A stretch of DNA of 64,000 bases from Kondoa subrosea. Lineage: Eukaryota. Both the position numbers and the translations under genes were made by a program. Below the pieces are notes generated by a model. It was given only the letters and a program-made list of their open reading frames with translations. It did no database searches and was not told where the DNA came from. Positions 1 to 64,000 of the stretch are shown piece after piece; position 1 is the first letter of the stretch, and every line of letters begins with the position of its first letter. Location: NCBI GenBank assembly GCA_039545335.1, contig BCIN01000004.1, forward strand, positions 1,292,925 through 1,356,924, read 5' to 3'.

Positions 1-1900
1 GTTCCCGCACCATGACCCTTGTACGCATTGTGCATGGAGCCGCGCGATACGCATGATTGACAGAAACGTATGTCTTGCGTAGTGGTTAGGTCTACGAAAG
101 TGCCTCGGATTCGTGCGCGCCATTTATCGGCGTCTTCAGCTCTTTCCTTTATGTTGTACAGCCACTCTCCAACATATCTACTAGGATACTGTCATCGCGT
201 ATTAACAGCGTGTACTTTCTTAAGGCTTGGACTCACAGGTGACGCCTGACAATAATCCAAGAGAGGGTGTTCCGCTGTCGCGGGTTGGGCTGACATGACG
301 GGCAAATGGGAATTCTGCGAGAGTAAAAGCTGATAAAGATAGTCGAGGACAGTTGTGATCTCGAGAGCAAGTAGTAAGCAGGAGAAAAATCGCCTAGGGT
401 TCAATAAGCAGAGATGAAAACTTCTTGAATGGTTGAAAAGACAAGATGAGGTCAATCGAAGCCGACTATAGACGACGGGAAGATAGAGTACTGGCGACTG
501 TGATATGAGATGAGGAACAGTACAGAAAGATGGTTTGGGAGAAGAAGAGAACCAGAAATCTATCGAGCTTTTTATGGGCGAAGCAGGCGATGCAGCGAAG
601 GAGGCTTCGATTGCACGAACGCCAATAACTAATCGAAGCGCTCGCTCATGGACAGGCAGATCCAACTATCAGCAGATGCATTCCTTAGATATCGACTTGA
701 CCAGAAAGACTTGAACAAAAGCAAAGATCGGAAGATCAAAGCGAGCGATACCTTCGATTGAGGTCATAGTATAACCATAGGGTGTGAGCTGCAGTTCTAT
801 ATCAATTGGTGAGCAAAGTCTCTCCAGATGAACTCGGTCCACAATGCAGATCTTCAGCGCCTCCAGTACAGCCAACAAACAAACTGGGTTGAACGACGAG
901 GAAAAGAGATAGATAGAAAGACTCTGGAACGAGGATACAATGGTCTCAATTGGTGCGAACGCAGACATGCCAGATGCGCGAAGTCACGATAGAATGAGAC
1001 CAGAAAAGGAAACAGGGGTACAACCTGATCTGCAAAGCAAAGCTAGACGAGAGCAGACTATCTCGCCTTACCAATGATCGTTCATGTCAAAGCTTGCGAT
1101 GAATTTCGTTCGAACGACTCCTCGAGATACGGCCAACCTGAAGCGATTCTGTCACGCAGCTAGCCTATTTGCAGCTTGAGCGTAATAAACCATAATCCTG
1201 TCGCTCTTCATTGGCCTTTCCCCGTAGAATCATCCTTGCATACAATTTCAAGAGAAGATGGCAACTATCCCAGCTCGTTTGGCTCGAGTAACGCAGAGCT
1301 CAGGTGTGCTACGACTATAGAAGACCGTCTGGTCCAATCAGCTGATTCGGAAATGTAGGAACCTGGCCAATTGCCAAAGCTCGCTCAAGAGCTCTCTATC
1401 GCTCTTGGTTCCGTTCAGCACCAGAAATCACTATTCTCTACCCTATCAACTTACATCCTTCTAATATCAGAGCCAAAGTCAGACAGCAATTTGAGAGAAA
1501 TGCTAAAATCGATGATTTGGAAACGGTAGATGTGTTGCTGCTGAAAGGCCATCAAGAGTATCAGGAAACAATGAATGCTTGGAAGATGGACTCGTACGTT
1601 CTATCTAGACTCTCAATCTTGCTAAGACTGATATGTTGCATCAATGCGATTAGACATGTTATGCGTTGGTTCGCGGAGGAAGAAGCACCACCAAGGCCTG
1701 TTACTTTCTTAGACAAGGTGAGCGTCTTGAAATCTTTCATCTCAAAAGCACTGCTGAGCCTGTTCATCTAGTTCTACGCCGGCAGAGATGGTGATGAGGT
1801 AAATCTTAACCACTCTTCCTGTCATTCCGCATGCTAATGATTGAAAACAGCTTCTACCAGCACAGTAGAAAGGATAGACAGAGGATGTGCAGTATCATAA
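1..1900 (-). CDS. Multi-exon hypothetical protein(s), running off the left edge of the window
   Basis: Several minus-strand open segments (1561-1767, 669-968, and an open frame over 1-190 reading EWLYNIKERAEDADKWRARIRG) separated by intron-like gaps. No recognisable motif; may be one or two genes. Confidence 0.35.
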
Positions 1901-1920
1901 CATTTTGTATTACAACTTCA

Positions 1921-4900
1921 CTATAAAACAGGCACATTGTTTCCTGCTTCTTGCCTTTGATGTTGTCCTAGTCCAGCTAGTAACCTCATATTCGACACAG
2001 TCCTCTCATTCACTTGTGGTCCTGCTCCGCTCTTGAGCTTGTCGTACAAGGTAATACATACAGCAGTATAATCTTGTTTCGCGTGCGCATCTTTGTTGTC
2101 GAAAGCCTGAGAAAGATCATCAATCGGTGACCCCTTGCTTGATCATCGAGACCTACATCTAACGTATCCCGCATTGAACTGGCTAAGCTGTTCAGCAAAG
2201 TGAATAGCGTTGTTCGACTGGGTAGACGTTTCTTCTGACTTGCATTGCCAGCTAAGATCTCTTTGATGTTGCCAAATACAACTGCAAGCCGAGAGATCAG
2301 ATGAGCTAGCAGTGGTTTATGACCAGAGTAGACTCACCGTCCAAGATCTTGAATCGATCTCGACCCCAATCCGCTTGCTTGAACTCATACACATCGTCTT
2401 CACTTTTACCCACATTGATGTTACAGAACAAAGCATCATCTCGAGGTACAGAATTAAGCAGTTGACTGGTAAAAAGATGCTGGACGGTAGTATTCCGCAA
2501 GAAAACCGTTTCGAACCAAATATTGACAAGCTCGTCGAGGTTTGCCTAGTACCAAAAAATCAGGATCGTCAAGCTACCTAAATAGCAGAGTTCGCATACT
2601 TTGAAAGCAGCGAGATCAACTCTGCCTAATTGATGAGCGAAATGCAAAGCTACTTCTCTTCGACCGATGGCGTCTGGAATTCGCCTGAAACTCTCGTTTC
2701 CGAAATTAAAGTAACTTGGCCAGCTCTGTTCCTACAAGTCAGTTTGCATAACAGCGATGAGAAGGCATAACATACAGCGAGGTTGTTGTCGACTAGGACG
2801 CTGGTGCAGCCAACCCAACATTGAACGAGTTGAGCGACATAGTCTGCATGACGACCTGCAGAAGGACTGATGACTGGCGGTGCTCCTTTCTGCGGTAGTT
2901 CACTTGTATAGATGGCCGAAAGGAGCTTGTAAATAGCAGGCGAATATTGCTCTTTGACAATCTGACATATTCTTAGGTAAGACGACAAAAGAGTCACCAC
3001 AACGCTTACCTGCGCAAATTGACTGTCTTTGCTCGGCTCTACATCGTTCTTAGAAGCAGCATCTTCGAAACCAATCATGTTGTTCAAAGCAGGATCATTG
3101 TAATCGAAATCATCCATGCCGAACTCGTCGAAAGATTCTTGAGCAGGCGCCGGCTGAATTGATAGCGAACGCAGATTGAGGAAGCATTGCAGACACTTCA
3201 ATACTTCTGTGCCAATCATTGGATCGCGGGCGAAGCGCGAGTTGAGCAAAACAGTTGTCCAGGCTGTCAGTCTATTCAGCTACCGACCTAGCTCGATGGA
3301 AAACGACTTACATGGATGTAGCAGGGTCATATCAGGATATTGAACTATATCGGCTGGCGAAAGTGACTTGGCGAGCAAGATGTTTTGCACAGCGCGCAAG
3401 ATCATAGTCATCGAGATAGCGACTTGAGCGTTCTCTGTATCGAGCATGCTCGCCTCGCGTTGCTTCTCAGCCGACATCTTGATCACACTGCCTCCTTTAG
3501 TTGCTGCCTTCTCTGGGACATTAAGCAGATTGCTTCTTCTCTTGGCCACATCTTGAAATTGCTGCACGAGGTGATCGCAAGCGGAAGAGAACCACTCTAC
3601 AATGGGTTGTACTGAGACGTCGAGATTACGATGCAATTTTGCGAGATACATCATAGCTCGAATTTGTACGGATTTCGAAAGCTGATCTGCTGTCTCGAAG
3701 CGTAGAAGATTGCGAACTTGATTGAAGCGTTGGCTAGCAGCGCTCGGGAGAAAGATAGTGTAGGTCATGAACAAGCTGTAATGATTCACTAGCATAGATC
3801 TGTCGGTACTCAGGACTACATCGTTCACGCTGAACGGAAGTTGCCTCATTGGGGTCAAACGTGCAAGCATTCTAGCGATTTGGCGAGCCTTGTCGACCGT
3901 TGAGATATGCTCGACTTGGACATGCAGGATCTTCAGAAACAGATAGAAGGCTGTATCTTCTTCAGCAACATCTGATGGAAAAGAGCCATTGTACTCTTGC
4001 AAGAACGAGGGGAATTCGTCATCTCGATCTATGGACAGATTCGCCATGCAGTTGAGGTTTAGAATGTCGTAGAGCTTAGTTGTAACACCATCTTTACTGT
4101 CAAGCTGCCATTGCCATCGTGTACTGAGGGTCAAGATCCTAGCAAAGAGTGTCCAGATGTAGCCATCTTTGCGAGCAGTGTCTGCTGTAGATAGTTTTGT
4201 GCTTTGCGCTTGTTGTAATGCCGTCAAGGCATTCAGTATAGTCTGCCAGTTCTTCGGCATGCGAACGATACCATCATTGATGCCCTTGACAGAGAATTGC
4301 GAAAGAGAGCAGAGCAGCATAGAAAGATAGCAAAAACTTTCTGTGACTTGAATTGGCGGTACACCTTCCGCTGCAGATTTACGATTCAGCTCTTCTTCAG
4401 CAACGCTCCACAAATGTGATGTATTGGGCACGTTCACGATGGACAATTGACAGTCTCGACACAAGTGAAGCAAAGAGACCCAAACTTCTATGCTTGAGTC
4501 GCTATCATCCAAAGACCCAGTCGAGTAAGCTTGCTTCAGTGACTTGCCAGTGTTGTTGAGTCCATACTGCAAGAGCCTTTTGACTAAACTTCGCATCAAG
4601 GCGGAAGGAGAAATGTCATCTAAAGTTGGCAGCTGAACTTCAACTAGCAGACGGTGTATCTTCATGCTCAAGCACATCAGAGCCCAGTCGACCGGGAGAA
4701 AGTGTCCGATGAATGGCTTTTCTTTCTGGGCCGACATCTCCAATTCACTGAGTTGCCTCTGCAGATGCCCGACTTCCATCTGAATAGCTCGAACGAGATC
4801 ATGTCTGCTGGTCGATAAATCGAATGTTTTGGCGATGAAGTGCCCTAGGAAGTTTAGAGTCGACGTCATGTCTGCTGTATTGACTGCGCCAATTGCTGCT

Positions 4901-7687
4901 TCCTCGTCAGAAGCAAAAGTAGCGACTGATTCCGAATATTGCTTGAAGATACGAGGCAGTAGAGACACGAGCGTGTCTGGATCAATGTTCCAATCGAGAA
5001 GAATACCGAAAGGAACGATAGCCTGTTGTGCCTGAGCAGAGATTGTTGGCGCGGTGAGAAATCTGATCATTTCTTGTACATCTCCTTGACTGATAGCACT
5101 TGAGTCTGGAAAAGCCAAATTGGGCGGTAATCTCTCGATACCAAAGTCGTAAGAAAATTGCCGATATGTAGACCAAGGTGATTCGGAAGTGATGATAGGC
5201 TTTGTTTTTGTAATAATACAGTCTATATCGACAGGTTTGATAGCACCAGAGCTGAGAGAGGCGTCTTTCGACAAGTTCGGAGAGTGATCAGACCTTTGAT
5301 CGTTTTGCCTTGGTTGGGGGTTCGCTGTGTATCCGAACAACGCGTCTTCGTCTGCCAGAGATACGCCAGGTCTCACCTTGCTCTTCTTCTTTGATCTGTC
5401 TTTGATTTGATCGAGTCTTGTTTCTGGCGATCGATCACCTTCATCCAAATCAATAACTTGATCTTCGAGCGAGCGCGTTGCCTTTACAGGCCTCCGCGTT
5501 ACCGCGATCCTCTTCCTGACTTTCTTCCGTGTAGCTGGTTGCTGTCGACTTCGAGCCAGCAAGCGATCAATGAGATCCGTTCCTCGCTTGCTAGCATTCT
5601 GCTTGGGTAGATCGCCAACCAGCCAAGAAGCCACAACGTCCATCTCTTCATTCGCTGAATCGTCTGCTTCGACTTCTCTTGCTCTTCTAGCAGGTCTGCC
5701 TGTCCGAGCATCTTCTTCGCTCGAACTTGACTTTTCCACCTCTGTGACAGCATCTCCCAAAAATCGGAGAGGTTCATTATGGTTGATCTGTTTCCTCTTT
5801 GTAACGACTCTGCCTTTCTTTTCTGGTTCTTCAGAGAAACGATCTTCGCCTGAATCGTCACCTGACCCAAGTTGATATAATTCAGGTAACTTCCGACCTT
5901 CTGTTCGTTCTTTGGCCATAAGCTGAAGATCTCTTTCCGCTTTCTTCAAAAAGGAGCCAGGCATCATTCCTCGTAAATGCTTCTTCCGCTTTCCTTCTAA
6001 TTTGAAGCGTTCAGGCATTATGACACTACCATCTTCGTCATCAGCTAGCCGACGTAATCTCTTCATGGTAGATTTATGAGCTTGTTGACCCTCCGAATCG
6101 GAAGCAGAACCATCGCCTGAGATGACGGAAGTAGCACGAGTAGTTCGAGAAGCCGCTGTACTTTCAAGGCGGGTGATAGGTGGAGAGGAAGAAGATAGAT
6201 CGAGTGTAGTATGACGAACAGTTTTCTTTGTTCGACCAGGCGAAGAAATAGGTTCAGAATCTGCTCGTCTTTTCCGGCTGATAGCATGGTTGCTAATCGA
6301 AGGTCGATGGTCGTTGTGATATTCACCAGATTGGAAGGGTCGAGCAGTTGTAGAAGGTCTTGACGAAGCTTTCCCTTTAGAAACAGTGCTTTTAGTAGGT
6401 CTTGTACGATGTTGCTTCGGAGTAGAGCGTTCACGAGGAATCCCAGCTTCAGGTTCTATATCATGTCTTAGCCCATCTCTAGCATTGAAAGTGTTTGAAC
6501 GCACCGGAAGATTCTTCTGTAGTATTTCCGCCTAAAGCTCTCCTCAAAGCCCGATCTCTAGACTCTTTTTCATTCACCGAAGCAGATCTCTTCCTCTTGG
6601 GCTTCTCCTTATCAAGTTTCTCTTGCTCGACGGGCGGAATAAATTCCGGATCCTCGGCTGTTCTCTTCTTCATCCCACCTTCCAATTCCAACCATCCTTC
6701 TAAATCATCTTGACCCAAAGCTAATTGTTGTGCTTTCTTAGCTGCCAATTCAGCAGCGCTCCAATCCGTACTTCTCACTTTAATAACTGCATCTCCCCAT
6801 TGGTTACGTTTCAAGGCAGTAACGTATTTCGCTTGTTCGATAGAATAGGGCATCAATTGTTTAGGTGCTCTTTGACGTAGACTTCGTTTGTAGCCATCAT
6901 CTGCTGCGGGACGAGGGATCTTCTCTTCTGCTTGATTCGTATTGGCTCTGGCTGAAGCAGATGTAGAAGCTGCAAGTGGAGATCTTGGAGCAGGAGGGGG
7001 TTGTTGTACTGTAATGGAAGGGCTGCGGCGTGTTACTGGCGATGTATTGCGTGAATCAGGTTGACCATGTACTTGAGATAAAGATGGAAGAGAAATTGGA
7101 GATGATGGAAGTGTGCCTCGACTATTGAAAGGTACGGAAGCTTTGACTGGGGATTTGAGTTTCATTGGAGAGCTAGGTTTGGGTTGGACTTGAGAAAGAG
7201 AAGGTAAAGACATGGGAGAAGATAGACCAGGCAGAACATTCATAGGCGTATCTTCTGCCTCATTCAACGCCGGATGTTCTTCTTGATTGGCTTGCCAGTC
7301 CATCGCGTCTTGGTCCATGTCCTCAGGCTCAGCTATCTGGAACTCAAAGTCTTCGGTCGCATGATCTTCTGCTTGAGTGACAGGTGAGAGCACGGCTTTG
7401 ACGGGAGAGTATACGAGCGGCGGAGGTAGCTCCTCGTCTTCCTCATCGTTTAGCAGAAGGGAACTCGGCAAGCGAGCTTCAGGCGATTTTGACAGAGCCG
7501 TCCTAGGTGTCGCGCTTTGTGATGCAGGCGATGAAAGCAAATCATCCAGCGTGACTTTCGAGGTCGATGCTACAGGCACATAAGGCTCAATGCTTGCTTC
7601 AGTATTTGCTTCCAAGTTCCAGTAAACAGAGTCGTCAAAGGCCAGATCTTGCTCGCAATCGTATGGATCGCTGTTAGGTATGCTCAT
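1921..7687 (-). CDS. MMS22: Mus7/Mms22-family DNA repair protein (cullin E3 adaptor)
   Basis: ORFs 6479-7687, 3280-6504 and 2650-3249 are joined by short introns. Long disordered N-terminus with the family motifs RSLRQRAPKQLMPYSIEQAKY and HLRGMMPGSFL, followed by a large helical C-terminal region. The 3' end is approximate. Confidence 0.75.
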
Positions 7688-8146
7688 AGCTGCTTGGATA
7701 TCACTGCATCACTTGTCATCGGCGTGATCGTCGCGGGAAGAGCGTGAAAGTTTTGATTTCTCGCTTGAGCAGCAAACGCGATATGGCATCTATCATTTCT
7801 GGCTCGATCCTCTTGTCAATTTGCTCGGCATCACCGAATCTATGGCTGTGCTCGGGGCTACGGACTATCGACTTCTGGAAATGAGAATATAAGTATAGAC
7901 CCTCTCTTACAGAAGCTTTGCAGCATTCGTGCTTCAAGCTGCTGTCCTCTTTCATTCTTGAATCTTGTTCTCTGTGCTATACCAGTGAAAGAGCTACATA
8001 TTATCGTCCATCATTTCCCTTTGAATTTCCTTAAAACCGTCGATAAAGAATTGAAATTCCAGCTCGTCTTCTTATCTCTCTACCATCATCTGCCGTCTTG
8101 CTCTAGTTATCCTTCTTCTGTAGCTCTTTCGACTCTTCGTATAGCC

Positions 8147-9543
8147 ATGTCAGGACCTGTATCTCGAATTTGGGACATTCCTCTTCCTGGCAGACGAAAG
8201 CCCAGAAGGCTTTTGACAGCCGATGAGCAAAAAGTTGTCTCCGCAGCCGTGAGCCTTTGCTAACTCATCCGAATTTCGAATTCCGTACGGACTTATTGTG
8301 GCGTTTCAGTGTAATGAGAAAGAGGAAGAAGCAAAGGCGATCGAATGGACCAAACCTATGACTAAGAGTCTTTCAGCTCGTTGGTTATCCCGTTTCAATG
8401 AGGCACGTCCTGAGGGGACAGAACCATGGACTTCCGAGGAATTGACAGTATGGACCGATATGTGATAAGTACCAATCTCTGATTGCATGGCTCTCTCTCT
8501 CAGACCCGATTATGGAATGAGAACAAGAAGCGCGACACAATAGAGCGCAAGCGCGCTCAAGAGATTGTTCGTTTGACATTCAGGATGCACAATTCCTTCC
8601 GTCTGATCTTGTCTACAGGAGTTAGAAGTGATCTGGAGCCGATCCGCCACCGTGCGTCCTGTTCGCAGATACAGATCCTGCAATACTGACTGCGCTGCGG
8701 CACTGCTTAGCCACAACAAGCTAGTGGAGGGCTCTCAAATCAGCGTCCCCTGCCGCCTTTTGAGCATCAAACGTATGCAAATCAGGAAGCAAATAAGCGT
8801 CTTCTCGGTCACTTGCCCTACTCGACTGACGCTACTCATGGCGCAACTGCAGCCAATTTTCAGCATACGCCCGACTGGACATCAAATTCGCATCAATCCC
8901 CGCAGTTGCAGGTCCATCCCAGTCATGCTTCTGCCGCTTATTCCAACATGGATGCAACGCCTCATCAGCAGATGTACGGATCGTCAGTGCCCTCTCACCA
9001 TCAGACGACTCAACACACCGGTGCTCCTATCTTCGTTCGCACCGATATGAACGTCCCCGTCCATCAGGGAACAGGCAATCACCCTGCGCCTAATTTTATT
9101 GCCAACGCTACTGCTCAACAGGAAGGCTCGTTGGTCCATATGGCTTCTATTGTCAGTCGCGTAGTATCTACTTCATTCTTGGACTGACACAGGATTCAGG
9201 CTATGTCTATGCAACCAGGTGTCCATGCCGGGGATCATGGTCAGAGTAGCGGTTTTCATACCCTACCCAACGTACGCGCTTCCCAAGTGAATCTGCGTGA
9301 TGCTGAAAGCCTCTATAACAGCATGACCATGTACAACACGGTGCTATGAGCAGTCAAACTACAAACTTCTCTCACGGAGTTGCTCAATCTCCAGTCTTGC
9401 TCCCCATCAGGACTCTATTGGCAAGGGAAGCCCCTTCTGCTCTTGCTCTTGGAGGATCTTCTGGCGGAAATACGCATAACTCACCTTACAATGGCAACCC
9501 TCAAGACTTGAGCCAGTATCACCAGAGACGGAACCGGGAGTAG
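8147..9543 (+). CDS. Hypothetical protein with low-complexity Q/H/S-rich C-terminus, divergent from MMS22
   Basis: ATG at 8147 (MSGPVSRIWDIPLP). Successive exons are bounded by GT-AG and include ORF pieces 8813-9187 and 9346-9543. Confidence 0.5.
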
Positions 9544-9779
9544 CTGTTTCCGCAACATCATGTATAGTTTCTACTTCATTATGCCTATCGCTTTCAATTC
9601 TATGTACATTGATTTCCTGCCATTGTTTTTAATCTGCCTTGACCGTCCAATTGAACAACGGTGGTACATGAGCGAAGATAGCCGCGAGCTGCAATCATAT
9701 ATGAGCCTATATTCAACCGCATGCATGATGTCCTACCGTAATGAGAACGAAAGCAGTTCTGCAATACACCTAAGATCAA

Positions 9780-10847
9780 ATTAGATTTTCAGCAGCTATA
9801 GACAGGCTTACATTTCAAGACCAGCTCCAAGTCCTAATTCGACATCGATGCCGTAAACTCTTTCCGCTCTTTCAGCAGATCAGTTGTGTAACCGTATGCA
9901 AGAGGGCGAAACATACGCATGTTGAACGAGGAAGACGCTAAGGAAAGCCATCAGGACCGTAGCTACTTTCTCGTCAGCTGAAAACGAAAGACATACAATG
10001 CATATACCTTGTGCCCAAAGTTGCAGATAGAAAGGCCAAGTAGAATGTTCTATGACTAATATCAGCCTTTACCAATCGACTGGGACATGATCTACGTACT
10101 GAGTGAGGAATTACTATCTGCCATGTCGTGCTTGAAGGCGAATAGACAAGACAGAGCAGCCAAAAGAGCAGTAATACAAGCAGCCAGGTCTTTTTCTAGA
10201 ATTAGTGTTTGTCTATCTGTGAGAGACAAGACCGCACGAAAGCCTCGCATAACCATCAACTGGAACATGATTTCTTTTGGGCCGCAACTAGCTCCGGCGC
10301 AGTCCAGTTGACAGGAAGCCGATTGACTGGTTCAGAGAATCAGTACAACAAGGGCTATGATGTTCAATCTCACTCTATGTTCGTGCAGATATGGAAGTCG
10401 ATAACTCCGCAACGCTGATCACCGAGCTGAAGCAGGTAAATTTCAGGCTTGCATAATGCGACCACTACTCGTATATCAGTACAGAGAGCAGTGTAATGTA
10501 TAAGACCAACAAGGTATGATCATAGCTGCTCCAACACCTTTCGAACACAATGAGCTCCCAATCATGTTTCGCAATGAATAGCTCACTCGACCCAAAGACA
10601 ACTAGTCCACGTAGTCCCGATCCAGTGAAGGGCATGGTAGGTGGAGCAGTTCAAAGATCAAAGAAAGAGAGTCCAAGCCAGATGATAGCATCTTCACTTG
10701 AGGCAACAAAGGGAAGAGAAGCAAAGCGAGGCAAATGATGACAGAAGTATAGAGAGACACCAAACAGCATGAAAAGGACGAGAGAAGCCGCAACCGACTA
10801 TTACTGCTTGCATCGATGCCTAATTCGCTTTCTCGACCCAATACCAC
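9780..10847 (-). CDS. Small multi-pass membrane protein, possibly SUR7/PalI-like
   Basis: Minus-strand exons encode hydrophobic helices (LAACITALLAALSCLFAF, FYLAFLSATLG, TVLMAFLSVFLV), a Cys-containing loop (YLLQLGDQRCGV...C) and GIDVELGLG. Family call is tentative and the ends are uncertain. Confidence 0.35.
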
Positions 10848-10998
10848 GACTCCTCAGGCTTGCAGAACCTATCAGAGCACAGCAATAAACTTCTTCAAGC
10901 CTTCTCAAACAAGCAGCAAGCACAACGCACATCACTGATCGAGAACAAATCCGATCAGCAACCAATAATTTCTCTGCTCTGTCATTCAAGCTTTTCCA

Positions 10999-11520
10999 AT
11001 GGCCAAGACAGCACCAGCACCAATATCACGCCGACAAGTACAACAAACCTATTTCCCACCTGCTCAAGGCATGTCGGCTTCCTTGAGACGAGCTCGAGAA
11101 CCTTTCTTTTGGCGTAACCTCATTACGGGCACCTTGATTTTGGGTTTCGCTGCTACAGTCTACACTTATTCTATTCGAGCTGTAAAACAAGAAGATTTCA
11201 GTGGTGTGGATGTGAAAATGTTAGAGGATGAAGAAAGGGCGAGAAGGGAATCGAAAGCTAGCGGAAATCAGAGTTTGGCTCAAAAGATTGTGGATGCCGA
11301 AGCGTCGATATTGGGGGCTGGTCCTATTGGGAGTAGGAAAGAGGAACCAAATGCTGTTCAAGTGGTTCAAGATTCGTTGGCTGGAGCTAGGTCGACAACG
11401 AATTATCCTCTGGCTTGGGCAAATAAGAAGTTCCCTGGCAGAAGCAGCGGCAAGGCAACAATCATTCCAGATGTACCGAGTATAGACAAACCAAGCACGA
11501 TAAGGGAGGCCAGAGTATGA
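10999..11520 (+). CDS. COA3: Cytochrome c oxidase assembly factor 3-like protein
   Basis: Single-exon ORF with the motif SLRRAREPFFWRNLITG-TM-VYTYSIRAVKQEDFSGVD typical of fungal Coa3. Confidence 0.75.
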   Translation: MAKTAPAPISRRQVQQTYFPPAQGMSASLRRAREPFFWRNLITGTLILGFAATVYTYSIRAVKQEDFSGVDVKMLEDEERARRESKASGNQSLAQKIVDAEASILGAGPIGSRKEEPNAVQVVQDSLAGARSTTNYPLAWANKKFPGRSSGKATIIPDVPSIDKPSTIREARV

Positions 11521-11802
11521 GATTCTAAAGACGCTGATTGTATAGCGAAATTGTAGAATAGTAAGTCAGCATCGCATGTGCATTTGATGCCCCGCTCTCA
11601 ATATTCTGGCTCTGTAGACATTCAGCATGCCCCTTTCGTTCAATTCAGCAGCATTTCGTCCGCCTGCATCAGCAGCAGCTCTCTGTCTGTTCCCTGCTCT
11701 CCACCTTCTTCACCTGCTGTGTCATTCCACTCTCTTCTACTCTCTTGTGCGGGTATTTGCATCCGCGTGCCTAAGCATTCGTCGTCCGCAAACTTGGGGC
11801 GT

Positions 11803-12642
11803 ATGGCCAAGCCCGTCTCTCGCTTGAGAACGGCGCATTCGCCCCTAGATTTGATTACACGAGAGCTGGTCTCTAACATTCCTCTCTTCCTTTCAAAGAG
11901 GTAAACGCTCCTCCGCTAGCATGTCATACAATACAATCTTTCCTGCCGATAGCTCAGATTTCTCACGCCAAGTTCGTAACCGAATGCTATGTTCTGTCGT
12001 ATGGGCTGATTTTTGTTCCGATAGGGAGAAGAATGCGGTTCTGACTATTACGGTAGCGAGACAGAAGAAGAACAGTAAGTTCTTCTGTTTAATGTATAAG
12101 GTTGTTATACAGCTTGATTCTTATACCGTTCATTAAACAGGAATCACCGTCATTATGATCCCAGAATAATGCATTCACCTCACAAGCAGAAAGCAGTGGT
12201 ACCGGTCAAACATACTTTGCCTCGCAAACGCAGCAGCTACTTTTCTAAATATCACATTGAAGAGAATGCACAAGGTATTCCTGTTCCTTCAGTTACAGTC
12301 ACTGTCCCAGACAGCGGTCTCGTTTTATCTACTTTGCCCATTCCGGAGACTCAAGCTCACTACGTAAGGTGATTCACACCCTGCTAATCCCATCCGCGAT
12401 TGCTTATTGATTTCATATACAGGATGTGCAAGATCAGCACCACTCAAGTCACTGCTTCTATTCAATCTTCAATCAGTCACGTATGCTGTACAGCTCATGC
12501 AGATACAGAACGTACTGCTCATCTAAACGCTACAAGTTCTGATCCAGCCTTGGATCTATCCTTGGACTTCGGTTACAGCAGTGCTAATACTTTACAAGAG
12601 GTTAAAGAGGCTTGCAGGCGGAAAAGAAGGTTGTGGAGGTAA
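11803..12642 (+). CDS. Hypothetical protein, multi-exon
   Basis: Likely ATG (MAKPVSRL) followed by short exons flanked by GT-AG, including ORF pieces 12169-12372 and 12400-12642. Confidence 0.4.
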
Positions 12643-13004
12643 TTCAGGCATGGAGTTTCCTGTTTCTGGAGAGTAAGTTGTGTCTCATTTGCGTTAGGTA
12701 CCAAAGTTGACTTCTGTATTCGCAGTTGAGAAACCTAGCATCGAGAAACTTCTTCAAAGTGTACTTCAGGAATGCTTCGTAATATTATATCAGCTGGAAA
12801 TAAGCGAGATTTCGTTCGAACGAGACATGTTTTCCGAGCGGTACAACGTCTGCTGCAAGTAGAAGAACAAGTTGAAGTATGCATGCGAATATTATAATCA
12901 TTATTAGTAATATGCTATCAGTACAATAAAAGAGAAGCTCATGAAAACCAGCATGCGCTAAAAAGGAACGAAACGATACAATACAGTTCCGAAGAATGTG
13001 CCAT

Positions 13005-14189
13005 TCAAAGGTCTTTCTTCAAATTCGGTAATGCTGGAACAGCTTCACCGGTCTTGACTAGAGGATCTCTTTGATCTGTGTGTCTTCTCTTCGGTGCTTG
13101 ATCTCTTGTCATTCGTGTACCGAGCAGTACATCCCTTTGACAAAACAGTCAGGTACGGCTCGGCAAGACAGTAATGAAGAAGCTCACCAATGAGTAAAAT
13201 AAGGTTGAGAGAAGTTCTTCTTTATACCAAATTGTTCTACACCAAACCAATAAGTTTCAACTTAAAACTTAGGCAAGGCAATACTCACGATGATGTATAT
13301 CGTGATAGTCAGCGTTATTAGGGAAGAGCAATTGAAGCGGATCATAGGGTAATTTGAATCCGCAATGATCATCTATTGTTTTCGCCGTTGAGATAGTGAA
13401 GAAGACTAGATCTTGTCTTGTTGAGAAGCCAGCACATAGTGAAGCGATCACTGTTCCGAGCGAATCGAGTAAAAGACCTTCTATTGGATGATTGTATAAA
13501 GCGCCGAAAGAATACGGAACATAGAGTCTGTGATGTACTGAATGGAAGTGCTTGTAAAGGAATTTGTTGGTATGGAAGGCTCGGTGTAAGAAGTATTGCC
13601 ATGTATCGAGGACGAATCTGCTTTGATTCAGTAATTTGTCATCATTGAAAGGGATTGAAACGCACGAAGCGAATAGGAACTGCGCTATCGGTACTCCCCA
13701 CCAGTATAACCATTCTATTCCTTCCCTTCCCACGACTGACAATACTTTCAACGTCGCTCTTGACCCAATTACCGCACTGATTATTTTCGTATATCCAACC
13801 ATGCTCTCCCTCGCATCATTCATAGTCAACGCTTCGTGCTCGTCGGGCAGGCATACCAGCCCTAGTATAGTCTGTATCGCTTGCTGCAATAGGACCATCT
13901 TGATGACCTGAGCTTTCGTCACTCTGTTCCGAGATTTGATTTCTTCTGGCTCATGTATTCTGTGCCGCTCAAAGATATCCAACCCAGACCAGTCGATTGT
14001 TTCGAATATAATAGAGGTGAGCCAGTAGACTGCGAAAGTAGCTACCAGACTCAGATGGAGATCAGAAATCCACGGAAGAAGGGAAGGTGAGGTGGTGTGA
14101 TAGAAGGGCAATGCTGTAGACTGTTTGAAAAGAGTGTGTAAGGTATCATCGAAAAGAGTAGGGCTCTCGTAGAAGCTGGTATCGTTCAT
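13005..14189 (-). CDS. SUR2: Sphingolipid C4-hydroxylase (fatty acid hydroxylase superfamily)
   Basis: Histidine boxes QYFLHRAFH, HSVHHRLYVPYSFGALYNHPIEG, KTIDDHCG and YHDIHH; later exons give KNFSQPYFTHWD. Confidence 0.92.
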
Positions 14190-14593
14190 GACTCGCGGTA
14201 ATAGAAAAACAAAGCAAAAATGTGGCAACTCCAGACATCAGTGGATGCAAGATTAGTCAGCAGACGACGAAGCTGTGCTGTTAAACATCTGTTACAAGAG
14301 CGCTCTGCTGCGTCCTAGCTTTATCTTGCTCTCTACTGAGCCAAATTTCATCGATCATCATTTAATCGCATTAATGACATTATTCATGCGAATTGTCAGC
14401 GCACCATAATTGCTTGTCTCCTCTTGCTATGCATGTTGTCATTGTATAGCACATTGTCACACTTGCTTGCATTTTCTTGCATAAATCTCCTTGATTCTGC
14501 GGTTCTTAAGAACGCTCCATCTGAGCTTCTACGCAACGCGATGCACATGTGTGATTTCTTTGGCTTCTCCTCTTCTGTGACCACTCTTCCTCA

Positions 14594-15490
14594 ATGCTGC
14601 TCTCTGTCTCACTCATTCTTGCTTCTTTGGCTGGTAACGCCTTTGCAGCTGCTCTATCGCCTAAACCTGCAAGTTGTAACGTCAGCAAGCTCCGACCCTG
14701 TCTCGAGCCATCTGTTGCAGCTAAGCAAGGCAATGGTAAACTACGCCTTGCACTTTATTGTCCAGACTGCTCACCATAAGATCTTCACAGTCACCATTGA
14801 TTCAGCTTATAAGCCAATCTATCTTACTCTCGGTGTAGGATATCAGCTATACAATTGCACTGCAAACGAATGGGTGTAAGTTCTGCCTTCCTTTGAATGT
14901 ATGCGATTTTGATCGCTTTCTTTTGCAGCACCAATGGAGCTAAAGCAACTCTATACGATTTCAGTTGTCCCGCTCAGTCTAGAAGTACAATCAAGAACTT
15001 TGTCGACTCTGCTCAAGCTCTCGTTAATGTTTCGCCCAAAGCCCTCCTGAACATCGCGGAGAGAACTACCAAACGGAAATTGCATGCTATCGGCAAACAT
15101 TTTTTCGTCCCTACTCCTCAATCAGTTAGTGGCATTAGCCCTAGTTTCGAAATTATCTCGAAAGGAAAGACATCAAAGGTCATATTAGCCAAAGCTGGTA
15201 CTTTCGCTTCGCCTGTAAGTTGCCGAAATTTCAGAGATACTTGTTTCTCATTGATTGGGTGCTCAGGATGGACCAGAGAACGTCGCTTGGCTGAAACTCA
15301 AAGCTATTCCACATCAAGGGACTTTGGCGAAAGAAGTTTTCAGGTTAGAAACGATCAAAGGAAGTTCTCCTGTAGGCATGTGCAAGACTGAGGATATTGT
15401 ACAGGAGCCATACGCTGCTTTATACTGTGGGTCTCCTTTCGCCCCGTCCTATTTTGAGCTAACCAACGATGAACAGGGTTCTATGCTTGA
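14594..15490 (+). CDS. Secreted DUF3455-family protein
   Basis: Signal peptide MLLSVSLILASLAGNAFA; motifs LGVGYQLYNC, GAKATLYD, IGKHFF, NVAWLKLKA, VFRLETIKG and PYAALY(W)FY. Confidence 0.8.
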
Positions 15491-15743
15491 TGACGCAGAC
15501 TTGAGATGAAAGCTGACTTCTGGCGATGACATTATGCTGAATCACCGTGCACAGATGGAATCTTAGCATGAGCAGTGGTATATTGAATGATGCTACCTTT
15601 GTATATATATTGCTATCATCTCATGAAGCCTTCGGTCTGGTCTCTCGTCTCCTTCTAGAAACTTGTGCTATTCGCATCTTGCAAATTAGGCAAGCTGAAC
15701 TATTGAGGTAGGAAACAAGAACCCAAACTGAAACCCATTACTC

Positions 15744-17795
15744 CTATTCATAATCTGGCGTTGTTGACCTTCTGCGATCAACTCTTTCAACAGCTTCACC
15801 AGCGATGGAATGCGACAATCTAGCTATGGGTTTTTTGATCGTAGGCACGTATCCTTCTGGTTGTCGCATTTTGCTATATAAAGATCATGAGCATTCTGAA
15901 ATGTAAACAGCCATCAGAGAGGACACTAACTCTCTTAGATTCGGTAATGCATAATTGACTGATTTCCTCGCTCTTCGACCAGATGCATTCTCATCTTGAC
16001 CAGTAGTCTTCTCTTCTGCTCCTTTCTCGTCAGTATCTAATCCATGTGAGAGCAAACGATTCAAATCTCACCTTCAACAACAGCAATCAGCTCGGCTTTC
16101 CTTCGACCAGCCTTTGGTTTCTTTGATATGCCATTCAAGCCTTCAACACCAGCTAGAGGTCGGCGGGAAGTGATAGTATTAGTTTGTTCGCTCAAGACTT
16201 CTCTTTCTTCAGTCTCTTCTTCTTGTGAAGCTTGAGATGAAGGAGCTTGCGAATCATGTGATTGAGTAGGTTGAGATTCAGTTCCTTCCGTTTGCAAAGA
16301 ATCGACTTGCGCTTCAACTTCCTGATCTTTCGGCTCGATATCCACTTCTTCTTCTTCAACGAGAGGAGTGATTTCCAATTCAGGTTCGCTAGCAGGGGTA
16401 GTCGATCTTTGTCTTTCCATCTCTTTCAACCTTTTCCTCTCTTCTTGCTCTTTCATAATTCGTTCTCTCTCATCTTTCTCTTTCTGCAACTTCTCTTCCT
16501 CATTAATTCTAGTAGAAGCAGTTCTTCTTCTAGATCGAGTAGGAAGTTTCACTATTTCTTCTTCCTCTTGTTGTTGATGTACTACTGGTTCGCTAGTGGT
16601 AGTAGATTTCGTTGATCGATGAGTAGGTTTAAACTTTTCCTTCTCCGATCCCGCTCCAACCAAATTATTATTATTTCTTCTCTCGCTCCTCTCTTTGCTT
16701 ATTTCTTTACTTACTTCAACGACAGTAGAAGATTTAGGAGGGATAGAAAAGGAAGCTGGATCTGAAGTTGAATCGTCCAATAAAGCTAGTTGAGGTAATG
16801 GCAAAGCACTTGAACGTCTTCTGCTCGATACGTTCGTTGTAGTGGAAATGGTTTGAGTTCTTCTTCTGCTCGACGCGGGAAGAGGTGGTGGAGAAGGAGT
16901 GGGAGAAGGTGAAGATTCCATTGGTCTGATGGAATATCAGTCAGCTATAGTAGTAGAAAGTAGACGAGAGGCACATACTCTGGTATTGTTGGAGTATTTG
17001 AACGGATTTCTTCAACTTCCATACTTTGTTCTGCAATGAAAGATAATTCAGGTTCGGTAGCTAGTAAGATTCTATTAGTGTATTGAGAGTCGATTGATAC
17101 TGATACTGTTGCTGGAACTTCAATTGGTATTGGAAGAGGTTCTGGTACGGCCCGTGAAGCTGAACGAGTAGGTTGGAAGAGTCGGGATTGGCTAGACCGC
17201 AAGTCTGACGGGACTGTTAGCTATATGCTGAAAGTGAGTGAGTGTATACATACCTTGGGCCTGTTTCTGAGATTCGCAGAGCAGAGTTTGAGCTTGTTGC
17301 GCTTGTTGAACAATCATTTCGAGCGCTTTTCGAACCGCCTGTTGCAGTAGAGTTTGAGTCGATACATCACAGGAAAGAGACGCGGAGCATACCTGAGCTT
17401 GAGCACCATTACCCATCGAGTCCCGGTCGCGTACTAGCGTTTCTTTACTGTTGATCAGTTCGGCGTTTTGAGCATTCAGACGCAAATTATCGCTCTTGAG
17501 GGTGAGTAGTTCAGTTTGTAGATCTCTGACTCGTTTATTGAGCTCTGCGTTGACTCTGTGGTAGTGCATTAGCTATAGATTCTTGCAAGAGGGAGACAGA
17601 CTGACTTCATGAGCTCAGAGTTTCTATGTATGATCTCCTTGTTTTGTGAGACGTGCTTCCTCTTGACTGTCGTTCACTTCTACTATGAGCAATCACAGAC
17701 GTCTTTTGCGCAGGGCAATACTCACAAGCATCTAAACTATCGAGCAGAGCGCTACCACCTGCGCCAGCCATGGACAGCCTGTTCCTTGTAGCCAT
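15744..17795 (-). CDS. SGO1: Shugoshin (centromeric cohesin protector)
   Basis: N-terminal coiled coil KRKHVSQNKEIIHRNSEL...ELLTLKSDNLRL; C-terminal SGO motif SGRRARKSVNYALPNLR..KMRQP, split by an intron near 15870-15990. Confidence 0.88.
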
Positions 17796-17940
17796 ATCTC
17801 AAGTCCTAGCTCTTTCCTCTAGCCTCTGGACCTATCCAAGCGCTTGTAGCCAAAAGTGAACAGAAAGAAGAAAATCAAAACAATGGCCGTTTGCAGTTGA
17901 GCAGCGTCCTACAAAATCTTCAACGTACCTATTGGCAGCT

Positions 17941-18348
17941 ATGACTGACAGAGAAGACTGGCATACAGTGTGAGCTATTACACATAGCGATCCAAGACTG
18001 TAAGATTGATCATTTCGATGGATTCATAGGAAAGTGGAACTGCCTTTTCCAAGTGAGGAACACGCAAACATCGCTCTGCAAGTGCTGCAAGTCGATAAAG
18101 AACTCAGGTCTGCTTTGATCGAACGGACTTTATCTGTCCAAGGATCGAATGTCATAGCGTAAATACAAGTTCTGGCTTCTAGCTCGTAATTGCCTTGATG
18201 CATTGGGCACAACAGATCTTTCGAAGCTGTATCTGTCCGACAAGCTAGAGTAGCGCTCAATCATTTCCTATCCGATGCGGATCTCGTAGCGCAAACCATG
18301 GATAGCTTTGCTCCACCTTCTTTGAAGCAGTCGAAAGTTGAGGCATAA
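17941..18348 (+). CDS. PCC1: EKC/KEOPS complex subunit Pcc1
   Basis: Three exons, absent from the ORF track: MTDREDWHTV / VELPFPSEEHANIALQVLQVDKELRSALIERTLSV / FEAVSVRQARVALNHFLSDADLVAQTMDSF. Confidence 0.85.
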
Positions 18349-19159
18349 GGAGCGGGTTGTCTTGATGTAAAGACTCCAGCAGTGGGTTTAGATCGAGTAT
18401 GCGGTCTTTCTGGCTCAGTAATGCATAGCTACAGTACTTCACGCATCAGGTTGTTAAAAGGTAGGAACAGCCTAAGAACGGCGCAAGCATTGGTTGAATG
18501 ACAAAGTAAGATTTCTCCTAGTTATTGGATACATCTAATCGAATGCGATTTCAGGATCAAATACTTCTAATAATCCTCGCCTCGCCTAGTCTTCGTCTTT
18601 TGTATATTGTCCAAATAGCGTCGTCGCTCTCTCATCACCTTCCTGTCACGCGGTGTCTTCTCCTTCTTCTGCCTATTTCTCTCTGTTTCTGTCGGCGGCA
18701 TGCAATTTGACCGCGTTTTCTCGCTATGATGTATAACATGCTCGTCTAGAAGCGCTTAGAGGCCACAAGGACGATATCACGGCATAATCCCAGGAAGCAA
18801 ATCTAGGATGAATGACCTCTGTTAAGCGTCAAGACGGGCTTGGCCATACATCCGACTGCGGTCCACGACTGCGGGTAATAGTGCTGGGCTTATATTGGAC
18901 GGAACAGAAGGAGGGACTAGACAAGACTCGAAGATAGAGAAATGAGAAACAAGCAAGAAAGAAAGTAAAGACTCTGAGCTGTTAATTACCCGCGCATCCG
19001 TTTAGGAGATTAGGACAGACAAACAGCAGCACATTGCCAAAAGTCGATGCACCTATTCCGCCGAATAGGCAGCGGATAAAGCTGTGAAGCTATGGAAAAG
19101 TCGAATATCATAAAATGTTTCATGTACGCATAGTAATCTATAAGTCATATGTGACAGCT

Positions 19160-20652
19160 CCTATAAGCTGCGTCGGTAGCCTCGGTACACAAGGGCGCCG
19201 AAAACGTGAACATCTTTCACAAGCGTCCGAATTGGGTACAGGGTTACATTTGGTCTAATCGCTTGTCAGTCAATCGAATTCTGATGATCAGTGTCGAACA
19301 TACCTTGGCCAAGGAACATCCCTCACATGCGCGCGCGTTACGTTGTATATATCCGGGCTCCAAGGCCTTGTTAGCCGTTCTCTGTTAGAGGCTTCTGAGC
19401 GATACGACGTCGAGCCGATATTTGAACTCGTACCTCTCTTCTAGCCTGAATCGTTTCACAGTCAGACCATCGTAGGAATAAGAGAGCACCTGACTGACGA
19501 TCTTATTTCGTAGAAGATTTTCATCGTTCGTCACTTTTCCTGTCAAAGGTGATTAGAGCGATGCATAACAACGAGATTTGCCTTTACCAGAAGGGTTGTC
19601 GATGAAATTCTTGAACTGTTCCATCTCATCCGATCTGATATCTTGGAACGCAAAACATATGTCCTGTGAGTGCTCAATCCCAGCTACACGGAAATACTTA
19701 CGTAGATGATGCACGTCAATGAAATGTTGAGTATTGAGATACTTAGCGTGCTGTCGGATGACGGGACCTTGTGGTGGAACGCTTGGTGTCGCCTGGACCG
19801 GATTGTTTGTAACAGCACTTGGATTTGCTAGTCGTCTCAATGTTTGATCACTTGCTGCAGACTGGACCACAGGCATTTGTGCGGGCACTGCAGAACGCTT
19901 CAGAGTCAAGGCCACACTTTCAGATCAAGAACTCACTCGGAACAGAGGCATGGTTGTTATACGTCCCTGTCTCCAGTATTAGCGGTTGAGCATATACATT
20001 ATGCGGCTGACTGACCCGTAGAATATCCAAGTTGAGCGGCAACAGGATAGGAGGGATAAGTGGTATGACCAAGTAAAGCAGAAGATCTACCAGCAGCAGC
20101 TGAATGGGTCATGGCAGTACTCGGTTGTCCAGTTGTAGCAGCATAACCCATTGGAGAGGAAGCCATGTTGTACGGAAGCTGCTGCGCTGCGAAATTATTA
20201 GATTGGGCAGAATTGTAAGTTCGGTACGCCGGGCCTATTGAATATGCAGGATTTCTTGCAGGTACAGCAGCGTTTACGTGATACTGATCAGAAACGACCG
20301 GCTGCTTCGAAAGTGCGAGTGATGCAGGAGGGCTGTATCGGCGGACTGCGTCCCCGACATCCAGCACATGGTGCTTGTGTATATTAGTCGAACGTCCTTG
20401 ATCTGACTTCATACGAGACTTACCCTTGTACAATAGAGCAACGCGTCTGCGTGAGTCTGTATAATTCGCCGGATCAAAAAAGAAAGTTCTATACAGCGCA
20501 TTATTGGCCAAGCTGACTTACTATAGGACGCCCCTCATTACTACCAGGTTCACATAGAAGGAATGGCTTATGTTCAAAATCAGAGCTGTTTGAACTGTTG
20601 GGGCCAATGAAAGACAAATCGGCTGGAGGTGTTAAAGGTTTTCCAGACATTA
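19160..20652 (-). CDS. Hypothetical protein, multi-exon
   Basis: ORFs 20501-20893 (from MSGKPL), 19999-20511 and 19553-19915 plus downstream exons with GT-AG borders. No family recognised. Confidence 0.5.
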
Positions 20653-21405
20653 TGAAAGGTTCTGAGACACGAAGAGAGATCAAGCAGAAGTCTATAAGAA
20701 AGGATGGATAGGAGAAGAGAAGAGAAAGAGAAAGAGATTGAGCGAAATTAGAAATCTCTGACGAGGCTAAGCCGGAAATATGAATATGTCTTACGTCCGA
20801 ATCACAAGATCGGGCGTATGATGATAGAATCATATGGCTCTTTTCTGACAACAGAATTAGCGAAAGTAATGAAAGACCTTCATCAGATGTCAATGTTCAG
20901 GCAAGTTTAGGCAGAAAAGAAAGCCAATCATAAAGATGCCGAATTGAGTCGTCTGAGCAGCGATAAATTCAGACAGTATATGCCTGTTGTTAGCTATCGA
21001 CAGCTCGCTTGAGTTATTTCTCGAGACTTGAGTCGACGTTCAGCTCAGTGAGCAGGCTTTTCACAAGTCGGAGACAAAGAGCGAGGCCGAAGACGATGCT
21101 GACCATGATATTGTTGCAGTAACCATACAATGCTTCCTAGATCGAGGTCCCTGTCCTTCACAAGCCGCCGCCAGCAGAAGCCAAAGTTCGGTGCCAAATG
21201 ATTGTACATCTGGCAGCCAATCCTGCTTCACTACCCATTGATTACGGTCATCTGGAAGTCCAGCTCTGTCTATTACTGCCTTTGTCCAAGCGCTGTCTAA
21301 TGTACATCTTCCTTTCTTTGACTGGATTGCCATGTTTTGCAAGCGTAAGACTTCTCTGTACGATACGCTCTGCTTTGAAATTTCTCTTCTCCCCAGCCAT
21401 CTCGA

Positions 21406-24400
21406 ATGCCTATCTGCTCAGACGACTGGCACCTTGCCAGCGAGATCGGCTCTAGTTGTCGAGAACTCGACTTCCGATTAGCGTTCTCGACGCTGCTGTG
21501 CACTCTGCCCGCTGCGCTGTTCATAGCTCTCGCTTGGACTCGTTACTATGGCTTGTACAAGCAAGAAAGAGTTGTGTCTGCGCACGTCAAGGGCTTCTGG
21601 ACTCTTCTACTGCCTGCAAAACTGATCTCAACGCTACTTGTGCTCGTTGGCGATGTCGTAGCTTTAGTCGCTTGGTCCACAGCCTCGTCAAAGTACACCA
21701 TACACAGTTCGACTGCTACTGCGTTCTTGGCACTTCAGCTTGTTGCATCTGTAAGCACATTATTCAGTCATTTGATAGCAGCCTCTGATTATCCTGCTTA
21801 GCTTCATATGCCGCTATTGGTCTACCTGGAACATCTACGAACTTATACGAGCTCGCTTTTGCACCCGGTCTATCTTCTGCTTGTGATCTTGCTTCAGACG
21901 ATCCTGTTACGGTCCTATAGTATCGTTGGCTTCTTCTCGGGACTGCAGACTTACACGATAGCCTTCAGCATCAGCTATGCTGCTAAGGTCTTTCTGTTTA
22001 CGCTGGAGCAAATATCAAAGCGATGGCTCCTGGTGGATGCAAAGTTACAGAATGTAAGCTGCATACTTTTCACTGTAAAGGTCATTTCACAGTTGCCATC
22101 GACAGGAAATACCGAGGGAACTGACGGCCGGCTTGATTTCGCGATGTGCGTCGACTCCTTTATGGTAAAGCCAGCTCTACTCAGCTCTGCTCATATACAG
22201 ATACACTGTTGTGGCTACTCGAGCATATCCAAAAGTCCCGGTCAGCACCATTGATGGAGAAGGATTTAGGCCGATCCACAGAAAGATCGGACGATGTGTA
22301 CAAGAACTTTGAACGACATTGGCAACAAGAACAGCTCGGTCCGCGTCGTCTGATGAAAGCGTTGTTCAAAGCTTCGCCGACAGACTTCTTGAAGCCTCTG
22401 ATCAAGAGTTAGTACATTTTTCTCTGACGTTCAAGTAAAACTGACTGGCCACCAGCAACTATCACGGCACTATTGAAATTGACCTCGCCTCTCCTCATCA
22501 AGGCTGTTCTGCGCTTCTTTCGATCTTATGAGTCTGATACACCTCAACCAGCATCATACGGCTGGGCATTGACTGCAGGGTATGGCATAGTATATTTGCT
22601 GTAAGTGGCTCGCATCCCCTAAAGTATACTCACAGAAATAGCTCACTATTCTGTCCTACAGCCTTGGCGTCGTGCAAACAAACTTCATTGTTTCCACTCT
22701 ACGATTAGGCGCAAAGATCCGAGCTACAACGGTACAGGCTGTTTATCGCAAAGTCGTGAGTTGATAGCCTTCTATACTTTTATTGTGAAACTTAGAATTT
22801 GGCGATAGCTTCGACTTGACACTTCCATCATTCAAGCAAAAGGGTCTGGCGCCATTACGTCCTACGTCGGAGTTGATTGTGAACGCATGGTCGACGCCAT
22901 GACAGTTCCATATATGATCGTCCATATATTGATCATCTTCGCATTGGCTTGCGTCATCATTCATAACGAGATTGGTATCAACTTTCTGACGACTCTTATC
23001 ATGCTCATCGCAAGCATTGTGCTGTTGCCTTGGGCTACCGTCCGTTTCCTCGTCGATCAAAGTAGGCTTTCAGCTGCGGCAGACAAGAGGATACGCCTGC
23101 TTTCGAGTTGCATCACCTGTATGCGAGCTATCAAGTTGTCTGCATTGGAGAAGTGTCTTACTGCGAAATACTTGAAGCTGAGAGAAGAAGAATTGTCGGA
23201 GATGCATCTTTACCAGACTCGGTATCTATGTGAGTTTGCGAATGCGCAAGTTCCGTTTTAGCGCTCGAATTTTCAATTGATAGATACTGGATGGACAGCG
23301 AATGTAGCGTTCGTTCTTATTCAGAGTTTCACTTTGGCGATCTATGCCCTCTACTGCAAATATTCGCAGAACAAGAGCTTTACGTATGAGAACATCTTTG
23401 TTGTGGTTGCGGCACTATCAGTGATTGCTTCCAACTTCTTTAATGTACGCTACTCAGCAGCTTTTCGTGAGTCAAAGGTTAGACGGTTTTGTGTATTCTA
23501 CAGATCGCTTGGAATACTCCACAACTGCTATCCGCCTTTTCATCCTTGCAACGAGTGCAAACGTTTTTAGAAGCACCAGAGTATCGTGATGATCTCAACG
23601 CAACCAACGAATCCGATGCTTCTCTATCAGAGAAGACAAGCCTGGAGAAACTGTCGAATTCCGACTGCATGTACCAGCTGGAAGATGCAGACATCGGTGT
23701 ACTGGAAGCAACTTTACTCAAAGATGTAACAGCTCGTACTCCTCGTGGCCGACTGACAATCTGCGCGGGTTCAGTCGGTACTGGCAAATCGACCTTTCTG
23801 TTGGCCCTAGCTGGCCAGATGCATATCACTTCGGGATCTTTCATCAATAATGCTACAAATATCGCTTACTGCTCTCAGGAAAGCTATCTACAAGGCAGTC
23901 GCACTATCCGTGAAAACATTTGCTTCTTATCAGAATATGAAGAGCACTGGTATAACGTTTGCGTTCGTGCATGTGACTTGCAGGTTGATCTGGAAACAAT
24001 GCAGAAGGGAGACCAGCAAGAAGCTCACGGTTTGAGCGGCGGTGTGAGTCGAATCCCTCACATTACGCTTCAGCTGCTCAGAATAATTGGCTCGGCAGCA
24101 AAAACAGCGTATCGCTCTTTGTCGGGCTATCTACAGCAAGGCGGATGTATATCTGTTGGATGATACCCTCTCTGCGCTTGACAAGAGAACAGAGAGAATT
24201 GTGGTCTCCGCTCTTTTCGGCTCTTCAGGATTGCTCAAAGACAAGACCGTCATCATGTCCTCGAACGATGTCTCTCGCTTCTCGCTGGCGCATCACATTA
24301 TCTTTGTTTCTGATCAAGTCATGGAAGGATCCATACTTCAATTGGCTGAGAAGAATCAAAGTTTTGCGACTTTGTTGGAACACTCGTCTGTGACAGAAGA

Positions 24401-27165
24401 AGTAGCACAGACGACTTTCATAGATTTTGGCATCGCTACTCAAGCAAAAGACAATCGGCATCAGATCCAAGCGATTGCAAATGATCGTACTGGAGTCGAC
24501 CAAGAAGCCCTAATGCAAGCAAAGTTGGGAAGCCTTCGCTCGCTCAGATACTATCTACATACCGCCGGTGCCAAATTAAGTATATGGACGTTTGGCTCAG
24601 CCTTGGTTGCATTTCCTATATTCTCCATTGGAACTCCCCTTTATGTTGCGAAATATTGGTCTAACGCGCAACAACCAGAAGCAGATGCAAATGCATGGTA
24701 CTGGATAGCTGGTCAAATCGGAGTACGTATGCTCGTTAACCAACCATCAAACGATTACTGATGGTAGAGGTAAGCTCGTAGCGATTATGGCTTTTACGAT
24801 GTTCATGTGGGCACGATGCACCGGATTTCCTTCAGATCACTCAGACACCGTTTGATAGGTTCTGGAAAGGCATTGATCTAGCAATACCTATACAAGTGAG
24901 CCGCACTCTACATGCACGTCAAACAGAATCGCTATTCGGCGCCGATCTGAAGTTTACTGAGTCGAGCTCGACTGGCTTCGTTGTCAATCGCTTTAGTGCG
25001 GATACCTTTATTACAGGTATCTGATCATCTGTCCCGTTGTGCAACTGCACTGACACTTCTTTGGTCTGGCAGAACAGGAGTATGTCACGAAAGCTTAGTA
25101 TAGCAAGTTTCGTCGATCGCTTACATCTGGACTAGATATCCCAAAGCTTTAAGAGGGACCACGGATTATGTGGTTTGCATCGTTTCTAGTCTGATGTAGG
25201 CGTCGTGCTATCACAATGCTTGCCCAGTTGACGGATCGTCTAACATCCTTTGCAGAATGGCAGCGATAGCCTCTCCTTGGTGCTTACTGGTCTTTGCTGC
25301 GGTGAGTTTCGTCTTTCCGCAGCTTACTGTATTATTCATTCGAAATGCAGACGTGTATTTTCGGCGAAGTAGCAAGGCGTGCTCTAGCCGGGACCAGTCA
25401 GCAGCTCCGCAGACTCGAATCAGCCAGCAAATCTCCAATCTACACATCAGTTGCTGTGTGTTGTGTTCTCAAGCACTCTATCAATGACAGTCTCATCCGC
25501 AAAAACAGGATATCACATCGATAGACGGCCTGAACACTGTCCGCATTTTTAACAAGGAGGACAAGCTCTGCGATCTATTAACACATCAAATTGATCTATT
25601 GAATCGCTCATATTTTCTGGTAAGTCAGCTCCAGATGATTTCGGGAGTAGGTTGATAGTCAATTCTATCAGTTGCAATGTGATAGTAAGCGTTTTCCTTT
25701 GCTTCAGACGATTACGACCGACCGTTTACCTTAGGACAACTCCTACAGTCGATATTTTCATATTGTGTAGCGGCATTTTGCGCTGTACTGGTTGGAACTG
25801 CCGCGGCACAGAGAACATCAAACGCTACGCTAGCTGTTGCACTTCTTGCGGCTTTGGTCTTACCTTCCACGCTGGCTGCTGCCTTCGACTACATCACAGG
25901 TAAGCTCGTGAAACCATGCCTCAGTCGTATTCTCAATCGCAATCAATGATAGTCCTGCAAATGGGTTCAATTGCAATAGAAAGGTTTCTTTCTTCGTCGC
26001 ATTGCTAGTTGCAGTATTGATGCAACTTGCAACAGAATTAAGCATATCATTGATCTACCGCCCGAAGAAAATGCTCATGAATCGAAGAAGCCTATGCCAG
26101 TAATAGAACAAGGTGCAATTCGATTTGAAAACGTCCTCCTGCGCTATGAACCAAAGTCTTTGCCCGCCTTGAATAATATAACGTTCGACATACCGGCTGG
26201 AGCTCGAATAGGGATAGTGGGAAGGGTAAGTCTCTCCATTTTCAAAGTATGCTATACTAAGGGGTAATATCGATACAAGACTGGCTCGGGCAAAAGCACT
26301 TTACTGAGCGCTCTTTTCCGTTTACAAGACGTCGAGTCTGGTAGCATCAGCAGTATGTTCTTCGAACATAATCACAATACGACATGCTGACGGGTTTCGG
26401 CTTAGTCGATGGTTTAAATACTCGCGATTGTTCAAGACAGAATCTGCGATCCCAATTGACCATTATCCCTCAAGGTAAGATCCCCTTGGGTTCGCTTCCT
26501 TCAGTTGCTAAGATTGTAAGCTAGATCCTTTGCTGCTAGAACTTAGCATGCGAGAGAACCTGGATCCAGAAAGCTTACATACCGATGCTGAAATTTGGTC
26601 TGCGATAGAGCAAACGAATTGCAAAGAATTCATTGACAAACTGGATGGGAAGCTTGATCACTCCGTTTCAGCTTCTAGTGGTACTCTTAGTCGCGGTCAG
26701 AGGCAGTTGCTCGCTTTATGTCGAGCTTTGTGTTAGCCCCTTACTGACTGTCGATCAATCTTCTCGCTAATTACGATGCTAGTGCGAAATCGCAAGATCT
26801 TGTGCTTGGACGAAGTAAGTTGAATCAACAAACGCAAAGACTACAATGAACGCGTGACAAACAGGCTTCTTCTTCACTCGATATGGCGACCGATACGATC
26901 ATGCAAGAAACTTTACGCAAAGCTTTCCCGAAATGCACGATGCTGGTAGTCGCTCATCGCATCTTGGTAAATACTTGAGCTCGCCAATTATGTTTCTGCT
27001 GTTACTGAGACTGGCGTTACTGTACAGACCGTCGCGTCTTTGGACTACGTTCTTGTTCTGGATCGAGGTCAAATCGTGGAGCAAGGCATTCCTAGTGAAT
27101 TGCTGACGCGTCCCAATGGAATTTTCAGAGAGCTAGCAAAGAAAGAGAGCGCGAACAGGTCATAG
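21406..27165 (+). CDS. ABCC/MRP-type full-size ABC transporter with N-terminal TMD0
   Basis: NBD1: Walker A GSVGTGKS, signature LSGG/QKQRIALCRAIY, Walker B YLLDD. NBD2: GRTGSGKS, LSRGQRQLLALCRA, LCLDEA, VAHR. Many TM exons and more than 20 introns. Confidence 0.92.
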
Positions 27166-27409
27166 CGTAGTACTAGATTCACTTATAGACATCATTTCGG
27201 CCTTTGCACGTAACGGAAGTCTTTGTTGACTTTTGCTTCCAAGCAGCGAAACTTATATCCCTTGTCCTGGAACTCTATCAGACTATACCTCGGCGTGCTC
27301 TGCATGCTTAGCTCTATACCAGGCTAGCGAGACTACAGCCTCTTTATTTGCGAAAAGACGAATCTCGAGAGTCGAGTCCTTATTGTTTACGGCTCTCACA
27401 CAAAGCAAG

Positions 27410-30400
27410 ATGCCGTCTACTTTGATGCGAACAAGAAGCTTAACTCGAGGTACTAATGGTAGGGGCCGTAATCAGCGAGGTGCCGCTGCTTCTCTGCGAA
27501 TCCCTTCAACCGTTTCCTCGGATGAATCAGATTCCATGACTTGCTCGAATTCCCGTCAAACTGCTGGTAACACAAGACCTACTAAACGAATGAAACAACA
27601 TCAAATCTTATCACCTGTCGCTGAAGCTCAATACGTTCAACAAGGGCAAGGCTCAAAACATCGCTCTTCTCTGCCTCAAATCAATCGACCTCCTAGTCCT
27701 CACAAACCTTTCAAAGTACATGATGATTCTCTTACTCTGCCAATCATTCAAAAAAGATCCGCTTCTTCATCAAATTTGGCGAAATTGAATACAGATAAAC
27801 AACCTACGCGTACCAACAAGCGAAAGCGTTCCTTTTCTGTCTCGTCGTCTTCTTCTGAATCGGATTCTGAAAACCAAGTTGTTCCATTGGCTAAAGATAA
27901 AGGAAAGCAGAAGTCAAAAGCCGTAGTAAAAGTGGATTCTGAGGAAGAGGCGGATGAAGATGAATTAGGTGATCCCGATGATCAGTTCTACTTGAATGAC
28001 GCAACCACTTCTCAATTAACACGATTGAGAAAAGACAAGTTGATCCAATTATATGAATTGCTCGATGGGAACGATGCACTGGATGACCCGAAGAGTCTAA
28101 CAAAGGATGCTCTAGTTGAATTCATCGTAGCATCAGTAAGCTCTTCGTGATATGGTTCTCTCTGCACTGACTGATCAATATTGAAACAGCGCTCGGACGT
28201 CTTGCCTTCAATCAAGAACTCGAAAACTTCTTCCCTTCGTTCTGCTATCTCCATGGTTGATATCAATGCACTACCCATCAAAGGAAGAGCACATACTCGA
28301 TCAATCTCTCTAGCTGAATTAGGTGGTCAAAGATTGAGGAATGGCAAAATGCGTCTATCGCTCGATTTAGGCAGACATGCTATCAAACCGATCTTGGATT
28401 TGGGAGAATCTGCTTCTGACGAGGATTATGAGGAAGAGGATGTAGTAATCAAAGAAGAAGACGAAGAAGAAAGCGAAGAAGAGGAAGATCAAGCGCCTAA
28501 GAGGGTTTTCAGACCTTTACCAAAACGAAAATCAGCTGTAGTGAAGACATTGAGAAGCGGTAGAATTGTTGAAGAAGAAGAAGCAGTGCAAGACGGTCAG
28601 GAAATCAGTATGGGAAAGATTGATCCGGAGGATCTGGATGCATCGGATTCGGATGAGCTGGACGACCATTCTGATGCGGGTAAGCAGCTGACTAAAAAGC
28701 TGACTAAATGTGCTCAATCAAGCATCAGGTGGCGCTATGGACATATCGATCATGCGGCAAGAAGAAGAGTCAGACGAAGACGAAAGCGATGAAGAAGCTG
28801 TTCCTAACATCGATTTGCGCAAAGAGACCCTAAAGTCGCTTCTGAGGCTCCGAAGAGATGATCTGGCCGCTTTATGCGCTAAATACGGGCTGGAAGAGCA
28901 AGTACTGAAGAAAGATCTGGCTCAAACTTTGCTTGATTATGTTAGTCATTGATCTCCTTTTCTCAATCGAGTGTTGACTAGGTTTGCAGGCTGCGCAACA
29001 AGAAGAAGACGATGAAGAATACGAGAATGACATCAGCTTCCGGCCAGCAGACCTCAGCATTGACACTTCAGCCGATTCAGCAGCAAGTTCTTCGTCCGAT
29101 GAAGAAGACAGCGATTGCAGCAGTCTTGACTCGCAGGATTCTCAGACTACTCGGAAACTACCAAGTGCTCGAACTCTGCAAGCTAGAGAAGAAACCAAAA
29201 CACAAGCTTTAGCTAAAGTCGATACCACTGTTCCAAAGAAAGCAGCGAAACCTCTTTTGCTTGATAGTCATCGACCTTCTCGGAAATCTAGACCTGAAGC
29301 AGCAGTGATTGAAGAAGAGGAAGCTGAAGAAGAAGTGGTTGCAATTCTAGATTTGGAAAGCCTTAATCTACAAGATAAGGCAATCGCTCCTGATCAGATC
29401 ACAAAGGGTGAGAAGATCGGCAGTGGAGGCTTCAAGGATGTGTGAGTGATGACTTGCGTCTTTGTTATACTAACTTAAACTGAAATTCAACTTTTCAGCT
29501 ACCGAGGCAAGTATCGGAATGTTCGAGTCGCTATCGCAGACATACGTAGCCACCTCAGCGAGAACGAGATCAAGGAACTCGGGCTGCTGCGCGATTTACG
29601 TCACGAGAACATAGTCAAGCTGATTGGCGTGGTTGCGTACGACGAAACAAGCGACATTCCCTGCTCTTTGGTCACTGAATTGTGCATGAATGGCGATTTG
29701 TTCGATTTCATGCGAGCGGACGCACCTGCTCCTTCGCTGGACAAGATTATCAAGATCGCTTTAGATATCGCAAAAGGCTTGGATTATTTGCATAACCGAA
29801 CGCCGAAGATTATTCATCGTGATATGAAGAGGTGAGTTTGCAATCGATACCTCAACTCTTCTGAAGGTTGTTCTAGCTCCAACGTCCTCATCACTGCTCG
29901 TGGAACAGCCAAAATCACAGATTTCGTATGTTCCCGTTCTACTTCCCTTCGCAGCGAAGCTGAAGCATAAATGAACAGGGTCTGGCTCGAGTCAAGAACA
30001 CAACTAGATCGGTCATCAAGAGTCTAGTCGGAACAGTCAATTGGCAGGCGCCCGAACTTTGGGTACCTCATCCCCGCTATAACGAAAAGGTGGACTGCTA
30101 TGCTGCGGGTCTAATCATCTGGGAAATGCTTCAATGGCATCATTCTGTCAAGAAGTGAGTGTTTTAGCCTTGTCCAATAATACATCGACTCATGTCTCAT
30201 TAGGTATCCCTTCGAGGGCATGAAGTGAGTTCCATCTGTAAGTATCAAATTGATATCACTAACCCTCCTTACAGCGAGCATGCTATCTACCAAGAAGTAG
30301 GACATAAGAATTATCGTCCTTCGACTGCTGGCATGGCTCAACAATGGAGTCCTGAAATCTTGGCTCTTGCAAAACGTCTTTGGGCTCAAATACCGTCCGA

Positions 30401-30464
30401 GCGTCCTACTATGTCAGAAGCGATGGTCGACCTACAACGTATGCTGGCCTCACGAAAGAAGTAG
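27410..30464 (+). CDS. TKL-like protein kinase with long acidic/disordered N-terminus containing two SAP-like helical repeats
   Basis: GSGGFKDVY, HENIVKLIG, HRDMKSSN, DFG, GTVNWQAPE and KVDCYAAG across exons. N-terminal repeats LTRLRKDKLIQLYE and LLRLRRDDLAALCAKYGL. Confidence 0.9.
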
Positions 30465-30570
30465 ACTGTCTCTTCCCTTATCGTTCCGTTGTGTACTTTT
30501 CATCTCTTTTGTAAACCTCGCATACTTTACATGTACACGTATCATCTCTTTGCATTATTCATACTACTTA

Positions 30571-30950
30571 TCATCCATCTAGTAACAGTGCTTGCAAACA
30601 CGATTCATAAATCTGCTTCTCGACTTCAGCCAGTTTGCTTGTGCTGCTTATTTGTTCCAATCTAGCCATTTGTCCTGAAAGGTATTGCAAGAGCTCTTGC
30701 GATTGATCTGCCTTCCTTTGCGGATCCCCTTCTTTGCTCGTCGCTTGCTGCAATCCGTCTAACAAGGATCTCACATCTGAAGTTGAAGGCTGGTGAGCGG
30801 TTTCGCGTTGCCAAAGCGCGTCATATTCTCTTAACAACTGCAAGAGCTCTGCTGGAAGGCTATTTGTAGCGCGCCGAGCGGGAATAGGTCGATCTTCTTG
30901 ATTGTTTTCCGTAAGCCGTCTCTTTCCTTTCCTACTTGTGCTATATCTTC
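30571..30950 (-). CDS. Small hypothetical helical protein
   Basis: Open frame KRRLTENNQEDRPIPARRATNSLPAELLQLLREYDALWQ...LLLDG*. Start exon not resolved. Confidence 0.4.
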
Positions 30951-31132
30951 ACAAGTAAGAAAGGGATCATAAACTTGTCACAGCAGAACTCCCCTGTCAA
31001 CAGCTTCCCATTGCATTGATGTGGCCTTTGATGAACTAAATATCGATGAATAAAACAAGAATTATTTATGCATACATCGATGCAGCTCCTTTCTAATACT
31101 TTCAACACCTGCTGTGGTGTTGAAATTCAATG

Positions 31133-33422
31133 TCAAGTTTGATTGCCCGCTCGCGCTGCTTTGAATCTGCTCTGTTTATGAGATTGCAATCGCTAACGAG
31201 ACAAAGTGGTTCTGACCTCGACATCTTCTTCGGCGGGTTTGCTGCCTGATCTGCCGTCTTCGGGATTGCACTGAGCTCAGGAGCAGCAATCTCCAGAACC
31301 TCGCTCTTGACAGCCTGCGAATCGGCCTTTTGCGCTGGCTCTTTAGCTACGACCTCTTGGTTCCTATCGTAAACGTTCGTCGAACCCATCTTGAGTCGTT
31401 CCAACCGTTCCTCAATGATCCGTTGATCTTCCGCATCGTATTTGTACCCGTTGATAGGTAGATCAGTAACGACATCGCCAGGTTTGAGGTTTTGCTGTTG
31501 GAGAAGAGTAGGTACTACCATGCTCGCTACGTCTAGCGGACCAGCACGAAATCGAGATGCTCGAGTAGATGAAGAAGATCCATCTTCTCGAATTGAAGAA
31601 TCAGACGAGACCATCTATTCGAAGCATCAGGCGAACATTTTTGTCGGCAGAAAGTATGTAAACTTACCTCTTGATTCGAAGCGAAGTTCTTATCCTGACC
31701 AGAAAGCTGGAACCTTTTCTTGTGATACTCCAAAGCCAATTCCCGACTAAGCAATAAATCATCAATATGAGTTCCTTCCTCCTCTGCGTCGGATTCTTCT
31801 TCGTCACTTATATGATAACCATCATTCTCATTCTCTTCTTCCACATCCGAAAACTCCTCCTCCTCCTCCTCTTCTTCTTCTTCTTCTTCTAGATCTTTCC
31901 GTGTAATAGTATATGAATCAGAAGGTACAGGTGTCTCTCGCTCAGTGACAGCTTCTCGTACAGCAGGACTTGACTTTGGCTGATTTGTAGTACTTGAAGC
32001 AGAAGCAGTACTGAGGGGCGAAGTCGTGTCCTTTTCCATTACCATATCTCGCACGCCCGGAGTCTTTCGTGGTGGTTGAGTATTACTCTGAGATTCTATT
32101 TTCGTTGTCGTTGACAGAGGAGCTGTAGGAGGTATAGGAGGTATCGACTCCTTCCTCAAAACAGAGTCTTTAACAGCAGGTTTCATTTCTTTCATTGACT
32201 TCGACCCAGAAATAAGAGTTGAGGCAGTCGGTGTATTCTCTACTACTCTTTCTCTGATAGGTCTGATCAGACCCATTGATACAGAAGCAGATGAAGAAGG
32301 TTCTTGAGCGGTTTTGGTATTTGAATCAAAGGAAACTGATTTCTTCTCTTTTCCTTTTCCTTTCACATCTTCTTTCACATCACTAAGAGGAGGAGAAGAT
32401 GATTTCAAGCTTGATTTCCTCTTTGCTTCTTTCACTTCTTTAGCTAAAGTTCTAGCTCGATCATCTTCTTCTTCTTCGTCATCTTCGGAATTGGATGACG
32501 AGGAAGAACCGGACTCATACACTGCTGGCTCCGTGTGTATTGGTTGGGAAGCTAATTCTGATTCTTCCTGCAACGTTTCTTTAATATCTTCTTCCTCTTC
32601 ATCTTCTAGTTCATCAAAGAGATGAGCATATTTCTGAAGTCCAGAAGAACCTGATAATCTGTTAATTGCAGCTAACTATATGTATGAGCAGATGACGCAC
32701 TCAACGACTGAGATAAAGCAGGTTTCAATGTTGCGATAGTTTGTGTAGGCTTCCGCAAAGGTATTTGATCTGCCTCTTCCATCTCCTGAATATCGCATAT
32801 TGCTAGTCCTTCATCATTGATGACCTGCTCATATACTCGGTACTCTGAATAGCGGCGAAGGTAAGATAGCAAGCACACCTCATCTTTCGCATTGACTGTC
32901 CAACCATCTGGTAAGCCCATTTCTTTACCAACGAGTGGATCAAGACGTTTGAGATGCTCTTGTAGTTCATTGATCCGTTGCTCAACATCTCCCATTCACT
33001 TCAGCTTAAAGCTTAGTAAGCAGACATTGTTCGTTATAACATACCGATTCTTCTCCGTTTAGCTAATCCAGCAGCTTGTGCCGCGCTGTACTCGACTATA
33101 TAGTCTTCTCCTAATCGGACGTTTATCGTATTCGTGTGCACTAGTTGACCAGGCATGAAAGCTAATGAGCCAAACGGAACCTATCACTCGTCGCATCAGA
33201 TCCCTATGCCAACGATGTTATGTCGCCAGAGCTGACCATAACGGACCATCTAGGTTCTTCTGTCAAACCATTAAGCCTAACTTCAAGCTGCTCTAATTTC
33301 TGTTTCGTTTCCTGATTGTAAGTGAGATGGGAATGCAATGAATGCAATTGCTGTAAGAGTGCTTGCTGGGTATATGTTGAAGGGGTAACTCGGACTGCTT
33401 GTAAGGCAGCATCGTCGTCCAT
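31133..33422 (-). CDS. BUD27: Unconventional prefoldin RPB5 interactor (Bud27/URI)
   Basis: Alpha-prefoldin core VPFGSLAFMPGQLVHTNTINVRLGEDYIVE; NDEGLAICDIQE motif; acidic tract; ELALEYHKKR; spliced C-terminal KKMSRFKAAR (URI box). Confidence 0.85.
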
Positions 33423-33465
33423 ATTTTCACTTGACTCTTTCACACGGTTGATCAAGAGCAAGCAA
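33423..33465. promoter_or_regulatory. 43-bp spacer between the divergent BUD27 and ARG4 start codons (bidirectional promoter or overlapping 5' UTRs)
   Basis: CAT at 33420-33422 (MDDDAAL, minus strand) and ATG at 33466-33468 ([16 protein letters not shown], plus strand). Confidence 0.65.
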
Positions 33466-35154
33466 ATGACAAACGAAACGAAAGCTACTAAATCTCTATG
33501 GGGCGGTAGATTTACTGGATCCATTGATCCTCTGTTAGTTACTTCCCTGTCGCGTAGATGTCCCGCGAGATACTGACTTGGCACACTTTCTAACAAAATT
33601 TCATAGAATGCATGAATTCAATCAATCCTTCTCTTATGATAAGCGAATGTACAAAGCAGACATTATTGGAAGTCAAGCTTATGCACTTGGATTGGTTGAC
33701 GCTGGAATCCTCACTCAGACAGAGCAGAAAGTGAGTTGCCCCAAGTACATCTAGTTTAGTAACATGAGGACTGATCAAGAGGGACAAATAGCAAATCCAT
33801 GATGGTCTAGAAACAATACTTAAAGAATGGGAGACCAATAAATTTGTCGCTCATGAAACAGACGAAGATATTCATACAGCAAACGAACGTAGACTGAACG
33901 AGTTGATTGGTACTGTTGCTGGGAAATTGCACACCGGTCGATCAAGGAACGATCAAGTAGCAACGGATATGCGATTATGGATGCTTGAAGAAGTTGAATC
34001 TTTGCGCAAGATCTTGATTTCCCTTATCGGAGTCCTGGCTTCAAGAGCCGAGTCAGAAATCGAACACATCATGCCTGGCTATACTCATCTGCAGGTGAGT
34101 TACTTGGTTGGTTTGATGTTGAGGACATTACTCAAGGTGAGACATTTGTAGCGAGCTCAACCAGTTCGATGGTCGCACTTCCTTCTCTCCCATACGGCAG
34201 CACTACTATCCGATCTCTCTCGGTTGAACTCCTTTATTCCACGGATCTCAGTCATGCCATTAGGATCAGGACCAATGGCAGGAAATCCTTTCGGTTGGCC
34301 TAGAGAAAGAATCGCTCAACACCTCAACTTCCAATCCATCTCACTCAATTCAATGCATGCAGTAGCAGATAGAGATTTCGTTGCTGAATTCTTATTCTGG
34401 TCTTCAATGATTATGCTACACGTTTCAAAATTCTCTGAAGATTTAATCATTTATTCTTCTGCTGAATTTGGTTTCTTGACTTTATCGGACGCTTATTCAA
34501 CTGGAAGTTCAATCATGCCACAAAAGAAGAATGCGGACTCGCTAGAATTGTTGAGAGGGAAAAGTGGAAGAACTTTTGGTCAATTGGCTGGTTTCATGAT
34601 GACGCTTAAAGGAGTGCCTTCTACATACGATAAAGATTTACAAGAGGATAAAGAACCTTTGTTTGATGCTGCCGACACTTTGAGTAGGTGTTTGAGGATT
34701 TTGGAAGGAGTTGTAGCTACAATGAGGGTCGGCTTTCTAGCTCATTCCTCAGTGTGTTCTGTGGCTCAGAGACTAAACAGATCTACCCCGAAAACATGAA
34801 GAAAGCTTTAACACCAGATTTACTAGCTACAGATCTAGCTGAATACTTGGTTCGAAAAGGGGTGAGCAGTATTTGTCTCGTACTTGACGCTCTTCTGATT
34901 AAATATTACAGATTCCCTTCCGACAAACACATCACATTTCAGGCTCTTGCGTTCGTCTAGCAGAAGAAACTGGCGTTTCCCTTTCCGAACTCACCTTGAA
35001 GCAATTACAATCCATTTCACCTGATTTCGGTGAAGACACAGTGAAAGAAGTCTTTGATTTCGAAAAGAGTGTGGAGAGGAAAGATGTTTATGGTGGACCG
35101 GCTAAGAAGAGGGTTCTGGAACAGGTTGAGGCGATCAGGAAGGCGATTGCATAA
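33466..35154 (+). CDS. ARG4: Argininosuccinate lyase
   Basis: [42 protein letters not shown], signature [17 protein letters not shown] and [10 protein letters not shown]. Confidence 0.98.
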
Positions 35155-35634
35155 GAGAATAGAAGCAAGACTGAAATTCAATAATCGATTCCTACTGACT
35201 ATGATACATTGCGCGGACATGTTGACAGCGGTCCGGGACAGAACGTCGGAAACGGTCAGATCACGTTTGCATTGATGATATCTCGCCAACTAAGACTGGC
35301 AATCTTTCAGTCAAGCATTGCGCAAGCAAAACTCGAAGTCCCGTGTAGCATCAGATTAACTCTACTGCATTATTACTGATATTTCAATCCAAGAGAAATG
35401 GAAAACTACTATATGACGCCCGTTTATCTACACATACAGAGGGGAGATGATGATAAAAGAGTCCGAGGTGGGATCTAAACGAGCGTGTTGTGTTTTTTGA
35501 GTAGAAGGAGCAGCCCATAAGAGCAGAGGAAGTTGGTTCAGCGAGCAGCTGCGTTGTTATTGTTGTTATTGCTAAGAAGAAGGACCTCGCGGTTGAGAGC
35601 TTGTTCGAGATAAGGTGAGAGGGAAGTGAGTTTC

Positions 35635-37313
35635 TTACTTCTTTTGCGTGAAGTGCACCTGTTCACAAACAAGTCAGCTTCATAGAACGAATGGCTCGAG
35701 TAAAGCAAAGAGCAACGAACAGCTAAACCAATAGCAATAGCGGCCACTATTTTACCCGATCAGAGTTGCATTCGAAAGTCAACAGAAATACTCACGAATG
35801 ACAAGGATGATAATGAAGCAAATCCATCTCTTCTTTCTAGCAGCTCGAGCAGATTTGACTGCTTTACCCATTTGTTTCTCCCTAATTTATTGGATACATT
35901 AGACGTATACATCTATAGCAATTCAGAGCACGCACGCATCCTGCATAGTAGTTTCCGCTTCATTCGCTTTCGCTTCAACAGCCAGTAAAGCAGGTTCTTG
36001 TTCATCAACCATAGTAGCCATCTATCCTCTTTCAAATGAGCAATGCATCACATGTGCTGAAGTAATTCGAAAAGACGAACATCATTGAACATTTGAGCCA
36101 GTTCAGTAATAGTGCTTTCAATTTTGAGAATTTCTTGATGACGATCTTGAACTTCTTTGTACGCTGCTCGAGCATCTCCATATCGATTAGAATTCAACAA
36201 CTGTGTTTTATCCTTTCAATCAGGAGTTCAGCTGGACAGGACAAAGAATCACTGACAGCTTGCTCAAAGATTCGATTTCCACCAGAACCCATGTTATCAT
36301 CAATAGCAGCAGAAACTTCTTCTTGAGTCGCATCAGGTTTCACAATCTTGTATTGCCTTTCCATACGCTGTTTGTGCTTTTTGCGAGAATCTTGTTCTAC
36401 AGTTTGATATCTTTGAATAGCTTCCATGAATCTGCCCGCCTTACTAAATAAGCATTCATCTTGAAAAGGAAGGGATTTGCACGCACCGAGATTTAATAGC
36501 CCCGATCTGTTGTTTCCTGACATTGGTATTTGGATCTCTAGGATCTCTCTTAGCCGTCTGAGATTCCAAACGTTTGATTGCTTTCTTTAAATTGTTGGAA
36601 AGTGAACGAGTATCTTGAGTTAAAGCAGACAAATGTTGAGTAACAGCTGAATGTTCTTGTTCGTTTGCAACAGCACCCAATTGTCTAGTGTGCAATTCCC
36701 CAATTCTCGCAATATTGTCATTCAATTCTCTTGTAGCTTTTTGAATATCTTCAATCTAAACACCCATTGTATAATGATGAGGGTTGTGTTCAGGATCAGA
36801 AGAATTGCAAAGCACGAACCTCGTTAAAGAAAGCAGTCTCATCATCCATTCCACCACCTTGTTGCTGTTGTCCATATGGTTGCTGAGGTGCAGCATACTG
36901 AGATTGACCGTAACCTCCTTGCTGCTGTTGCTGCTGAGAAGACTGAGATGAATATTGAGGTTGCTCGTATCTAGGGATGTTTGGATTTTGGGGTGTAGGC
37001 AAAGTAGGAGCTGGAGCAGTGAAACCACCTGGACCTCTTTGATCTGGTATTTGACCATAAGATTGAGATTGAGCTGGGTACGAAGGTCTGAACAGTTGCA
37101 AAAGGGGGAGTCTCGAAGTCAGCTTCTATAGCTACGCCCAAATGTAGGAATAAAGACTGACTCTCTGGTTGGGTATCCTTGCTGAGGTGATTGTCCATAA
37201 CCTCCTTGACCGCCCTGACAGATCTGATAAGCATTCTCGCGCGACATGGCAGAAAGATTGAAATCCAAACGAACTTCTTGCCCTCGTCGAGCTGCTAATC
37301 TGTCTCTGGCCAT
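35635..37313 (-). CDS. SSO1: Plasma-membrane syntaxin (Qa-SNARE, Sso1/2-like)
   Basis: N-peptide MARDRLAA; Habc helices; RMERQYKIVKPDATQEEV; SNARE helix; SARAARKKRWICFIIIL TM anchor. Confidence 0.9.
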
Positions 37314-37843
37314 GGTTTGTATAAGGATTAAAAAGGAGAGTAGTAGGGTTGCAAGGCCTCTGAAAGATCAGAAGGGACGGTAGTTCAGGTTGAAATAAGC
37401 AGAGCGTCGCCTCGCAAGGAGAAGGCGAGGAGTTCGGTTATCTCGGACGATGACACCTGTCAGCTCAGTCTTTCTCTTCTGATAGCTATGTATGACTGCC
37501 CGCAGCTTCAAATGCTCAATCGTCTGCGTTCTGGTCCTGCTTTGCAGTTTTCACGATCTTGTTTCATCTGTCTGTCGGGTTCTCGCTCTCAAGTAGTTGA
37601 GATTCTCTGTTGCACAGTTTCGCCTACTCGTACATCATTATATTCTCCGTTGAAAGCGCCTCTCATGCGATATCTTCTTTTATACTTGGCTTCTGTTCTC
37701 TTCTTTCTTGACTTTGCTCGGGTCAGTGCTTGAGCTTCACGTCGAGCCATTCTTATACCGGTACAGAACTGATGTTCGACGTAACGTATCGTCTCAGTGC
37801 TAATTCTACCTCAATCCCTCAATTCGAATTCCAAACGACTACT

Positions 37844-38792
37844 TTAATTCAGCTTCTCTGCAATATACTTCTCCCAATCATCTTTGGTAAAGCTGGATGA
37901 GATAGTCGGGTCCACCAATCCGGATAACAGAACTGTTGGTGAGACATGAATGCTATTCTGGCGGGAATAACGTAAGGTAGTTTTCAGATGACCCGTCATC
38001 TGTTATTTCAAGCAATTCATCATTAACAAGCTTACACTGGATAGATATTGCTACGAGCGAACCTTGTTGCCTCCGTGCGGCGCTTTCGGATCGAAAGCAA
38101 GCCTGATGAAGAGAATCAGATTGGTCAGAAATCTTAGCTGAAACGAGCTTACAAGCTCGACATTTCTTGTCGATCCACTCCAGCAACCTCTTCAGCTAAT
38201 GCAGCTAAACGGTCTCGAATTGAAGTTATAGTTTCCTACAAGGAGCATCTCTCAGATGCATTCGAGATCAAGCGGAAGGGGTCGCAAATTCACATCATAG
38301 ACTCTTGAATCTAGGTACTCTTCTCGATGACGGAATAGCTCGAAACTGTAGTCCCAGAACTTGTCTGGTTTGAGGATGGCTACGGCCAATGCACTGCATC
38401 GATCTTTAAGAACCCAGCCAATCAGTAAACGTTGAGTAAACCTACGCTTCATGCAGAGTTGCAGATGCACCACTACGTTTTCATTGAGCAAGCAAACACT
38501 ACGGTACATCGTGCATCGGCTTACAACCATGGTTGTACTTGATGTCTGAAGATGATTGACACTTGATCCGTGTCTTTGATCAATGGTAGCAGATACTCCT
38601 CAATTCCTTTAGCTTGTTTCGCGCTAAAAACACAGACATAATCAAGACTGCAAAGAAACAGACACAGACACAAAAGCAGATGAGACTTCGAACGAATCGC
38701 TCCCAGAGCCAAACTGACAAGAATTCGAGAGTATATTTAGAGGAAGGATTACCAATACGATGAGAGGTTGCGAAAGCTGGCGGAAGAGCCAT
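37844..38792 (-). CDS. Thioredoxin/DsbA-fold protein, Pxp2(YJR111C)-like
   Basis: MALPPAF...TLEFL/DYVCVFSAK (CxxS), IIFRHQVQPW, FWDYSFELF, HVSPTVL and ISSSFTKDDW across many short exons. Confidence 0.75.
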
Positions 38793-38977
38793 TATAGACT
38801 ATTTGACAAAGCACTGAATGATGGTGGAAGAAGAATCTTTGCTCATCAATTCGCAAGTTGGTCCCAAACATTGATTAGGATCTTCGCCTTTACCTGACCC
38901 TGCCACATTACTCTGCGCCTCTACAAATCTTGAGCTCTTTCTCGTGAACCGCGTTCTTTCCCCGGATTTTGGTTGTC

Positions 38978-40259
38978 ATGCATCTCCCATTCTCCATTTC
39001 ATCTGCTGTCCTAGTAGACTTTCCAGCACCTCATGTATTATGTATGACCCTCAACCGACCGAAAGCCCGAAATGCCATGTCGCCAGAGGTGCTTTTCCAT
39101 CTTCAAGGCAAAGCATGTGATTTTGAATTTATAATATATACTAGATGGATCAAGATCTCAACAAGATCTTGGATTGGTATGAAACTGAACCATCACTCTG
39201 GGTAGCTATTATCACAGGAACAGGCGATAAAGCGTTTTGTGCCGGAGCGGATCTCAAGGTCTGTTACTATTACAAAGTACTTTCTGCTTAATCTGATGAG
39301 TCATGGCAGGCATGGAATGTTTCTCATAAAGGAGGAAATAAAGGACAAGAAGCTTTGGATTGGGCCAATGCAGAAGAACCGAGAGGGTTTGGCGGATTAG
39401 CACTCAGACGGATGAGCAAGCCTATCATAGCTGCTTTGAATGGCTCAGCTTTCGGTAAGTCGCTTCACTGCCTTAAGCGTGCGAGCTAAGCAGTTTTACA
39501 GGCGGTGGAGCTGAAATGACTGTCAATGTTAGCAGCTTTGCCTTAACTCCCATCTCTCGCTCATTGCCATATTCAGTGCGATATAATCGTCATGGCAGAT
39601 ACAGCAGTTATTGGCTTCCCCGAACCCAAGCGTGTGAGTTTGCCTTCACTCTGCCTACAACGCAAAGCATATTGACGCCATTTTACAAAGGGCGTCGTAG
39701 CTATCAGCGGTGGCATAGTTCGACTGATGCGAGCTTGTGGATCGAAACTTGCCGCTGAAGCTTTACTGACTGGACGGAACATTCCAGCAAGGGAGGCCAA
39801 AGATCGATTCAATATAGTCAACTCTGTCGTCCGTGTGTCTCCTCGCGAGTATGTGTTGACCCTTACTGATATTTCCTGGATAAAGCTCAAGATCAAGTGA
39901 TGAAAACTGCTCTAGATTGGGCTAAACAGATCAATGATTGTTCACCTGAGGCAGTTCAATACACTAAAGCTGCTATGAACAACATTACGCTCGATGCGAT
40001 GGGAGATAATGAAGCTGTCAAGGCTGCTGTCAAGTCGGATTACTGTGGCATGCTGTACAATGGATCGAACATGGGCGAAGGATTGGTTAGTTCTCTGTGA
40101 TAGCTATGATTTCACGCTGACAAAGAATGGCCAGGCCGCATTCTCTGAGGTAAAACCTGTCCCTATTTCGATATCTTTGCAGCTGATGGTTCATCGAAAC
40201 AGCGACGTGATCCGAAATGGACTGATCCAAAGCCATTGAACCGAACGTCCAAGCTATAA
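38978..40259 (+). CDS. Enoyl-CoA hydratase/isomerase (crotonase family), peroxisomal (PTS1 SKL)
   Basis: TLNRPKARNAM, ITGTGDKAFCAGADLK, KPIIAALNGSAFGGGAE and FPEPKRG; final exon ends ...RTSKL-TAA. Confidence 0.92.
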
Positions 40260-40561
40260 GCAAAGGAAGGGAGAGTTGTCCAATAGGAAGAAAAGAATGC
40301 AAGTATGCTAGTGTAACGATCTTCTACCGTCTAGTATTGACAAATTATGTACATCACTGTTTCGCATTGATATATTCAACGCTTTCCCTGCTTCTCGGCA
40401 CAATATTAGCTCTCCTGATTTTGGTGTACAATCATTTGAGCATCTGGCTCTTCTCGATCGGCCAATTTTGACTTGTTCTACCATACTTGATCAGCTTCAA
40501 GGATGACCTGATACGAGGGAACCCACGCAATACTCGAAATACGAGTCTCCTCTCCGCTTAC

Positions 40562-41546
40562 TCAAATGAATTCCAATGGATCCTTGTCAACCTCGCTGAC
40601 TACTACTTTATACTCTTCTTTCACTTCACCAGAGTCCGCTCGAGCAGCGTTGATTTCTTTGGCGAGCTTTGGCGCAAAGTGCTTGAGGAAAGGTCTTTCG
40701 GTATTGGAATGATTGCCTGCTTCGCATCAGCACGAACGTTTGGAGTAGGATAGCAGACGAACAAAGGATAACATGAGTGCCTCGAGCTGTTGCTGCGAGC
40801 AACTCATGATGAGAAGCTTCTCCTGTTAGCCATGCATCTGTTCCAACATCACGAAGCATTGAAGCGCCTAGCCTGACTTCAGCTCAAAGGATATCAGTCT
40901 GCTAGAACGACTGACCACTTCCTGCGCATATCGCAATGCTATGTACTTTTCCTTTGTTCGGCGTGCTTGATCGCGCAAGCATGACTGTTTCAGAAGTTGA
41001 GTATAATCCTCGAAGCGCAACACCCAGCTCACCTGTTTTCAGACCCAAATGCTTCTTGACTCTTTGCACCAGCTCATCAATATCTGTATGCTCGTCCAAA
41101 TTCATAATCATTCCTTCTCCAGCATCTTCCTGTCCTTCTACACTACAGTTCAACGACTTCAATCGCTTGGTCTTGCCTTGACCTAGACCGGAAGCTAAGA
41201 AATCGTTGATTCCTCCTACTGCAGCATCCAATGCCGAATGAGGAGAATACACGCTGATGCCCCTCTGAATGCACGACATCAAAGTAGACTGCAGTGCGAT
41301 CTCAGAATTCAACCGTTTGAGTCCACCAAATATCGGAGGATGATAAGACACAATCACGCCTGTATCTGAAGGAGCTGCAGCAAGTACTTCTGCTGTCAAA
41401 TCGATGGTGAGCAAGACTGTTCTTTGATTTGAGGCAGCTGAGAGTGCAGGCGGAGAGAGAAGAGTTCCTGTATTGTCCCATGAAGATGCTAGCGAAAGTG
41501 GTGCTAGACGTTCGAAAGAAGTCTGTACTGCTTTAAGTAGGGCCAT
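40562..41546 (-). CDS. NIF3: NIF3-like (GTP cyclohydrolase 1 type 2 family) protein
   Basis: APLSLASSWDNTGTL, LLTIDLT, YHPPIF, VYSPHSALDA, IAICAGSG, TGEASHHE and HSNTER. Confidence 0.95.
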
Positions 41547-41703
41547 GACTGCTATCTGAGAACCATCAGAAATCTCATAAAATTGCCTTGAGCACCAACA
41601 GCGAGTAGACTATACCCAGAGCCATCGAGAATTGGCTGGAGATTACCCTAGACTATATACCAAAACTCCTTGATTCCCGCTTGTAGCGCTTTCCTTACAT
41701 GCA

Positions 41704-44700
41704 ATGGTCGAAATCTCGAATTATTCTCTGGATCAAATCACGGCTCTAGGCATTGACGAAGGCGACGCTAGACGAGCTCAGGCCAAGTTTCCAAATAGTC
41801 TAGAAGCGGCTATTGATTGGGTCTTTACTGCTGAAGTTGAAGATGACAATGCTATACCAGCTTTGATTTCTGATCCGTCCGCAGTCAGCGGCGCTCCTCC
41901 TTTCTCTTCTACTTTCACTCCTGTTCAAGAGAATCCTCCGGTGCTGGATAGTTGGAAGGATATACCAGGAAATCAAAACGCAGCTCAGCACGCAAGTGGA
42001 TCAGAATGGCAATCTTACAGAGATATACCCGTCGCTGGTGATCAGACGATATCTCCATACTTTGCACTACCTTCAGGTACTCAAGTACCCACCCAACCAA
42101 TGTCTTCAGTGTCAAATACTTTGAGTAATCCAATGGGTCCTGTCAACAGACCAAGGAGTCCGCCGCCTTCTCGTCCCGAACGTATTGTACACGAAGTCCC
42201 AGACGACGATGATGACATGGCGAAAGCTTTAGCTCTGTCCATTCAAGATATGCATCAAGCTTCAAATACAGCTGGATGGTCTGCTGCAAATGGATCATGG
42301 CAGCAGGATCACGATACCGAGATGTTACCTGCGGACAGACCTCCTGCATCCAAATCAGTTGTTCTAAGAGAACCAAGCAAAACCACAGAAGAAGAAGATC
42401 TCGCAAAAGCTATTGAAGCTTCGCTTGCTAATGCACCTCCAACTTACGCTCCACCTGAACAAACATATGAAGACAGCTTAACGCCAATGGATCAGCTTCG
42501 TGCAGCGGAAGAAGGAGCGCCTGTCGTCTTGCGGACTACATCACCTTTCCTCTCTGCACTTTCTGCTTTACTTCAAGCACTTTATGCTAGCGAACCTTTT
42601 CGCGAATCTCTCATCTCTTTACCCCTCACTCAACTCGCAGCAGATGGTGTCTTTGCTTTTTCCTATCAGTCCTATTGGCGAGGGGATGTGGTTTGGCCGA
42701 TACCAGCTGGTACCCTGGAAATACAGCGACAATACCATATCTTGGCTTCTCTTCAACGCTTATTCGTCTTCATGAAGTATACAAAGCGCAAGATCATCAA
42801 TATTCACGATGTAGTCCATGCCTTGGCGATCGATGCGAATACTGATCACATGCGGGAACCTGTACGGTTTTCAAGTGGTTCGTAAACATGTTGCGAAGGA
42901 TTTGATCTTCGCTCACACCCTGTTCTATAGCTTGGCTTGGATTCATCATGGAAGCTTATGAACATGTCATCACTGAAATGCGCGGTGCCAACCCCTCAGA
43001 AGCAGAACAACTACTTTTCCGGCAACGGCGAGCTGCTTGTATACCATCAGGAACTTTGTGGTCGTACGATAAAGAAGAAGAAGATTCTGCTCTCCCTGCT
43101 GCGGAACAAAATGCACCAGCTTTATGCGTCAAACTAGATCCACCAGAAATTAATTCCTTACATACTGCTTTAGCTTCTTCCGTCTTGTACTTTTCTGCCG
43201 AGCAAAAACAGATGATGCTCGTTTCAAGAAAACCGGAAACTTTGGTCGTTTGTCTTGAAAGAAGGCAGCAATGGTCAGAAAAGGATTTAGCTTTGTTTGG
43301 CGAGGGGAAGAATGTTTTTGATATTGAGGAAAGGATTTGGGTAGATCGATATGAAATTGGAAGAAGGAATGAGATTTTAAAAGCGAGAGAGTGGGAGAAA
43401 GAACTGTTGGATCAGAAGAAAGTACTGGAAGAGCGGAAAAAGCTGTTGAGCGTCCATCAGGTTCGTGCCTTGGTAAATCAAGTTGCGAGTGCTCATGGCG
43501 ACGAATTCAATAGGGAAAAGATATGTTTGAAACCATGACTAGTACGATCGAGTATTACGAGAAGATGGCTCGACCCAAAGATGAAGAACACGCCAAGAAA
43601 CAGCAGGCTATGAAGAGCAAGCTTCAACAGATGCTTATGTTTATGACTCAAGAAGTTGATAGTAAGTTGCTATCTTGCCATTCAGTATTGTGTTAAGCTT
43701 ACTGAGAAATCGCTAGAAATGAATCAGCAAATTGCTGAAATTGATAGAGAATTGGACAATCTCTTCTCCGGAGATGAATGGAAGCAATCTCCTCCTTACG
43801 ATCTTACTGCTCTGACCATGCACGATGGACTACCTGGAAAGCAACATGTGTTTGCCTATGTCAAGACCTCGGACGGCAGATGGCATAAAGCTATCGAAAA
43901 TCGACTAGAAGAGGTTCGTTCTTTACTACCAGACTGCTACGCTAAGCTAACGTTCAGTATAGTCCTCTTTCGAAGCACTCTCTTCAGATACTGCTGGCTT
44001 GCACCTACGAGCCGGCGTGTACACTCTTGTTTATACAAAACAAGGCAGTGATACAGATACTAAGTCTGCCGGACCACAAGACCTGTTGGTGAGTGGATTC
44101 CATATCTAAAAGATTCATGTACTGACTGATGCGGGACAGCATGCCGTCAACCAAGATAATCACACCTTTAAGGAACAGTACCCGCCTGATATGACTTCGG
44201 CCTGGAATTTACCCCCTTTGCGCGAGGCTCATGCTTCTGTTGGCGACACAATGCAGATGGATGAGGAGATCATCCAGTTCCCTGAGGTGTCAGAAGAAGA
44301 AACACTTGCTGTCGATATTCATTTGCCTGCACCAGCAGATGAAGCAGAAGCGCAGTCTCTCGAGGCGCAAATGGCCGCAGTCTTGCCGACTAATACTGCT
44401 GCGGCTAATGAACTGCCCAGAGAGACTGTACCGCAACCCACCGCGGGCATCGAAGGCGTTCCAGAGAAGCTTTCCGACCAAAGCACACTTCCTGTCGAAC
44501 CTCAAAAGATGTCAGAGCAAGTCCCTTCGGTCATTGCACGCAATTTACGAGAATCTTCCGGCCCGTTGGCGACCGAAAATGCTTATCGATCGCCTCAAAC
44601 GCAGCCCTCGCCGCCGGAAAAGGCTTTGTCGCCCATGCTTTCAATTGAAGGCGTTCCGTCGCCGACGAATTTAGCAGACAATGCTGCATCTCCGATACCT

Positions 44701-46362
44701 AGCATTTCTCAATCCACACCGGCTGCTCAAGAATCGGAAGACAGCGAAGATGAAATACAATTCACTGGCGAGAATTTGCCTGTTCCATCTATGCGCCTGA
44801 GGGGAGGTGCGCTCACCGACGAAGAGGATGACTCAGATGATAATGATGATGCTTCGTCTTCCTACTCAGCCGTAACGGAAGTTCTCTTGGGACGAGCTTA
44901 TCCAATTGCTCCCGATACGGTCTATGATATTTACGATCTGCAAGGCTTCGTCGGTGGTCGACCTTTATTCATCAACCCGATGTTGCCTTTAGCGAAGGAA
45001 GATGTCATGTGCGAGGTCTGCAATAAAGATGAACCAATGCGTCTTCTATTACAAGTGAGCACTATTCAACGGTCTAGTAAACATGGTTTGATCCTAGCTT
45101 CACCTAAAGCTCTCTGCTGCTCCGATCGATAATGACGATGCCGCCTTCAGACATCTTTACACTTACGCTTGCACTAGCGGGAATTGCTTGAAGCGAGATC
45201 CAACCAAGTCGATCAAAGTCTTTCGCATTCAATTACCTTTAGAAAATCCATACCATCCCTTCGATAAAGATTTGCCAGCCAATGCACAAAGGGTAGAAGA
45301 TGAATTACCTCTATTGAAACAAGCAAACGAGATCTGCGAGGATGCAGGTGAGTGATCGCACTTCTTTTTCATCAGAGCAGCTGATGTCGGAATCAGTGCT
45401 ACGAGCTTGCGCTGTCTGTGGATTGGATGGCGTTAGGCTTTGTTCTGGCTGTAGACGGCAAAACTACTGCTGTAATAGTCATCAGTTGATCGCTTGGAAG
45501 CATCACAAAGCCCAATGTCGGAAAGCGCAAGCTGAAGCAACGACTAAAGCAGCTGCACAAGAAGAAGCTCGTGCACGAGGAGAAGATGTACCTCCGGTAG
45601 AGGACGAAGAGTTTCTCAAATTACCTGATCTACCTGAAGAAGATTTGCTTAAGGCAATGTGGAAACCCAACTACATACGGTCAGAAGATGAACCTGCTTC
45701 CGATGTCCCGTCGAAACGGAAGCAACCTCCCACTGCGGTCGATGGAAGAGCAATCGAAATTAGCGAGGAGGAAGCACCGGATTCTGCTGATACCCAAGAA
45801 CCAGAAACTAAGACTTCCATTGAACCAGTCTTCTTGGAATTCATCCAACGTACACAGAGAGTGAACCAACAAGTGCTGCGGTAAGTTGCAGTTTCCCATA
45901 TCCTGCCAATCACTGCTAAGACGTGTTTCTGAGCAGCTACTACCGGACCACCACTAATGCAGAAGAAGATGAACCTCCTCTTTGGGTTAGCGCAACTGGT
46001 CACATTCCTTCACCTTCAGCGATACCTATTTGCGAAAACTGCAATGCTCCGAGAACTTGCGAAATGCAAATCATGCCTTCCATCATCACCAAACTTGGTG
46101 TTGACGACACCAAAGAGGACAGTTTCGATTTCGGTACGATAGCAATCTACAGTACGTCTTCACAATTGGTTTTCGAAACCTATCGAAATACCATGTTGAT
46201 TACCTTGATTCAGCCTGCAGCTCGAATTGTGTAACGAAACCAAAGTTTACTCGTCGCTCTGCTAAATCCTTAGCGAAGATGTGGGATCCAGAATCTGGGT
46301 GGTCGAAGGAAAGGGTAGTATTTCAAGCAATTTCTGGCGAAGAGAATTTGGCACGAAGATGA
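41704..46362 (+). CDS. Fusion ORF: UBA + 2 UIM + inactive USP (USP25/Ubp2/Rup1-like), linker ending in MRLRGG, then PDCD2/Tsr4-type protein (zf-MYND + PDCD2_C)
   Basis: UBA (ITALGIDEGDARRA...AAIDWVF); UIMs DDMAKALALSIQ and EEDLAKAIEASLA; His box MHDGLPGKQHVFAYV; GVYTLVY. In-frame splice into ORF 44191-45132, then VGGRPLF, CEVC..MRLLLQ, MYND CAVC..CSGC..YCCNSHQ..WKHHKAQC, QVLRY, CENC, EMQIMP and FDFGTIAIYTC. Confidence 0.8.
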
Positions 46363-46478
46363 AGAGGAAAGCGAAGAGTGTATTGCATATATGATTCGAG
46401 ACACGGAACTTGTGAGATGGGTGCTCCTCGAGAGTCTGAGTAACGAGTAAGGAAGTTGACTTGTAACATCCATACTCA

Positions 46479-48857
46479 ATGCCATCTGCACTCGGCAAAG
46501 ATTGGCCTGATTCGACGTTGATGCCCCCGCTTGTGTTCGGGCTTGAGCCAAAGCGCATGCAGACCACCAAGGGCTCGAAAGTGGGCCTTATTCTGCTGCA
46601 TTGACAACATCAGTCTTATGTATTCGGCAGTACTCTATCTTTGCCCCAGGACCCAACGACGTTGCTAAGCTGCTTCGACACCCTCCTTTTGTTGGCCATG
46701 ATTCCCTCTTAGATCTGCCCAATGAACTGTTATCTCGAATTCTTGAAATGGGCCATGCGGAAGCCCTAGAGCACGTCGAATTTGGGATCGAAGGTTTCGG
46801 CGCTAGGTCCAAATTATGCTTGCTCGCTACTGTGCATCCTCGCTTGCGCGATATGGTTCGGCCTATGCTCTATGCGGAAGTCAGTCTGGACGATAAATTA
46901 AAGTATGACCTGTTTGCTCGGACATTGAGAGAATGGGAAGGCGATCGCTTGGATTGTGTCGCCACTTGGTCTCCGTTATCATTCTTGCGTACCTTGGGTC
47001 TGGTAGGTAGAGGGCAAAACAAGGGTAGGTCAGTTAATCCAATACACTCGCAACCGCTGAGCCTGCGCAAGATCCCGAGTACGAAACTCTGCTACGTATA
47101 CTTGAAGGCCATCTCACCCAGCCAATCGTCTTGCGGGTGGATTACATCACAATGTTGTACTTGGAAGGGGAAATCAAGATTGCACGCGCATTTGAAGAAG
47201 CCAGACCAGACGCTGTCAAGAAGTACAGCGATCTCAAAATTAAGGAACTCTCGATAGAGTATGATACTGCTACTTCTGGCGTTCAGCCAGGTAAATCATG
47301 CCTGGCGAAAATCGTCCAGTAATTGACTATTTGCGTTAGGTCACGCACTGCCTCAAGTCGACTGGATCTGCCTAGTAGACATATGCTCAAGGCTCAAGCC
47401 TCTCAAGATCCTCAGATTGTCCTGGTGTTCTTTGGCGGGTGAACCTCCTCGAGACGGAAAGAGGCTACCCCATTGTCCTCAGCTTGAAGAGCTTTACATT
47501 GACCGAAGCTATTGGATTCCTGGAGTTAGTAGAACAATAGGATATTGTATGCCTGGCGTGGGTCGAGCTTTCGACATTTTTGATCCTGCTGATTTATGAT
47601 CAAAGATCCAAAAACTAGAATACGATGGTGGTAAGCTCGAGCACTACCATAAGCTGATCATTGCTGAGCTCTCTTCTGGGCAGTCGGAAACAAAGAGAAA
47701 GGTGTTTTTTCGCGTTGCGCAACTTCTTGACCTCGGATCTGATGAACGTGGTTACAGCGATGTTTGATGGTTCGTACCGTCTTCAGATTGCTCCAAATCG
47801 TTTCTTATCGGCAGGACAGTCCTAGGTAGTCAGTATGAGGTGCCGCAGGACACACAAAGAGCTATCTCAACTGGCAAACCTCTCAAGACACCTAAAGTGA
47901 TTCAATTTGGCTTCGGTCAACAGCTGAGCAGCTTGGCGTAGGCTTTGTATTCAGGCCCGCAACCTGGAACTAAGTTTTGTTGTCAGTATCTTTTGGACTC
48001 GACCAATTTGGAACAATTAGTAAGACTCTTTATCCGAAGACACAGGTGACCTGCTTATCTGTCGTTCGCAGTGTTCACCTGAAGTCTGAACTGATCATCA
48101 CTACGTAAGCAGTTCTCGAGTTCGCGACCTATTGTATCTGAGTGTTCCGAGCAGATTGGTTCACTGCAAGAACTTGACTTCAATAGCCTTGGATCAAGTC
48201 GCGTTTTGGGAAGAAGATAAAGACAAGAAGCACGGATCACTTTCACCTATCTATAGCATCACAACCAATATCCGTGATCTCGAACTCCGGCAGTGCAGCA
48301 ACAAAACACTTATGGACCTATGCAAAGTAGCTCGAAGATTGCATGCACTAAGAAGAATGACTTTGGTTATGCAGCAGGAGGCAAAGTATTACCTTGTCAG
48401 AGAAGAATACGAAATCAACAATGACGATAAACTTAGTGAAGAGCAAAAGAAGGTAGAGAAAGATAGATTACCGAACGATCAGATCAGAACGAAGCAGAAT
48501 GCAAGGCATCAAAACACGCTGGCTGTCGCCATGCATAGCAGAAGTGTGAAGCTGACTATTGATGGGTCACAATACGGGTTAGTTCAGCTCTGTCTTTAAT
48601 TGTCTATGAGCTCACAATATGCTGGCAGATCGAGTGATTGGCCGTTGCTAGTTGGAGCTGACCTTGAAAGTGTTGAAAATGGACTTCGGAATTACGGTTA
48701 CTTTGTGAATGAGGTCGAGATTCCAGGTTATAGATCAAGTACTACATGGTCAGCTCGCGCTAGTCCAGCAAAGAGGTGTGTCATCTTTCGAGCTCTTCAA
48801 CAACAACTGAAGTGCTTGCCAGTGAGATACATTGACTTGACATCTTCACACTATTGA
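46479..48857 (+). CDS. F-box-like protein with LRR-like C-terminal region
   Basis: SLLDLPNELLSRILE...LATVHPRLRDMVRPMLY F-box-like motif; downstream LxxLxL segments (LKILRLSWC, LEELYID, LTSIALD, IRDLELRQC). Exon structure approximate. Confidence 0.6.
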
Positions 48858-48911
48858 AACACTATCTCATTACTGTTACACTAAGTCAAGCTTCTCTTCC
48901 ACAGCTATCTC

Positions 48912-50241
48912 ATTCTTTCTCTCCTGCTTCTTCCAAATCTGTTTCTAGCTGGATTGCTATAGACTTTCGCGGTTGCCGATCTGCTACCCAACTGATCCTG
49001 CCAGGTAAAGTCGGTCTAGCTGCTGGTTGTTCGGACGGCTTCTCCGCAGCGCTTATCTGTACTTTGCTTTCAGCTGGAGCACGGGGCGATTCGCATCAAG
49101 GTCTTACCTGACTTGTGCTCCCACCCGTTGAGGTTTCCTGATTATCGCAGCCCCAGCTGATCCCTACATTATTACCGGTTTGACTACCTTCTTGCGATCT
49201 CGTTTGTCCAGCTGCTTTGAGCGTTACACCTGAAGCTGTGCGATGCTTGCTTTTCCTCTTCGATTGCGATGACAGGCAATACAGGAAACTGAACACATAG
49301 AGACTTGGCAAGAATGGTAGAAGAGCATTGAAGCTATTCCAGGAATATTCTGTCTTCACTGTTGCGCAATACAGCACAGCAGTTGCTGCAGTAACAAGAC
49401 AAGGAAGGAAGGCTGTCTGTAAGCTGAGTCGCATCAAACCGCTCAAGAGTGTGTCGGTTTGGATATTGAAACCGCGCTTGAGCTTAGAGAATCGATAGGT
49501 ACAGATGCTGGTGATGAAGATATCGGCCAAGAGCTGAGCCCAGAGAGTGATCTCGGTTGAGATGAAGATCTGTATCAGCAATGGTCAAGAAGGATGGAAA
49601 AGCACATTCAAGATCTACCTCGGGCATGGTATCTTCGCCTCTAACGTATTTGACTGCTAAACCGGTCGTCCAGCAGGAACTCGCGAAGCTGGTCAGAATG
49701 GCGACTCCTATGATGGCTGCCGTAAGCCAACTCCTGCCCGTTATATTCCAGCATCGTACTGCATCAGCTGTCAGCCCTGGTAGCCCGGATGAGCGAAAAA
49801 ACCCTACAAGCGAAGAAGCTTTGGGTTATCGCGATAGGTACGGCGATCGAAAGAGACGAGATGGCGTCGGCCAAATTGTAGCCGTTCAGTTTCGCTGCGC
49901 TCCTGTCTTGGTCCGTAAGGTATATTGCGAGTTCTGCGAAGTTTACCGCCGTGGTACTAAAATGTTGTAAGCAAAGAGGCAATGGATATAGAACGTCGGC
50001 GCACCCAATATTAGCCAATACCGCACAAATGAGCAGAATTTTGCCAGTCTTGGGGATTGCGATCTGATGGCTTGTGAGCAGATTTACAGCTTGGGTAGAT
50101 GAAGCTCCAGCTAGAATCAATTGTATGGCCCATCCAAAGGCGCATGGATACAGGATGGCATTCGCCTGCTCGCAAACTTAATATTATGCCAAACTTTAAT
50201 AAACACCATGATCTTACTTGATCTTGCGGAAGAATATCCAT
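48912..50241 (-). CDS. DUF6534-like multi-pass (about 7 TM) membrane protein, paralog A
   Basis: IQLILAG; ITQSFFACRVF; LWAQLLADIFIT..TYRFSKLKRGFNIQTDTLLSGLMRLSLQTAFLP; PSLYVFSFLYCL. The 3' end is approximate. Confidence 0.7.
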
Positions 50242-50484
50242 TTTGCAAGATGTCTGCTTGATTGAAGAGCGCGTTGCGATATACCACTCTTCTGCTTCTG
50301 TGGGCTGCTGACTGGCAAAGCGAAAACTAGGTCACAGCCGAAAATGGGCAAAAACAAAACAAATCGCGAATCCGCGAGTCGCGATTTGCAGCCGCTCAAC
50401 ATTCATCACATAATCTTTGCATTAATCACCCTACATCGACCACAATGGCACATTAAATAATTAAATACATTCCCATTCATACTG

Positions 50485-51928
50485 TCATGAATCCCGATGC
50501 TCATCATCATCCTTGATTTCGCTATTCTGCCTTGAATTCGGATGATAGGACAGGAAGTGCGGCCGTAGTTCCATCTGAAGGAGCAATCAGCAAACATTCC
50601 TTTTGGCGTTGAGCAACTCACATGATCCGGCTCTACAGACAATCTCGATTGTATTTGCGACGGCTGCACTTGGGATTGAGAGCGATCTTGAGACAGCATA
50701 GGCATAGGAATGGCAATTGAGGAGTTGCCTCTGCCGCTTGTCACGCCGCCTGAAGATTTCCTTCGATGTTCTTCCTTCTTCGAGCTTTGAATTTGTAAGC
50801 AATAGATGAAGGAAAGCACGTAGAGACTTGGTACGAAAGCTGCAAGTGGTCGTCAGCACAATCTTCCAATTGAGACAATATCGCAAACTGACGCAGAATA
50901 GCAGTGAACATCTGGAATGGAGTCAGCTTGTTCACCTCACAAGGTGGGGTCATAATGACTTACTCGCCAGTAATAGTCCGTTTTATAGGTACATGCAAAT
51001 ATAATCGCACTGTATCGAAGGCGAATAAATGAATGGGGTATCCTGGAAAGTCTAACGATTCGCTTACCTAGCTGCAGCTGCTAGACAAGGCATAGCCGCA
51101 GTACGGAACGAAAGCCTTAGCACTATGAGGCATCTGTCAGTTCCCAAAGACAATTTGTGTCAACAACTGGCTTACAATCATCAAGAAAGTGGTCAATGTC
51201 CTTGTTCCAGCCTTTCTTCATATTGAAGAAGTTCCAAGATGTGATTCCACAAATGATAGTATCCGTCCCCACTTCAATCCAAAGGAACAACTCTAGCGGC
51301 CGTAATAGCTTATCGAGCATCAGTCAGTCGGGAAATGGCTGAGGTTGCTTGAATGTTGCTCACTGATTCGTGTTCCACTTTGTTGAGATGAAACAGTATT
51401 CCCGCAATAGTAGCCCAAACAGAAGCCCCTAACCCAGTAGCGATACCCAGACATAAAGGTACGGCCACAAACCAACTCTTCTTGCTTATCTTCCAACATC
51501 TTAATCCTAAGAAGATTTGTGTGACTGCTGCTACTATTCCTGGACATAGTGGAAGCAAGGCATCGGGTAAGATGAAGGTGTCGATCTCGGTCTTTGAATT
51601 TCTGACGGTGATCCATAAGTACATTTCCGCGATGTTGACTGTTCATTGATTTCCCTCACTTTCAGCTTTCTTTTGTCCGAAAGTGATACAAGTAGAATAG
51701 CCTACCTCCAGCTGATAGGATATTCACTATTACAGCAGCCCATAACAAGCATCTAGCCAACTTGGGTAAAGAAATCTTCTTTGCCCGCAAAACATTCAGA
51801 GCTTGTTGTGTACTAGATCCACAAAGCAGCAGTTGAAAAGATATTCCAATTGCAGTAGGACCCAAGAGCGCTGCTGAGTATTGTTTGGAAGCCATTCGTT
51901 TTGCTACATCTTGTTCGAGTAAGTCCAT
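50485..51928 (-). CDS. DUF6534-like multi-pass membrane protein, paralog B
   Basis: LLGPTAIGISFQLLLCG; VTQIFLGLRCW; LWIEVGTDTIICGITSWNFFNMKKGWNKDID; PSLYVLSFIYCL. Confidence 0.7.
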
Positions 51929-52840
51929 TCCTTTCGGGCGATTGCCAACTTGTTTTGAAATTGCTAAGCTTGCCCAGAAAAGCGTAATCTGGTGGAAAAA
52001 AGAAAACAGATGAGCGGGAGAATAGCGGAAGAGAACAAAAAATAAACATCTTGGCTTCCTTTAACGGTATAATTTGGCGCAGACGCGACCCTCGCGATCA
52101 AACTCAACCTAATCAAGAAGGAGCAGGAGCAAGGCGAAGTTGTGAATAAAGAGCAGTGTAGAATCCTCAGATTAACTTCGTCCGTCACAAACAGGCAGTG
52201 AGCGAGAAGTGGAAGTGGACAGAAGAACGTCATTTAAAGGTCTTGAAAGTTGTAACATGCTGCATTAGGTACAGCTGACTTCTCCTTCTAGCGAGCACCG
52301 ATGAAAGTATGCGGTAGTAGCGAGATGTCGCCATACCCAGAGTACGAAGTGGGTTGAGCAATGCAACCCTGAGAATGGAAGTTTCATGAATCGGACGAGT
52401 GACCAGAGACGACACGCCGAAGACCCAGCAGTCGGACAAGCGTACGTGATGCGAATCAAATGCCGGGACAATAATTGCAGTCCATTGCGTCCCTTGTCAA
52501 ATTTTCGATATTGGATCCCGCGAATGCTGGCGCAAGTTAACAAGTGCAAGAAAACAGACATATCAATAGTGTAGCAGACGAAGCACAGATCTCGAGAGAA
52601 TTTTTTTGGACGGGACAGGAAGCGAAGCTAATCAGATAGCAAAGTCGCATGTTGGCAAAAGGCATTCGCTTCAGGAAATAGCAGACGGAGCATAATGGGG
52701 ATCGGGCAACCTGAAATGAAAGCTTTACGAAGAAGGAGCACAGAGACAGCAGCTCCACAGTCTTTCGCTGTTGGCATGGACCTAAAGTCGTTCGAAATTG
52801 CTCAAGCGGCAGCCACTTGTCTTCTGCAAACCAGCAAAGA

Positions 52841-54999
52841 ATGAAGTTCTCTCTCTTATCTCTGTCGCTGCTCTCAGCGTCTGTCTTAGCCTCTGTGAGC
52901 CTTAACTCGCCTGAGAGCGCGATAGAACGCGGTACTCATTGCATGAATCTGTCTTTTCTCTATTTTATAGGATGTCATTGATCTGACAAAGGCAAACTTC
53001 CATAAAACTGTAGGACCAGAGAGCTTGATGCTCGTAGAGTAAGCTTGACATTGCTCTTCAGGTCTGAGGAGTACTAATCGAACACGTGTAACTTTCAGGT
53101 TCTTTGGTATGTCCAGAGCAGCTCAGGATCGTCGGTCTGTCACTCAATGATGATCCTTACCTTGTATAGCGCCCTGGTGAGTTATCAGAGACGCGCTTCT
53201 GGTCATTTTCAGATTGCTGAGTAATTCGGTCTCGAAGGTGTGGCCATTGCAAAGCTCTAGCACCTCAGTATGAAGAAGCAGCTACTATCCTCAAGCAATC
53301 GAGTATCAAGATTGCCAAGGTTGATTGCACGCAAGAAACTGAACTATGTTCAGCGAATGGCATCCAAGGCTACCCGTGCGTGCTTCTTTCACGGATTGCG
53401 CATTATTAGTCTGATCAGATCCTCGGCACAGAACACTGAAGGTCTTCCGATATGGAGAATCATCAGATTACCAAGGAGCAAGAAAAACTGATGGCATTGT
53501 TAGCTACATGAAGAAGTAGGTCCCGTGTTCCCTTGGCCTAGTCTTATACTTATCCAATTCTGTCCAGACAAGCACTGCCCGCCGTATCAACACTAACAGC
53601 AGAAAACCACGTCGAATTCACAAAGGCAGACAAAGTTGTCGTCGTTGCCTACCTCGAAAGCTCAGACTCTGTCAACAAGAAGACTTTCGAAGACTTCTCA
53701 GAAAGCCATCGCGACGACTACCTCTTTGGTCTGACGTCCGACGCTTCAGCTATCTCTACCGCCGACGTCACACCTCCCGCTGTCGTTCTATACAAGACTT
53801 TCGATGAAGGACGAAACAACTACGTTGGTTCATTCACAACTGAAGGTTTAGCTGAATTCGTTCGCGATCACGCAACTCCTCTACTGGATGAAATCACTCC
53901 AGATAATTTCGCTACTTACGCTGAAGCTGGTCTACCTCTGGCCTACATCTTCATTGAAGCCAACGACCCACACAGAGAAGAAGTAGTGACTGCTCTGGAA
54001 CCATTAGCCAGAGAACACAAATCAAGGATGAACTTTGTTTGGATCGATGCCGCTAAATTCTCAGATCACGCAAAGAGTTTGAACTTGCCTGAACCCAAGT
54101 GGCCTTCTTTCGCTATTCAGAAAGTTGATGAGAGTGAGCCTTTTCTCTTTGCCTATCTATTGATATCGATGGTTTAACGAAATTGTGATCGATAGTGCTC
54201 AAATACCCTCTTTCTCAATCTGAAGAAGTTTCTGCTTCCGTTGTTGGTGCCTTCGTCAAGAAATTCCTAGCGGGAGAAATCAAGCCTTCAGTGAAATCCG
54301 AACCAATCCCTACTTCTCAAGATGAACCCGTTTACGTTTTGGTTGCTGATTCGTTTGAAGATGCTACAAAAGATAACTCAAAGGATATGTTGATTGAATG
54401 TGAGCGGCCCTTCCAGCCAGTCAAAGCCAGGCAGGTATTGATGTAAAGGTTTGCTCAGTCTACGCTCCTTGGTGCGGTCATTGCAAGAAGCTGGCTCCTA
54501 CATGGGACACTCTTGGAGAGAAATACGCTGCTGTCAAGGTCAGTATAGCACTTTCGAGCATGCAAATTTTGTAGCTCACGAAAGCGGAATTGCGACAGGA
54601 CAAGATCATGATTGGCAAATTCGATGCTCACAGCAATGATGTCCCTGCTAGCTCTGGTATCGTAAGTGGATCAGCGATTAAGTCATATCTTGATTGACTA
54701 AGTTGATCCTGTTTTCCATCTCACAGAAAGTAGCCGGTTTCCCTACTATCAAATTCCGAAGTGCCGGCAGTAATGAATGGGTTGATTACGAAGGTGACCG
54801 CAGCGTGAGTGGACATCCAGCATCAGACCTCGTGATTGTTAGCTGAGGCTGTCAACCACAGCTCGAATCTTTCATTGAATATCTTGAAACCAACGCCAAG
54901 AACGATGTTCACCCTAACGAAACCGCTTCTACTCAAGCTGAACAAGTTGTCTTTGGCGGCGGCGAAGAAGCAGCGGCGCACCACAGAGATGAACTCTAG
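52841..54999 (+). CDS. PDI1: Protein disulfide-isomerase
   Basis: Signal peptide; two APWCGHCK active sites (the first assembled from micro-exons); GYPTLK and GFPTIK; C-terminal RDEL ER-retention signal. Confidence 0.97.
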
Positions 55000-56038
55000 A
55001 TTAGTTTCTTTCGGATGCGGAATGGATTAGGATCAAAGCTATTTCCCCTTTTTTGTGATCTTTGGAAAAGGGTTCGAGTGTATGCAATTCCTATAAAGTA
55101 CTCTGAAATAGTGTGACCCAGCGTGCTCTGACTGCCTATAGCTGAATCCTTGATCCCGTTCCTGATCCCGCTTCCGCTTCTTCGAGCCTTATCTAAGCCG
55201 TTTTTGCTCCCGCGCAATCATCTTCACGCCAGTACTTCTCGCGACACCTCTCGTCGTGCAGAACAGTACCTGTTTGCTACTTGTCTCGTCCTCCGAAAGT
55301 TGAAGGCTCAGGCTCAAAAACTGAAGATCTCAATTCCGATTCAACAAATTTGCATCCTCTTGACCTCTGGATTGAGCGCCCGGGATTGTGGGCAATATAT
55401 TCGCTGCAACCTGACGGCAAGATCAATATCCGTTTACATTATCGACCACATTCAGCTTCGAAACACCGGACGCATGTCCTATTATGTAACAGCAATTACA
55501 AGTCCCTGAGCCATCTCTATCTCAACAGCTAATCTGTACTGCGCTTTTCGAATTGTGTTGATCTCGCAACAGTCAGCCAGGCAACAATGCTTTCTGCTGT
55601 ACTCAACTTTGATGCTTGTCTTGAGTGCTTGTAGAGTCAAGTGTATAGCAGGGAAAAAGAAGCAGTTTCTTTCAAGACGAACATGCCTGTTTCGATTTCA
55701 CCGCCGTCGCAAGAACAGCGTTTGAAGCCTGCTACTTATCGTGCACTACTGTAGTACTGTTGCCAGTAGCACGCGTCTTTAAGACTTCTATCTCGATCGC
55801 GTTGCATTACGAAGATAATCGGGCCCAGGCTTAAATTGTGCATGACTAAAGCGCAGAAAAATTGCGGGTTGCGCTTATCACGTACCGATCACCTTTTGTC
55901 CTCTTGAAGTCCTTCTCTCCCTCAAGCGCATTAGTGCCACTGGATAGCTCTCTCTGTCCGTTAGTTCATGAACCCGCTCTTACAAAGAATAGAGGAAAAT
56001 GCTTATGTGACGCATGTTTTAATTAGCTCCTCCGCAAA

Positions 56039-57170
56039 ATGATGCCTGAACCTTATGATTTCCCTCACTCCGTTGCTCCTGGTATGACTTTTCATTCGCA
56101 AGAATATGAAATTGGCAGGATGTTTGGCATTCCGATTGACGCAACAGGCACGTTTGCACCTTATCAGACCATTTCAAATTTGCTCTTTCCTGACTTATCA
56201 GCGCAGTGGACGGTCAAGGGTGCTCTATGAGTCTTCAGAGTCCTGCTGGTGGCCAGGTTCAAGTATCAAATCGTGAGGTTTCCTCGGCACCGCATTGCAA
56301 AGTCTCTCGGCTGATCCAAAAAGCAGAATCATCTGCGGCCGTTTCAAAGAAGAAGAGAGTCAAGAAACCACAAGATGAAGAAGCCAACGAACATCGGAAA
56401 GCTCAGAATCGAAAAGCTCAGAAGGTATGTCTTGACCTGCAAAATCCGTTGCACCTGCAGCCTCTAATTGTTTTCGCGTTCAATAGAATTTCAGGGAGCG
56501 AAAGATAGCACATATCAAATGGATGGAAGATTGCGTTGCCGCTATTCCTAGAGACATGGCTTTGTGTTTCGATTTCTTGAACAAGTGAGGTCTTTAGTTG
56601 GATACGATTTCGACGACAGGCTCACCCAATGACAGGTTACTGGAAGAGAACAGAGAGCTTCAACGAAGCGCAGGCACTCAAATTCGTGATTCTGGTGCCT
56701 CTGATCTTTCAACTCTTATCAAAGGTACACCTCTTGAAGAAGCAGCTAAATTGTATGGTCGGAAACATCTCAATGCTGAAGATCATCAAGCGTGCGAAGA
56801 TGTTGAAGCTGCCAAAGAACTCTTGGACCCGTTCTCTCCTGGTCCATCCAATCATCAATTGACGACTTCACCTACTTCACCTTTTACCCAAGCTCGTTCT
56901 CCCTACAATGAACCTTTCTGCGCACCTTTCTTCAGTGCTACTGACAATTGTCTTACCTACGGCACGGCTCATCAGCAGCCTCAAGCGTCTCACTCGTATA
57001 ACCCTTTCCCTTTGAATTCCGACTTTTCTCAGGCTGTCCCTTGGCAATTCTGGCCTGTAGAGTCATCTGCGGAAGAGAAGTCTGAAGAAGGGCAGCTGGC
57101 AGCACCTTCTCAAGGCTTGCAGCTATGGATGCCTGGTCAGCCTGAATTGTGGGAAATTCAGGATCGATAG
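56039..57170 (+). CDS. bZIP transcription factor (AP-1/Yap-like basic region)
   Basis: Basic region HRKAQNRKAQK/NFRERKIAHIKWMED split by an intron, followed by LLEENRELQ. Start uncertain. Confidence 0.75.
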
Positions 57171-57299
57171 ATAGTCTGGGCTTAATGGGTCAAGTGGGGA
57201 TTGTGGAATTCAAGGTGTAGCATGGTTCTAAGGGAAGGGAAGGAATGCCTTTGTATCGAAATATAATTATTACGCGCTTTTTTCTTGTTGACCGCGACG

Positions 57300-59682
57300 A
57301 TGCAAGCGTCGAATCCAGCTGGTGCTGCTTCGGCTTTGAGGTCTCCGAAGACTCTAGCAGCTCAAATAGCAGCTTTACAAGCTGAACTGGAACAAGCTGA
57401 AGCTGCTAAAGAGGCACAGAAACCTACTTTGGCACAACTTGAGCAAGAACGCGTTTTGGTACAACATAGTCCTAGTCCTAAGAAGAAGAAGCAAGAGAAA
57501 GCAAGAACTACGTATGCTAGACCTGCTGCACCCCTTGATCTGTCCTCTGCTGCTGGCGTGCCTAGACCAGCTAAAGCGAAACAAGTTGATTTGTTGACTG
57601 AACACAAAGCAGAGAGTTAGCTTCATTTTTGTGTGGAAATCGTCTCAGTATCTTATATGAATGCTGATTAGAACCTTCTGCTCTGCTGCAATCACTCAAT
57701 GCGCGTCGATCAAAACTCAAAGATGCGGAGGAACGTAGAGGTTTAGAACGTTCTACTGGTTTCTCTACTGCTGCTACACTACCCACTACCACTGTTCAGT
57801 CGACGGAAGTACATCAAGCAGAAGATCCTTATGCTGAACGAGATGAAAGTTTAGCTTTGATTGAAAGATTAGAAATGGGTCCCAAAGAATTCACTGCCCC
57901 TTTAGAAGATCCTCTCTGGGAAAAAGTAGAACCTAACAGCAAGATCCGATTAAGACAACGTTTGGTTTCTCATGAAGATGTACAAGAACATTTATCCCAA
58001 CGGTATCATATCACACCTTCCCTTTTATACTCTATCGTTCGACCTGGTAGATCAGGTAGGGAATTAGAAGTACCTGTGGATGGAGATTTCGTTATCATTG
58101 GTGTTCTGGCCGAAAAATCAGATATCAGAATGCAAGCTGCTCAACCTGTTTTACCCAAACCAAACGAGAAGAAGAAGAAAGGCAAAGAGAAACAAGTACA
58201 AGATAGAGAAGATGCGGATGAATTAGAAAACTCTGATGCTGAAGAAGAAGCAGAAGATCCAAAAGTTGAAAAAAGATCACCGAAAAGATTTGTCATGTTC
58301 AAATTATTGGATATGGGTTTTAAAAGAGGACAAACTACTTCTTCAGGTGATGGAATGTTGACTGTTTTTCTCTTTGAATCGAATTCTACTTCTACTTTAT
58401 ATGAAGTCGAGCAAGATTCAGTTGCCACTGCTTCTACTGGTGCGAGAATTAGGCAAGAAGGTCAAGAACAACAGAAAACTACTGTGTACAAAGGTGGAAG
58501 TGGTGGGGCGTACGAGAAGTTCTGCAAAGAAAGTAACGGAACAGTTGTTGCTATCCTTAACCCAAGAGTGCTCAAACCTCGTCAAGTGAGTCTTTTCATA
58601 CATCTGGTATATATTTACCTGACTGTATACGTAGCCTGGGAAACCTCATCCTGGATCTAATACTTTGGCAATCACACCAGAAAGTGCCGATTCAGTCATT
58701 ATACTGGGAAGAAGTAAAGATCTAGGTTCATGTCAAGCTATGAAACGCGATAACAAACCTTGCGGCTCCTGGTGCGATCTGTGTGTAGCATCTTCTTCTA
58801 TTGCCAGCCTTTTGGACTGATCATCTGATGCGATAAAAGGCGAAACAACGAGTACTGCGATTATCATATTCAACAAGCAGTAGAAAAGAAACGTTCTGGC
58901 AGATCGGAATTGATGATTGGGTTCGTCTATCTTTATCTGACCGGCACCTCAAAATCTGACTATACATTTTGCAGCACATCAAGTCTAACTCAAGCCGTTG
59001 GTGGTCGAGGTGGAAAGAAGTTCACTCCAGGTCAACGTAACAACGCTTCTTCCGATTACGATCCTTCTCGAAAGATTGGACTACTACCAAAAACAGGCAA
59101 GATTTCCGTTCAAGGTGTAACTACCTATGTTACCGGAGGTGGTGGAAACAAACAAATGATGCGAAGTCGAAATACCAACCTGACTGGATTTGCTGTACCT
59201 TCAGAAAGCAAAGAAAGGGAAGAAGCAAAAGATCGGAAACGAAGAAGGGAAGTGGAGGAGAAAATATTGCAGGGTGTTTTAAAGAAAGATGGTGGGAAAA
59301 CTTTGGGTGCTAAATACCTCAAAAGCGTTGGGTCTGTCAAGCAAGAAGAGGAAACAGAAGCGCAAGAAGATCAAGATGCGATAGCAGAAGGCAAGAAACT
59401 TAGACCTTTCAATGCTTCGAGTTTGAGAGCGATTGGGTTTGATCCAACAAGGAACGATACAAGCATCAATCATGGGGAAGAAGATGCTGTTGCCAAAAAG
59501 CGTAGAGTATGTCTCTAACTTTATCGTGAATAGTCAAACTAAGTGTTTACTTAGCTCGACATTGTAAACGCCCTGGACATTGGGACTTCTAAAGCGAAAC
59601 CAAAATTAGGTCCAGCTCCGTCAACAAAGCAAGTCGCTCTAGATTCAGATGATGACGAAGATTTGGTCGTCTTGGTAAGTTG
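57300..59682 (+). CDS. MCM10: DNA replication factor Mcm10
   Basis: OB-fold GDFVIIGVLAEKS, RFVMFKLLDM, LTVFLF, GTVVAILNP; zinc finger LGSCQAMKRDNKPCGSWCD...YCDYH. May extend by splicing to 60044. Confidence 0.9.
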
Positions 59683-59729
59683 ATTTGTTTCAAAGGTTTT
59701 ACAAAGAAGTCTCATTGTGTTGTTCATAG

Positions 59730-60044
59730 CGCGAAGGTGAACTTCAAGCTAGACCGAGGGCGAAAGTAGTCTGGCAGATGCATGCTAAACGATTCGCACC
59801 CAAAAATGGACCAACAGCGGCTTCTACTCCTCTTGATATGGAGGCTGATCAGTCGCAAGCAGAAGCGCCGACCACTTCTACAGCGAAACCTGTTGAAACC
59901 CAAACGAAGACTAAGAACAACAAGAGAAAGAAAGGAGAAGTGAAATCCAAGTTCAAGAGCGGAACAGAAGGCGAAGGATCCGCTTCACTTTCTGATCTAA
60001 TGGACAAGTTCAAGAAAGCAAAGCAGTTACCTGGTGTTCTTTAG
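59730..60044 (+). CDS. Basic, K-rich exon/ORF: either an alternative last exon of MCM10 or a small separate gene
   Basis: ORF 59778-60044 is in frame with an AG acceptor at 59728-59729 and a phase-0 GTAAGT donor after the MCM10 codons LVVL. Confidence 0.45.
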   Translation, partial: REGELQARPRAKVVWQMHAKRFAPKNGPTAASTPLDMEADQSQAEAPTTSTAKPVETQTKTKNNKRKKGEVKSKFKSGTEGEGSASLSDLMDKFKKAKQLPGVL

Positions 60045-60306
60045 CATTTATTCGTTCAGTTTGCATATGTACAGTTCATTTCAAACATTAAAAGAGTCAT
60101 TTACATTGTAACGAGTTTTTGCGTATTTTACAATTCCATGTCAAGGAATCTTGCATAAAATGAAGTGATCCATGATGCTGGTATACCGGTACGCGATCAG
60201 ATGAAGTGATGTAGAATACGGAGGCGAGGAGAATGACTACGATCACGTAAGCGAAAACTATATCGCCTTGACAAAGCGAAAGGAGGGGACTAACTCGCTG
60301 AAACGA

Positions 60307-60678
60307 TTAGAGCGCGGCTGACAGTTGACGTGAACTACTCTTCGCCCTAGATTCTCGCTCTTGCTGCTGCATGAATTCCGCTTGCACCGTCCTTGCTTTC
60401 ATTCGTCTATCATTAAACATAAGACACTGCTTCTCTACTATTTCCAAAGGAGGGGTGATAGTGTTTTCAGTCTTGTTGTTGTTGTTGACTTGCGTAGTAG
60501 TAGGTAAAGACATGAGATCCATGACGCTTTGAAAAAGAATTGGCTCTTGGCCTGACTTGATTCTTAGTGAATTGATCTGTTGCTCAAGGTGTAAATTGTG
60601 TATTGTAAGTGCATCTGATTGTTGCTGAGCTTGTTGAGCTTGTGAAGGACACTGCGGAACATTTTGGGGATTAGTCAT
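60307..60678 (-). CDS. Small orphan coiled-coil protein, paralog 1
   Basis: ATG (MTNPQ) inside ORF 60307-61149; shares two motifs with the ORF at 61508-62089. Confidence 0.55.
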   Translation of the reverse strand: MTNPQNVPQCPSQAQQAQQQSDALTIHNLHLEQQINSLRIKSGQEPILFQSVMDLMSLPTTTQVNNNNKTENTITPPLEIVEKQCLMFNDRRMKARTVQAEFMQQQERESRAKSSSRQLSAAL

Positions 60679-61507
60679 ATTCTGGTTGAGGAATGGATTA
60701 TTGTGGAGAGAGTAATAACTTACGGAAAACAAGTCAAACATTGAGCTTCTGGGCAGAAAACCTATGCGAGTAGTAGTAGCAGTAGTGAGTAATTGTCCAC
60801 AGAGAAGAAAACTCCGTCCATGCGTCGTCAAAGTTCGAATAAAAGGCCTCGCTATCAAGAGTCGGGACTTTTGTGCCTCGACCCCGCATACGCGTGGTTG
60901 TTGGATCAGTAAAACGAAAGTGCAACAAGCCATGGCGCGCTTCATGGGTAGACCGCGAAAATAGCATGGTAAGGAGTTGTACGGTTGAAAGGGCGAATAG
61001 TACCACCGACCGAAAGATGCTGCAAAAACATTGGTAATATTCTGTGATCGCCTGTCAGATGTCTTGCTGATGAAGCGAACATATTTCGAAGGCCCCGGTG
61101 ATTGCTCAGAGATTGCTGGTGACTGTGCCGCATTCGCATCGAAGCACATACTATTGGAAGAGGTAACCGCGAAAGCTCGAGCAGCTTGAAAGCTTATCTC
61201 TCAGTGCATAAGAGAGCAACAAGCAAAAGCCGATAGCAGGAGAATAGTGTAGAGGACGACACAGAGAAGTAAAGGAAAAAAGAGAAAGAGACAAAGCTGC
61301 GAAATGCACGATTGTGATGAGCATGGGACAAGTCATTAATAGAGAGACCGTTCGTATACAGTCTGAGCAGCTCGAAGCGCTTCATGGCTGTTACCAGATG
61401 GTTAGTGAAGCCAAAGACAAAGGAGAGAGATGAACGCACACATATATACACTCAATACAGATACGACATCTCTCAACCAGTCGAGCTGTGCGGAGCACCA
61501 TCTGGAG

Positions 61508-62089
61508 CTATGAATCCACAGAAAGCAAGGCCATCAGCGCGCTTGTTGGTCGATCATTGATTAAAGAAGACTCACTATCCTGTTCATGCTTTGAGTTATT
61601 TTCAAGCCAAGCGTCTACTTTCTTGGTGTCCGCAGTCTTCTTTACCCACTTGTCTACCGATCTAGAACCTCGAGACAAAGGTACAGGCCGATTCCCAGCT
61701 CCTCCTTCTTCGGATTCCTGCTTCCGCCTATTTGCTGACCTTTCTTCCAGCATAGCACATTGTCTCTCTAGTATCCTATTTGTCTCCTCTTCATCCCCTT
61801 TAATACCACCTAATTCTTCTGACCCTCTCCTGCCTGAATGAGTTTGACTTTGACTTGCTCGGCGTGTGTTTAGTTTGTTCTCCAAGTATGAATTACGCGC
61901 TTCCAACAAATCAATCTGGTCTTGAGTTCCTTTATCTGGCTGTTCCAATTCGTAAGCTAACGAAAACCAGAAATGGTAAACGATTGGGGGACTTACTGAA
62001 AGGGATTCTAGAAGCCAGTGCGAATCGCTCTGTTGTGCATTGGAATGCTGGGATGTTGAAGTAGAAGCCGTGCTACGAGATTGCTGCAT
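61508..62089 (-). CDS. Small orphan coiled-coil protein, paralog 2 (possible in-frame intron)
   Basis: 193-aa ORF sharing two motifs with 60307-60678. Confidence 0.55.
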   Translation of the reverse strand: MQQSRSTASTSTSQHSNAQQSDSHWLLESLSVSPPIVYHFWFSLAYELEQPDKGTQDQIDLLEARNSYLENKLNTRRASQSQTHSGRRGSEELGGIKGDEEETNRILERQCAMLEERSANRRKQESEEGGAGNRPVPLSRGSRSVDKWVKKTADTKKVDAWLENNSKHEQDSESSLINDRPTSALMALLSVDS

Positions 62090-62247
62090 TCATATAGGTC
62101 TCAAGTCACTGTCTCGGGAAAAAAAAAGAGAGTGATCTCAATTTCGGTCCCTGGAGTGCTTGGATTGATCTGCGCCGAGACAATCGACATTTCGAAGCCG
62201 ACATGAAGACTACTAGCAGATGACGAAAAGATATACTGCTCAAGCTC

Positions 62248-64000
62248 TCAAAGCGAAGGTCGCGTCGCTTGAACTTGAGGGCGCGCTAATGCAATAAGTA
62301 AAAAGTCTGAATGATTGCCATGATCAAGCTTATGTAAGCGATACAAGTATGTTGGCTGCTCCTGAGGTATGCCAAAGAGCATGAATATGTATCCCATAAT
62401 GACGTTCCAGAGCATCTTATTGACCTGTTTGTTTTTCGAGAAGTTGAAGATGCGAACAATGAGCAACGGAGGAGTGCCGCAAGCATTTCAGAAGCTTCTC
62501 TGCCCTCCTTGGGTCCATCTCAATATGGATCCGACGAATTCGCGAACAATTAGCCGCAGAACAATGGTTACCTCAGACTTGCCCCACCAATAACGAAAAC
62601 ACTCAAGACATATCTCTGCTTCCAGGGCAAGCTTCTGACCTGCTACTCCGATATAGTAGCCAGCTTCAGCTTCCTCTGACTCGTAGCATTCAATTGAAAC
62701 AGTGAGGCCAAGACTGCTGCTCATTGTTTGCCCAGGGATTGGCTCGACAAAAGCAGATTTGCAGCTATTGCGCTATGTCGCACAATTTCAGCCGGAGTCC
62801 ATCAATGAAGTTTCGTAGAACTGATGATCAGGATCAGCGCGAGACTGATGCTGTGCACATTGAGACAAACTGCACATTTGATCTGCTCGGACGAATTGCC
62901 ATCTCTTCTCTTGCTAAACAGCTTAGCACTCATCTCAGGTTTAGCAGTATTGTTGCAGCGCCAATCCTCAGTACCACCTAAAGCCCATTGCCCGATTTAA
63001 TTTCAATCGTATAGACTCCGAGATGCGTCGCCATTTGATTAAGGCGCATGCTGCAACGCTGAAGGACCAACGTTCGGCCTTCGCACTACTGACACGCCAA
63101 CAATTGCGAATTCTGGGTTAAGATGGGCGAATCGCTTCCTTCCAAAGCTTTGCCCTCTTTGATTCCCAGCGGCCAATTCATCGTCCAAAGCACGAAGCAG
63201 CCCTTAGGCTTGTTCAATGATAAGCGACCGCCTATCCTGGCAGCTGCTTGAATTATCGCTTGCTAATCTCAAGGCAAGAATGCAGCAAACAAAGGATCGG
63301 AATCGAAGACGATTGGCTTCGAGTTGCTCTGATGCTGTGGTCCTTTTTCAAGGCTCGACGCCATACCAGAGCACTGGAGTTTCGACACCAAATGCGCTTC
63401 GTCGCTTCAGGTCAGCTTGGCAGCTTGCACGTCGCATGGAATTCGATCTCAAGAGCTGGCTACTCTAAAAGTTTCTTGTGCTGTGTCTCTTTCTTTCGCC
63501 GATATACGCTCGTTTTCCATTGCATTACTTCCCATTTTTCTATCAGCTCGTCTTTCTCCTTTTATTATGCCCAATCAAAGTCATACTGCATGGCAACAAG
63601 ATGCATTATCTGGAGTAGATTAGTCTGGGCAACAGGCTCATGTTCAATTTCGTCTCCCTTCATCAAGGCCGAACAGTCCTGTAATCATCAGCAGACGCAC
63701 GTACTAAGCCCGAGATAGAGCCTAAGCCGAGCTGGCTTTTTCAATTAGCGATTTGATCTGCTTCTTCTCCTCTAACAAACGTTTAATCATGTCACGGCCA
63801 ACTACTCCAACGAGTCCAAACCCTCTACAGCAACGTTTTCGTGCTTTGACAAATGCTCAGCTCCCTCTTGCTGTAAGTCCGGTGTCAGGCTCAAGCGCTT
63901 CAGCAGTCCAATCTCATATCCAATCTCATATCCAGGCTGCCGTCCCTCCTGAATCGGACATGGAAGCTCGATTTCAGCAATTGCGCCCAGCGAATCCATC
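62248..64000 (-). CDS. Possible multi-exon hypothetical gene, truncated at the window edge
   Basis: Minus-strand open segments 62248-62466, 62488-62724 and 63802-63999. No motif recognised. Confidence 0.25.

Follow-up and report, generated by a model that had tools for sequence, protein, structure and literature searches.

A ubiquitin-tail-like hexapeptide at the joint of a fused pseudo-USP and PDCD2/Tsr4 gene of Kondoa subrosea, with fused homologues in Pucciniomycotina

The stretch of DNA analysed here, referred to as the window, comprises 64,000 nucleotides of contig BCIN01000004.1 of Kondoa subrosea. On its forward strand, which carries all features described below, positions 41704..46362 splice into a single open reading frame of 1391 aa (calculated mass 154.8 kDa), which is interrupted by nine GT..AG introns of 49-62 nt and has zero internal stops. 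Exons 1-5 lie at 41704-42877, 42931-43460, 43514-43661, 43717-43913 and 43963-44088, and exons 6-10 at 44140-45054, 45110-45347, 45397-45880, 45937-46151 and 46214-46362. From the N- to the C-terminus the protein consists of a UBA-like domain, two UIMs, a USP25/28-like domain, a linker, the hexapeptide MRLRGG, an alanine followed by an acidic stretch, and a complete PDCD2/Tsr4 protein. It is colinear with 11 full-length or near-full-length fused homologues over 932-1080 aligned positions, at 24-28% identity.

The two halves are joined by the removal of intron 5 (44089..44139, 51 nt), which has the signals GTGAGT, TACTGAC and CAG and whose excision brings ...GPQDLL in frame with HAVNQDNHTF.... 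An in-frame TAA stands within it at 44107-44109, and retention of the intron would leave a product of 731 aa that ends inside it. The protein joined across the intron aligns without gaps to the DLKRAVARDNHAF-type sequences of 12 homologues, and in the relative P0066 the equivalent of this joint is read straight through with no break. The earliest in-frame ATG of exon 6 is at 44191, and the first conserved block (DNHxF) is already encoded ahead of it, so that exon 6 must be translated from upstream. The stop-free frame around the motif extends over 340 codons (44110-45132), and 0/20,000 mononucleotide shuffles of 44110-44790 (227 codons) stay free of in-frame stops. Both the in-frame splice and the lack of a stop between the halves had been claimed in the preliminary description, and both stand; it is likely that one mRNA carries both halves in Kondoa subrosea.

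The UBA-like domain at the N-terminus (aa 9-44, 41728..41835) matches Pfam UBA_7 below the cut-off (E 7.7e-05, 23 bits against 27) and the UBA domains of USP5 and USP13 weakly, while the two UIMs (aa 167-180 and 228-242, 42202..42429) are found at E 2.7e-07 with 30.4 bits against a cut-off of 21 (Pfam UIM). The USP25/28-like domain (aa 272-745, 42517..44199) is broken up by introns 1-5. A long coiled-coil segment is inserted in it, and the beginning of exon 6 encodes its C-terminal DNHxF helix. By sequence it matches USP25 weakly (chain 5o71_A, E 0.016), and its match to Pfam UCH stays below the cut-off (E 0.0031, 17.6 against 23.9 bits). The USP fold was recognised in the AlphaFold2 model of the orthologue P0017, with which the window protein is colinear. 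This model matches USP28 chain 8p1p_A with E 7.1e-23 and a target TM-score of 0.78, USP25 chain 6h4j_A with E 2.3e-20, and USP28/USP25 chains overall with E 1e-19 to 7e-23, target TM-scores of 0.69-0.79 and 16-20% identity.

In the HMMER alignment, Ser284 (42553..42555) stands opposite the Cys of GNTCW in USP25, that is, in the column of the USP catalytic Cys. Across 13 aligned sequences this column holds Ser in five, Ala, Val and Gly in two each, Asn and Arg in one each, and Cys in none. The column of the catalytic His, as placed by the MAFFT alignment only, has His in three of the 13, namely the window (aa 661) and two rust-type sequences, and Ser or Asp in the other ten. The domain is a pseudo-enzyme. 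Having no catalytic Cys, it cannot cut itself, which excludes self-processing of the USP1 or viral type, and a trans-acting enzyme would be needed for any cleavage. The earlier label of a USP-like gene is thus correct for the fold but not for an enzyme. P0002 is a stand-alone UBA-UIM-pseudo-USP protein of 803 aa, and a search of the ESM Atlas with P0019 gave stand-alone UCH/UIM/UBA proteins of 486-870 aa as the nearest clusters, mostly from Basidiomycota or Ascomycota, all with scores <= 0.86 that make them leads only.

The C-terminal helix of the USP-like domain and the disordered linker after it (~200 aa) occupy aa 726-942 (44140..44790), a region in which Pfam detects no family and which is 38% identical to P0001, with conserved blocks within it. 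The linker is followed by ATGCGCCTGAGGGGAGGT at 44791-44808, which translates as MRLRGG (aa 943-948) and equals the last six positions of ubiquitin with Met replacing Leu at the first. The residue after the joint (P1') is Ala949, not Pro (MRLRGG, A; 44791-44811), and it opens an acidic spacer (aa 949-972, 44809..44880), with which PDCD2 would begin if it were released. The PDCD2/Tsr4 body (aa 973-1391, 44881..46359) is identified by Pfam and by matches to stand-alone PDCD2 proteins, which the exon 6 profile retrieves through the N-terminal PDCD2 block, from profile position ~240 on. It includes a MYND zinc finger (45408-45518; Pfam zf-MYND, E 7.4e-07, 29.6 bits against a cut-off of 22.7) and PDCD2_C (45968-46150; E 1.3e-16, 60.9 bits against a cut-off of 30), which bears out the full PDCD2/Tsr4-type protein of the preliminary description. 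Its observation that no ubiquitin fold precedes RLRGG likewise holds, Pfam being empty over exon 6 and the P0017 AlphaFold2 model giving the whole linker and motif as coil with pLDDT ~25 (residues 645-783).

When the window is translated in all six frames (127,996 residues), the pattern R[LI]RGG is encountered a single time, where 0.22 occurrences are expected by composition, and 0.0006 would be expected by chance within the fused protein. A chance occurrence is ruled out by these figures and the conservation pattern. A 2A/StopGo element was also rejected, there being no NPGP at the joint, which reads PVPSMRLRGGALTDE.

Conservation of the motif was assessed with an exhaustive search using an exon 6 profile, which returned 63 matches and, with the window and P0001, a set of 65 sequences. 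Together with the window and P0001, 44 of the 63 matches (46 sequences in total) carry the motif [ML]-R-[LI]-R-G-G-[AG] at 37-66 residues ahead of the PDCD2 core, and it is present in 46/46 sequences that have any linker. In these 46, which were picked by a rule requiring [LI]xGG and are mutually related, so that the counts are not independent events, P6 is Met (21), Leu (21), Ala (3) or Ser (1), P5 is Arg (39) or otherwise Gln, Val, Ala, His or Glu, P4 is Leu (41) or Ile (5), P3 is Arg (40), Lys (3) or, in the rest, Ser, Met or Trp, GG is present in 46/46, and P1' is Ala (35), Gly (8) or one each of His, Met and Ser, with Pro in 0/46. The entropy is ~3 bits in the outer flanks, 2.4 at P7 and 0-1.4 bits from P6 to P1', the positions outside P6-P1' being variable. 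A2, a MAFFT alignment of 11 long proteins made without guidance by the motif, has L757, G759 and G760 invariant and A761 nearly so, and the linker is otherwise unalignable. LxGG is the invariant core of the motif, in agreement with the prediction, made from the window alone, that the RLRGG core would be conserved and the linker would not. From GG to the GKVGGxP block there are 37-66 aa of acidic character, and in stand-alone PDCD2 this block is 22-76 residues from acidic N-termini. P0001 and P0066, the closest relatives of the window, have His at P1'.

The Met of the motif could be mistaken for the start of a separate PDCD2 gene, a case that the preliminary description itself had named as contrary to its proposal. 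Met is replaced by Leu in 21 of the 46 sequences and is therefore not a conserved start codon; a conserved internal start was rejected as a candidate, Met being found in just 21/46. The base at position -3 of the ATG at 44791 is T. Inspection of P0010 showed the segment from GG to the folded core to be devoid of Met, so its PDCD2 can only come as part of the precursor. The related explanation that two ordinary genes have been misjoined, the USP-like gene ending at the TAA of intron 5 and PDCD2 starting from ATG 44791, is extremely improbable. The TAA is indeed in frame if the 51 nt are kept, but the 227 codons between the two proposed ends are stop-free, which none of the shuffles reproduced, the linker is kept as protein in P0001, P0003 and P0066, and its first block is the USP-like C-terminal helix that is also found in the stand-alone P0002. 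Similarly, the Met lies exactly at the expected start of a stand-alone PDCD2, and P0047 was called from it, but 25/46 sequences have Leu, Ala or Ser in its place. Fused models are present in ten independently annotated genomes, and seven ORF fragments (P0005, P0006, P0028, P0029, P0038, P0056 and P0066) run unbroken from the end of the USP-like part across the motif and on into PDCD2. At the DNA level, the fusion is real.

The best explanation for these features, which we put forward tentatively and at somewhat less than an even chance, is that a ubiquitin-specific protease cuts the motif in trans and so sets PDCD2 free. The single gene would give a single 1391-aa precursor with the hexapeptide exposed in the disordered linker, and a trans-acting ubiquitin-specific protease would read the hexapeptide as a ubiquitin C-terminal tail and cut after GG. 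Two products would result: at the C-terminal side a PDCD2 of 49.6 kDa, with Ala as its first residue and an acidic tail of normal length, and at the N-terminal side a 105-kDa ubiquitin-binding pseudo-USP ending in ...RLRGG. Cleavage is favoured by the ubiquitin-like residues found at all six motif positions across the 46 sequences; LxGG is the part of the ubiquitin tail that USP-fold clefts read. The cleavage of ubiquitin fusions tolerates any P1' except Pro, and P1' is here Ala, Gly, Ser or Met in 45/46, all of them stabilising N-terminal residues, and never Pro. The tail between GG and GKVGGxP resembles the acidic N-terminus of stand-alone PDCD2, and the Met, replaced in 25/46, is not needed as a start.

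Other observations argue against cleavage. Nothing ubiquitin-folded stands ahead of the motif, and peptides that consist of the tail alone are much poorer substrates of ordinary deubiquitinases than ubiquitin is. The sole USP fold in the chain has neither Cys (0/13) nor, in most sequences, His (3/13) at its catalytic columns. P0001 and P0066 would expose His, a destabilising N-terminal residue, and the copy of the ubiquitin tail is imperfect, with Arg missing at P3 in 6/46 and at P5 in 7/46. It had further been suggested that the N-terminal product might be conjugatable through its free GG, which is unlikely, as E1 activation needs a ubiquitin fold. In the original interpretation, the gene model, the conservation of the motif and the separate halves in outgroups stand, cleavage after GG is a proposal, and the loss of the catalytic Cys had gone unnoticed.

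The pattern of substitutions also bears on two alternatives that give the arginines the main role. We regard it as improbable that the motif is an RGG-type site, either for arginine methylation or as an internal pseudo-client that imitates the RG-rich N-terminal extension of uS5/Rps2, to which PDCD2/Tsr4 binds. PDCD2/Tsr4 is described as the dedicated chaperone of uS5/Rps2 (PMC7736825, PMC6648895, bioRxiv 10.1101/559146), and the Rps2 N-terminal extension as a target of both arginine methylation and chaperone binding (PMC13627120). R-G-G is present in 40/46 sequences, but the Arg at P3 is replaced by Lys, Ser, Met or Trp in the other six, and Leu/Ile at P4 and GG are never replaced, as would be expected of LxGG but not of an RGG site. 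Moreover, RGG regions usually come as repeats, and this motif is present only once. Cleavage by another protease, such as an Arg-specific metacaspase cutting after RLR, is very improbable. The site does lie in an exposed disordered linker, with Arg at P3 in 40/46 and at P5 in 39/46, but GG and Leu/Ile are kept more strictly than either Arg, and the match to six positions of the ubiquitin tail would have to be coincidental. Of the six sequences in which P3 is not Arg, three have Lys and could be cut by an enzyme specific for Arg/Lys, and three have Ser, Met or Trp.

The main alternative to cleavage, which we nevertheless consider doubtful, is that the motif is an uncut docking element. In this case the tail copy would bind a USP-type cleft as a pseudo-substrate, either that of the protein's own pseudo-USP or that of a partner deubiquitinase, and the precursor would stay whole, with the PDCD2 half tethered or autoinhibited and free ubiquitin possibly competing. 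A well-folded USP25/28-like domain that is no longer able to cut is present in the same chain, and pseudo-enzymes often keep ligand binding; USP25 itself is autoinhibited by its own insertion peptide, which occupies the ubiquitin-binding surface of the neighbouring subunit. Docking would naturally account for the lack of a catalytic residue in cis. All fused sequences have the motif after the USP-like domain, and the LELRGG of P0056 is just 9 residues past the domain end; however, the length from domain to motif varies from 9 to >200 residues, which docking tolerates but does not require. The P0017 AlphaFold2 model leaves the motif at pLDDT ~25 and against no domain, although an alignment of only 11 rows makes this weak evidence. 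A complex prediction of P0017 residues 165-690 with residues 738-785, run without alignments and without controls, scored 0.01 against a mark of 0.34 and counts neither for nor against docking. Docking also leaves unexplained the small, never-Pro P1' and the tail after GG that matches stand-alone PDCD2 N-termini in length and charge. An uncut precursor would clearly exemplify the natural pairing of a pseudo-enzyme with a pseudo-substrate in one chain.

Cleavage after GG has several counterparts among known systems. FAU, SDE2 and TUG carry a diGly that is cut by deubiquitinases (PMC8013793). In Ub-eL40, Ub-eS31, FUBI-eS30/FAU, Sde2 and TUG, as here, ...LRGG or diGly marks the precise joint to an unrelated functional protein, several of the downstream partners are ribosome-linked, as PDCD2 is, and the products are thought to act apart, as is proposed here (PMC8122580, PMC8013793). 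Unlike these fusions, the fused gene has only the six-residue tail without a beta-grasp fold, and its upstream partner is the 105-kDa UBA-UIM-pseudo-USP instead of a modifier. USP1 cuts itself at G670/G671, a diglycine in an inserted domain without a preceding ubiquitin fold, and the mutation C90S blocks this autocleavage (PMC4326527). USP1 thus shares with the fused protein a USP fold and a ubiquitin-like diglycine in a flexible region, but it is active and probably cuts in cis, whereas the catalytic column here has Cys in 0/13; its fragments are degraded, whereas the C-terminal product here would be an essential-type chaperone.

The polyproteins of coronaviruses and arteriviruses have, as here, a bare LxGG and a small residue at domain joints, which are described as being read by USP-fold or OTU-fold papain-like proteases/deubiquitinases without a ubiquitin body. 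LXGG is the consensus of viral papain-like protease junctions. In contrast to the viral polyproteins, the fused gene is cellular, has one joint and encodes a chain without an active protease. We propose, as a possibility rather short of even, that it represents a cellular virus-style polyprotein, in which a fold-less six-residue copy of the ubiquitin tail would suffice for a host deubiquitinase to separate a pseudo-USP scaffold from PDCD2, an essential-type ribosome chaperone, and would have been kept across a fungal subphylum. The deubiquitinase might be recruited through the UBA/UIM modules, or through a USP25/28-type pairing with the pseudo-USP, and the N-terminal product could then keep its ...RLRGG tail in its own dead cleft. 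USP25 and USP28 have the same order of parts, with a UBA-like region, UIMs and a USP fold with a long helical insertion, but differ in that the fused family has lost the catalytic Cys in 13/13 and kept His in 3/13, is 16-20% identical to them and is fused to PDCD2. The enzyme that processes TUG is a USP25 isoform. The C-terminal half shares with PDCD2/Tsr4 the PDCD2_C domain, the MYND finger, the VxLG...GKxGGxP...CxxC N-terminal block and the acidic N-terminal tail, but PDCD2/Tsr4 is stand-alone in the species studied so far (yeast, fly, human), whereas here it forms the last third of the 1391-aa precursor.

If the precursor is cut, ubiquitin-type processing would need no ubiquitin fold in a cellular protein, and disordered regions could conceal deubiquitinase substrates in the form of short linear motifs. 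Beside Ub-eL40/eS31 and FUBI-eS30 there would be a third type of ribosome-linked fusion precursor, whose partner is an assembly chaperone and not a ribosomal protein. Expression of the uS5 chaperone would be coupled 1:1 to that of a ubiquitin-binding pseudo-enzyme.

The fused family surfaced only in the exhaustive profile search and not in word-indexed protein searches, in which exon 6 gave one match at near lengths (P0001, among 1315 candidates) and none at longer lengths (among 4042 candidates), and exon 1 gave one at longer lengths (P0002, among 8000 scored). Two scans of metagenome contigs, with A1 and P0071 as queries, gave no confirmed locus in relatives' DNA. A search of the openly accessible literature found no description of the fusion; in the texts that it covered there was nothing on PDCD2 in Pucciniomycotina, PDCD2/Tsr4 going unmentioned for four genera of this group, nothing relevant on LRLRGG as a linear motif, only general reviews on LRGG gene fusions, and nothing relevant on a fungal pseudo-deubiquitinase akin to USP25. 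The profile search returned 11 long matches (891-1324 aa), of which ten are complete fused proteins and one, P0030, is cut at the N-terminus; the ten that are named are all from Pucciniomycotina (Mixia, Cronartium, Microbotryum, Sporobolomyces and others). The stand-alone PDCD2 matches are all without the motif, and the six named ones are from chytrids and zoopagomycetes, which, with the stand-alone P0002, fits the earlier prediction that the halves would be separate in outgroups. The fusion and its motif are old, every named example belonging to Pucciniomycotina, and the fusion is a candidate shared derived character of this group. P0071 contains an unbroken fused ORF of 1191 aa on a contig of 3738 nt and is probably a spliced transcript; its cluster mates have the same C-terminus and a shorter 5' end. 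P0070 and P0073 have apparently frameshifted tails, and P0069 is a 5'-shortened version.

The hexapeptide MRLRGG is encoded on the plus strand by ATGCGCCTGAGGGGAGGT (44791-44808), within a 340-codon frame free of stops (44110-45132). The gene model was rebuilt by placing nine GT..AG introns, each of 49-62 nt and all with fungal-type donors (GTGAGT, GTAAGT, GTTCGT, GTACGT, GTGAGC), which gives a single spliced ORF of 1391 aa on the plus strand, from the ATG at 41704 to the TGA at 46362, with MRLRGG as residues 943-948. Intron 5 (44089-44139, +; 51 nt; signals GTGAGT, TACTGAC and CAG) preserves the frame, and an in-frame TAA at 44107-44109 is spliced out with it. The spliced joint reads ...QDLLHAVNQDNHTF... 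in the window and ...DDLKRAVARDNHAF... or similar in 12 homologues, and its gap-free alignment bears out the in-frame passage from USP-like gene through linker to PDCD2 put forward in the preliminary description. The same block occurs in P0002, a stand-alone homologue of the N-terminal half, and forms a confident helix of the USP-like domain (residues 625-643) in the AlphaFold2 model of the fused protein P0017. Because this helix block lies upstream of 44191, the first in-frame ATG of exon 6 (44140-45054), exon 6 must be translated from exon 5. Retention of intron 5 would stop translation at the TAA at 44107 and leave a 731-aa stand-alone pseudo-USP product; it is not a conserved switch, since the homologue P0066 lacks a stop in the equivalent stretch and the frame of several further species is uninterrupted at that place. 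A single R[LI]RGG is found in the six-frame translation of the entire window against 0.22 expected by composition, the expectation for the fused protein being 0.0006, and the 227 codons from the intron 5 stop to the ATG at 44791 remained open in none of 20,000 shuffles. Chance is no explanation for the motif together with the open frame.

The only match of the first word-indexed protein search, P0001, is 38% identical across 98% of exon 6 and repeats PSMRLRGG letter for letter. Its cluster mate P0066, on a 108-kb contig, has a stop-free reading frame from the last USP-like strands through the linker into PDCD2, with ~18 additional residues at the place of intron 5. An uninterrupted frame from the USP-like C-terminus across the motif to PDCD2 is present in seven ORF fragments from other organisms (P0005, P0006, P0028, P0029, P0038, P0056 and P0066). 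A contig of just 3738 nt carries another homologue, P0071, whose fused ORF is complete at 1191 aa; of the 7 cluster mates of P0071, 4 are 5'-shortened with a C-terminus identical to its own. Because the window gene has nine introns, these are probably contigs of spliced transcripts. Taken together, both splice and fusion are genuine.

In Pfam searches of the plus-strand exons, exon 1 (41704-42877) contained a UBA-like domain below the cut-off and two UIMs above it, exon 4 a sub-threshold UCH match, exon 8 a MYND finger and exon 9 PDCD2_C (60.9 bits, cut-off 30), while no family was found in exon 6, which holds linker and motif. Among solved structures, exon 1 came closest in sequence to USP25, a weak match (E 0.016) whose alignment spans the UIM-to-Cys-box stretch. 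P0017 (1093 aa) was folded by AlphaFold2 from an 11-row alignment of long homologues; mean pLDDT is 62, with a confident USP-like region (residues 165-645) and a pLDDT of ~25 over the linker with the motif (residues 645-783). With exon 6 devoid of a Pfam family, this agrees with the earlier statement that no ubiquitin fold precedes the motif. Foldseek placed the model closest to USP28 (8p1p_A, E 7.1e-23, target TM-score 0.78), and USP25 was also matched (6h4j_A, E 2.3e-20). From these neighbours, the modelled N-terminal two thirds of the fused protein is a USP25/28-type protein, with UBA, UIMs and a USP fold bearing a long helical insertion.

This part of the preliminary description, a USP-like fold, stands, but the loss of the catalytic cysteine had been overlooked. 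The window protein was aligned with 11 fused proteins and P0002 (P0066 is included and falls short of the catalytic region). The catalytic-Cys column contains S5, A2, V2, G2, N1 and R1 and a Cys in 0/13, with Ser284 of the window facing the catalytic Cys in the alignment to USP25; the catalytic-His column, as assigned by MAFFT, has His in 3/13, the window and two rust-type sequences. The USP-like domain is a pseudo-enzyme and, having no catalytic Cys, cannot cleave its own tail. Ser (42553-42555) and His (43845-43847) stand together in the window alone among the aligned sequences; the yeasts with Ser no longer have the His, and in the rusts with His the Cys column is occupied by Val. P0002, the only stand-alone N-terminal-half homologue from the word-indexed search, shows the UBA-UIM-pseudo-USP order of fungal type, and its catalytic-Cys column is occupied by Arg; labelled as the fern Adiantum nelumboides, it may derive from a fungus present in the sampled fern.

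An exhaustive profile search with exon 6 and P0001 returned 63 proteins at E <= 0.001, 11 of them long (891-1324 aa). In an unguided MAFFT alignment of these eleven, L757, G759 and G760 never vary and A761 hardly does, and the rest of the surrounding linker cannot be aligned. Among 65 proteins (the window, P0001 and the 63 matches; P0002 lacks the PDCD2 part and was excluded), 46 have [LI]xGG <=75 residues upstream of the GKVGGxP block of the PDCD2 core. Their residues are M21, L21, A3 and S1 at P6; R39, Q2, V2, A1, H1 and E1 at P5; L41 and I5 at P4; R40, K3, S1, M1 and W1 at P3; G46 at both P2 and P1; and A35, G8, H1, M1 and S1 at P1', the first residue after GG. P4, P2 and P1 are fixed by the selection rule itself; the remaining positions and the eleven-protein alignment are unbiased. 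Entropy is ~3 bits in the outer flanks, 2.4 bits at P7 and 0-1.4 bits from P6 to P1', so that RLRGG is kept and the flanking linker is not, as had been predicted. The C-terminus of ubiquitin is L-R-L-R-G-G; the fungal consensus agrees with it at 6/6 positions, and exact LRLRGG occurs in 14/46, including P0010, P0012, P0016 and P0017. The 19/65 without the motif are P0007, a 78-aa fragment beginning at the core, and 18 PDCD2 proteins without such a linker, mostly starting with Met and an acidic tail, of which the six with names belong to chytrids and zoopagomycetes. Together with P0002, these fit the earlier expectation that the two halves are separate outside the fused group. The LEGG of P0064, 86 residues upstream, is taken as chance. 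Two of the 18, P0045 (574 aa) and P0058 (599 aa), have a different N-terminal extension of ~230-250 aa, and their acidic tail is not preceded by an LxGG motif; elsewhere, then, PDCD2 has acquired other fusion partners. Some linker blocks (44140-44790) are found only in the clade of the window (DNHxFKxxYP..WNLPxL, MQMDE, AVDIHL, LEAQMAA, AYRSP..QPS and DEIxFTGE), and Microbotryomycete-type linkers have other common blocks, TPMSVD and DELEPLIP; such conserved blocks may be further short linear motifs.

The Met of MRLRGG was ruled out as a conserved start codon because it is replaced in 25/46; in the window its start context is poor (T at -3). A methylation site, a uS5 mimic or a cut by an Arg-specific protease is unlikely, since the invariant core is L-x-G-G, not R-G-G. 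P1' is small and Pro in 0/46, and an acidic tail of 37-66 residues separates GG from the PDCD2 core; in stand-alone PDCD2 the GKVGGxP block lies 22-76 residues from the N-terminus. Since tail length and acidity match stand-alone N-termini, a cut after GG would release a PDCD2 resembling any other. Cleavage there by a ubiquitin-specific protease acting in trans is our best, if tentative, reading of the sequences. What counts most against it is that tail-only substrates are poorly processed by ordinary deubiquitinases. Its chief rival, that the uncut tail docks as a pseudo-substrate in the USP-type cleft of the protein itself or of a partner, is less likely; the model of P0017 leaves the tail undocked, a weak counter-argument given the 11-row alignment.

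Parts of this reading have precedents. LXGG is the consensus for viral papain-like proteases. These cut bare LXGG joints, comparable to the fungal one, although the fungal gene is cellular. FAU, SDE2 and TUG are cut by deubiquitinases at a diGly joint like that proposed here, but behind a UBL fold, which the fungal fusion lacks (PMC8013793). USP1 undergoes self-cleavage at G670/G671, within a flexible inserted domain that has no UBL fold; it requires its own Cys90, whereas the fungal domain has no such Cys (PMC4326527). No precedent among these brings together a tail lacking the fold, an inactive USP domain in cis and cargo that is a cellular chaperone. The fusion would be a deubiquitinase-type fusion precursor set apart by the missing ubiquitin fold and the attached pseudo-USP.

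Literature searches found neither the fusion nor the motif described, and database labels of the fused models include 'uncharacterized protein', 'UBA domain-containing protein', 'MYND-type domain-containing protein' or 'programmed cell death protein 2'. The ten named long fused proteins are all from Pucciniomycotina, in three classes (Sporobolomyces koalae, S. salmoneus, S. phaffii, Mixia osmundae, Pseudohyphozyma bogoriensis, Rhodosporidiobolus ruineniae, Meredithblackwellia eburnea, Cronartium quercuum, Microbotryum intermedium and Microbotryomycetes sp.), each ~25-28% identical to the window protein. ESM Atlas leads with scores < 0.9 suggest stand-alone USP/UIM proteins in other Basidiomycota. 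Downstream of the fused gene, a 236-codon open frame (46547-47257, +) has no Pfam match. Upstream, an ORF of the NIF3/DUF34 family (40902-41609, -; Pfam E 2.6e-34) lies head-to-head with it, and because the two frames are ~95 nt apart they probably share a short promoter region. An out-of-frame ATG 5 nt upstream of the start codon at 41704 (41699-41706; context ttacATGcaATGgtc) would open a short upstream reading frame overlapping the true start.
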